From: Octopus vulgaris
Lineage: Eukaryota
DNA: 64,000 nt
Assembly: GCA_951406725.2 (NCBI GenBank)
Contig: OX597817.1
Location: 166,346,001-166,410,000 of the forward strand
Direction: 5' to 3'
This document shows positions 1 to 64,000 of this stretch, piece by piece. The notes under the pieces are model-generated. The model made no database searches. It was given only the letters and a program-made list of their open reading frames with translations, and had not been told where the DNA came from. Made by a program: the position numbers and the translations under genes. Numbering within the stretch: the stretch's first letter is position 1; each line of letters opens with the position of its first letter.

Positions 1-52
1 TTTTCTTTCATTTGAGCATTCTGCATTTTTAAAAAAATTTTTCCTTACTACT

Positions 53-98
<46 letters not shown>

Positions 99-332
99 TA
101 ATTAATTAATTAATTAATTAATTAATTAATAAATAAAATAATATATAAATATAAAAATATACATACATACATATATATATATATTTGTATATATATATAT
201 AAAATTTATAAGTTTAAATTATTAAATAATTTTTTATTTTTAACTTTTATATTTTAAATTAATTTTATGTATTGGCTTATGTTTTTCACTGTTTGATTTG
301 CCTAATAGTGGTTTTATCCCTACTTTAATATA

Positions 333-378
<46 letters not shown>

Positions 379-783
379 TATATGTACATATATATATATG
401 TACATATATATATGCATGTATATATGTATATATGTATGTTGATATATATGTAAATATATATATGTGTGTATATATGTATGCATTTGCATATATATTTATA
501 AGCATGGCCATACTTGAAGTTATCGCCCGAGCACAACATATGTAGATCAGCTCAACAATGACACTGCATGCCCCCCCCCATTACCCTACTTAACTAAAGC
601 AGGACCGAGGTGGATTGCGCGTGCGAATTAAAAACGTCCGAGCGAGCTCGACCAGGTGATTGTATATATATACATAATATACATACATATAGGATTCTGT
701 GTGTGTGTGTGTGTGTGTGCTTATGTGCGTGTATGTGTATATCTGTATACATACGAATACATTAACAGGTTGCTTTTATGTAT

Positions 784-1168
784 ACTCTTTACTCTTTTAC
801 TTTTATCAGTCATTTGACTGTGGCCACGCTGGAGCGCTGCCCTCAGTCGAGCAAATCGACCACAAGGCTTATTCTATCGGTCTGTTTTTTCGCCGAACCG
901 CAAAGTTACGGGGACGTAACACACCAGCATCGCTTGTCAAGCGATGTTGGGTGAACAAACACAAACACACAACGTATACACACACACACTCACACACACA
1001 TATATACATATATACGACGGGCTTCTTTCAGTTTTCGTCTACCAAATCCATTCACAATGCTTTGTTCGGCCCTAGGCTATAGTAGAAGACACATGCCCAA
1101 GTTGCCACGCACTGGGACTGAACCCAGAGGCATGTGGTAAGCAAGCTACTTACCACACAGCCACTCCT
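784..1168 (-). mobile_element. tRNA-derived SINE, family A (CORE-like body, internal microsatellite, GTAAAAGA-type tail)
   Basis: Reverse complement matches the repeat seen more than 10 times in the window: head, CTTGGGCAxGTGTCTTCTACTATAGCCT body, and 3' GCTCCAGCRTGGCCRCAGTCAAATGACTGA followed by (GTAAAAGA)n. Confidence 0.85.
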
Positions 1169-1429
1169 ATTTACAAAACTTAAGTGAGAACTAACAAAAG
1201 TTATATTTTTCCCCCTTGTTACTTGAGAATTTTTAACCTCACGGCCAAATGCGATTCAGTAGAGTTATGATGAAATCCGTAAACATTTTTTCGCTTTTTC
1301 CATGCAGTGTAATCAGATTTTACATCGTATCCTCTTATCCTAAAACTGATAGAACTTAATCGAAAAGAGATTTTGTGGATACATCAACCTTGTCATTTGT
1401 TTCCTACTATCAAACCTTATTGTTAGTTT

Positions 1430-1770
1430 ATCCGTCGTTGTCAACGCTGACCAAGAGCATCACCTCGAAGATGAACCACGGGTGTGTTCGACTACGGCCA
1501 ATCAGTCCGATGCATAGTCGGAAAGCTCCTCCGCAGGTCAGGAACGAGAGGTCAGTTGGGACTGAAAACAAGGACTAGCTTTGGCGTTGTGCAGTTCACA
1601 TTTCTCTAGGGCCGCTGCAATCCTGTTCTGTCTGTACTAGACGGTTACTCAGTTGGTGTATCTTAGGCTGGCAGTGCGGTCATGTGACTGAGTTTCCCAG
1701 ATGTCGAGGTTGATCTCAAAACATTTCAGTGAAGCATTGAGTGTGTCTTTGAAGCCCTTTCTTTGTTCAC
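1430..1770 (-). mobile_element. Degenerate RTE-type LINE 3' fragment
   Basis: Minus-strand translation QRKGFKDTLNASLKCFEINLDIWETQSHDRTA and IGLIGRSRTH resembles the C-terminus of RTE/BovB-like ORFs; interrupted by stops. Confidence 0.65.
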
Positions 1771-1829
1771 ATTATTCTGTCAAGGAGTAAATCTTTTGCA
1801 TGGGACAGATCTATAATTCCACGACACTT

Positions 1830-1880
<51 letters not shown>

Positions 1881-2036
1881 AAATGCATATATATATATAT
1901 ATATATGCATATGTATATAACACAAATGTGTATGTATGTATGTATACACATAAATATAAATATACAGATAGGGAAATAATTTATTCTCAAACGCAGAATA
2001 ATGCTGAACAGCTTGTATAGGATAGATTATCCTTAT

Positions 2037-2143
2037 ATTGCAGGAAAATTTGTCAGCGGCCAGCTAGAACTTACATCTCTGTGATTACCGGTCAAGTGCT
2101 TTACTATTAAGCTAAACTGCCCACTGACAAATTTTTCTGCAAT
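2037..2143 (-). repeat. tRNA-like segment enclosed by 23-bp inverted repeats
   Basis: IRs at 2037-2059 and 2121-2143 match at 21/23. The minus-strand interior has a D-arm GCTT/AAGC, an anticodon loop CCGGTAA and a B-box-like GTTCTAGC; the T and acceptor stems are broken. Confidence 0.6.
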
Positions 2144-2419
2144 TTTTGAACTTACAAATTTAGCTTTTTTATAGTTGCTGTTTGTGAAATTCAAATTATG
2201 TTATATGCAAACAAACAAATTTTTTTTTTTTAATTTTTTTTATAGAAGCGTTGAGATGTATTGAAGTATACAAAAAATAGAAATAATTTATGCATATGCC
2301 TATGTAAATGTCTTTGTGTGCATAAACGGCCTGGTACATAGATTGTTATCGAAAGCTTTATCGACAAACACTCTACCATGTTTGCATACAAGGGTTCATT
2401 CACCTGCTCTTAAACATAA

Positions 2420-2647
2420 CATCGTCGTCGTCGCCATTATCCTCATCATCATCACCACCACCATCATCACCACCACCATTATCACCATCACCATCACCAT
2501 CATCACTATCATCATCATCATCATCATCATCATCACCATCATCACCACCACCATCATCACCACCACCATCACCATCATTACCATCATCATCATCATCATC
2601 ATCATCACCATCATCACCACCACCATCATCACCATTACCATCATTAC

Positions 2648-2679
<32 letters not shown>

Positions 2680-2797
2680 CCATCATCACCACCACCATCA
2701 TCACCACCACCATCACCATCATTACCATCATCATCATCATCATCATCATCACCATCATCACCACCACCATCATCACCATCACCATCACCATCATTAC

Positions 2798-2829
<32 letters not shown>

Positions 2830-3392
2830 CCATCATCACCACCACCATCATCACCACCACCATCATCACCATCACCATCACCATCATTACCATCATCATC
2901 ACCATCACCATCATCACTATCATCATCATCATCATCATCATCACCATCATCATCACCATCATCATCATCGTCAACAACAACACTCATCATTGTCATCATC
3001 GTCAATATGGCTACCAGTACCATTGCCATCACCATCGTCATTATAATCATGGTTGTCGCCCTTGTTGTCGATGTCGTCCTCATCACCCTCTTCACAATCA
3101 TGACCACATCACTAAAACCACCGCAACCAATACCGCCACCACCGCCACCACCACCACCACCACCACCGCCACCACCACTGCCATTATCATCATCATCATC
3201 ATCAGCAGCAGCATCTCCACAAGAACTGTCAGCATCATTAGCTCTTCTATGATATACATCACTTACACCGCCACTGCTACCATAGGCACATCCACCACAA
3301 ACACGCACACCACGACAACCTATACTACCACCACTACCACTACCACCGTCAGTCTTAGCATAACCACTGATACCATCTATATCAAAATCGTA

Positions 3393-3432
<40 letters not shown>

Positions 3433-3560
3433 CCACCAACAGCATCTCAACTACGACAAACAATAACAGCAATACCATGAATACCACCACAACCACCACC
3501 ACCACCACCACCACCACCACCACCAACATCATCATCAACACCACTAACAACAACAACATA
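2420..3560. repeat. (CAT/CAC)n compound trinucleotide array with higher-order periodicity
   Basis: Interspersed CAT, CAC and CAA triplets; blocks of about 60-70 bp recur in 2445-2970. Confidence 0.9.
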
Positions 3561-3920
3561 AGACATGGATACGTCGAAGAATAATAAGGGTTCATAGCTA
3601 TAATCATTAAAAGTAATAAAATAAATATGCAAAAAAATGAAATATAATATAATAAAAAAAAATAGTTTCGAAACGAAAAAAGATATTTTTGTTTCTGTTA
3701 TTAAGATATTTTAATCAGCCACGTGCCGTCTTTTACTCGAGATAAGTTATCATGGAGTGTCTGAAACATTTCCAATTTTAATCCCGCGGATTAACGAGAT
3801 TAGCGCTTATCGTTCTTAAGAATGATTCTTAAGAGTTTATTTACCTCTTTCGATTTTTGACACACCTACAGAGAAGCACACACACACATACAGACTAACA
3901 TACACCCATGTGATTTTATG

Positions 3921-4260
<340 letters not shown>

Positions 4261-4806
4261 ATGCATATACACATACATACATACAATATATATTATAACA
4301 TGAGTATATACATGTGTGTGTGTGTGTGTGAGTGTCTATAAATCTCTATGTATTGAGGAATTGTATAACTATGATACAATTATATAGGTTTATATACACG
4401 TACATATATATATATTTATATGTATATACACGCACACGCACACACACACACACACACATACACACATACGTTTATTGTCTATACCTCAAAGGAGATATCA
4501 AAAAATGTCTTGTAATTATTTGCCGCTGAAATTTAAATCATTTGCTATCACAAGATATTTTCATAGTATAGATCTCCAAAAGAAACCGCTGTTATTCCGT
4601 ATGTGAACACTTAGAACATTCTCTGTTTTCTTAAAGTACTAATTTTCTTAAAAGATAGAAACCACCCAAAAAGAATCACATTCCATGAATTTTCTCATGC
4701 TTATAATTAATTTCATGTTCAATGAGATGTCTCACTTCGTAGTATATTTAATTATGAATTACAGTTAATATCATGCTGACGATTTATAAGAAGAAATGAT
4801 TTTTAT

Positions 4807-5470
4807 TCTATATATATAAAAGAGGCTTTGAGTCAAAATAGTGTGCACATTTTGCTATTGTCAGAGGTTGGCGGCCAGATCAATGGTCGGATCGAGCGGA
4901 AAATTGACACAGGCATAAAAAGGTATGATGAGGCAAGATTTTTGAAGATGAAAAAAATTTCTCATTTTTATGTATTTTTGCATTTTATTTTTTAGTGTTT
5001 ACAGTTTTCATTTTTTCTGAAAGAAATTTACAGCTGCATGTAGCCCGTGTTTAGAGAGCTTTCATTTGCATGGTCAATCGTAGAAAAATTCCCAAAATAA
5101 GTACTAAATTAAATAAAGAAATCCTAATTTTCCTTATTTTTAATCGCTCAAATAGTGGCACGTACAAAGGGCAAGTGTGCTTTCCGTTGTCCCTGCCTGA
5201 TATTTATGATTGATCTTTCAAAATATTTCCTTTCTCATCTTACTCAAGATCTTTTGTTTTTTTTATAAATGGGAGGGATATAGAGAAAGAAAAAGAGTAA
5301 GAGAAAGCGAGGGAGAGTCCAAGAGAAAGGAAGAGTAAGAGAGTGGGAAAGTGAGAGAGAAAGGAGAACGAAACAAGGAATGAGAATGTGGCGATAAGAA
5401 ACAGAAAGGAAGCAACAGAAAGTAAAAACCACACCCTCACCCGCGCGTAGAGCGGGTCACCTTAAGCTAG
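4807..5470 (+). mobile_element. Non-autonomous Helitron
   Basis: 5' TCTATATATATAAAA; 3' GC-rich hairpin ACCCGC...GCGGGT (5439-5457) followed by terminal CTAG then T. Confidence 0.75.
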
Positions 5471-5643
5471 TAACAATTAATTGTAAGAACTTCTTTCTTA
5501 CAATTCAAAGATAATGATATAAATTCTATGCGTGTATTTCCTCGTTCTTGCTTAATCTAAAATTTAAATTTTAGTCCATATCATATTGTGAGGGGAGGAT
5601 AATCTCCATTTTTTTGGTCTACTATCACTGAAGAGGACTATGA

Positions 5644-5685
<42 letters not shown>

Positions 5686-6075
5686 TCACACACATACACA
5701 TATATATGTATCATTAAGGCATTAAGAGAGAGGAAAGGACAGAGACAGAGAGGCAGAGAGACAGAGAGAGACAGACAAAGAGAAATAGGAAAACGGAAAT
5801 TGAGACACATATCAATTTTGTTCATGGAAACTCAGATACTAACAGTCATTGGGTCTTGTCCAGCGAAACATTTAGCCGGATTTCCCCTTGTATGGCTCAT
5901 TTAAATGTGGATCAAATTAATATTATAATATTGACATGCATTGGAATCTACCGATTTTAATGAAGAAGCTGTCATGTTCAATATTGAACGATCTTGCTTG
6001 TATGTATGTATGTATGTATGTATGTATGTATGTATGTATGTATGTATGTATGTATGTATGTATGCATGTATGTAT

Positions 6076-6106
<31 letters not shown>

Positions 6107-6191
6107 TTGTACACTCACACTCACTCACACACACACAAGCACACACGCACGCACACATATTTCAACGTATGTTTGTAAATTTATTTAACAT

Positions 6192-6803
<612 letters not shown>

Positions 6804-7854
6804 ACAAAAACTATTTATTTCATTTACCAATGGTAAATGAATTTGATGTGTGTTAAGGTTGGGGAAAGACGCGTACAGGTAATGACATTTCATTTTGAGC
6901 TAGTAGGACTGCGATGTTCTACTAGCCCTTGCGTCCAAGCCGTAGACGTCTGACAGGGCAGAGAAGGGAGCAAGTCATTAACAGGTGAGTCATCGATATC
7001 ATCAGCAGGCTTAACAACTTCAGTGTCTCTGAGAGAAACAAGCTCACAATGAATTGCTTCAGTAGCTTTGCATTCCTGATGCTGTTTCTGGGTAACAAGC
7101 TTCCTTAAGGCTCCTATTTACTTAAGCCCTTCGCTTCCTATGGACCATAGGCCATTTCTGATGACTTTTCGCCTCTGTTCTGGACTCTGAGCACTTTTTT
7201 CGTGCTTCTTTACATTTGGATCCTTGCTTCCTTGCAGCATCCTTTCGGATTTTTCTGCAACGCGTTATGTTTCCTTAAGCGAAGGCCTTCTTCTTCCGGG
7301 TCTTGTTGATTTTAAATGGTCATTGATTGATGCTTCTGCAACCTTGCACAACTACCACGGCCAGCAACAACAACTCATCCACCATCATTACCATGATCAA
7401 CATCAGTATTATGACCGTTCGCCACCAAAACGTCCATCCGCTTCAACCACTCTATAACTACCATCGCAACGTCGACTATCACAACCACAACCGCCATCTT
7501 AACCACAGGCCGTGACAGCCATCGACCGTAACTAACATCAATACCACCATTACAACTATCAACACTGCTACCACTCCTACCATCAACACCTCTTCCACCA
7601 TCGTGACCACCCGCACCTTCTCTACCAAGAGAACCACCACTGCCGCCGCCGCCACCTCCGCATTACTCCACCAGCACTTCCACCATCTACACAACTACTA
7701 CTGCTCATTCACTGCTCATATGACTACCACCAAGAGTGGTAGTGGTGGTGGTGGCTGAGGTGGTGGGTTGTGGTGGGTGGTGATGGGTGGTTTATAGTGG
7801 TAATGGTAATCTTGGTAGTGGTGAAAGTGTTGTTTTTGTGAGTGGTGGTAGCGC

Positions 7855-8330
7855 TGGTGGTGGTGGTGGTGGTGGTGGTGGTGGTGGTGGTTTAGTGGTT
7901 GTGGTAGTTTTGGTGGTGGTGGTGGCGTGGTTGTAGTGGTTTGGGAGGTGGTGGTGATGATGGTGGTGGTGATGGTGGGGTGGCTTGGTGGTTGTGGTAG
8001 TTTTGGTGGTGGTGGTGGCGTGGTTGTAGTGGTTTTGGAGGTGGTGGTGATGATGGTGGTGGTGATGGTCGGGTGGCTTGGTGGTTGTGGTAGTTTTGGT
8101 GGTGGTGGTGGCATGGTTGTGGTGGTTTTGGAGGTGGTGGTGATGATGGTGGTGGTGATGGTGGGGTGGCTTGGTGGTGGTGGTGGTGGTGGCGTGGTTG
8201 TGGTGGTTTTGGAGGTGGTGGTGATGATGGTGGGGTGGTGATGGTGGTGGTGATGATGGTGGTGGTGATGGTGGGGTGGTGATGGTAGTGGTGGTGGTGG
8301 TGGTTGTCATGGTAGCAGTGGTGGTGGTTT
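7855..8330. repeat. GGT-derived minisatellite with 93-bp unit (about 3.5 copies)
   Basis: Unit GGTTGTGGTAGTTTTGGTGG...GGGGTGGCTTGGT recurs at about 7897, 7990 and 8083. Confidence 0.85.
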
Positions 8331-8575
8331 TGGTCGTCACCATCGTCGTAGTTGTAGTAATAGCGGCGGGTAGGAGGCGGTGGTCGTTGTGGTGGCGATG
8401 ATGAAGACAATGCGCTGGACAGGCCAGCCTAAACATGTCTGCGTTGATAGACGCTGAGGTTGTAAAAACACATGTACTCGCATGTACTCGTGTACTTGTT
8501 ATCAGTAACAAGCTGTCGTGTTTAGCGATACAGGACAATAGAAGCATGATAACACTTCGCACACATACACACACG

Positions 8576-8623
<48 letters not shown>

Positions 8624-9044
8624 CATACAAACACGCACGCACCCACGCAAACATACATATATTTACGTAAACATATGTGCGTACATACGTAACACACACA
8701 CACACACACACACACACAAGGAAACACACATGTACCACACCAATACAATAACAATGTTTTATTGTGCGCTATACTTCCTTCTGTGTGTGCGTATGTGTGT
8801 GTGTGCGTATGTGTGTGTGTGTGTGTGTGTGCGTATGTGTGCATGCATGTATGTATGTATTATATATGTAAACTCGCTGAGGATAGACAATTAACCTTTT
8901 GAGCTACACACATATGTACACACACACAAACACACGCACACATATATAAATATATATATATTCATACACATACACTCACAAACACACAAACACACACATA
9001 TGTATATATGGAGTATCATCACTAAAATTTATTCTATACGATTA

Positions 9045-9625
<581 letters not shown>

Positions 9626-9785
9626 GTACATGGATGGCTAGCTGGCTGGCTGGCTGGCTGCCTGGATGGCTGGATGGACGGATGGACGGACAGACGCACG
9701 GACGGATGGATTTATGTATGAATGGATAGATATCCGATCATTTATGTATACGCTATGTGTGCAATCTTATATTTGTACCTTATAA

Positions 9786-10015
9786 GGCGGCGAGCTGGTA
9801 GAATCGTTAGCACACCGGGCGAAATGCTTAGCAGTATTTCGTCTGCCGTTACCTTCTGAGTTCAAATTCCGCCGAGGTCGACTTTGCCTTTCATCCTTTC
9901 GGGGTCGATAAATTAAGTACCAGTTACGCACTGGAGTCGATGTAATCTACTTAATCCGTTTGTCTGTCTTTGTTTGTCCTCTCTGTGTTTAGCCCCTTGT
10001 GGGTAGTAAAGAAAT
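9786..10015 (+). mobile_element. tRNA-derived SINE, family B (Meta-domain-like core)
   Basis: GGCGGCGAGCTGGTAGAATCG head, GAGTTCAAATTCC B-box, and core GTCGACTTTGCCTTTCATCCTTTCGGGGTCGATAAATTAAGTACC; more than 20 copies in the window. Confidence 0.85.
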
Positions 10016-10467
10016 ATATATTCGTACCTTATTTGACGTATAGTTTTGTAGATATATATATGACAACCTAGATGCAAGTGAATATACACACATGCGCGAC
10101 ACAGATTTCGAGAGAGAAAGAGAGAGAAAGGGAGGGGGGAGAAAGAGATAGTGAGATTAGGACGGAGTTGAGTTGCGCTTTACGATTGAACAATATGGGT
10201 ATATTTCTAAATGCATACGTTCCATTTTGTATAGTACGTATGCATTTCTTTTTTTTTTTCTTCTTTTTTTTTCTTTGTATCTTATTCGATTTGCAAGATA
10301 TTTCATATGAAACATGTGGAAACAGATTCAGTAATGTGTTGGGAGGCATAGTAATGTGTCGTGTATAGTCTTTTGTTAAATAACAAAATGAAGAGGGGAA
10401 AATATATATCGTTACTCTCATTTCTTTATTAATTGATCGATTTGTCAATATATTTTGCAATGAACTC

Positions 10468-10519
<52 letters not shown>

Positions 10520-10564
10520 TTGTGTGTATGAGTGTGAATGAGTGTGTGTGTATATATACATGGG

Positions 10565-10607
<43 letters not shown>

Positions 10608-11036
10608 ATGTATGTATGTATATATATACATATGTGTGTGTGTGTGTCTCTATATTCTTTTATTATTTTACTTGTTTCAGTCATTTGACTGCGGCCATGG
10701 TGGATCACCACCTTCAGTCGAACAAATCGACCCTCTGGACTAAGTCTTTGTAAGCCTAGTACTTATTCTATCGGTCCGACATATTAGAAATTCAAAAATT
10801 CAGTAATATATAAGTATCATATACAAATAAAAATATAAATACAAATATAAATATAAAAATAAATATAAATATAAATTTTGCATATAACACGTTTAAAACT
10901 GTTAGAATAAGAGGAATAAGTATAGTGATAACATAAAAATATAGCATATCAAGACACTAGTAAAATTCCGGCGAATAGTACATAAAATATAATACACATA
11001 CAAGCTTACAAAAATATAAGACATTCAGAAGTCCAT

Positions 11037-11129
11037 CATCTACGGTCCGTTTCGGGGATGTGCCAATCAATACTAGACATATCAGTACTTAAAATAGTAC
11101 TTAGAATTGGCACTTCCCTCGTCAGGATG
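11037..11129 (-). ncRNA. Type I hammerhead ribozyme motif with long stem II
   Basis: Minus strand: CATC-CTGACGA-GGGAAGTGCCAAT...ATTGGCACATCCCC-GAAA-CGGACCG-TA-GATG. All core nucleotides are canonical; predicted GUA cleavage at 11041. Confidence 0.75.
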
Positions 11130-11423
11130 TCCTATACAACACATATACAACATGAAGAAACACACAAATACATAGTCACATACCGGCCATTCTCAGAACA
11201 CGATATGTACGTACTCCCAGAAAAATTTTTACGTCTATCCTGAATGGAACTTTATACGCAAACCATTCGATACAGTCGCCTTAGAAAATTGTATGTACGC
11301 AGCGCCATCTGACCCGTTTCACTTTAGTACTTAATTTATTTTATTTTATTTTATTTTATTCCAATTTTATAAATTCTCCCATACAGGAAAAGCCACATAC
11401 TCAGGTTCGAGTCGTCGACTAAC

Positions 11424-11626
11424 AGCTATTTTTCATATAATCACATTACTGTAGTTTTATCTCGTTTTCCACTCACTATACTTACTAAACTTAATTCACT
11501 TGTAATTGGTTAGCTCTAACTTTTATTGCTATTTCTACTTCTAAATTTCCTAGCTATTTTTTAATAATTACATTACTTTAGTTAAATCTCGTTTACCACT
11601 CACTATATTTACTAAACATAATTCAA
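11424..11626. repeat. Diverged direct repeat of about 75 bp (period about 128 bp)
   Basis: AGCTATTTTT...ATCTCGTTTWCCACTCACTATAYTTACTAAACWTAATTCA at about 11424-11498 and 11552-11626. Confidence 0.75.
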
Positions 11627-13329
11627 TATATATCTATATTAATCTTGGTGAGCAATTTCGACGACGGGCTGAAGAGTTTAAATCGATTACATTCACGCCA
11701 GTGTTCAACTGGTAATTTCATCGACCACGAAAGGCTGAAAGGCAAAGTCGACCCGGACGGCATTTGAACTCAGAAGGTAACGTCTCAGCATTTTTTTTTC
11801 CGGCGCGGTAACGATTCTACCTGATCGCCACCTTCGTGTAAGAATGTATCGCTGTCATGTTTTGTGTGGTGTTGTTTGTAGGTGTAATTGTAATTATGAT
11901 GGTACATTAGCAAGGCTCACCCATACGCGGATCTAAAGCGAAAGCTGACGCACCGAGACCTTCATACATCTACGTATATATCCAATACAACTACACGCAT
12001 GGACAAAAACAACACAAATACAAGTGTAGGGTAATGTGTGTAAGATGTATGGGGTGCCACCTAGCTCCCCATACAAGCGCAAGAAATTTGGGAAGCTTCC
12101 CTGTTGTGTTCCAATGCAGAAGAGACACTAAAGCCAACGCTGAATTAACCATTAAGTAAAATAAGCACGTGCGTAGGGCATCAAGGGACGAGGGCACCAC
12201 AGAAATGTAAATGGTTTACGGCACGAAAGTAATCACTTTAAACTTGCTAGAATAACATTCATAATGCCTTATCTCTTCTTAGTATAGAAGCAGAGGTAAA
12301 ATTAATTTTAACGATATCATTGGAGACTTTGCAACTAAAACGAGTTGCAAAAAAAACGAGAAAACTTTTCAAATAAAAATAAAATGGAAGCATACAAAAA
12401 TAAACTTTATTTTGCATCTTATGGTTTATTATTGTTTTTTTGTTTGTTTACATTTTGAACCATTTACATATACTTGAGGGCACCAAAACCTTTTAAGTGC
12501 TTAGGGCTTCTATGGGTCTTAATCCGGGCCTGACGAAAGCTATCAGCAATAGTATACGCCCCTGGCCTTTCTATATAGGGTAACGTGTGGCCATGTTCAC
12601 AATCTGTGATGCGTTGCTAGATAGAAACATCTACGATGCGGAGTTTATCATAAAATAGAGATTTTCAAGACGAAATTAACGAGTCTCTTAAACTGTTTGA
12701 AAGTCCGGTTGGAAATTCTGATCACACGTGCAGGCCTCTTATAAAAAATATGACAGCTGTGGTAGAAGGTAGTGATTTTCGGCGTACGCTTGGATTGTGT
12801 AAGGCCAGCCAATAAGAGAGGATGGTGTAAAAGTTTTGCGAACTTGCTTTGTCAGTTGCAACCCTCTAATGGATAGGGAAGGGATTTCGTAAATTCACAA
12901 GTATAAATATAGAGTAACCGCATCAAACCTTCCAAAATCGATTTAGTTTGGGTATTTGTTAGATTAATGGACAATAATAATGTAAGGTATCCACAGTTCA
13001 ATCCACTACACAAATGGTAAATTTGTCATCTATATGGTCGAACAGAACGGAACACAAATGCTAGGAGCCTATCCACTGGACGTTGAACTTGTTGTCCCTA
13101 CCATTACCGCATTAACTAATTAGCTAGGTGGTAGATTAGAGGTGTGAACGTCAAGAACGGTTTGTGAGCTCTCTAAAGAGAGTGATTACCGAATCCATAA
13201 GGTTTAACAAAGAAGGAACAACAGCGAAGAATAGTTTAAACGAAGCGGCAACGAGCAAATTAAAAGCAGTGAAATACAAATATCTTATCATACGATGGCA
13301 GATCGCGATTCTAGGGAACAAAGAAACGA

Positions 13330-13924
13330 AAGCCGTTGTAGTTAAGTGATTAGTCGATTACATCGATTCTCGTGCTCTACTGCTACTTATCTTATCGACC
13401 CCGAAAGGATGACAGGCCAAGTCTACCTCATAACGTGAAGACGAACGAAATACCTATTTGTTTACTACCCACAAGGGGCTAAACACAGAGGACAGACAAA
13501 CACAAGGACAGACAAACAAATTAAGTAGATTACATCGACCCCAGTGCGTAACTGGTACTTAATTTATCGACCCCGAAAGGATGAAAGGCAAAGTCGGCCT
13601 CGGCGGAATTTGAACTCAGAACGCAACGGCAGACGAAATACCGCTAAGCATTTCGTTAAAGTTTCTGCCAGCTCGCCGCCTTAACAACAAAAACAGCAAC
13701 ATTAATCCTTTCTATTAGAGGCACAAGGTCGGAAATTTGTGGGGGGGAGTGGGGTTAGTCGATTGCATCGACCCAATTACGTAACTGGTATTTATTTCAT
13801 CGATCCCGATGGATGAGAGGCAAAGTCGACCTCGGCGGAGTTTGAACTCAGAATGTAACGGCAGACGAAATGCCGCCAGGCATTTCGCCCGGCACACTAA
13901 CGACTCTACCAGCTCGCCGCCGTG

Positions 13925-13962
<38 letters not shown>

Positions 13963-14208
13963 AATAATAATAATAGTAATAATAATAATGATAACCCTTT
14001 CTACTTGAGGCACAGGGCCTCGAATTTGGTGGGAGGGAACTAGTCAATTACATCGACACCAGTCTTTCACTGGTACTTAATTTACTGACCCCAAAATGAT
14101 GAAAGGCAAAGTCGACCACGGCGGAATTTGAACCCAGAACGCGAAGACAGACGAAACATCTCTGAGCATTTCGCCCGGCCTGCTAACCATTCTGCCAGCT
14201 CGCCGCCT
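13330..14208 (-). mobile_element. Cluster of SINE family B copies
   Basis: At least four tandem or nested copies carrying CGACCCCGAAAGGATGAAAGGCAAAGTCGACCTCGGCGGAATTTGAAC-like sequence, separated by (AAC)n/(AAT)n. Confidence 0.85.
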
Positions 14209-14269
14209 TAACAAGAACAAGAACAAGAACAACAACAACAACAACAACAACACCGACACCAACAACAAC

Positions 14270-14312
<43 letters not shown>

Positions 14313-14448
14313 TAACACCAACAACATTAACAATAAAAATTATTCCTTTTATAAATCATATCCACCCACAACTACCATCACGTTGCGTTAAACCAAACCA
14401 CACCAAACCACCAAACGAATCCAAGAGGCGGACCACAGTACCACTTAC

Positions 14449-14561
14449 CCAACTAACTCGCCGACGAAATGTCCCAGCCAGTTGAGAGCAGGCACCAATG
14501 AAATGTCTGGCGTGACTAACTAACAGACAACTCTCCGATAGCCTTTGCTCCCCAGATGCCG
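14449..14561 (-). CDS. Candidate internal exon of an unidentified host gene (ASGEQRLSESCLLVSHARHFIGACSQLAGTFRRRVSW)
   Basis: 113-nt unique GC-balanced segment between a strong acceptor (TTTTTGTTTTTGTTTTAG) and a consensus donor (GG/GTAAGT); exactly one frame is open. Confidence 0.55.
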
Positions 14562-15175
14562 CTAAAACAAAAACAAAAACAAAACAAAAATCAAAAAGTA
14601 GTAATAATAAATAAATAAATAAATAAATAAAAGAACTAAATAAATGTCGGATAGGAACCCAAAAGCTTTTTCCTTGTCAATTAAGCACATACAAGAATTC
14701 CACATACGCACCAATGTTATATCGCTCACACGCACGCACACACGTAAATATAAGGGCGTTGGAAATATAGGTGTTATGCGCTGGGGATGGGTGGAGAAAT
14801 TACCAAGGGAGAAAAAAAATCTGATGTAAAACACCCCCCTATAGTCTTCACTACGATCTCCTGTCCGCCACACCATACATTTCAAGTGTCGGCTTCAGAA
14901 ATCTGGCAGTGTGTTAAGGCTGACTTTGGTTTTCTTGTGGTTTTGTTTGTTTATCTGTTTGTTTATCAGTTTGCTTCCAGTACACACGTGTGTGTGTATG
15001 TGTGTGTGTGTGTGCGTGCGAGTACACACGCACACACACATATACACGCACACACACACACACACAGAGTATTGCCCCATCCTTTACGGACAACAAGGTT
15101 AGCTCGCTTTTATAGCCAAATCAATTTTAAGACTTAATTAGAGCGAGTAAGTGTTCATGTTGTGCGTCTGTATGG

Positions 15176-15219
<44 letters not shown>

Positions 15220-15285
15220 GTTTGTGTATCTATGCGCGTGTGTGTGTGTATATATAGATATATATATATATGTGTGTGTGTGTAT

Positions 15286-15449
15286 AGGCGCAGAAGTGGC
15301 CGTGTGGCAAGAAGCTTGCTTTCCAACTACATGGTTCCTGGTTCGATCCCACTGCGTGGCACATTGGGCTAGTGTCTTCTACTATAGCCACGGGCTGACC
15401 AAAGCTGTGTGAGTGAATTTGGTAGACGGAAACTGGAAGAAGCTCGTCG

Positions 15450-15480
<31 letters not shown>

Positions 15481-15597
15481 GCTTTGCCTTTCATCATTTT
15501 TGGGTCAATAAATTAAGTACCAGTGAAAGACTGGTGTCGATGTAATTGACTAGTTCCCTCCCACCAAATTCGAGGCCCTGTGCCTCAAGTAGAAAGG

Positions 15598-15636
<39 letters not shown>

Positions 15637-15774
15637 GTTGTTGTTGTTGTTGTTGTTGTTGTTCCTGGTTCAATCCCACTGTGTGGCACATTGGGCTAGT
15701 GTCTTCTACTATATCCACGTGCCGACCAAAGCTTGTGAGTGAATTTGGTAGACGGAAACTGGAAGAAGCTCGTC

Positions 15775-15813
<39 letters not shown>

Positions 15814-15818
15814 GTGTG

Positions 15819-15853
<35 letters not shown>

Positions 15854-16096
15854 AGTGAGAATTTACAACAAAAAAAACAGAAGACGGGTGTGTAAACAGC
15901 AAACAGATGTATTAGTTTAACGCTCGGTAAGTGAGAAAGACTTGTACGTTTCGATCCTACGCTCTTCGACAGAAAGGAACACGGGAACAAACATTGAGAG
16001 AAGATAAAAGGAAATGAAATAGGGAGAGAAAATAAAAATGGTTTAGTGGCTAGCGATCTATCATGGCGAATATATATAATATGTGTGTGTCTATGT

Positions 16097-16148
<52 letters not shown>

Positions 16149-16345
16149 CCCCACCACCACCACCATCGCTTGACAACGGATGCTGCTCTGTTTACGTCCC
16201 CGTAATCTAGCGGTTCGGTAACGGATTCCGATAGAACAAGTACTAGGCTTACAAAGAATAAGTCCTGGGGTCGATTTGCTCGACTAAAAGGCGGTGCTCC
16301 AGCATGGCCGCTGTCAAAATGACTAGGGCAAGTAAAAGAATAAAG
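15286..16345 (+). mobile_element. SINE family A, internally duplicated and split by insertions
   Basis: 5' half at 15286-15449 is repeated at 15661-15776; 3' half at about 16140-16345. Confidence 0.8.
15851..16070 (-). mobile_element. Short repeat with minimal hammerhead-like motif (15941-15976)
   Basis: Homologous to 40538-40716. Minus strand: CTTT-CTGTCGA-A-GAGCGTAGGATC-GAAA-CG-TA-CAAG. Confidence 0.6.
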
Positions 16346-16654
16346 GAATATATATACATGCATACACATACATACACACAGATACACACAGACACACACA
16401 CAGACACACACACACACACACATAAGCAAAGTAGCTAGTTGTAAAATTCCAATAAGAGATGAGAGTAGTAACTATAATTATACTAACAAGTAAAGTTAAT
16501 CACTACATCAATATGGCTGTCCAATGTTGCTACTATTTTAACACTGGGCAGTTAATTTGGTATATACACTCACACACATAATTTAAATGAACGTGTGCTA
16601 AAAGAAATAAAAAATGGCGGCCAGATGCATGATTATGGACCATGAAGACAAATA

Positions 16655-16883
16655 TATATTTCTTTACTACCCACAAGGGGCTAAACACAGAGGGAACAAA
16701 CAAGGACAGACAAACGGATTAAGTAGATTACATCGACCCCAATGCGTAACTGGTACTTATTTAATCGACCCCGAAAGGATGACAGTCAAAGTCGACCTCG
16801 GCGGAATTTGAACTCAGAACGTAGCGGCAGACGAAATACTGCTAAGCATTTCGCCCGGCGTGCTAACGTTTCTGCCAGCTCGA
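16655..16883 (-). mobile_element. SINE family B
   Basis: Near full-length match to 9786-10015. Confidence 0.85.
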
Positions 16884-17269
16884 GACAAATATAGTTGTAG
16901 GAATGTATTTGTATGAAGTTTTTATATCATCTTCGGGAGATGATTATAGAAATGTCTTACCGCATTTGATACGGATTTCAAATGAAAAGGGATGATGAGT
17001 AATCCCAAGGATCGATTATTTTCTAAAATCAACATGCCACTGAGTGATAGACAGGCAGAGAAAGGACATCTATGGAGAAGTGCTTCTTCCGCAATAAACA
17101 TCGTCAATACACCTGGCATATTCCTAAATGCCTAAATGCAAACTCTGACCAACAAGTTGGAACACACACACACCAACATGCATACACACACATACACAGA
17201 CAAACATATATAAATACAAAAGTATGTATTTATTTATGTATGACTCTATGTATGTATATATGTATGTGT

Positions 17270-17658
17270 GGAGGCGCAATGGCTCAGTGGTTAGGGCAGC
17301 GGACTCGCGGTCATAGGATCGCGGCTTCGATTCCCAGACCGGGCGTTGTGAGTGTTTATTGAGCGAAGACACCTAAAGCTCCACGAGGCTCCGGCAGGGG
17401 ATGGTGGTGATCCCTGCTGTACTCTTTCACCACAACTTTCTCTCGCTCTTACTTCCTGTTTCTGTTGTACCTGTATTTCAAAGGGCCGGCCTTGTCACTC
17501 TCTGTGTCACACTGAATATCCCCGAGAACTACGTTAAGGGTGCACGTGTCTGTGGAGTGCTCAGCCACTTACACGTTAATTTCACGAGCAGGCTGTTCCG
17601 TTGATTCGGTCCAACCGGAACCCTCGTCGTCGTAACCGACGGAGTGCTTCAAAAAAAA
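17270..17658 (+). mobile_element. tRNA-derived SINE, family C
   Basis: A-box TGGCTCAGTGG and B-box TTCGATTCC; near-identical to 55995-56378; A-tail; flanking ATATGTATGTGT duplication. Confidence 0.88.
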
Positions 17659-17807
17659 ATATGTATGTGTGTATATTATGTGTATATGATAAAACTCTTT
17701 TGTAAACATGTCGCATTTAGCACCGAAAATATTAATGAAACATACTGGTGTAATTGAAATACGTACTGTAAAATAGATAAGACGACAGACTGGTATAAAT
17801 AATATCG

Positions 17808-18139
17808 GACAAGTGTCTTCTACTATAGCCTCGGGTCGACCAAAGCCTTGTGTGTGCATTTGGTAGATGGAAACTGTAAGAAGCCCGTCGTGTATATGTA
17901 TATATATATGTATGTGTGTGTGTATATGTTTGTGTTTGTCCCCCCCAACATCGCTTGACAACCGATGCTGGTGTGTTTACGTCCCCGTAACCTAGCGGTT
18001 CGGCCTAAGTAAGCGATAGAATAAGTACTAGGCTTACAAAGAATAAGTCCTGGGGTCGATTTGCTCGATTAAACGTGGTGCTCCAGCATGGCCGCAGTCA
18101 AATGACTGAAACAGGTAAAAGAGTAAAAGAGTAAAAGAG
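17808..18139 (+). mobile_element. SINE family A, 5'-truncated
   Basis: Body and (GTAAAAGA)n tail match family A. Confidence 0.85.
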
Positions 18140-18706
18140 CACCACTGCCGAAGATCTTGTGATGCAATACAGAGCTTGGAAATTAAAGATCATACCAGCT
18201 GCGTTCTTTATACCAACACATTTAACATAATATAATAAATAACATTACAAATTCTGCATGAAAACCATTAGAATAATTGGTAAAATTATACGTTGTATGT
18301 TAGTTCCATTAAAGCGGGCGATACTTAAGTGACATCAGTATACGTTTAGCTACACCATTCGACAACATGTCATGCACATTATGGTAACTGACAGAAGGTT
18401 TTATTATTTGAAACTCATTGACAAAATTTTAATGGCCAAAATTGTATTGTTTATTTGTGTGTTTAACATCATTCTGCTAGAGAGTGTTTTGTTCGTTAAA
18501 GGATAATTTAGTGGATGGAACATCCTAAAAGTTAATCTACTTGTGCTGGAAAGTTTTATACATATAAGGAATGGTTGTTGTCACCTCAACAACTTACTCT
18601 TTTTAACCCTAGGAGGACACCTACTCCAACTGGTTAACGACGATAAATGTGTTCGTTATACATTGCAAACAAGGGAGTGAACAATTCCAATTAAGCGGCG
18701 ACGAGA

Positions 18707-18754
18707 CCAGCAGACCAGAACAGGTTTCAGGGTCTTATTCTTCCTCAGTACTGG
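18707..18754 (-). ncRNA. Type I hammerhead ribozyme motif
   Basis: Minus strand: CCAGTA-CTGAGGA-AG(AATAAGACC)CT-GAAA-CC(TGTTCT)GG-TC-TGCTGG. Six-bp stem I, GUC site, weak stem II. Confidence 0.6.
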
Positions 18755-19049
18755 ACACCTGTCTGCTAGACATGGCAGCCGTTCTCAATATATAAATAAA
18801 CAAGCGACACTCAAACACTGATTTTGCAAGTGGGAAATTTTAGAACTTCTAATAACAGTTGTTTTACAATCACTTATGTTGTTTCAATGTCTATAAAAGC
18901 AATTACGCACTTTATAAAATGACACAGAAAAATAGAAGAGAAATTCTGGAAACTATATTCATATTGCAATTCAATGCTGGAATTAACATGAAAACACTCT
19001 CATTAAAATATTTGCTTCAAATTTTGGCACAAAACCAGCAATTTTACAT

Positions 19050-20105
19050 GTAATTATTTTATCGACCCCCGAAAGGATAGAAGGCAATGGCAATGACGAC
19101 CTCGGTGGAATTTGAACTCAAAACGTGAAGACAAACGAAATGACCATAAGCCTTTCGTCCGGCGTGCCGACGTTTCTTATTTCTTTACTGCCCACAAGGG
19201 GCTACACACAGAGGGGACAAACAAGGACAGACAAACGGATTAAGTCGATTATATCGACCCCAGTGCGTAACTGGTACATATTTAATCGACTCCGAAAGGA
19301 TGAAAGGCAAAGTCAACCTCGGCGGAATTTGAACTCGGAATGTAGCGGCAGACGAAATGCCCCTAAGCATTTTGCCCAGTGTGTCAACGAATCTGCCGGC
19401 TTGCCACCGTAGACATACACACACGCACATAAAAACGCGCGCGCGCGCATGCATTAGGACATTTGTTTCAAATTTTACAACAGGGCCAGCAATTTCGTGG
19501 GAAGGAATAAGTCAATTAAATCCACCCCAGTGATGTTAGTTATTTTATCAATCCCGAAAAGACAAATGGCATAACTGACCTCGGCGGAATTTGGACTCTG
19601 ACGGACGAAAGCTACTAAGAATTTTGTCCGCTGTCAAACTAGGACAAACACAAAACGCACACATTAAAATATTCTTTTCTACTCTAAGCACAAGGCTCGA
19701 AATTTTGAGGGGAGAGGGCCAGTCTATTAGATCGACCCCAGTACGGTATTGGAACTTAATTTATTGACCCTGAAAGGATGAAAGGCAAAGTCGGCCTCGA
19801 CGAAATCTGAACTCAGAACGTAAAGACAGAGAAAATACCGCTGAGAATTTCGCCCGGCGTGCTAACGCTTATTATTTCTTTACTGCCCACAATGGGTTAT
19901 ACACAGAGGGGACAAACAAGGACAGAAAAACGGATTAAGTCGATTATACCGATCCCAGTGCGTAACTGGTACTTATTTAATCGACCCCGAAAGGATGATA
20001 AGCAAAGTCGACCTCGGCGGAATTTGAACTCAGAACGTAACGGCAGACGAAATACCCTTAAGCATTTCGCACAGTGTGCTAACGATTCTACCAGATCGGC
20101 GCCTT
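19050..20105 (-). mobile_element. Cluster of SINE family B copies
   Basis: About five partial or full copies. Confidence 0.85.
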
Positions 20106-20319
20106 TAAAAGCCAAATATATTGAACGGAATTCATGATGATGAAAATTTGAAGAGCAAGAAACGTCGGAAATAGATTTAGGAAATTAGTTGTCCTAAATC
20201 AAGGGTAAAAAGCTAATAATAAAATAAGAAAGGTCACAGATATAAAAAAAAATTTGAACGCAGTCGTGTATTTCACGATACATACATAAAATAAAAACCA
20301 ACTAATCACATTGTGTGTG

Positions 20320-20368
<49 letters not shown>

Positions 20369-20509
20369 AATTCCAGGAACTTAGATCCAAATTAGGAATT
20401 ATATAATCCCCAAAAGTCCACTGGTTAATCACTATCATATAATGCAAAATTCTCTGTGATGTGTTAAGGATTATTGTAGTAATACATATTATTAATATTG
20501 AAAGAATCA

Positions 20510-20727
20510 AAATGGAGAAAATGCATGTATGTATAATTTATTTGTATACTATGAAGATGCTGAAATATTTGAAACCTTAACAATACAAATAAGTTATAAT
20601 TTGTAAAGCTCAAAAGAGTTTTTGGTCTTTACAACTTATAACTTATTTGTATTGTTATGTCCTTTAAAAATTTCAGCATCTTTATAGCATACAAATGAAT
20701 TGTTCATACATCCATTTTTCTCCATTT
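20510..20727. repeat. Foldback element with imperfect arms of about 100 bp (MITE-like)
   Basis: AAATGGAGAAAATG...AACAATACAAATAAGTTATAATTTGTAAAG pairs with CTTTACAACTTATAACTTATTTGTATTGTT...TTCTCCATTT. Confidence 0.8.
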
Positions 20728-20740
20728 ACTTTCTTCCTTC

Positions 20741-20788
<48 letters not shown>

Positions 20789-20789
20789 C

Positions 20790-21312
20790 TATATGCATTT
20801 AACAAGTCAACATCGGCTTCTTCTGTCTTCCGCAAGCCGATCTTCTGAATGCGTTCTAACGAATTTTTCCACCGTCTAGGCTTTAAAAAAGCCCTTATTG
20901 TTGGTTTCCTTGTCCTGTTTTTATTCTTTATTTGTACTGTTTTTTTTCTTCATTTGTATTGCTTTTACGTCCTGTTCTTGTCACTTTTTTTTACCCCTCT
21001 GCAAAAGAATTTTATTTAATTCATTTTGCAGGAAGGATTGTTTCGGTCGGATCGTGTTCTGCCCTTACCTTCGAAACACGCATTGAGTCGAAACAGGGGC
21101 AGCTGATGAAGGGGAATATTCCTTGTATTGTTTGTCTTGTACTCTGTTTTTTCGTTGTTAAAAAAATGTCCGTTTCCTTGTTTGATTTAATGGTTTCGTT
21201 TTTCGCTGTATTCTACGTTTATTTGTGGTGTCCTGTACTCATATATGCATCTATATATACATATAGATGTAGGTATGTACATACATGTATGTGTGTATGT
21301 TTTATTTATTAA

Positions 21313-21317
<5 letters not shown>
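20790..21317 (+). mobile_element. Non-coding repeat carrying a permuted hammerhead (copy 1)
   Basis: Colinear with 31320-31782: shared CCCCTCTGC..GCAGGAAGG hairpin, CCTTCGAAAC, CTGANGAAGGGG and GGTGTCCTGTACTCATATATGC. Ends in (TA)n. Confidence 0.7.
21053..21114 (+). ncRNA. Non-circularly permuted hammerhead ribozyme candidate
   Basis: CGTGT-T-CTGCCCTT / CCTTC-GAAA-CACG / AGGGGCAG-CTGATGA-AGGGG; stems I and III pair fully. Confidence 0.65.
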
Positions 21318-21350
<33 letters not shown>

Positions 21351-21898
21351 TACATACATGCATGCCCACATCCTTAGTTTTACATGGATATGTACCTACC
21401 ACACATACATGTCTATACAAACATACACACATGCATATACATACATACATGCATACACACACACACACTCACATATATATATATGAATACAGACTCAACC
21501 ATAAACCCATATATATATATATATGTCTGTATGTATATATATATGTACATATATATATATATACACACGCACACACATACACGCAGCTATAAACCCACAT
21601 ACGCATATATATACACACACATTACCCGAGCATGGATATAGATACAAGCACATATACGCCCATATACACTCAGAAAAACTCACATATGAATGCATACATA
21701 GATGCATACTTAAGTACAAACACACATTCTTACCAAAGAGAAGCGTCGAACAATAGACAAAAGATTAATTAAGAAACAACGAGAGCTTATCACATTTCTA
21801 AAGTAAATCTTCTTATTCTGACGGAGGGCCAGGTTTAGCAGGATATCTTTTAATAAACACGAAGAACTAGCGTGTGTATTCAGATCGTCTATGTATGT

Positions 21899-21952
21899 TA
21901 ACTGTCATCAGCGTCGGGTGTGGTGTTTCAGGAGCTATGCCGACAGAGACAC
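21899..21952 (-). ncRNA. Second, degenerate permuted hammerhead-like motif
   Basis: Minus strand: GTGT-C-tc-TGTCGG / TAGCTcct-GAAA-CAC / CCGACG-CTGATGA-c-AGTTA. Confidence 0.4.
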
Positions 21953-22024
21953 GCCATTAACTTCTTGCTCAAAGTAAGGCGCCGCGCTTTTAGGAAGAGT
22001 CGCTAGGCCCTACCAAAATACACT

Positions 22025-22093
<69 letters not shown>

Positions 22094-22260
22094 TTGTCTG
22101 TCTGTCTGTCTGTCTGTCTGCCTGTCTGTCTGCCTGCCTGTCTGTCTGTCTGTCTGTCTGTGTGTCTGTGTGTCTGTCTGCCTGTCTGTCTGTCTGCCTG
22201 TCTGATTGTCTCTTAATTTCCCTTACTCTCTCTGTATATATATAAAAAAAAATAATAATA

Positions 22261-22292
<32 letters not shown>

Positions 22293-22306
22293 AATGATGA
22301 TGAGGA

Positions 22307-22338
<32 letters not shown>

Positions 22339-22393
22339 ATGATGATGGTGATGGTGATGGTGATGATGATGATGGTGATGATGATGGTGATGG

Positions 22394-22444
<51 letters not shown>

Positions 22445-22460
22445 CAGTAATAATAATAAT
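22025..22460. repeat. (TATC)n, (TGTC)n and (GAT/GGT)n microsatellites
   Basis: Direct inspection. Confidence 0.9.
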
Positions 22461-22464
22461 ACTT

Positions 22465-22684
22465 TACCCTGATGCAGTACCAGACAATGCCTCTGATGGC
22501 TTCTGATCTTAACTGATTGGAAGTGTTATCATGTCCATTGTTTTTGTTTTGGTATAAAAGATGGGCTACAGCAAATATTCTGCTCAATACCACAGATTTG
22601 CTTGTCAGTTATTTGACCTTAACCAGTTGAGCATGTCCCTTAGTGGCGGACGATATGTGCATCTCTGACCACGAGCAGAAGTAG
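22465..22684 (-). mobile_element. 3' part of retroposon family E
   Basis: Reverse complement of about 61945-62165 (CTTCCAATCAGTTAAGATCAGAAG...GGTACTGCAT). Confidence 0.75.
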
Positions 22685-22844
22685 ATTAAATCTAATAATC
22701 TATCCGATAGAAATGCATGAACTATTGTGGTGGTGCCATGAAGTAAACATGCTTCAGGTACACTCGTTTACTCATACAAACGTAACTGAGATGGAGTATA
22801 TCATAAATAACAGTGACAAACGAAATATACACCGCCGGAAGTTG

Positions 22845-23035
22845 TTGTTGACAAACAGCGGCAGTAATTTTATTCAGCTGAATATACGCCGCCATTGATT
22901 GGTTGAAATTACCGAAATACGACTACTTTAACACGAAATAACTTCGAAAATACAAACTTTTCTCAACAACGCTAAAAGATGTTTTATATGACACATCCTT
23001 CCGAAGTTTGAAAAAACTTCTTTCGAAGTTTGAAA
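22845..23035. mobile_element. Unclassified non-autonomous DNA-transposon-like repeat fragment
   Basis: Related in inverted orientation to about 43780-43955 (CATTGATTGGTTGAAATT, AAGATGTTTTAT, CGAAGTTT). Confidence 0.5.
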
Positions 23036-24376
23036 GAATAAATACTAGGCTTACAAAAAATAAGTCCTGGGAGCAATTTCTTCGACTAAAACCCTCTAAG
23101 GCGGTGCTCCAGCATGGTCACAGTTAAATGTATGAAAAAAGTAAAAGAATTAAAAAAAATAATTTAATTAATAATAACGGTTTGAAAAACTCTGTCCTCA
23201 ACTGTTTGTTTACTTCGAGTTTTGTGATGTCACATACCAAAACATCACTTCTTCCCATTTTGTTTTGGCTGTAATTTGCCCAACTTCAACTATTTCATTT
23301 CAGTGAATTAAATAAAAGTAACGCATGCATCAGTAAAATGCATTGAATACTTTTAATGATACGCAAAATCCCTTATCTTATGACTAAGGTTACCCTATTT
23401 ATACACACATGCACGCATACACAAGATATATTCGTATATATACATATAGAAACACATGCACACACCTACCCACACACGCACGCAAACACACACACACATA
23501 TATACATATATGCACACACACGTGTGTGCGTGACTGTAAGTTACACAGCTGATAATAAATACATGGTTTTTTCTTTTTAAATACAATTGCACAATTGTCT
23601 TCTTTGTTTCAATTCCTTTCAAGATTACAGCGTTTGTAGTCTGTCTGCATTTCATTCAGTTTTATAATATTTATCTAAACTATAAAATATGTGTACAGAT
23701 ACATCATACATTTTCTTGCCTTTAAATTATCATTTACGAGACAACAATTTTATTACTATATCTGCATATATTTTTGTTCATCATATTTCTTTCAAATTGT
23801 TACGAATTTATATACTAAATGTAAAAGGCTTTATTCTATTTGATAATATTAAAGTCCAAGATATTTAATACACAATCATACGCACACAAACATGCATAAC
23901 ATTTGCAAAGAACCTAAGATTACATTATTGGATTTAATAGGGATGTGAACTATATTGCTTAAAAGCGAACAGGAACTTATATATATTTATATATGATCTA
24001 ATGTATAAAACGATAACAAAGACACAAGCAAAGTTTCAAATACACAATGTTCTTTAGAAAATGTCGTTAAGGCTTATGCTTTATGTAGCATATAACACTC
24101 TGGTGAAATTCCCTATTTACTGTGAGAAGGGAAAAGGAATTAAAGGAAACGTATTAATGTACAAGAAAAAAAGTATTTGGGTGTGTTAAGCAAATTATTA
24201 CCTTTTCAGAAATTTAATAGGTTCTAAATATGAGATTCATTTAACTTGTCGGTTAAGTAATTGGATGTTGGGGTATAAAACAGAGTTGTAATGGTTCTAA
24301 ATATTTGCTCAGGGTTTAGCATTTTTATTTACGGATATTAAGAACTTTTAATGATTTTCGGAGTATTTTTTTTTTC

Positions 24377-24680
24377 GCCCTTTTTGAGCCTAGCCGGGCT
24401 CATGGGTCCGGTTTCCCGATTTCTGTGGCGTATGTGTTTCCGCCAGCTGGACGGGACGCCAGTCCATCGCAGTGAAACTCAAGAAACAGGAAGAGAGAGT
24501 GAGAGAAAGTTATGGCGAAAAAGTACAACAGGGGTCACCACCCCACGCCGTGCCGGAGCCTCGTGGAGCTTTTAGGTGTTTTTGCTCAATAAACACACAC
24601 AACGCCCGGTCTGGGAATCGAAACCGCGATCCCCCGATCGCGAGTCCGCTGCCCTAACCACTGGGCCATTGCGTCTCCAC
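24377..24680 (-). mobile_element. SINE with family C head and an alternative 3' tail
   Basis: Head matches 17270 onward; tail GGCGTCCCGTCCAG..GGGAAACCGG..CATGAGCC is shared with 27519-27820. Confidence 0.8.
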
Positions 24681-25410
24681 TTCTGAGTATTTTTGAAGAA
24701 TTTGAATAGCAATTTCTTGTTTAAACGAAATATCCGCTTTTATGGCTAGTTTTCTAAATATGTAAGTGCACGTGTGTGTATGTTGATAAAGTTGGTCTTT
24801 GAAAGTGATTAGTGGTTAAACCAGTGTAAAAGGTTTAGGAAAAATTGATGTTAACTCGGGCAGATCCTACTCCACTAATTCAATGAAATTTTATTGACAG
24901 CATTGTGTCCAAAAAATTACAATTAGAAATATTTTCATGGTGGAAATGGATGTTTCTTTTGTGTTTATGTAAAACAATGCGTGATTGAATAAAAGATTAT
25001 AATATTTTTCTTGATAGCTGATGATATTTATGATTCATCGGAAGCATTTCTGTAGGCATTTGGACAGAGTTTAGCTGTTGGTGCTTCAAGTAGTAAATTG
25101 TACAGCAGATTACAACACTTGTACATCTTTTTCAAGCGTATTCGTAGATTGCTAGAACTGTATTTGTATAATAGTTTACAATTTCTTTGGCATTGCTTCT
25201 GCTTAGTACTTTATTGTAAAAGGGAGGTGTCACGTTAAGTAATCTATTCATTTGGTGATATCATATGTGCGTGTGTGTGAAGGCACATGGCTCAGTAGTA
25301 AGAGCATCGAGCTTACGATCGCGAGGTTGTGAGCTGCGTATTGCGTTCTTGAACAAGGCACTTTATTTCACATTGCTCCAGTTCACTCAGTTCACTCCTA
25401 TATGTGTGTG

Positions 25411-25460
<50 letters not shown>

Positions 25461-25914
25461 TGTGTTTGTTTGTTCCACCACCACCGCTTGACAACCGCTG
25501 GTGACGTTATTACGTCCCTCGTAAGTTAGCGGTTCAGCAAAAGTTATCGATAGTATTATTACCAGAAGTAAGAATACAGTAGTGGGGTCGTTTCGTTCAA
25601 CTAAATTTTTCCAAGGTGGTGTTCCAGTATGGCCGCAATCTGTTGACTGAAATGAGTAAAAGACAAAAGACTTTGAAACATGAAAAGAAAAGAAGAACAT
25701 GCCAAGAAACTGAACACATTCCATCAACGATTCCTCTAGAAAACCCCTCAAGTTCACCCACGAAATTAAAAACATTTCTGTGGAGCAGCCCCAGTCGCTT
25801 CAAAACAATGGAGCACTTTATCATCCGGTCTAGGAATCGAAACCACAATCTTACTGTCACGAGTGCAATACCCTAATCATTACGCCACGTGCCTGCAAAC
25901 ACGCGTGAGCGCAC

Positions 25915-25947
<33 letters not shown>

Positions 25948-26049
25948 TGTATGTATGTATGTATGTATATATGTATGTATGTATATTAATACTGTCAGAT
26001 CCCGAAATATGTGTATGCAGAAAAAATGCAGATACATATTTATGCTAGT

Positions 26050-26395
<346 letters not shown>

Positions 26396-26670
26396 TAATG
26401 TGTGTAAATGGGAATATATCACATTGAACAGTAGCTGTCATTTTCCGCCAGATGTCAGCTGTGTATAATGGTAGGTAAGTCAGTTTAGCAGCGCCTTATC
26501 TTATCTCGTTCTATGAGAGCTATACGAATTAATAATATTTTAAGCTGTCTAAGCACAGCTCCTGTCCACACTGTTTAAGCAATCAGCCAACAGATATTAT
26601 GGGGTGTTACACCAAAAGAAACCGTTGCAGCAACTTTAGCAGAACGCTATCGACTAGCTAGCATCATCAT

Positions 26671-26701
<31 letters not shown>

Positions 26702-26789
26702 AGCAGAAGCAACAGTAAGAACAGCTTGAGGCTTTGACGCATTAGAGCATCAGCCGCAATAGCATAATGATCTAAAGCAATAATTCTTA

Positions 26790-28447
26790 TAATTTTGGCA
26801 CAAAGCCGGCAGTCTTACTTGTTGGGTGGGGTCGATTACCTCCATTCCATTGCGCGACTGCTACTTTGTTTTAAGGAGCCCCAAATGATCAACGGCAAAG
26901 TCGACCTTGGCGGAAATTGAACTCACGCCCTAAATAGCCGGTATAAATAAACTATTTCTTTACTACTCACAAGGGGCTAAACACAGAGAGGACAAACAAG
27001 GACAGACAGACAAACGGATTAAGTCGATTATATCGACCCCAGTGCGTAACTGGTACTTATTTAATCGACCCCGAAAAGAATAAAAGGCATATTCGACCTC
27101 GGCGGAATTTGAACTCAGAACGTAGCGGCAGACGAAATACCGGTAAGCATTTCGCCCGGCGTGCTAACGATTCGGCCAGCTCGCCGCCGGTATTAATACC
27201 GCTTAGCATTTTGTCCGATGTGCTAACCGTTCTGCCATCTCACTACTATAATGATGTTCCGAAGCAATAATAATGGTTTCTAATTTTGGCGCAGAGTCAG
27301 CAGTGTTTGATGAATTACATCGAATCCAATATTTAAATGATACTTACTTTATCGACCCCGAAAGGATTGAAAGACAAAGTGGACCTCGGCGGAATTTGAA
27401 TTCAGAACGTCTAGATAGACGAAATGCTGTCGAGAATGTTTGCCTGGCATGCTAACATTTCTACAAGCTCGCTGCCTTACTCAAATTAATAACTAATGGT
27501 GTAATGTGACAATACATGCGGAGGCACATGGCCTAATGGTTAGAGCAGCGGACTCGCGGTCGAGGAATCGCGAGTTCGAATCTCAGACCGGGCGATGCGT
27601 GTGTTTATGAGCGGAACACCTAAGCTCCACGCGGCTCCGGCAGAAGGTAATGGCGAACTTCTGCTGACTCTTTCGCCACGACATTCTCTCACCCTTTCTT
27701 CCTGCATCTTGCAGCTCACCTGCGACGGACCGGCGTCCCGTCCAGGTGGGGAATTCTATATGCCAAGGAAACCGGGAAACCGGCCCTTATGAGCCAGGCA
27801 TGTCTCGAGAAGGAACAAACATGCGACAATACATATTTTCTACTCCAGGCACAATGCCCGAACTTTTGGGGGAGAGGGCCAGTCGATTAGATCGACCCCA
27901 GTACGCAACTGCTACTTAATTTATCGACCCCAAAAAGGATGAAAAACAAAGTCGACCTCGTAGGAATTTGAACTAAGAACGTAATAACAGACGAAATGTC
28001 GCTAAGCATTTCGCCCGGTTTGCTAACGTTTCTTACTTCTTTATTGCCCACAAGGGGCTAAACATAGAGAGGACAAACAAGGACAGACAAAAGGATTAAG
28101 TCGATTACATCGATCCCAGTGGGCAACTGATACTTAATTTATCGACTCCGAAAGGATAAAAGGCAAAGTCGACCTCGGCGGAATTTGAACTCAGAACGTC
28201 AAGACAGACGAAATGCCTATTTCTTTACTACCCACAAGGGGCTAAATACAGAGTGGGACAAACAAAGACAGACAAACGGATTAAGTCGGTTATATCGACC
28301 CCAGTGGGTAACTGATACTTAATTTATCGACTCCGAAAGGATGAAAGGCAAAGTCGACCTCGGCGGAATTTGAACTCAGATCATAGCGGCAGACGAAATA
28401 CGACTGCGCATTTCGCCCGGCGTGCTAACGACTCTGGCAGCTCGCTG
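26790..28447 (-). mobile_element. Dense array of SINE family B copies (interrupted by a family C-type copy)
   Basis: About six partial or nested copies. Confidence 0.85.
27519..27820 (+). mobile_element. SINE, family C-type head with alternative tail
   Basis: tRNA-like head with GAGTTCGAATCTC; flanked by a GACAATACAT duplication. Confidence 0.8.
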
Positions 28448-28529
28448 TCTATGTGGTAATATATCATCAATAAAAACAAGATCTGACGCAATTTGTTTTC
28501 TTGGTTCCTCCTATTTAACTGCCTCTACA

Positions 28530-28754
28530 AAGACACGTGTACCCTTAACGTAGTTCTCGTGGAGATTCAGAACGACAGAGAATATAAGGCTGGTCCTTGG
28601 AAATACATGTACTACTCATTGTTGCCACATGTGTGGACTAGAACAACGTGAAATAAAGTGCCTTGTTCTAGAACACAACGCATCGCCGGGAATTGAACTC
28701 ACGATATTACGATCGTGAGCTGAATACCCTAAACACTAAGCCACGTGCCTTCAC
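28530..28754 (-). mobile_element. SINE family D, diverged
   Basis: Head-to-head with the copy at 28773. Confidence 0.7.
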
Positions 28755-28772
28755 TGCTTCCTATTTATGTAT

Positions 28773-29100
28773 GAGGGCGCGTGGCTTAGTGGTTAGGGCA
28801 TTCGGCTCATGATCGTAAGGTTGTGAGTTCGATTCCCGGCTACGCGTTGTGTCCTTGAGCAAGACACTTTATTTCACGTTGCTCCAGTCCACTCAGCTGG
28901 CAAAAATGAGTTGTACTTGTATTTCAAAGGGTCAGCCTTGTCACTCTCTGTGTCACGCTGATTATCCCCGAGAACTACGTTAAGGGTACACGTGTCTGTG
29001 GAATGCTCAGCCATTTGCACGTTAATTTCACGAGCAAGCTGTTCCGTTGATCGTATCAGCTGGGACCCTCGTCGTCGTAACCGGCGGAGTCTTTTTTAAA
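28773..29100 (+). mobile_element. tRNA-derived SINE, family D
   Basis: TGGCTTAGTGG and GAGTTCGATTCC boxes, TGTGTCCTTGAGCAAGACACTT body, 3' half shared with family C; ATTTATGTAT flanking duplication. Confidence 0.85.
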
Positions 29101-29861
29101 ATTTATGTATATCAAGCGCAACCAACATTTTAGGAATACTACCTTTTCATTTAAGCTAAAATATGCGCTCGGATATTTTAATTTAAAAGGATAATGGAAG
29201 CAAAATTTAATTTTCATTGCTATGATTGGCTGTCACTTCAATGTCTTTGACCAGCTTTACTGATCCCTAATACTTCAAATGTACAAAGAACAGGGTTGAA
29301 AGGGGAACTAAGGGATTGACATAATTTTCATGCAGCACTAAGCTCATGCTTCGTTTATATTTTAATCCGACTTAATCAACTTGCCTCCTATTCTGTATAA
29401 TCGAGTACAAAGGATTATATTAACAGTGAAATTCATGTGACTAATATATTTCTAATATATATATATATAGGCGCAGGCGTGGGCGTGTGTTGAGAAGTTT
29501 GCGTTCCAACTACATGGTTCCGGTTTCAGTCCCACTGCGAGATACCTTGGGAGAAAAAAACCACGCCTTGCTTAACCAATTCTCTACTACATCTGGCAAA
29601 TTAATCCAGGTATTTATTCGAAACAAATTTCCAAAGAGCAATATAATTCTTCCTGGCGTTTATAGCGCATGTTCCATTACTTTTGATATCGTCACTTGAC
29701 TCAAAGATAATTGATTGCTGTAAGATTTTGATGACATTTAATTAATTGCATATAAGAAGGTGACATATTAGGAAAACCATAGAATAATATTAATACAGTC
29801 GACGCAATTTTGGTGTATTAATCCTTTATTTCCCAAAACTACAAACCTACACAAGCATCGA

Positions 29862-29902
<41 letters not shown>

Positions 29903-29905
<3 letters not shown>

Positions 29906-30563
29906 CATAAGGGACTAAAGCCATCTGAATATGGCTAGGGACAGGGCAGGGTGGTGGGGGTGTTACTGTTGCATTTAGCCCCAGGCGAACATCAACGTCG
30001 CCAGATAAGCTTGACACCATCACGGCGTCCTTTATCCTGCAAAGGGAGATAATTCCCCGATGAAGCCCTTTGCAGGACGCCGTGATGGTGTCAAGCCTAT
30101 CTGGCGACGTTGATGTTCGCCTGGGGCTAAATGCAACAGTAACACCCCCACCACCCTGCCCTGTCCCTAGCCATATTCAGATGGCTTTAGTCCCTTATGT
30201 TATGGAGCAGTTACTGTCTATATCTCATTTAGAGAATTATTATTGCTGTCGAACAGATTTTCGAAATCAGCAAATGTATTTTGCTTGAAAATCTATATAT
30301 AAATATCCTGCAGAGTGAGTTGTTCGTCGAGGAAGCGGGGGCCTACCACACGTTGATGATAGGCAATACACCTTGAAACCTAGGTCCGTGTGTGGTTTCC
30401 GCTTCATCGGGGAATTATCTCCCTTTGCAGGATAAAGGACGCCGTGATGGTGTCAAGCCTATCTGGCGACGTTGATGTTCGCCTGGGGCTAAATGCAACA
30501 GTAACACCCCACCACCCTGCCCTGTCCCTAGCCATATTCAGATGGCTTTAGTCCCTTATGTTA
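29903..30563 (+). mobile_element. Retrozyme/Penelope-pLTR-like element: inverted copy, partial tandem copy and a 361-nt unit
   Basis: 29903-30066 is the reverse complement of about 30401-30563; 30066-30202 is a direct repeat of the unit's 3' end. (TA)n lies on both sides, and the unit contains an HHR. Confidence 0.8.
30332..30405 (+). ncRNA. Type I hammerhead ribozyme motif, C3U variant, palindromic stem III
   Basis: CACACG-TTGATGA-tAGG(CAATACA)CCTt-GAAA-CCTAGG-TC-CGTGTG; distal stem GAAGCGG/CCGCTTC. Confidence 0.7.
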
Positions 30564-30585
30564 TATATATATATATATATATATA

Positions 30586-30972
30586 CTAGCAGTATCGCCC
30601 GGCGTTGCTCAGGTTTGTAAGGGAAATAACTATAAAGCATTTTTAGAGAGTTATAGCCAAAAAATAGCAAAAAAATGGAAAAAAAATTATGGTAAATTTT
30701 TTTTTGAGAGTAAAAAAAGGTTGAGTTGCGTCCCCTAGACAGTCTGTGGTTTGTTTTTTTGATTCTCGACCCCATGTCGAATTTATCGATTTTTTTCAGA
30801 ACTGGGGTTAACTTTTCAAAATTTTCGCTGCGTTAGTTTTGAATTATGACATTGGGCTATGTGTGTGTCAAGTTTCATCAGAATCGGTTGAAAGCCGTGG
30901 TCAGGGTGAGGGTACGAGAAAACAGACACACAGAAACACGCACAGACAAACTGCCGTTTATATATAGAGAGA
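30586..30972 (-). mobile_element. Non-autonomous Helitron
   Basis: Minus strand starts TCTCTCTATATAT and ends with hairpin CCTGAGCAACGCCGGG plus CTAG; this end is shared with the copies at 48117 and 52367. Confidence 0.78.
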
Positions 30973-30978
30973 TATATA

Positions 30979-31149
30979 TATATAATATTAATTAGAGACA
31001 AAACCACTATTTTGCAAAACAAACAAGGAAAGACTTAATCAATACATAAAATTTTAATAAAAACATAAAATTTTAATTTTATGTATTGATTAAGTCTTTC
31101 CTTGTTTGTTTTGCAAAATAGTGGTTTTGTCTCTAATTAATATTATATA
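30979..31149. repeat. Perfect inverted repeat (arms of about 75 bp)
   Basis: 30979-31053 is the reverse complement of 31075-31149. Confidence 0.9.
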
Positions 31150-31319
31150 ATATTTTACTATAAAATTGGATTTAATCCTAATTCTGATTTTTTCCCTGTA
31201 AATTTGGATTTATTCCCTAATATTTATTATATATATATATATATATATAAACACAAACAGACACAAGTAATTATATATCTATATCTATATAAGTATATAT
31301 ATATATATATACTTTATAT

Positions 31320-31777
31320 ATTTACTGGTATATTTTGTTACTGTTTATATTTTTTTTACTGTTTATTTTTTTACTGTTTATATTTTTGTACTGTCGATAC
31401 TGTCCTGTTTTTTTACCATTTTTTTTACCATTTTTTACCCCTCTGCGAAAAGATCTCAGAATTTTAATTGATTTGCTTTTCGCAGGAAGGAAAGTTTCTT
31501 GTCGAAGATACGTCTCGCTTTTATCCTTCGAAACGTAGAGTAGATGAAACCTTAGCGACTGAAGAAGGGGTTTTTTCGTTGTGTTAATTGTCCTGTACCC
31601 CATTTTTTGTTGTTTTTAAAAAAATGTCCAGTTCCTTTGGTTTGTGTCTATGTTTTCGTTTCTCTTTGTGTTCGACGTCCCTTTGGTGTCCTGTACTCAT
31701 ATATGCGTGTATATGTACATGTAGAGGTAGGTACGTACATATATGTTTATATATATGCATATGTTTTATTTCATTTA

Positions 31778-31782
<5 letters not shown>
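31320..31782 (+). mobile_element. Non-coding repeat carrying a permuted hammerhead (copy 2)
   Basis: Colinear with 20790-21317; ends in (TA)n. Confidence 0.7.
31509..31570 (+). ncRNA. Non-circularly permuted hammerhead ribozyme candidate
   Basis: TACGT-C-TCGCT / TCCTTC-GAAA-CGTA / AGCGA-CTGAAGA-AGGGG; canonical GUC site. Confidence 0.7.
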
Positions 31783-31808
<26 letters not shown>

Positions 31809-31812
<4 letters not shown>

Positions 31813-32212
31813 AGACGTGTCTCTGTGGTAAGTTTACTTCCCAACCACATGCTTCCAGGTTCAATCCCACTGCGTGGCACCTTGAGTGTCTTCTACTGTA
31901 GCTTCGAGCTTGTGAGTGTATTTGGTAGACAGAAGCTGAAAAAAGCCCATTATATAAATATATACATATATTCCCGCGCGCGCGCGCATCTATGTGTTTC
32001 TGTTTGTCACACACTGCCTCCCCACAACCGGTATTGGTGCGTTTACGTCCCCGTAAATAAGGGGTTCGGTAAAAAGGGACGATAGAAAAAGTACAAGTAT
32101 TAAACAGAAAATAAATACTGGGGTCGATTAGTTTGACTAAAATTCCTTAAGGTGATGCTCCAGCATGACCGCAGTCTAATGACTGAAACAAGTAAAATAT
32201 TAAAGGATAAAA
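31809..32212 (+). mobile_element. SINE family A, diverged
   Basis: Head, body and GCTCCAGCATGACCGCAGTC tail are recognisable. Confidence 0.75.
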
Positions 32213-32213
32213 G

Positions 32214-32264
<51 letters not shown>

Positions 32265-32291
32265 TTATAAATATGTGTATATATATGTGTG

Positions 32292-32337
<46 letters not shown>

Positions 32338-33104
32338 AAACGAATAATCGAACATTAAAAATTACAATAATACATACACACGCAGAGTGTGTGTATAATA
32401 ATACACACACGCGCGGGAATATATATATACATACATATATAGTATGTATATATAGTATATACATACTATATATACATGTAAATATATAAAAAATAGGATG
32501 GATACTATTGATATGTTATATAGACTCATAGGGACAGTTTGCCTCTTTCCGTGACGCATCTGCTTAAGTAAATTTAAATTTGATATTTGTTTAATATAGT
32601 GTGTGTAGGGCAAGGTGCTTAGCTTTGGTTTGGAAAAAGATCAGTAAATTGGAATGGCTTTGGAACAAAAGATTACGGAAAGTCGATATTCTACCTGAAC
32701 TTTATATAGTTTTCTCATCATACCCTTTAAGTTAAAATCCCATGACGGATAACTTTTGTCCCTGAAAAGAAATATTTATATTTAGATAATGTATAAATAT
32801 TTGAGTGTATATGACTAAATGCCAACACCGGCTAGGGCGGCAAATTCTAACGAGAAAAGTAGCACCATTGTGCATACAGCATTTCATGGGGAACCCCTCT
32901 TTCATCAAAACCTACGACACCCGATTTCTTTCAAAAGACAGAGAGAACTTCAGTATTAGATTCGTCTTTTATATGTGAACCTCGGAGGGATGGAAAACAA
33001 AGTTTTCTTCGGCAGAGTTCGAACTCATTGCACAGAGAGTTGGAATAACAACTGTAATCTCTGCAATTCGCTGTCTTATTTCAACAATGTACGATTGCAA
33101 TTCT

Positions 33105-33540
33105 TTTTACTATAGACACCAGGGCTGAAATTTGGGTGAAGGAGACAAGGGGATTACATCGATACCTGTGCTTGACTAGTAACTATGTTTTTGCCCCCTG
33201 AAAAGAATGGAAGGCAAAGTGAACCTGTGTGGAATTTGAACTCAGAACGAAAAGCCCGCAAAAATTGCTACTATTTTATCTGTTATGATAACGAATCTGC
33301 CAGTTCACCGCCTCCTGATAGTTCTTGAAATAAATATCATTAATATAATCCTTTCTACCTTAGGCACAAGGCCTGAAGTTTGGTGGGAGGGGCCAGTCGA
33401 TTAGATTGACCCTAGTACGCATCTGGCACTTAGTTTATCGACCCCGAAAGGATGAAAGGCAAAGTCGACCTCGGCAGAATTTGAACTCAGAACGTAGCGA
33501 AGAATGAAAAGCCGCGAAGCATTTTGCCAGCTTGCCGCCT
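33105..33540 (-). mobile_element. SINE family B copies
   Basis: Two diverged copies. Confidence 0.75.
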
Positions 33541-34056
33541 CAGATGGGATGAAATATTAAAATTCATTTTAACTAAGAATTGAAACCGTAACGTTCACTC
33601 GGCTGGATAGTAACTAAATTGCAACCTCGTAACGACAACAGCAGATAACGTATATCTATCGGTGTCTTGTCAGTCAACAGTCAGCTAATTAAATTATTAT
33701 AAAACATGAGCTTCATACAAGCATTGTTTTCTTGGTTGATTTAAAGGAAACATAAAACTCCAAAATAAAGAAAGCCTAGAATTAGTTCGCTCACATCGTC
33801 TCAGGATTATCCACTTACTGTTGATATACGATGATAATCTTTCTTTTTCTACAATAAAACACAAGAACTTATCTCACTGTACATACAGGATCTGAAGCAA
33901 GTAAAACGTCAGCCCTGTCAACCCCAGTATTGTCGTGTTTTAAGTGCACAGTCAGACTTGGATTTTTCGAAAATCTGCAATATATGGACCTACAGCCCCA
34001 ACAAATTTCTCTTTCTCCCTCTTTGTCTGTCTGTCTCTCTCTCTCACATACATACA

Positions 34057-34091
<35 letters not shown>

Positions 34092-34104
34092 TTATATACA
34101 TATT

Positions 34105-34184
<80 letters not shown>

Positions 34185-34186
34185 AC

Positions 34187-34232
<46 letters not shown>

Positions 34233-34245
34233 ATATGTATATATA

Positions 34246-34703
<458 letters not shown>

Positions 34704-34748
34704 GCTAGCATGTTGACTGTCCACTTTTCGTGTTCAGTCCTTAATTGG

Positions 34749-34823
<75 letters not shown>

Positions 34824-34824
<1 letters not shown>

Positions 34825-35232
34825 CTCTTACTCTTTTACTTGTTTCAGTCATTTGACTGCGGCCATGCTGGAGCACCGCCTTTAGTCGAGCAAATCTACC
34901 CCGGGATTTTTTCTTTGTAAGCCCAGTACTTATTCTATCGGTCTCTTTTGCCGAACCGCTAAGTGACGGGGACGTAAACACACCAGCATCGGTTGTCAAG
35001 CAATGCTAGAGGGACAAACACAGACACACAAACATATATACACACACATATATATATATACATATATACGACAGGCTTCTTTCAGTTTCCGTCTACCAAA
35101 TCCACTCACAAGGCATTGGTCGGCCCGGGGCTATAGCAGAAGACACTTACCCAAGATGCCACACAGTGGGACTGAACCCGGAACCATGTGGTTGGTTAGC
35201 AAGCTACTTACCACACAGCCACTCCTGCGCCT
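34824..35232 (-). mobile_element. SINE family A, full length
   Basis: Complete from head to tail. Confidence 0.9.
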
Positions 35233-35303
35233 ATATATATATGTATATATATATATGTATATATATATATGTATATATATATATGTATATGTATATATGT
35301 ATG

Positions 35304-35334
<31 letters not shown>

Positions 35335-35359
35335 GTATATATGTATATATATATATATA

Positions 35360-36530
35360 TTTTTCTAGTTTCAGCTCAGAGCTGCGGCCATGCTGATGCA
35401 CCGCCGTTTTGTGCTGCACTGTTATTACGACGAACCTCGTCTAATATGTGGCTCTTGGTGAAGAATGGAGTTTGATACAGCTACTCTCATTTGCACCTCT
35501 TGCCGTGAGGTAGGTTCATCTGGGACTCTCGACAGGAAGAGGTCCAGCTTTGATTTAAAAACTGCTACATCTACTTTGTGCAAGTTCCTCATACTCTTTG
35601 GGAGAATATTAAAAAGCTGTGGGCCCTTGAAACCCAGGCTGTTGCAGAAGCTGGTCCTGAAGCGTGATGGCATTGCTGGGATCTTTGGCACTATGCAGTG
35701 TCGTCCCGTTCTAGCATTGGTGTAGCTTACAATGCCAAAATTTGGCACAATTCCTTCCAGGATCTTCCAGACATATATCACTGCATACCTCTCCCGTCTT
35801 CTCACCAGGGAGTAGAGTCTTAGCTGTTTCAACCTTTCCCAGTAGCTGAGCTGTTGCAAAGAGACGATCTTCTTTGTGAATCTTCTCTGGATTGCTTAAA
35901 GGTCCGCTGTTAATTTTACACTGGTGGGTGATCATAGCTGTGAGCAGTAATCCAGGCGACTGAGGACGAATGCCCGCCAGAGGACCATCATGTTTTCCTT
36001 ATCTCTGGTTCTGAATGTTCTTAGGATCCACCCAGCCAGTCGTCTGCACTTTGTCGCCATCCTGGTAATGTGCACTTGGAAAGAGGTATCATCACTCATG
36101 TCGATACCCAGGACCCTCATAGACTTAGGCTCTGGGATTGAAATTCCCTGTGGACCGGTGTATCCTGTGAGTTTAATATTCAGTTTTGGATGCTGGTAGC
36201 GCAGGGCCTGGAGTTTTTCAGCATTAAATTGCGTATTATTATCCTCAGCCCATCTGTAGATTGAGTCCAACTCCTGCTGCAGGTGTCCAACATCGCTGGG
36301 GTTCTGTATTTTCTGCGAGACTTTCGTATCGTCTGCATAGTTGGCCAGAGTGGCTATTCGGGCATTTGAGGGCATATCTGAGAGGGCCACTATAAAAAGC
36401 ATTGGTCCCAAGATAGTGCCCTGTGGAACACCGCTCACTATTTGTGTGTTCATAGAGGTGGCTACATTAACCACTACTGCCTGACTCCTATATTTCAGGA
36501 AGTCATGCAACCACACTCCAAGTTTTCCAG
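35360..36530 (-). mobile_element. CR1-type LINE, 5'-truncated RT fragment with in-frame stops
   Basis: [40 protein letters not shown]; two nonsense codons between 35859 and 35934. Confidence 0.92.
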
Positions 36531-37010
<480 letters not shown>

Positions 37011-37030
37011 CAGTGTATAAATACAGTATA

Positions 37031-37335
37031 TAAACTCATAAGAGATGGCCATAATAGGATATCTGACCCGCCAGAAGGAGTATGTTAAACTCCAAAACAA
37101 GTATTTTTAGGGGTAATTTCGAAAGGGAATGAAATATATAACATTTACCATCTATTTTCTGTACAGCAAAGTGAAGGTAAATGTTTGGAGTTTAACCAGA
37201 TGTCCTATTATGGCCATCTCTTATGTGTTTAAAAGTACCCTGTATTTTTATATGAATAATATATAGTATATTGACTAGGTTTTTTCTTCTCGCTAGACCA
37301 CTGGTAGCAAAAATTTCAAAATTTCTTTTGCTACC
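37031..37335. repeat. Multi-hairpin foldback element
   Basis: 37031-37065 pairs with 37197-37231; nested GTTAAACTCCAAA/TTTGGAGTTTAAC; separate GGTAGCAAAA/TTTTGCTACC hairpin. Confidence 0.75.
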
Positions 37336-37344
37336 CTGAAATAT

Positions 37345-37436
<92 letters not shown>

Positions 37437-37439
<3 letters not shown>

Positions 37440-40194
37440 TGATTGATTGATTGATTCCAGTTCCAGCCTATGAGCTGTGGCCATGCTGGGGCACCGCCAT
37501 TTGGTGTTGCTACTTGGTTTTACTTCATGGGGGCTTTCTAGCAACTGCTATTTGGTGCATGAGAGAGTTCGATGCAGCTGCCCTCATCTGCCCCTCCTGC
37601 CGTGAAGTTGGTTCATCTGGGACACCTGACAGGAAGAGATCCAGCTTCATTTTAAAGACATCTGTATCCACCCCATGCAGGTCTCTCAGGTTCTTCGGGA
37701 GGATATTGAAGAGCTGTGGGCCTCGGAAGCCCAGGCTATCACAGAATCTTGTCCTACATCTTGATGGCAGGTTTGGAGTCCTAGGCACCACGCAGTGGCG
37801 CCCAGTTCTGGCATTTGTGTAACTCTCGATGCCAAAGTTCAGGACACTTCCCTCCAGGATCTTCCAGATGTATATTATGGCATATCTTTCCCGCCTACGC
37901 TCCAGGGAGTATAATTTTAATCTCTTGAGTCTTTCCCAGTAGCTTACATTCTGCATAGAGGCTATCTTCTTTGTGTAGCTTCGTTGGATCGCCTCAAGTT
38001 CTGTGATCAACTTGACACTGGATGGTGACCATAGCTGAGAGCAATAGTCAAAGTGGCTTAGGACAAGTGTCTTCCAGAGGACCATCATGGTTTCTTGTTC
38101 TCTTGTTCTAAAGGTTCTAAGAATCCAGCCAGCCAGCCGTCTACATTTCACTGTCAGTTTAGCAACATGTACATGAAAGGTCGCGTCATCACTCATGTGA
38201 ATACCCAGGTCACGCACTGAATGTGCCTCTGGGATTGCAATCCCTCCGGGTCCAGTGTATTCATTGGGTATTGCATTCAGTTTTGCATGCTGATAGTATA
38301 AAGCTTGAAACTTTCCAGCATTGAACTGCATGCTATTCTTTTCAGCCCACTTGTATATTTCGTCCAGCTCACATTGCAGGTTTTTAGTGTCCTCAGGGTT
38401 CTGTATTGCCTGTGAAACTTTTGTATCATCTGCATAACTTGTGATCGTGGATCTCTGCGCGGCTGAGGGCATGTCTGAGAGGGCCATTATGAACAGTAGT
38501 GGTCCCAAAACAGTGCCCTGTGGAACACCACTCATTATTTGCGTGTTAATGGAGGTGGCCCCATTGGCTACTACCACCTGACTTCTATTCTTCAGAAAGT
38601 CGTGAAGCCATTCTCCTAGTTTTCCAACTATGCCAAGATCACGCAGCCTGTGACATATCATTCCGTGATCGACTTTATCGAAGGCCTTTGCGAAGTCGAG
38701 ATATATGACTTCCACATTTGAGTGGTTGAGCAGTTGTTTCAGCACCCAGTCATAGTGCTGCAGGAGCTGAGTTAAGCAGCTTCTTCCTGGTCGGAAACCA
38801 TGTTGGGTGTCAGGCAGCAAGTCATTTTCTTCAAGGAAGGTGATTAGTTTCCTTCTGACTATTCGTTCCATGACCTTGCTGATGTGTGAGGTCAGAGAGA
38901 TAGGTCTGTAGTTCTTTGCCTCCGCTCTGCTACCTCATTTATGAATAGGGCATATTTTACCTTCCTTCAGTCCCCTTGGAAGTTTGCCAGCTGCAAGGAA
39001 GCTCTGAAAGAGGGGCTGCAGTGGTCTTGCTAAGACTCTCTTACATACTTTTAGGAGGATTGCCGGGAATCCATCGGGGCCAGTAGCTGAGTCTATTTTC
39101 ATTTCATCTATAGCCTTTATTACATCGTCTTCCTTTATCTCGATGTAACTTATCGTCGCCGCCTCTGATTCTATATCTGCAGTGGTAAAGAAGTCAGTTG
39201 GATTGCTGATTTGGAAATGCCCAAGGGGTGGAGTGAAAACACTCTTGAATTGTTCATTCAGTATTTCACTTACCCTCATTGGTTTTCCTGTGAGTGTGCC
39301 ATCCTTTTCAAGGAGTGGCCCTATCCTACAGTGCACTGTAGCCGTTTCTTTGGCATACCTGTAGAAAGCTCTGGGGTTAGTTTTTATGTTGTCTATAGCC
39401 CAGGCTTCTTTGTCTGCTCTTTCCTTCTCATGGGAAAGTTGCAGACAATTTTCAATTTCCAACAGTTTTATTTTCAGGCGGGACTTTTCACTACTTTCAA
39501 TTTGTTTGTTTAGGCGATTTGAAATTTTTGTACGCCGTCTCATTAAAATTTTCCTCTCTCTGGGGATTTTGTTCTTGTGTACAGTGGCCTTTCTCTCTGG
39601 GACACATTTGTAGCATATGGCTTGCATTACAGACATGAATTGTTGAAGTATCATGTCGATGTCCGGCGAGGAGAGACATTCAGGCCAGTTTTGTTTGAGG
39701 ATCTCTTTCTCAATTTGTTTCCAGTTTGCCTTATTGAAGTTCAAGCTGGAAAGATTCTGAGGGTTTCTTGTAGGCTGCATGTCCGTGCTCTCTTTTGGCC
39801 CGTACATGGTCAGCTCTACCATGTTGTGATCCGAGAGTAGTGTCGGTGTCACTTTCACATTATGGATGAGATCCATATTATTTGTGAAGCAGAGATCCAG
39901 TGTGTTACCTGCTCTGGTTGGTTGCAGTATTACTTGCTCCATGTACAGGGTGTTGGTGAGGTTCAGGAGGGACCTCGCCTGTCCACGTTCACATCTTGTC
40001 ATTCCTGGGAGAGAAAGGCCCTCGGGCCATCTGACATTCGGTAGATTGAAGTCTCCCATGAGAAGTACACTTATGTGTTGTTCTAATGTGGTTAGAACTT
40101 CTTCTATTTTTAAAAGGCAGTCCTCGAACTTGCCCATATGACTTGGGGCATCTGGAGGGCGATATGTAGCACACACAACTACATCAAGTTGCCT

Positions 40195-40196
<2 letters not shown>
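37437..40196 (-). mobile_element. CR1-type LINE ORF2 (part of APE endonuclease plus reverse transcriptase) with one nonsense codon
   Basis: [23 protein letters not shown] and LSDH (endonuclease); GPDG, NYRPISLTS, QHGFRPGRSC, YLDFAKAFD, GVPQG and YADD (RT). The two track ORFs are in frame across a TGA at 38935-38937; (AATC)n tail. Confidence 0.95.
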
Positions 40197-40293
<97 letters not shown>

Positions 40294-40316
40294 CATATAC
40301 ATACATATATATATAT

Positions 40317-40355
<39 letters not shown>

Positions 40356-40418
40356 TATATACATATATATATATATACATATATATATATACATATATAT
40401 ATATACATGTACATATAT

Positions 40419-40716
<298 letters not shown>

Positions 40717-40729
40717 AGAGGGGTTACAC

Positions 40730-41100
40730 AATTAATTTATCGACTCCGAAAGGATGAAAGGCAAAGTTGACATCAGCGGAATTTGAACTCAGAACGTAGC
40801 GGCTGACGAAATACCGCTTAGCATTTTGCTCGGCATGCAAACGATTCTGCCAGCTCACCAGCTAAGCATCAATTAATATTTTGGGTTCAGATTTTGCGCA
40901 AGGCCAGTGATATTGCGGTAGTGGATAAGTCGATTGCATCAACCCCAGTGTTCAACTGGTACCTATTTTATCAATCCCGAAAAAAAAAAAAGAAAAACAT
41001 GAAAGGGTAAGTCGACCCCGGCGGCATATGAACTCAGAACATTAAGTCGAAGAAATGCCGCTAAGCATTTTCCCAGAGTATTAACGATTCTGCCAAACTC
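40730..41100 (-). mobile_element. SINE family B copies
   Basis: Two diverged copies. Confidence 0.75.
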
Positions 41101-42176
41101 GGCAACTTCTAGCACCAATCAACATTATCAATTCAATGAGGAAGCTGGATTGACAGAGTCGTTAAACTATCAAGTAAAATGCTGTATTGAGTTTAGTTAT
41201 GGTTTCTTACGTAGTGAGTTCAAGTCTCGTTGCGTTCAATATTGCTTCTTTCATCGTTAAATTATAATACAAATCAAGGTTCCCCTGATCGAGTTGAGTT
41301 TTGTTCAATGTCATTCCAGCCGTGACCATTCTGTTTTACTGTAAGCTTATACCGCTCTCGGAAATATTAGCCAAATAATTATTCGGAGACAAGTAGATGC
41401 AGCTGTTTTGACGCTAATGATTTGGCAAGGCTTACTAGACATGCAACCTATTTTTGTGATAGTACAATTTGGCACTAGAGGAAACCACACTCTCATACAC
41501 ATACACGCAGAAATATACAAATATAGACAGTATATAAGGAGTGAGAGAGAAAGAAAGAGAAAGTTTTACACATACACACATATTTAAGATGCTCATATGC
41601 ATAAACACGTATACACTCACACACACACAGCGTGAGAGAGAGTAGAGATAACGAGTGAAACATTAAAACGTTTGATGTCAAATAAGTCAGCGTCGAGCCA
41701 GCGATGCCAAAACGGCTGTGCCAAAACGTCCCATTCCTTGAATTATTCTTAAGTCTCTAAAGATATGATACGAAGAACATTTGACTACTAGCTCTCGCAG
41801 AGGAGGATAATTATTCCTAACATAGCGGAGATTTATCATGAAATAGTATAACTATAAGAAAAATTCAACCAACGAATTATAAGTGAAATATCTGCCGGCT
41901 TTGACAACATGTCCGCTCATGTATTGGCATAAAGTTTAAAAGCATGTGCCATTGCTTTGTACGCGTGCTTGTCAAATGTTAACGTTTTTCAAGATACACT
42001 AATGTCCTTTCACAAATCTTATAAATGCTTTTATTTTTCTTGTTAGTGTTTTTCCTGTATTTGTTATTATTGTGCTTGATAAGAACAGTGATATTTGTTT
42101 TATATCTGTTTAGAAAATTATTTCTTTATTTCTTTCTAACATTTTATTTATTTACATTAATCGAAGTTGATATTAA

Positions 42177-42207
<31 letters not shown>

Positions 42208-42900
42208 ATGATATCCGAGCAAAATTATTTATTCTTTCCTTCCTTCCTTTCTTTCATTCTCTCTCTCTTTCTTTCTTTCTCTTCTTCTTTCTTCCCCACA
42301 TCAAGAAAGCATCATGCGCAAAGCAAGTCCTCTCTCCGCAAGCATATGATATTCCCGGAGGTAAGGCGCATTAAATAAATATATAGACGTTTAGGAGCAC
42401 CTGTGCTTGGTATTAAGAAACACAACGAAACGCACAAAAGCCGTCTAATATGTAATCTAGATTACTTAAGGCAACAGTCAGGCAGCTTATTAAAGAGGAT
42501 ATTGTGGGCAGTCAACTGGAAATATTTTTATCAGCAATACGATTAAACAAGAAACTAGAAAACAGCCTGCAATTCAAGTAAGTACTTAGTAAAGGAAATT
42601 AAATCAACTCATTTTCACATGAACATTCGCAGATTTTTGTTTGTTATTATAATTATTAAATATTGTTGTTTTTATTTATGTTTCTTCTTTATTATTAATA
42701 ATGTTACTGTTATTATTAGTGTTGTTATTGCTAAGGCTGTTTCATTTTTGCGACTGTTTATACTATATGCTAAATTATGTTATTTAAAGAATAAAGAAAA
42801 TATAATAAAAGTAGAAAATGAAGAAAGAAAATTTTCCTACAAAATAATGGACGCATACGTTCGCACCACGCATATATTTAGTCAAACCGACACGCGCACA

Positions 42901-42902
<2 letters not shown>

Positions 42903-42953
<51 letters not shown>

Positions 42954-43238
42954 GTATGTATATGTATATATGTATGTATATGTATATGTATATATGTATG
43001 TATATGTATATATGTATGTATGTTTATGTATGTGTGTATGTATGTATATATGTATGTATGTATATGTATGTATGTATATATGTATGTATGTATATATGTA
43101 TGTATGTATATATGTATGTATGTATGTATATATATATATATGTATGTATGTATATATATATATGTATGTATGTATATATATATATGTTTGTATGTATATA
43201 TATATGTACGTATGTATATGTATATATATATATATATA
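42903..43238. repeat. (TA)n/(TATG)n microsatellite
   Basis: Direct inspection. Confidence 0.9.
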
Positions 43239-44329
43239 CACAATTAGTGAGAGTGGGTGCATCTATAACTGAGGGCATATTAGAGTGGTTCATTATAAAC
43301 AGTAAGAGATCTAGAACAGTTTTCTGACAGACTCCACTCTGCTAAATACCGATATGCGAGCGTGCAAGCGTGTGTATGCGTGTATCTGTGTGCATGTGTG
43401 TGTATGCGTGTGCCTGTGTGTGTGTATGTATGTGTGTGGGAGTGTGTGTGTATACACTCGCATTTATAGACTATATATGGAGACAAAGGTATGACCGAAT
43501 GATGAGTATTTTCCCTTCGCAACCACATGGTCGTTGTTTGGACAATTATGTAGATGATGAAGATGATAATGATATGTATGCGTGTCAGAAACTCATCATA
43601 TATCTATGATCTTGAGTAATCTTGGGGTCCATTCAAACCTTGTGAGTATCGTTAAATGGAAATGGTATAGGAGGCTGTCGGCTGGACTGTTTGTTCGTGC
43701 AATTCAACAGTCCGAAATTGTGGATTTTTTCGCTTTGACCGGCAGATTTTTAAAATAATTTCTTTGTAACTAAACACTTTTAAACTTCGTATACTGGTAG
43801 AATGTGTTTATAAAACATCTTTTCTCTTGGCTTTCTTGAGAAAATTCTGTAGTTTGTAAGCTATTTGTTCTTTAATTTCTTGCATTTCAGCAATTTCAAC
43901 CAATCAATGACGTCTATTGAGGTGAATTCAATATCTCCAGGTCGCTGTCAACAACAATAATTTCCGGTAACAACACACGAGAGTTACTTTAAGTGTTTCG
44001 ATGCCACTTCGCACCCTTTTTCAGTGCATATGTCGTCCACTCGAGCAAACTGCGATCATACTCCAAATTCGACTTAAGAGTCCATTACATGCTGGTGTTG
44101 TAGCCTTCTATGTATAGTATATAGTTAGGTGTTTACATGAATATATAGAGACTGGTGTATATATATGTAAAAAGGCAGATATATGAATATATGAATATAT
44201 GAATACATGTATGCTTGAATACAAGCACACACGCACATTATATATATATGTATATATATGTGTATATATGTATAATATGTATATATATGTATACACACAC
44301 ACACACACACATATATATATAATTTAAAT

Positions 44330-44470
44330 AATATATAAATATATGCATTATTACATACATATATGTACATACCTACATATATACATGCATATATGGGTAC
44401 AGGACATCATCAAAAACGTTGAATATAATGAGAAACGAAAACATAAAAACAAAAACATAGAAACGAACTT
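44330..44470 (-). mobile_element. 3' fragment of the permuted-hammerhead repeat family (ribozyme part absent)
   Basis: GCATATATGGGTACAGGACA is the reverse complement of the family's TGTCCTGTACYCATATATGC. Confidence 0.55.
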
Positions 44471-44629
44471 TTCGATCAGCATATTAAACATTTCATCGAT
44501 CACATTAACCAGCCAATTAAACAAATGATTTATTAATTAGTTGGTTAGATATTTAACCAACTGACTCACAATAAAAGGTGATGTTTAACCAGTGCGTGTG
44601 TTATTGTCATTGGTGAAATGATCCTCCCG

Positions 44630-44936
44630 TGAAGACACATGGCTAAGTGGTCAGAGCGTCGGGTTCGCAATCTGAGGTAATGAGTGCGATTCCTGGACCG
44701 GGCTGTGTTGTGTTCTTGAGCAAGACACTTTACTTCACGTCGGTCTAGTTAACTCAGCTGTAGAAATGAGTTGCGTCGTCACTGATGCCAAGCTGTATCG
44801 GTCTTTGCCTTTCCCTTGGATAACATCGGTGGCATGGAGACTGGTATGCATGGGTGACTGCTTTTTTTTCCATAAACATACTTGCTTGGACTTGTGCTTC
44901 GGAAGGTAACTCATTCATGACTGAAGGAGGTCTTTA
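44630..44936 (+). mobile_element. tRNA-derived SINE with family D-like head and a distinct tail
   Basis: TGGCTAAGTGG A-box and TGTGTTCTTGAGCAAGACACTT body. Confidence 0.7.
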
Positions 44937-45007
44937 AATACCTTCCCAAAATACAAAATTTGTTTTAACACTCGGATTTACATCAAGAATTTTGCTAACC
45001 AAAAGGT

Positions 45008-45361
45008 GCATCATCATCATTCATCATTGTTCGACTGTGGTCGAGACAATGGAATTTACCATGCTACGCCAGACTTCACGGTCCATCATGGCATTACGGA
45101 GGTCCTGTTGCTGGATGCCTGTATCCCTGGAGATTACATCAGGGTAGGAGTGTGCGCCCTCTGGTATTGCGAGTAGATGGCTTCCAGAGGAGAAGAGTAG
45201 AAATTACTTCTTTTTCAGCTCTACAACAATGTCCAGCAAACTGGACTCTCCTACCTTTCACAAGAGATGACACAGGTGGTAGTTTCCCATATATTTGCAT
45301 TTTGGTTGGATGGCGCTTCCACGAGAGATTTTGAGCTCTCATAAGGAGGCGAGTGTAGGTG
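45008..45361 (-). mobile_element. RTE-type LINE 3' fragment
   Basis: NLSWKRHPTKMQIYGKLPPVSSLVKGRRVQFAGHC...LLLWKP; (GAT)n tail. Confidence 0.8.
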
Positions 45362-45780
45362 CAATCCCATGGTCATTCATGACCGAAGGGGGTCTTTAGT
45401 GACCCTCCCAAGATACAAGATTTGTTTTAACACTCGAATTTATATCAAGAATCTTGCAAACCAAAATGCGAAAACGTCTTAACAAAATGGTTTCCAACGA
45501 AGCATGTTGTCTCATACTGAAAAAAGTAATGGGTAACAGAGAAATAAAAAAAATAGTATAAAATAGCAACAGTTACAAATCAACGAAATGAGATTTAGAA
45601 ATTCATGCAAAAGAGAAAGTGATCTTTTATTTGAAAACATCAGTCGAGTGTTTAGGTCGTATTTCATTTCTTGTTGGACATTACCGAGTCAATATTTACA
45701 TCTGAACACCATCTTGCTTTCGTCACCGTACCACAGAAGTTCTGTGCAGGTTTTCCGACGCAGCACACACAGACGTACGA

Positions 45781-45909
45781 AAGAAGAAGAAGAAGAAGAA
45801 GAAGAAGAAGAAGAAGAAGAAGAAGAAGAAGAAGAAGAAGAAGAAGAAGAAGAAGAAGAAGAAGAAGAAGAAGAAGAAGAAGAAGAAGAAGAAGAAGAAG
45901 AAGAAGAAA
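45781..45909. repeat. Pure (GAA)n tract
   Basis: About 43 uninterrupted units. Confidence 0.95.
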
Positions 45910-46347
45910 AATACAACAACAACAAGTGAGGGTAAGAGAGGAAAAAGAAAGGTGCGGGTGAGACAGATAAGGCGAAGGAAACACGGAGTAAAAGGTGAAC
46001 CAGAGTGTGAGGACATTTTATTTTATGTTGATACGATGAAAATTGTTGAGACGGTGGTAATGGCGGTTGACATTATAGGTTGTGGAGGCGGTGGCGGTGG
46101 CGGCTCGATGACGTCGTCGTCATCGTCATCGTCGTGGTTGTAGTCGTCGTCATGGTCGTGTGATTGTTGTTATTGTTGTTGATTTGATAACGGTGCTAGT
46201 CGGTCGTGGTATTGGTTGGTGTTAGCGGTGAAGGTAGTTAGTGGTGGTGGTGTTGCTTTGTGTCGTATAAGATACGATTTTATATTAGGGTGGTGATGGA
46301 TATGATGAAGGTAGTAGTTACGGTTAAATGCAGTGGTGCCAGCTCCC

Positions 46348-46379
<32 letters not shown>

Positions 46380-46703
46380 TGAAAGAAAGAGGGAGAGAGA
46401 GAAAGAGAATAGACTAATATAAATGGAAAGAGAAATAAACACACACACGCAAACATCTCACTCTCTCTCTCACGCTCTCACTCTGTCTCTCTCTCTCTCT
46501 CTCGCTCGCTCTCTCAATTTTATTCATCTATTTATCTCTCTATCTATCTCCCCACTCTCTCTCTCTTTATATATACATACACACACACACACACACACGT
46601 ATATATATACATACACACATACGTAAATGCATATTTATATGAACACATAAAATATATTCTGTGTGTGTGTATATATATATATATATTGTATACATACATA
46701 CAA

Positions 46704-46762
<59 letters not shown>

Positions 46763-46781
46763 TGTATGTGTGTGTGTGTCT

Positions 46782-47210
<429 letters not shown>

Positions 47211-47549
47211 ACACATTGTAGGCATTAGATAAGTCATTTAACACCAGTTCAAATGCCATCGCCTCCACAAGTTCCAGTCCATGTTACGATGTGGTGGCTG
47301 ATTGGGTACAATGTACTTGTGAGCTATGCCAGCGGAGAGCATTTTCTATTTGGGCCACCTGTACTTAACAAGTCAAAGGACAGAGGCCATATTGATATAG
47401 ACCTTTTTTCCTAGAGGTAAAAATGAGCTTGGAGAATGACACTACCACTAGCTAGAATAAAGCGGCTACAGAAGCATCGATGACAAGTGAAAACTAACAA
47501 GATCTGGAAGAAGAATGATTTTCCTGAGGGAAACATATGATGCGTCACA

Positions 47550-47722
47550 GACCATGATCTGGAACGCTCAAAAGACGTGGAAAAGAGGATGCCCTATAAA
47601 TAGCTGGAAGCAAGATATTGAGACAAAGCTGAAAAAGTAGGAATCCAACTGGAAACAGCAAAGAGACGAAAATCGAGAACGGTGATGAAAAGGTGTCGAT
47701 GGTCTATGCCCCACAGGGAGGT
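47550..47722 (+). mobile_element. Degenerate RTE-type LINE 3' end
   Basis: Remnants reading RGKRGCPINSWKQDIE and GVDGLCPTGR resemble the RTE C-terminus. Confidence 0.55.
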
Positions 47723-48116
47723 ACAAGTGCTTAATGCAATGCAAACCCCACTGAGTAGTCGATTTATGATCAAAAGAGGCGTTACCATCTCAACGCAGGA
47801 TTGTTCAAATCGTGACCATCTCGTCTATGTTTCTCTTCCTCAACCCCTTTTTTCTGACGATAATGTAATTCAGGGTCACATTTTCTATTATGTCCTGACA
47901 TTCTTTTATTTTGTTGTTGTTTGTGTTTTAGGGAAGATTTAATTACAATTTCCTGATTATTATACTAGCCCCTTGGTGATTCATTGTTTTTCTTATTACG
48001 ACGATGGTTGAGATTGACGCTTGTAATACTTGAAGTTTTAATCCAGGGCCACCAATCCAGTCTTGTATTACAGCTTCAACTAAAATATCTGTTTCCTTAA
48101 CCTACTTTATTTAAAA

Positions 48117-48503
48117 CTAGCAGTATCGCCCGGCGTTGCTCGGGTTTGTAAGGGAAATAACTATATAAGCATTTTTAGAGATGTAAAGTATAATAGCCAT
48201 CTCAATATGGCTAACCACAAAGGGGGAGGTGTTACTGTAGCTTTTTACGTTCTGAGATTTAATAATAAATTTTTAGAGAGTTATATATGCCAAAAATGCA
48301 TTAAAAATGGGAAAAATTGATGGTAAATTTTTTTTAAATCGTAGACTCATCGTAGACGCGCGCTAATACCCAGAAGGACTCGATATGAATCACGACTATG
48401 AGATACACGGTTTTGGTTAAACTGCACCGCAAAATGTGGGAGTAGTTAGGAATCTAAATCGTAGGAGACAGACAACACACAACCTCTCTTTTATATATAA
48501 AGA
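48117..48503 (-). mobile_element. Non-autonomous Helitron
   Basis: Minus strand TCTTTATATATAAAA...CCCGAGCAACGCCGGG hairpin...CTAG; inserted between A and T (empty paralogous site at about 50536). Confidence 0.85.
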
Positions 48504-48527
48504 TATTGAAATATCAGGAAGATACAA

Positions 48528-48845
48528 GATGGCTTAGTGGTTAGGGTATTCGACTTACGATCGTAAAGTCGTGAGTTCAATTCCCAACGACGTATTGTGT
48601 CATTGAGCGAGAGACTTTATTTCACGTTGCTCCAGTCCATTCAGCTGGTGAAAATGAGTAGTACCTGTATTTCAAAGGGCCAGCATTGTCACACTAAATC
48701 ACGTTAAATCTCTCTGAGAACTACATAAAAGGTACACGTATCCATGGAGTGGTCAGCCATTTGTAATTAATTTTCACGAGCAGTCTGTTCCGTTGATCGG
48801 AATCCTCGTCAACTGGAACCCTCGTCGTCGTAATCGACTGAGTGT
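48528..48845 (+). mobile_element. SINE family D
   Basis: Paralogous with 50560-50868. Confidence 0.8.
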
Positions 48846-48850
48846 CAATT

Positions 48851-49066
48851 AGGCGGCGAGCTGGCAAAAACATTAGCACAGTAGGCAAAATGCCTAGCGG
48901 CGTTTCTTCCGACTTTACGTTCTGAGTTCAAATTCTGCCGTGGTCTACCTTTCTTTTCATCCTCTAGGGGCCGATAAAAAAAAATTAGCAGTTGAGCGCT
49001 GGGGGCTATGTAATTGACATGCCCCTCCTCCGAAATTGTTAGACTTGTTTCAAAATTCGAAACCAA
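48851..49066 (+). mobile_element. SINE family B
   Basis: GGCGGCGAGCTGGC head and core. Confidence 0.75.
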
Positions 49067-49324
49067 CATCAGGAAGATACGGCTGATGTTTCTAGATAGT
49101 GAAGCGATCTTCTAGTCGGTGACAATGATCGGAGATGATTTTTATGTTTCTGTGGAGGTCATTGCGGATAGTAAGGGTAGAGATGTTGCTTGTAGTGGTA
49201 GTGGTGATGATGGGGAAGGCGACCATGTTACTGGTAGTAGTGATGGTCGTCGATGATGATGATGACGATCATGATGATAAGGAGAAGAAGGTAGAGGAGA
49301 GGAGGAAAAGAAGCACGATGACTT

Positions 49325-49355
<31 letters not shown>

Positions 49356-49819
49356 GGTTTTGGTTGTGGTGGTGATGATGGTGATGATGACGATGATGAA
49401 GATGATGGTGATGAGGATGATGATGATGATGAAGAGAAAGAGGATCTATGAGCAATACCATTTTCTGTATATCCCATAGTTCTCTATTTAAGACAGTGGA
49501 GAGTTTCCTGTTTTGGGAAGTATTGGCTGCTATTCTTAGCAGAACAAACGACCGAGATGTCTCTTCGTTATATGGTGGTGACGGTGGTGATGGTATTGAT
49601 GGCAGTGGTGGTGGTGGTGGTGTTAGTGATGGTGGGATTGGTGGTAGTAGTATTGGCGGCGGAGGTGGTGTTGGTCGTAACGGTAGTGGTACTGTGGTTG
49701 TTGTGTTGGTGGTGATGGTGGCGGTAGCGCATGTTGATAGAAACTAGTGGTAGTATTTGAATGTGACGGTGGTGATAGTAGTTGAAGTAGTAGAGGTTGT
49801 GGTGGTGGTGGGGTGTTGA

Positions 49820-49850
<31 letters not shown>

Positions 49851-50359
49851 TGCAACAGCGGCGGTTGTGGCTGGTGGTCATGATAGAAGTGTGCTGACGG
49901 AGACAAGGTGACAGCAATGATGTTGGGACTGATAGTATACGACCGATGAGGTGGGGCTGGGGGGGACCGGGGGAACGGACTGAAAGAATGATAGCCCCTG
50001 GGGCTGGGAGGGACGAAAACGGATGATGGATGTTTTAGTTGTGATGGCGGGGGTTGACTTGTAATGGATGAGGGTACAAAACTAGAAGTGATGTTTCAGG
50101 TTTAGTTTGATATCGAGGGGCGGGGAGTGATATTGAAAGATGATGCCCTGAAGTTTGTTGACTGCTGGTGCTCTTTTTGTTGATGTTGCTGTTGTTGTTG
50201 GCATTGTTGTTGTTTAACCCAAGGACCTCAACTACCTGCCCGCGAATTAGTACCGGGTCGCATAGAAAGGATAAAGCTTTTACCTTCATTTCTATATTAT
50301 TGACTAACAATGCAGTCTACACGTTGTTTCTGCAATATATATGTATTACATATGAATAG

Positions 50360-50868
50360 TGAAGTTTCATGGCTTGGTGGTTAAGATATTCGGCTCACGG
50401 TTGCAAGGTCATAAGTTCACTTCCCGGCACCGCGTTGTGTCCGTGAGCGAGTCACTTTCTTTCACGCTGCTCCAGTCCACTCAGCTGGCAAAAATGAGTA
50501 TTATCTGTATTTCCTTTAACCTACTTTATTCAAAATATTGAAATACCAGGAAGATGCAAGATGGCTTAATGGTTAAGGTATTCGGTTTACGATCGTAAAG
50601 TCCTGAGTTCAATTCTCAACGACGTGTTCTGTCCTTGTGCGAGAACCTTTATTTCACGTTGCTCTAGTCCATTCAGCTGGCAAAAATGAGTATTATCGGT
50701 ATTTCAAAGGGCCGGCCTTGTCACACTCCGTGTCAGGCTGAATCTCCCTAAGACCTACGTTGAGGTTACGTGTCTGTGGAGTGCTCAGCCATTTGCATGT
50801 TAATTTCACCAGCAGGCTGTCCTGTTGATCGGATTAACTGAAACCCTCATCGTCGTAATTGACAGTGT
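50360..50868 (+). mobile_element. SINE family D, two tandem copies
   Basis: Heads at about 50360 and 50560. Confidence 0.78.
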
Positions 50869-50902
50869 CACTTTATATAACAATATACACATATCTTATA
50901 CT

Positions 50903-51283
50903 AGGCGTAGGTGTGTCTGTGTGGTAAGTAGCTCACTAACAAACCACATGGTTCCGGGTTAAGTCCCACTACGTGGCACCTTGGGCAGGTGTCTTCTACT
51001 ATATCCTCGGGCCGACCAAAGCTTTGTGAGTGGATTTGGTTGGCGGAAACTGAAAGAAGCCCGTCGTATATATGTATATATATGTATGTGTATATGTTTG
51101 TGTATCTGTGTTTGTCCTCCCAACATCGCTTGACAACCGATGTTGTCGTGTTTACGTCCCCGTAACTTAGCGGTTCGGCAAAAGAGACCTATAGAATAAG
51201 TCCTGGTGTCGATTTTCTCGACTAAAAGGCGGTGCTCCAGCATAGCCACAGTCAAAGGACTGGAACAAGAAAAGAGTAAAAGA
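50903..51283 (+). mobile_element. SINE family A, full length
   Basis: Complete from head to tail. Confidence 0.88.
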
Positions 51284-51286
51284 TAA

Positions 51287-51491
51287 GGGTACTGGAAAAT
51301 TCCTGGCTTTAAGAGTATCGCAAAAGACCTGGCTGGAGGCCCAACATTCTGAGTTCTTTTACAGGCCTTAAAAAAACTGAAGGACTGTTGCAATAAGTGT
51401 GCATCTGAGAGGCGAGTATATTGAATAAAATCATAATTAACTGATTCTCCTGTATTTTCTTTTACCCAAAGCCGGGAATTTTTCAGCACCC
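51287..51491 (+). mobile_element. Mariner-derived MITE
   Basis: TIRs GGGTACTGGAAAATTCCTGGCTTT / AAAGCCGGGAATTTTTCAGCACCC; internal remnant KKLKDCCNKC..LRGEYIE* resembles the mariner transposase C-terminus. Confidence 0.8.
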
Positions 51492-51732
51492 ACTGTATGT
51501 AATATGTGAGCCTGTCTAGCTGAAGACTCGCTCAGTCCTCGTCACCTCACTCAAGTGAAGCATAAATGGTAATGAGCGAAACGCCTTTAACCCTAAGACA
51601 TTTGCTGACGATATAGAAGGGTTTTCCCGTCTTGCAGTAGATTTAAAATAAGCTCGAAGCCTTTGGGTATCTCCTGTAGTTTCTGCGCGGGGCAAAGGAT
51701 GTCTGATATCTATTTCACCTGAATTATATATA

Positions 51733-51956
51733 CTCTTTTACTCTTTTACTCTTTTAATCTTTTACTCTTTACTCTTTTACTTGTTTCAGTCATTTGACTG
51801 TGGCCATGCTGAAGCACCGCCTTTAGCCGAGCAAATCGACCCCCGAGACTTATTCTTTGTAAGCCTAGTACTTATTCTATCGTTCTCTTTTGCCGAACTG
51901 CTATGTTACGGGGACTTAAACACACCAACATCGGTTTTCAAGCGATGTTCTGGGAA

Positions 51957-52036
<80 letters not shown>

Positions 52037-52180
52037 TATGTGCATACATATATACATACATACGATGGGCTTCTTTCACTTTCCGTCTACCAAATCTACT
52101 CACAAGGTTTTGGTCTGCCCGAGGCTATTGCAGAAGACACTTGCCCGAGTTGCCACGTTGTGGGAATGAACCCCAAACCA
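51733..52180 (-). mobile_element. SINE family A
   Basis: Tail and body match family A. Confidence 0.85.
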
Positions 52181-52366
52181 TATATTTTATCTTTTACTTG
52201 TTTCAGGCATTAGGCTGAGGCTACGATGGGGCGACGAACCATTTTTGGCGAACCGGTTGTCATGCGGTGGTGGGGGACAAACAGACACAAAGACAGTGAC
52301 ATATATGTATCATATAAGAGATATCTATGTATTATATATGGATATATATTTATCATATATATAATA

Positions 52367-52762
52367 CTAGCAGTATCGCCCGGCGTTGCTCGGGTTTGTA
52401 AGGGAAATAACTATATAAGCATTTTTAGAGAGTTATAGCAAAAAGATAGCAAAAAATGCATTAAAAATGGAAAAAAATGATGGTAATTTTTTTTTTAAAT
52501 CGTTGACTCATCGTAGAGATTTTTAGAGAGTTACTTCCCTTATATAATAGCGAAAAAATGCATTAAAATGGGAAAAAATTATGGTAAATTTATTTTAAAA
52601 TCGTAGACTCATCGTAGACGCGCGCTAATACCCAGAAGGGTTCGATATGAATCACGACTATAAGATACCCGGTTTTGGTTAAACTGCACCGCAAAATGTG
52701 GGAGTAGTTAGGAATCTAAATCGTAGGAAACAGACACACAACTTCACTTTTATATATAAAGA
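52367..52762 (-). mobile_element. Non-autonomous Helitron
   Basis: Same termini as 48117-48503; internal tandem duplication. Confidence 0.85.
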
Positions 52763-52989
52763 TGTGAGATATTCTAGGTAAAGACTAGCTCAGTCATCAC
52801 TGTTCCGTTCAGGTAAAACGTAGAGACTAAGGGACGAAACGCTTGTGACCCTGAGATACCTGCTGATGATATGGATATATTTCCTGCATTGCAATTAATT
52901 CAGAAGAGCTTGCAAAATGTTTCAGTTGCTCCTGGCGCAAGCATCTCTGAGGTGTATCCCACATGAATTATGTTTTGCATTTTTTTCTT

Positions 52990-53185
52990 ACATTTTTCAT
53001 TGTCTCAGTCATTTGACTGCGGCCATGCTGGAGCGCCGCCTTTAGTCGAACAAATCGACCCCAGAACTTATTCTTTGTAAGCCTAGTACTTATTCTATCG
53101 TTTTCTTTTCGCCGGACCGCTAGGTTACGAGGACGTAAACACATCAACATCGGTTGTCAAGCGATAGTGGGGGGACAAACACAGA
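52990..53185 (-). mobile_element. SINE family A, 3' half
   Basis: Tail match. Confidence 0.8.
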
Positions 53186-53228
53186 TGCACAAACATATAC
53201 ATATATATATATGCATATATAAATACAT

Positions 53229-53314
<86 letters not shown>

Positions 53315-53525
53315 GGAACAAAAAAGCAATAGAGGACAATAAAACATTCGGACACAGAGACGATGCAAGGGTGACAAGAAAAATAATAATTAGAAGGAGA
53401 GCTAAAAATAGACAGGTTATTCGTGGCTTTCTTTCCTCAGTCAAGTACCAAAAGTCACCACTGTTTCGGACATATATATACATATACATACACACACACA
53501 CAAACACACACGTACACACACACAT

Positions 53526-53607
<82 letters not shown>

Positions 53608-53815
53608 CTTTTACCTGCCTCAGCTAATTGACTTTGATGGTAGTGAGAATAGGGTTTATACAATGTCGGTGAGGTGGGGTGATGAATGATGATGACGATG
53701 ACGACGACGATGTTGACGACAATGACGACGATAATGAAGATGATGATGGTGATAGTGGTGGTGGTGATCAAGATGACGACAACAACGACGACAACGATGA
53801 CGACGATGATGTTGG

Positions 53816-53856
<41 letters not shown>

Positions 53857-53880
53857 CTATTGCTGCTGCTGCTAATGTTG

Positions 53881-53937
<57 letters not shown>

Positions 53938-54944
53938 ATGAAGAGCTCGAGTCTGTGTCGTAGTAGTGTACCCGCCGGTTGCGCTGCTAATAAACGATTT
54001 TTTTTTTTAGCTGTAAGATCAGAAGTAGGGCGATGTGCTCGCAGGAGAATAATTCTCGTAAAGACAGTAGAGAGATGATAGAACTGTAGGGCACGACGAA
54101 CGATGGTGGTGGTGGTGGTGGCGGGCGAGTGATCGTGGAAGTGATAGTTCATAGAATCAGAAGTATTAGCACTGTTGCTGCTATTTGAAGGTGAGTCGGA
54201 AAATGTCTAATGAATTTATCGCTGATGAAGTGATCCTTTCAGTCTCTTATCTGCGATATTTACATATCTCTCAAATGAAAACATTAGTAGTAGTAGTAGT
54301 AGTGGTGGTGGTGGTGGTGGTGGTGGTGGTGGTGGCGGCGTCGGCGGTGGCGGAGGTGGTGGTGGTGGTGGCGGCGGCGGCGGCGGTGGTGGTGGTGGTG
54401 GTCGTGATTGGTGGTGGTGGTGGGGGTGGTGGGGGTGGCGGTGGTGTTGGCAGCGACAGTGTTGGCGGCGTTGGGAGAGGTGGCGACGATGTTGACAGCG
54501 GCGGCGTTTGCGGTGGAGGTGGCTTTATGGCGGCCGCAGGTTGGTGGTGGTGGTGGTGGTGGCGTCGGCCCTGGCGGTAGTGGTGGTGGTGGCGGTTGCA
54601 GTTCTGGACGTTTGCTTTGTATTGTTTTGAATATGTTTTTGCAACATCCGAGTAAATTTCAGTTGTTTAAATCCCATCTCTTACTGTTGGTAAATCTTTT
54701 GTTAACCATCATCATTTCCACAATTATCATCATCATCATCACCATCGTCGCCGTTGAAACCGCCGCCGTCACCGTCACCGTCACCGATGTCGTCATCAAC
54801 CTTGTTGTTTTCGCTGCCGTACCCGTTGTTGCTGCCACCAGCGTAGCCGCAGCCGCTGTCACCGCCACCGCTGCCATTGCCGTGATCATCGTCACCACCA
54901 TCGTTACCTTCGTCTCGCTGACGTCGTCTTAGTTGCCAACGTTG

Positions 54945-55490
54945 TCGTCGTCATCTTTGCCGTCGACGTCATTGTCATTGTCGTCTTCGACGTCGCCGTC
55001 GTTTTCACTGTCGTCTTCGACGTCGCCGTCATTGTCATTGTCGTCTTCGACGTCGCCGTCATTTTCACTGTCGTCTTCGACGTCGCCTTCATTGTCATTG
55101 TCGTCTTCGACGTCGCCGTCATTTTAACTGTCGTCTTTGACGTCGCTGTTATTGTCATTGTCGTCTTCGACGTCGCCGTCATTTTCACTGTCGTCTTTGA
55201 CGTCGCTGTTATTGTTGTTTTCGACGTCGTCCACACGGTCACTGTCGTCTTCGACGTCGTCGTCGTCATTGTTATTGTCGTCTTCGACGTCGCCGTCATT
55301 TTCACTGTCGTCTTTGACGTCGCTGTTATTGTTGTTTTCGACGTCGTCCACACGGTCACTGTCGTCTTCGATGTCGTCGTCATTTTCACTGTCGTCTTCG
55401 ACGCCGACTTCATTCTCTTTGTCGTCTTCGACGTCGCCGTCATTTTCATGGTCGTCTTCGACGTTGCCGTCATGGTTACTGTCGTCTTTG
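54945..55490. repeat. GTC-derived 30-bp minisatellite
   Basis: Unit CACTGTCGTCTTCGACGTCGCCGTCATTTT with alternating variants, about 18 copies. Confidence 0.9.
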
Positions 55491-55837
55491 CCACCGCCGC
55501 AGCTTTCAACATCGCCGTCGCCAACATCAGTGGTAACAAGGGAGTGTCCTATTGTATGTACTCAATAGGACACGCGCTGCCATGAAAAATAAAGGGAAAG
55601 GCACATCGGTAAATGCAATGAGCAAAGATGCTTAAGCTAACTGCCACCACCATCCTCCTCCTCCTCCTCATCATCATCATCGTTGCCGTGATCGTCATCA
55701 TCATCACCATTGTCGTCGTAATCTTTATCACCATCATCATAATTATCCTCGTCATCATCATCATCATCACCATCGTCGTCGTAGTCTCTATCAACATCGT
55801 CATCATTATCATCGTGGTCGTCGACGTCATCATCGCC

Positions 55838-55887
<50 letters not shown>

Positions 55888-55994
55888 TATCATCATCATC
55901 GTCATCATCATCACCATCGTCGTCGTTGCTGTCGCCGTCATCGTCACCATCATCTGTATCCTTCACGTTTCCACAGTCCTTTTATCGCCGCTCT

Positions 55995-56378
55995 GTGGAG
56001 GCGCAATGGCCCAGTGGTTAGGGCAGCGGACTCGCGGTCATAGGATCGCGGTTTCGATTCCCAGACCGGGCGTTGTGAGTGTTTATTGAGCGAAAACACC
56101 GAAAGCTCCACGAGGCTCAGGCAGGGGATGGTGGTGATCCCTGCTGTACTTTTTCTCCACAACTTTCTCTTACTCTTACTTCCTGTTTCTGTTGTACCTG
56201 TATTTCAAAGGCCGGTCTTGTCACTCTCTGTGTCACGCTGAATATCCCCGAGAACTACGTTAAGGGTACACGTGTCTGTGGAGTGCTCAGCCACTTACAC
56301 GTTAATTTCACGAGCAGGCTGTTCCGTTGATTCGGATCAACCGGAACCCTCGTCGTCGTAACCGACGGAGTGCTTCCA
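55995..56378 (+). mobile_element. SINE family C with 14-bp target-site duplication
   Basis: TSD TTTATCGCCGCTCT at 55981-55994 and 56379-56392. Confidence 0.92.
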
Positions 56379-56892
56379 TTTATCGCCGCTCTAGCGATAT
56401 ACTAGTTTCCTTAACGAACACTTTGTTTCATTTGTCGACATTAACGTTATACTTACTCTTCTGGCTGTCATTGGCACCGCTGGTAGCGGTGGCGTTGGTG
56501 GCGGCCTCGGCTGCTGCTGCTATTTTTGTTGCTGTTCCACTTGATTAATATTCTTGATGTAGTCACTGATGTCCTTGTTTTCGTTTTGTTACCGTCAATT
56601 TTGTTGTTGTTGAAGTTGTCTTATGTTGATGGATACTCTTGATGTGTTTCACATGTACTAGCCACTGTTGTCATGGTTTGCTGCTGTTGTTGTTGTCGTC
56701 GTCGTCGTCATAGTATTCATTGTTGTTGTTGTTGCTGTTACAGTTGATTGATATTCTTGATATTGTTGTTGCGGAGCCCTTTATCAGTTGCTGGACGTAC
56801 TTATCAACATTCAGTAATTTCAACGTTAATTTTTTTTTATTCTATGTTTTTATTTTTGGTACGAGTTTGATATATTGAGTTCAGCCGTAGTA

Positions 56893-56965
<73 letters not shown>

Positions 56966-56979
56966 CAGCAGCAGCAGCA

Positions 56980-57172
56980 GTGTTCAAGAATTTGGACCTG
57001 GAGATCTCCATTTTCAGCGACTTCGAGGGCCACTTCCCAGTGGTGACACCCTCGACTGCAACCAGACGACCAAAGTTTTTTCTTTCTGCAAGGTCTGGGG
57101 TCTCCCGCCCCTAAGCCCTAGACCATCACCTAATCAACCTTACCCGTCTTGTTGCTTAACAACACCAACAAC
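56980..57172 (+). mobile_element. Short structured retroposon, family F
   Basis: Homologous to 61035-61245 (minus); (AAC)n tail. Confidence 0.75.
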
Positions 57173-57287
57173 AGCAACAGCAGCAGGAGCAGCAGCAGTA
57201 GTAGTGGTGGTGGTGGTGGTGGTGGTGGTGGTTGTGGTGGTGGTGGTTGTGGTGGTGGTGGTTGTGGTGGTGGTGGTAGTGGTAGTG

Positions 57288-57335
<48 letters not shown>

Positions 57336-57656
57336 CTAGTAGTAGTAACAATGACAACAGCAGCAGAAGCAGTACTACGAACCGTTTCTCCAAATTCATC
57401 ATTTCGTGTTCTGACGAGACCAAGATATCCAGTTCAGTATAAAAAGGGTCACTAAAAATACTTGATGACGTAAAACAAGAAATTTAGATTCACTAAAAAT
57501 TAACTTACTTTTAATAAGAACAAACGTTATCTGAAATTACCTTAATTCTGGTAATGAAAGCAAGGGAAGACAACCCTGCAATTTTAATTCATTGTAAATA
57601 AATATGGAAAATACCGGAGACTAATTTTGATCTTTAAAAATACTGTGGTAATTCTT

Positions 57657-57693
57657 GACATGTTTCGGTCTATTAGAGAGCTCATCAGCGGCT
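57657..57693 (-). ncRNA. Hammerhead core lacking the 3' strand of stem I
   Basis: Minus strand: AGCCG-CTGATGA-GCTCT(CTAAT)AGACC-GAAA-CATG-TC, then unpaired sequence. Confidence 0.45.
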
Positions 57694-58244
57694 ACTAGGT
57701 TTTATAGTGTCAAAGGTATTGCATTGATTGTTAATGACTGGACATTGAGTGGAGAAATAACGTGATAGAATGACTGATGTCATAAACGAAGATATTTTAA
57801 TTATTTAAGTTTATAGTATTAATGATGAGAGTCATTATCATCTAAGCGTTAAATACTGGTCAAAAAGAGCAAGGGAGGTAACCTAAAGTTTTCAAATGAA
57901 CTATTCTGATCGAAAAGCAAGGGAGATAACCTGGAATTTTCGAATGACAGGTTTTTAGAAGAAAAAGTCTTGTGAAAATAACAAGTGACATTAAGTTGGA
58001 ATTTTCTGTAACTGAACTTAAATATATAGGGTACAGTTTTTTTTCTGACGCAGCACAGAATCCTAAAATTGCTTTGTTTTCGGAAGTTTGAAAGACAAAT
58101 TCGATTTGGACAACATTTGAACGCGAAACATTTAATATCACTCGGTATTTAGAAAGCAGTATTTTGCCACTTGTACCTCTGGGGTCCATCGCGGGATTAC
58201 TTATGTTCGCCAGCTAAATGGACTGGAGCAAACGTAAAATGAAG

Positions 58245-58406
58245 TATTTTGCTCAAGAAGGCAACGAGTCGCTCGGTCCAGGAATCGAAACCACAATCTT
58301 ACGATCATGAGTTCACCACCTTAACCACTAAACCACGCACCTCCACACACACACACATACACGCTTCGATTCCTGGACCGGGCGACTCGTTGCCTTCTTG
58401 AGCAAA

Positions 58407-58409
<3 letters not shown>
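58245..58409. repeat. 45-bp local inverted duplication within a family D-like SINE
   Basis: 58245-58289 is the reverse complement of 58365-58409 with one mismatch. Confidence 0.8.
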
Positions 58410-58491
<82 letters not shown>

Positions 58492-58498
58492 TGCGTGC

Positions 58499-58551
<53 letters not shown>

Positions 58552-59700
58552 TTTGCGTTTGTCACCTACCACTGCTTGACAACCGGTGTTGGTTTACTTA
58601 GGTCCCAAAGTCTAACTGTTCGCCAAAAGAGACGGATAGAATAAGTACTTGACAGGAGTTGATTTGTCCAACGTGACCCTTCAAGTCAGTGCCCCAGCAA
58701 GGCCGCAGTTTAATGACTGTAACAAGTAAAAGACAAAACAAAAGATAGCTATAGAGCAAACTTAAATTCACTTAGAAACTTTTGCATACACCATTTCAGT
58801 ACATCTCTCCGATCCCGAAAGATCTAAATCTATAATGTTAGCCCACTAAAATTATGTAACTCAGCGCACACTTTGTAATAACCGAATTTTTGTTTCCATT
58901 TATACAAAAAGAAAAGGAAATTCATAAACGGTTTGCATTTCAAAGAAAGCGACTTGAGTAAAAACAAATTCAACACCAATGGGATTAGAACAATGAACGG
59001 AGGGACGTAACCAGACACTGTATATAGTTTATTTGTTATTTTTATTTACCCCACTTTTAGTCTGGGTAAACGAAGTTACATACTCGATCGTTCGTTTATC
59101 GGAGGAATCCATCAACGGTTGATCAGGTTTGGTACTTACCGTTTTGAGTGCAAATTTTGCAGAGGTCGACTTTGCCTTTCATCCTTTCAGTGTCGGAAAA
59201 TAAAGAACTAGTGAAGTGCTGGAGTTGATGCACTCGATAAAACATTTCCTACTACTAAAATTGCAGAAATCTGCGCCAAAATTCGAAATAATTACCACCA
59301 ATAGAGGTTGTCGGAGGGATAGGTTGTCAGCTTCGGTGCATCTGTCTCTCTTCTACGCTTCTGTCTTGACAGACGGCTATGGTAGCTCGCATAAGATGTA
59401 AGCATTCAATGAAGAACGCAGTAATGCTCTCAAGAACGGAGGAATAAGAAAACAAGTCGTGGTGGTGGTGGGTCATATCTCTTCAAAATTCAAAGACAAA
59501 AGTTTCTGTAAAGGGCTACTAAAGAACTCAGGACATTTTCACACAAAACTGCATTCATTTCCACTGCATGGCACCTTGGGTAAGTGTCTTCTACTATAGT
59601 CGCGTGCAACTGGTACTTATTTTATCGGCCCCCGAAAGGATGAAAGGCAACATGCATACATACATACATACATACATACATACATACATACATACATACA

Positions 59701-59733
<33 letters not shown>

Positions 59734-60231
59734 GCCTTGAATGTAATGATATATGTATAATATATGGCGTGTACTGGTACACCGGCGATTATAATTAATT
59801 TTATTGTATCGCATTTATCTTTGTTTACATATTCTCTCGATAAATTTCTGACCGTTAGACGATATACCACAATCCCCTATTTTGTCGGGTTTGTTCTGAG
59901 TCTGCGCAGTGTTTTGAATAGTTTAGAAAGAGCATTTCGATAGACGCACATGGGTCTATTGATATGGTCTTCCCATCATTAACAGGAATCTTACTGAAGA
60001 GCCAGCCTGAGTAAATAAATACTATTTTTATTACTGAATTTGGCGAAACTGCAGTATAAGAAAAGTTAAGTTTGTAAAAGTTTTTAATTTTCATCTCACT
60101 AAATTTATCCAGCTATTGTGTATCTAGTGCACTCTTCGCCTTGAATGTAATGATATATGTATAATATATGGCGTGTACTGGTACACCGGCGATTATAATT
60201 AATTTTATTGTATCGCATTTATCTTTGTTTA
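59734..60231 (+). mobile_element. Retrozyme-like element: 404-nt unit with 94-nt terminal redundancy
   Basis: 59734-59827 is identical to 60138-60231; contains a canonical HHR; flanked by (TACA)n and (TA)n. Confidence 0.82.
59989..60061 (+). ncRNA. Canonical type I hammerhead ribozyme with palindromic stem III
   Basis: TCTTA-CTGAAGA-GCCAG...TTGGC-GAAA-CTGCAG-TA-TAAGA; predicted cleavage after 60056. Confidence 0.85.
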
Positions 60232-60339
60232 TATATATATATACGACGGGCTTCTTTCAGTTTCCATCTACGAAATCCACTCACAAAGCTTTGGTCGACC
60301 CGAGACTATAGTAGAAGACACTTGCCCAAGGTGCCGGCC

Positions 60340-60686
60340 CCAAAAAGATGAAAGGCAAAGTCGACCTGGTGGAATTTGAACTCAAAACGTAAAGACAAGC
60401 GAAATGCTGCTATGCATTTTGCCCAGCATGTTAATGACTTTGCCAGCTCGCCGCCTTACCTGGACCATACATTTTTTTCTACTCTAGGCACAAGGCCCGA
60501 AATTTTTGGGGAAGAGGCCAGTCGATTAGATCGACTGCAGTACGCAACGGGTACTTAATTTATGGACCCCGAAAGGATGAAAGACAAAGTCGACCTCGAC
60601 GGAATTTGGACTCAGAACGTAGCAACAGACGAAATACGGCTACGCATTTCGCCCGGTGTGCTAACGTTTCTGCCAGCTCACCGCTT
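60340..60686 (-). mobile_element. SINE family B copies
   Basis: Two copies. Confidence 0.8.
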
Positions 60687-61034
60687 TAGCTGGACTATAT
60701 ATTAACCAAGTGATGTGGCTTGCATGACATCAACTGGAAGGTAATTCCTTTCCGGCCCATATTTGTGAATTGAAACAAGAATCCAGTTAGAATTCTTGTG
60801 CTTTGATTCTTCGATGAGCAACTGGTCACACTTAAAAATGGTCGAGAGAAGGCTGTCCTTCGCACGAAAATGAGATAGAAAACGTATGAATCGCCTCAGA
60901 GAATTGTTACAGCCTAAAAATAGAGATGTATCTAAAAACTGGCCAGAATGGAGATCTGATGTTTCGCTTCTTGCAGTTCTGTCGGTGAGTTTTAGCTCCA
61001 TCAGCTGCCAGCTTCCTCTGCGCACAAGAAGCTG

Positions 61035-61245
61035 TTGTTGTTGTTGTTGTTGTTAAGCAACAAGACGGGTAAGGGTGATTAGGTGATGGTCTAGGGCTTA
61101 GGGGCGAGAGACCCCAGACCTTGGACAAAATAACTTTGGTCATCTTGTTGTAGTCGAGGGCTCTTCGTTGACGCCCGACACCACTGGGAGGTGGCCCTCG
61201 AAGTCGCTGGAAATGGAGATCTCCAGGTCCAAATTCTTGAGCAGC
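61035..61245 (-). mobile_element. Short structured retroposon, family F, with 14-bp TSD
   Basis: TSD CGCACAAGAAGCTG at 61021-61034 and 61246-61259; (AAC)n tail. Confidence 0.82.
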
Positions 61246-61582
61246 CGCACAAGAAGCTGGATGCTTTGGCTGATGATACAAATAAATGCGATGAGGCTGC
61301 ACAAATGCACAAATATCTTGTGTAAAATTGTTCTGTTAGGTACGTCTTCCCCAAATTTCTCTGTTTGGCGGCACTAAAAGTTCCAAGTCACGCTGGAAAG
61401 ACGTTGCTTACTGCGATTTGTTTCAGCTCTTTATATTTTGGGTTCAAATTCCGCTAGTGTCAACTTAGCTTGCATTGCTTTCGGGGTCGATAATATAAGC
61501 ACAAGTTGATGTAATCGACTAACACCCTCCCCTCAGAACTACTGTCCTTCTTCTTCTTCTTCTTCTTCTTCTTCTTCTTCTT

Positions 61583-61611
<29 letters not shown>

Positions 61612-61613
<2 letters not shown>

Positions 61614-62170
61614 TTGAGTGAGAGAGCAGTGCATGCCATCAAAGTGACACTGGGGTAAAATATACGAAGCCCAGTATACCCATCATGACGATACGTCTGA
61701 TAACGGTACACTAGGCACATGCATCACAACCATACGTGCGCGACATGGTGATCTCATATCAAGATAAACAGTGAGTGACCTTGCATGTGGAACCCAGTTA
61801 GAATTTTCTTCAGGTTGAGAAGCCCATCAAAAGGTCCTTGAATAAGGGTTGTTTAAGGATGTTGAACGAGCCGCCGATGTTTCCAAAGGTCAATTATCCA
61901 AACCCAAAAGAATTCCTTTCAACACATGGCTATGATGCTCCCCCACTACTTCTGCTCGTAATCAGAGATGCACATAGCGTCAGCCACTAAGGGACAAGGT
62001 CAACTTGTTATGGTCAAACAACTGACAAGCAAATCTGTGGTATTGAGCAGAATATTTGCTGTAGCCCATCTTTTATACCAAGACAAAACAATGAACATGA
62101 TAACACTTCCAATCAGTTAAGATCAGAAGTCATGAGAGCCACTGCTTGGTACTGCATTAGGGCATTTATT
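61612..62170 (+). mobile_element. Retroposon family E (unclassified), next to a (TTC)n tract
   Basis: 3' half matches 22465-22684; (TTA)-rich tail. Confidence 0.7.
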
Positions 62171-62202
62171 ACTATAATTATTATCATTCTTATTACTATT
62201 CA

Positions 62203-62770
62203 GGTGGCGAGCTGGTAGAATCGTTAGCACGCCGGGCGAAATGCTAAGCGATATTTCGTCTGTTGCTACGTTCTGAGTTCAAATTCCGCCGAAGTCGACT
62301 TTGCCTTTCATCCTTTCGGAGTCGATTAAATAAGTACCAGTTACACACTGGGATCGATATAATCGACTTAATCCGTTTGTCTGTCCTTGTTTGTCCCTAC
62401 TGTGTTTAGCCCCCTGTGGGTAGTAAAGAAATAGGTATTTCGTCTGCGTTCAAATTCCGCCGAGGCCGACTTTGCCTTTCATCCTTTCGGGGTCGATTTA
62501 AATAAGTACCAGTTACGCACTGAGGTCGATGTTATCGACTTTATCCGTTTCTCTGTCCTTGTTTGTTCCCTCTGTGTTTAGTCAACTTGTGGGTAGTAAA
62601 TAAATAGGTATTTTGTCTGTCTTTACGTTCTAAGTTCAAAGTCCGCCGGAATCGACTTTGCCTTTCGTCCTTTCGAAGTCGACAAAATGTGTATCAGTCA
62701 AGTACTGGAACTGATGTGATCTACTCACCCCTCTTCCAATATTTCAGGCCTTGTGCCTACATTAGAAAGG

Positions 62771-62862
<92 letters not shown>

Positions 62863-63435
62863 CATTCTTATTATTCAGTAGGTGAGCTGGCAGAATCGTT
62901 AGCACGCCGGGGAAAATGCTTAGCGGCATTCCGTCTATCTTTACGTTCTGAGTTTAAATTCCACCGAGGTCGACTTTGCCTTTCATCCTTTCGGGGTCGA
63001 TAAATTAGGTAACCGTGAGACTCTGGTGTCCTATCCCCCAAAATTTCAGGCCTTGTGCCTTTAATAAAATATTATCATTATTAAGGAGGCACGCTGTCAG
63101 AATCGTTAGTATATCGGACAAAATGCTTAGTGGTATTTCTTCCGGCTATTTATGCTGTGAGTTCAAATCCCAGTGAAGTTGACACTCGAGGCCGATGAAA
63201 TAAGTACCAGTCAAGTAATGGGGTCGATGTAATCTACTTCCCTCTTCTCCAAAAATTGCTTATCCGGGGCCAAAATTTGAAACCATTATTATAAGGAGGC
63301 ATGCTGTCAGAATCGTTAACGCGCGGGACAAAATACTTCTTACTAAGCGGCATTTATTCTGACTCCTCATGTCCCAAGTTCGAATTCCACCCAGGTCAAC
63401 TTTGCCTTTCAAACTTGCAGATTCGATATAATAAA
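62203..63435 (+). mobile_element. Tandem array of SINE family B copies
   Basis: About six copies of decreasing conservation with (ATT)n spacers. Confidence 0.85.
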
Positions 63436-63450
63436 TACCAGCTGAATACG

Positions 63451-63528
<78 letters not shown>

Positions 63529-63549
63529 TATTTATATACATATATATAC

Positions 63550-63575
<26 letters not shown>

Positions 63576-63582
<7 letters not shown>

Positions 63583-63879
63583 AGAAAATAGTAAAGTGTG
63601 AAAAAACGACAGAAGGCTTAAATGTTAAAAATATATATATATTTGTGTCAAAATGTCTGGAGAATATTGGAAAAATTTTTTTCCTTTCCTAAAAATGACA
63701 TAATTTAAAAATTTTTAAAGAAATTTAAATAAATAAATTTAAAGAAATTTAAATTTAAATAATTAGGAAAGGAAAAAATTTTTTTCCAATATTCTCCAGA
63801 CATTTTGACACAAATATATATATTTTTTAACATTTAAGCCTTCTGTCGTTTTTTCACACTTTACTATTTTCTTATATAT
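63576..63879. repeat. Near-perfect inverted repeat (arms of about 115 bp) between (TA)n tracts
   Basis: 63576-63692 is the reverse complement of 63763-63879. Confidence 0.9.
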
Positions 63880-63912
63880 TCACCCACGTGCTTTACCAAA
63901 CAAACTTTCTTA

Positions 63913-63988
<76 letters not shown>

Positions 63989-64000
63989 CATATATATATA

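Follow-up and report, generated by a model that had tools for sequence, protein, structure and literature searches.

The locus at 29903-30563 of the window (the whole 64,000-nt stretch of Octopus vulgaris DNA that was analyzed) is, with a probability of roughly 80%, one insertion of a non-coding repeat of ~362 nt that carries a predicted dimer-type hammerhead ribozyme and was likely copied from circular or multimeric RNA into (TA)n by the enzyme of a Penelope-like element (PLE); its core, U3·G8, likely represents a wobble stage between the U3-A8 and C3-G8 cores. By testable traits, and as far as the sequence alone can tell, the 362-nt family is an animal non-LTR retrozyme. The family carries PLE insertion marks, is young and has no reading frame of its own; judged by its coding content, it is not an autonomous PLE.

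Architecture of the locus

In the sequence and the alignments, the locus consists of an inverted arm, a partial direct copy and a full unit placed between (TA)n tracts (Table 1). The sequence-only reading had described an inverted copy of the unit's 3' part with one mismatch, then a partial direct copy that lacks 7 nt, then a full unit of 361 nt, the same terminus abutting TA at both outer ends. Our alignments agree on each of these points, both outer ends being unit position 361, and the parts that had been assigned to a type I hammerhead (UUGAUGA, the U·U mismatch, the palindromic stem III, the GUC site and the long bulged stem I) were all re-located. A run of C has five residues in both partial copies and four in the full unit, and the five-residue form occurs in 143 of the 153 family copies counted; therefore, the family unit is ~362 nt long and the full unit at this locus has a 1-nt deletion. 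The tail segment, internal at this locus, forms one of the two termini in most other inverted copies. The right arm is 498 nt long and crosses the predicted cut site, and a read-through RNA of the locus is predicted to form a 163-bp hairpin that keeps helix I intact. Family arrays contain at least two consecutive complete ribozymes. Since only one hammerhead core is present in the whole locus, there is no second ribozyme with which this copy could pair in cis; it is probably an ordinary single copy and a dead end.

Table 1 Features of the hammerhead-bearing locus, in window coordinates
Feature	Position	Strand	Remarks
(TA)n target tract, left	29864..29902		39 nt
Inverted arm, unit positions 199-361	29903..30066	-	outer end is end site A; one mismatch; 5-C run
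5'-truncated direct copy	30066..30202	+	7-nt deletion; 1 nt at 30066 common with inverted arm
Full 361-nt unit	30203..30563	+	outer end is end site A
Tail segment, unit 1-45	30203..30247	+	between end sites A and B
Predicted type I hammerhead, stem I extended and bulged	30332..30405	+	distal stem I 30332-43/30394-405
Helix I	30347-52/30387-92	+	
Core box UUGAUGA	30353..30359	+	3-8 pair is a U3·G8 wobble
Stem-loop II	30360..30374	+	U10.1·U11.1 mismatch and 3 further pairs
GAAA	30375-78	+	
Stem III, 8-nt palindrome	30378..30385	+	
GUC, predicted cleavage after C17	30386	+	cleavage inferred from the hammerhead consensus
Hairpin upstream of end site A	30530..30547	+	loop varies among related families
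(TA)n target tract, right	30564..30585		22 nt; a separate repeat follows

Two end sites and the template of the insertions

Inverted copies of the family end almost always at one of each of two sites, A (unit 352-361) and B (unit 38-47), which lie 41-45 nt apart. We collected 85 distinct loci with U3-type cores (33 from the best-match list and 52 from the pattern list), 63 of which were inverted; 57 of these paired A with B, two had A at both ends, none had B at both ends and four had an odd end. A+B pairing thus accounts for 57 of the 59 callable loci (p = 6e-15 against 0.5). The C3-type set comprised 26 loci, 18 of them inverted (16 A+B, 2 odd), and over both classes 73 of the 75 inverted loci with both ends callable are A+B. 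One of the two A+A loci, L025, has a tail remnant just outside; the locus described here is therefore the only clean A+A case, and two identical outer ends, which had been put forward as typical, turn out to be the exception, with one clean case among the 63 inverted U3-type loci. TA flanked the insertion on both sides in 55 of these 63 loci, and non-TA targets showed duplications of 10 bp (L017) and ~12 bp (L118).

The two arms within one locus differ by a median of 1 of 95 nt versus 7 between loci (47 loci), and an arm's own partner is its best match in 26 of the 47; where the arms meet head to head, they have few bases or none in common. Arms longer than one unit were found on the A side in 28 of 57 loci and on the B side in 27 of 57. 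Since about half of the arms exceed one unit and the right arm of the present locus crosses the cut site, the template was a circle or a multimer rather than a cut linear monomer. Arm lengths anticorrelate (rho -0.34) in these loci, which were picked for a core or a full unit, and we draw nothing from this value.

According to the accessible parts of the PLE literature, inverted PLE insertions are known for a tail of 30-45 nt at one of their ends (PMC8557442, PMC3846280), the tail of an in vitro PLE system is the stretch between two reverse transcriptase (RT) start sites, and in that system both strands are cut and extended and a dimer is predicted (PMC11167929). The family's paired end sites, inverted 5' arms, TA targets and 10-12 bp duplications support the earlier proposal that Penelope-type machinery moved it. 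The hairpin just upstream of end site A, which the related families also retain, may be a candidate landing site of the PLE protein.

Three core states and their succession

The genome searched comprises 2.8 Gb in 227 contigs, ~30 of them chromosome-size. A DNA search returned 1,723 family candidates, and the 40 that were scored are 95-100% identical across most of the unit. An exact core pattern with positions 3, 4, 7 and 8 left free matched 1,431 times genome-wide; the first 100 matches listed, all on one contig (C1) and counted by eye, comprised 84 C3C4-G8, 8 U3·G8 and 8 U3-A8 cores, a tally in which arrays inflate the C3C4-G8 class. A U4-type pattern, in which U4 was fixed, gave 255 matches, with U3 in all of the first 100 listed (58 G8, 42 A8), and a C3-type pattern gave 1,231, of which the first 100 listed were all C3C4. 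Reversed-pattern controls gave 0, 2 and 0 matches for the U4-type, C3-type and free-position patterns, respectively. Since C3-G8 with U4C is the majority core in these searches, U3 is not fixed in the family; the idea of U3 as a family trait was overturned by the free-position and C3-type patterns together with public run X1, which has CC at 30353-54 across most of its read depth. By itself, C3U reduces hammerhead activity. Alignment mapped 214 segments at 109 loci (88 U3·G8, 73 C3C4-G8, 52 U3-A8 and 1 canonical), counts that are not frequencies because the loci were chosen by core class; position 10.1 is U in all 214.

Arrays of the family have a period of 360-362 nt and hold up to 12 cores per locus, and the unit has no long reading frame. 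In a comparison of 26 loci against 54, the insertions with C3-G8 cores were the longer ones (medians of 838 and 702 nt, maxima of 4,405 and 1,433 nt; p = 0.010). The unit is present in 20 listed public runs from 5 organisms, none of which is catalogued as RNA.

In a 98-row tree built from one copy per locus and 6 of 18 sister rows, with positions 3, 4, 7 and 8 masked, the C3-G8 copies form a clade (100/98) nested in U3·G8, which is in turn nested in U3-A8; this tree needs 4 core-state changes against a minimum of 3, and its bootstrap had not converged. A second tree of 53 rows, which included two outgroups and random subsamples and left out 9 long-branch or mixed rows, gave the identical order, with support of 92/76 for the branch uniting U3·G8 and C3-G8. 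On the 53-row tree, U3·G8 as one clade was rejected (p-AU 8e-5) and a root on the C3-G8 branch was not (p-AU 0.22). Within-locus divergence, an age proxy that conversion may homogenize in long arrays, was 1.44% for old and 1.06% for young U3-A8 copies, 1.06% and 0.82% for two U3·G8 groups and 0.39% for C3-G8; two of ten comparisons reached p < 0.05, those of the old group with C3-G8 (p 0.006) and with UUGAUGA (p 0.016). The placement of the U3·G8 copies as a grade between two Watson-Crick core states is well supported in these alignments, and the direction U3-A8 to U3·G8 to C3-G8 is favored, short of proof. We hypothesize that cleavage rate could have caused this succession.

We also asked whether A-to-I editing had produced the altered cores. 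The private substitutions show symmetry (A>G 25, G>A 22, T>C 34, C>T 25) and the fixed differences between subfamilies are also mixed; editing therefore finds no support.

Evidence for a ribozyme

The core boxes, three helices, NUH site and 3-8 pair of a type I hammerhead are all present in the unit, the 3-8 pair being a U·G wobble at this locus. The 361-nt unit folds with z = -4.7, and none of 100 shuffles folded as well. The minimum-energy monomer fold mispairs the core, and the fold with an open core costs ~3 kcal/mol more. Rfam gave two weak unrelated matches in the unit and no match of its hammerhead models there, nor any in the window among the 150 of 232 matches listed; the identification therefore rests on motif and covariation. 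In 18 distinct hand-picked rows, whose kinship inflates such tests, 89% of cells are paired and 37 cells have changed on both sides, a level reached by none of 500 shuffles and compared with 24-49% in slid controls. The 3-8 pair in these rows is U-A in 8, C-G in 6 and U·G in 4, and is unpaired in none. A palindromic stem III, which is described as a requirement of dimer-type hammerheads in the accessible text of PMC4209133, is kept in 79 of 88 U3·G8, 52 of 56 U3-A8 and 72 of 72 C3-G8 copies.

A possible, if doubtful, alternative is that a PLE mobilizes a repeat whose ribozyme is idle, uncut multimers serving as the template and the core changes being neutral hitch-hikers of successive master copies. 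No subfamily core is canonical, all having U10.1·U11.1 plus U3-A8, U3·G8 or U4C; however, each of U·U at 10.1/11.1, U3-A8 and U4C is a natural variant reported as active or tolerated in the accessible part of PMC3088659. The four subfamily majorities differ at 5 of 46 ribozyme positions (3, 4, 8 and the two central palindrome bases) and at 52 of 313 positions outside, so that the ribozyme is not conserved significantly above the rest of the unit (p = 0.39). All of these fixed changes except U4C nevertheless keep the 3-8 pair or the palindrome: the two central bases of stem III swap together between subfamily majorities, and the swap arose within the U3·G8 grade (39 vs 40 copies). The insert ends lie 177 and ~220 nt away from the cut site, and ribozyme mutants did not impair PLE insertion in vitro in the parts of PMC11167929 at hand, which would fit an idle ribozyme; the covariation among related families and the longer C3-G8 arrays argue for a working one.

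Candidate source of the enzyme

No PLE coding piece continuous with the unit was found among the reading frames of the 85 loci, and tblastn across the family loci collected by then gave separate neighbors only; likewise, the window contains no RT or GIY-YIG frame, and no such frame is continuous with the unit in these family loci. An autonomous PLE homologous to the unit was not found in a GIY-YIG search (150 of 6,136 candidates scored), in 62 PLE loci, by BLAST or with a nucleotide HMM. The PLE loci examined showed only separate retrozyme insertions beside PLEs, and no PLE frame lay upstream in any of 20 loci from an older related family.

It is quite improbable that an autonomous Penelope-like element has the unit as its terminal repeat (pLTR), the copies being 5'-truncated ends, even though the tail, inversion and TA targeting are pLTR traits in the available portions of PMC8557442 and PMC3846280. 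In the 362-nt copies, a stop-free frame of ~97 codons extends from the core over both end sites (L019:1501-2631), but it is absent from the sister family and probably due to chance; moreover, the unit is flanked by itself on both sides in arrays of up to 12, and no continuous coding body occurs in the loci examined. A pLTR may be the ancient origin of the unit.

A young autonomous element (L067, L070, L278, L283 and L287), with many near-identical copies, has a 479-codon frame upstream of a 781-codon frame encoding RT and GIY-YIG domains. Its two ends lie 40 nt apart, its targets are TA, and all three inverted copies seen are A+B, which makes it, by behavior, a plausible driver of the 362-nt family; no sequence common to the element and the unit was detectable. 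The terminal repeat of this element holds a degenerate U3-A8 hammerhead-like string.

Related and neighboring elements

Other hammerhead repeats in the genome include a sister family of ~355 nt with U3-A8 and G10.1-C11.1 (L087-L116), an older group with C3-G8 cores (L257-L276) and a distant U3-A8 element (L049:1-275); a motif common to the related repeats has 5,115 genome matches. In locus L061, an inverted arm (6038-6230) joins a sister-family ribozyme to the 3' end of a different abundant family, likely by a template switch. This joined family was considered as the autonomous partner and is instead, on the 28 of 30 loci covered, another hammerhead-bearing PLE-type end.

This chimera indicates that template switches happen in these elements, and two cores occur within single loci (L129, L170), as would be expected if the U3·G8 copies were recombinants of U3-A8 and C3-G8 lineages. 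Downstream of the core, however, the alleles that are private to C3-G8 reach only 0-5% in U3·G8 copies, and alleles shared on both sides of the core occur in a subset only, which fits nesting and not a crossover between positions 4 and 8; this allele pattern makes recombination very unlikely. That the palindrome of the present locus is an assembly or fold-back artefact is hardly credible: its junction at 30066 is bridged by no listed contig of four public runs, which in itself is no evidence either way, and its A+A form is unusual, but its arms differ by a mismatch, an indel and the 7-nt deletion, and 81 of the 111 loci examined are inverted, with a different junction in each.

Locus L061 also contains an element of ~1.65 kb (6440-8100), flanked by a 12-bp duplication, that interrupts a sister-family unit just 5' of its ribozyme. 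The element (L061, L289-L320) has a T-rich start, a zinc-knuckle frame (20.9 bits against a cut-off of 20.8, in one of three), no RT and an AATAAA end. In a sample of L061 plus 20 of the other 39 scored, whose loci may not be independent insertions, a hammerhead core lies 25-38 nt after AATAAA in 17 of 21 loci, with a degenerate core in 3 more by eye, and duplications of 9-18 bp occur in 15 of 21; its targets include at least three different hammerhead repeat families. It looks like a candidate non-autonomous, retrozyme-targeting LINE relative that would live as a parasite of retrozymes. Neither the window nor the 362-nt family showed this element, and a limited literature search found no paper on it.

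Within the window, self-BLAST, a tandem-repeat search and hammerhead scans found no 404-nt unit, to which the sequence-only reading had thought the family unrelated. A second, unrelated inverted pair with 80-nt arms (98% alike) lies between TA runs 400 nt downstream of the locus (30979-31149) and is probably another PLE-type end. A repeat at 48117-48500, which we take to be helitron-like, has the same start as the repeat at 30586 and includes ~65 nt of the sister retrozyme family (48182-48245). Young copies of what is, by eye, a tRNA-type SINE occupy 17267-17650 and 55994-56376 (96% alike), the latter with a duplication at 55980/56360, and an inverted SINE pair lies at 28586-28939 (within 28528-29093). 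An isolated hammerhead-like string at 57688 on the minus strand (within 57640-57710) has a canonical first box, and was rejected on its broken stems I and II.

Discussion

We propose the following cycle for the family. Tandem arrays would be transcribed, and two ribozymes would pair via the palindromic stem III and cut after GUC. The monomers would be circularized as in coral, mussel and axolotl retrozymes. A dimer of a PLE RT-endonuclease would then nick both strands in (TA)n, and two cDNAs would be primed on one RNA or on sibling RNAs, one from site A (unit 361) and the other from site B (unit 41-45), the sites and their pairing being those observed. As the arms show, the cDNAs run through the cleavage site, often exceed one unit length and end up joined head to head. 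At the present locus, both arms would have begun at site A, or the tail would have been lost later.

A more far-reaching version of this reading is offered tentatively, at somewhat less than an even chance. The family would record a complete compensatory walk from U3-A8 through U3·G8 to C3-G8, in which the wobble state remained mobile and under selection for catalysis, and restoration of the pair, together with U4C, then led to the largest burst and the longest arrays; at the same time, the near-obligate A+B pairing would mean that a single PLE dimer primes the two strands of the target at a pair of fixed, distinct positions of one retrozyme RNA. The mainly open-access main texts that were searched describe neither a U3·G8 subfamily nor a walk of this kind, which is weak evidence of novelty. 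The words 'ribozyme' and 'retrozyme' do not occur in the main text of an Octopus vulgaris repeat annotation (PMC13282606).

As described in the accessible parts of Cervera & de la Peña 2020 (PMC7229834) and Li, Clavereau & Pollet 2026 (bioRxiv 2026.07.22.740005), animal non-LTR retrozymes resemble the family in their non-coding tandem unit of 150-450 nt (350-390 nt in mussel), a single type I hammerhead in each unit, dispersed copies that range from monomers to multimers and a proposed PLE dependence. The family differs in that its core is never canonical (U3-A8, U3·G8 or C3-G8 with U4C, always with U·U at 10.1/11.1). The PLE link, which these sources base on co-occurrence and pLTR homology, is in the 362-nt family a measured tail, inversion and A+B pairing, whereas the pLTR homology argued for animal retrozymes was not found for it in the PLE loci fetched. 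According to the available text of the preprint, cleavage also failed in 8 of 9 predicted dimers of frog retrozymes.

Endonuclease-containing PLEs (PMC8557442, PMC3846280, PMC11167929, each in its accessible portion) share with the family partial tandems, an inverted 5'-truncated arm, the 30-45 nt tail, AT-rich targets and duplications of ~10 bp. In contrast to them, the family has no RT or GIY-YIG frame and is 362 nt rather than 3-5 kb long. The U3-A8 hammerheads of Schistosoma PLEs (PMC4209133) and natural hammerhead variants (PMC3088659) show, in the text at hand, the same 3-8 covariation and the same tolerated departures. Relative to the known U3-A8, U4C and U10.1·U11.1 variants described there, what differs here is a whole amplified U3·G8 subfamily between U3-A8 and C3-G8.

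The link between the integration of animal retrozymes and PLEs has so far come from co-occurrence and pLTR likeness. The 362-nt family puts the two-site signature of PLEs on a hammerhead retrozyme, at scale, and leads to the sharp prediction that, in the in vitro PLE system, each strand would use a single start site, A being paired with B. Its three natural cores, set in a near-identical backbone, offer a direct way to find out whether the spread of retrozymes depends on ribozyme rate; if the favored direction is right, the family would also be a rare dated record of a catalytic core in which a compensatory change went by way of G·U.
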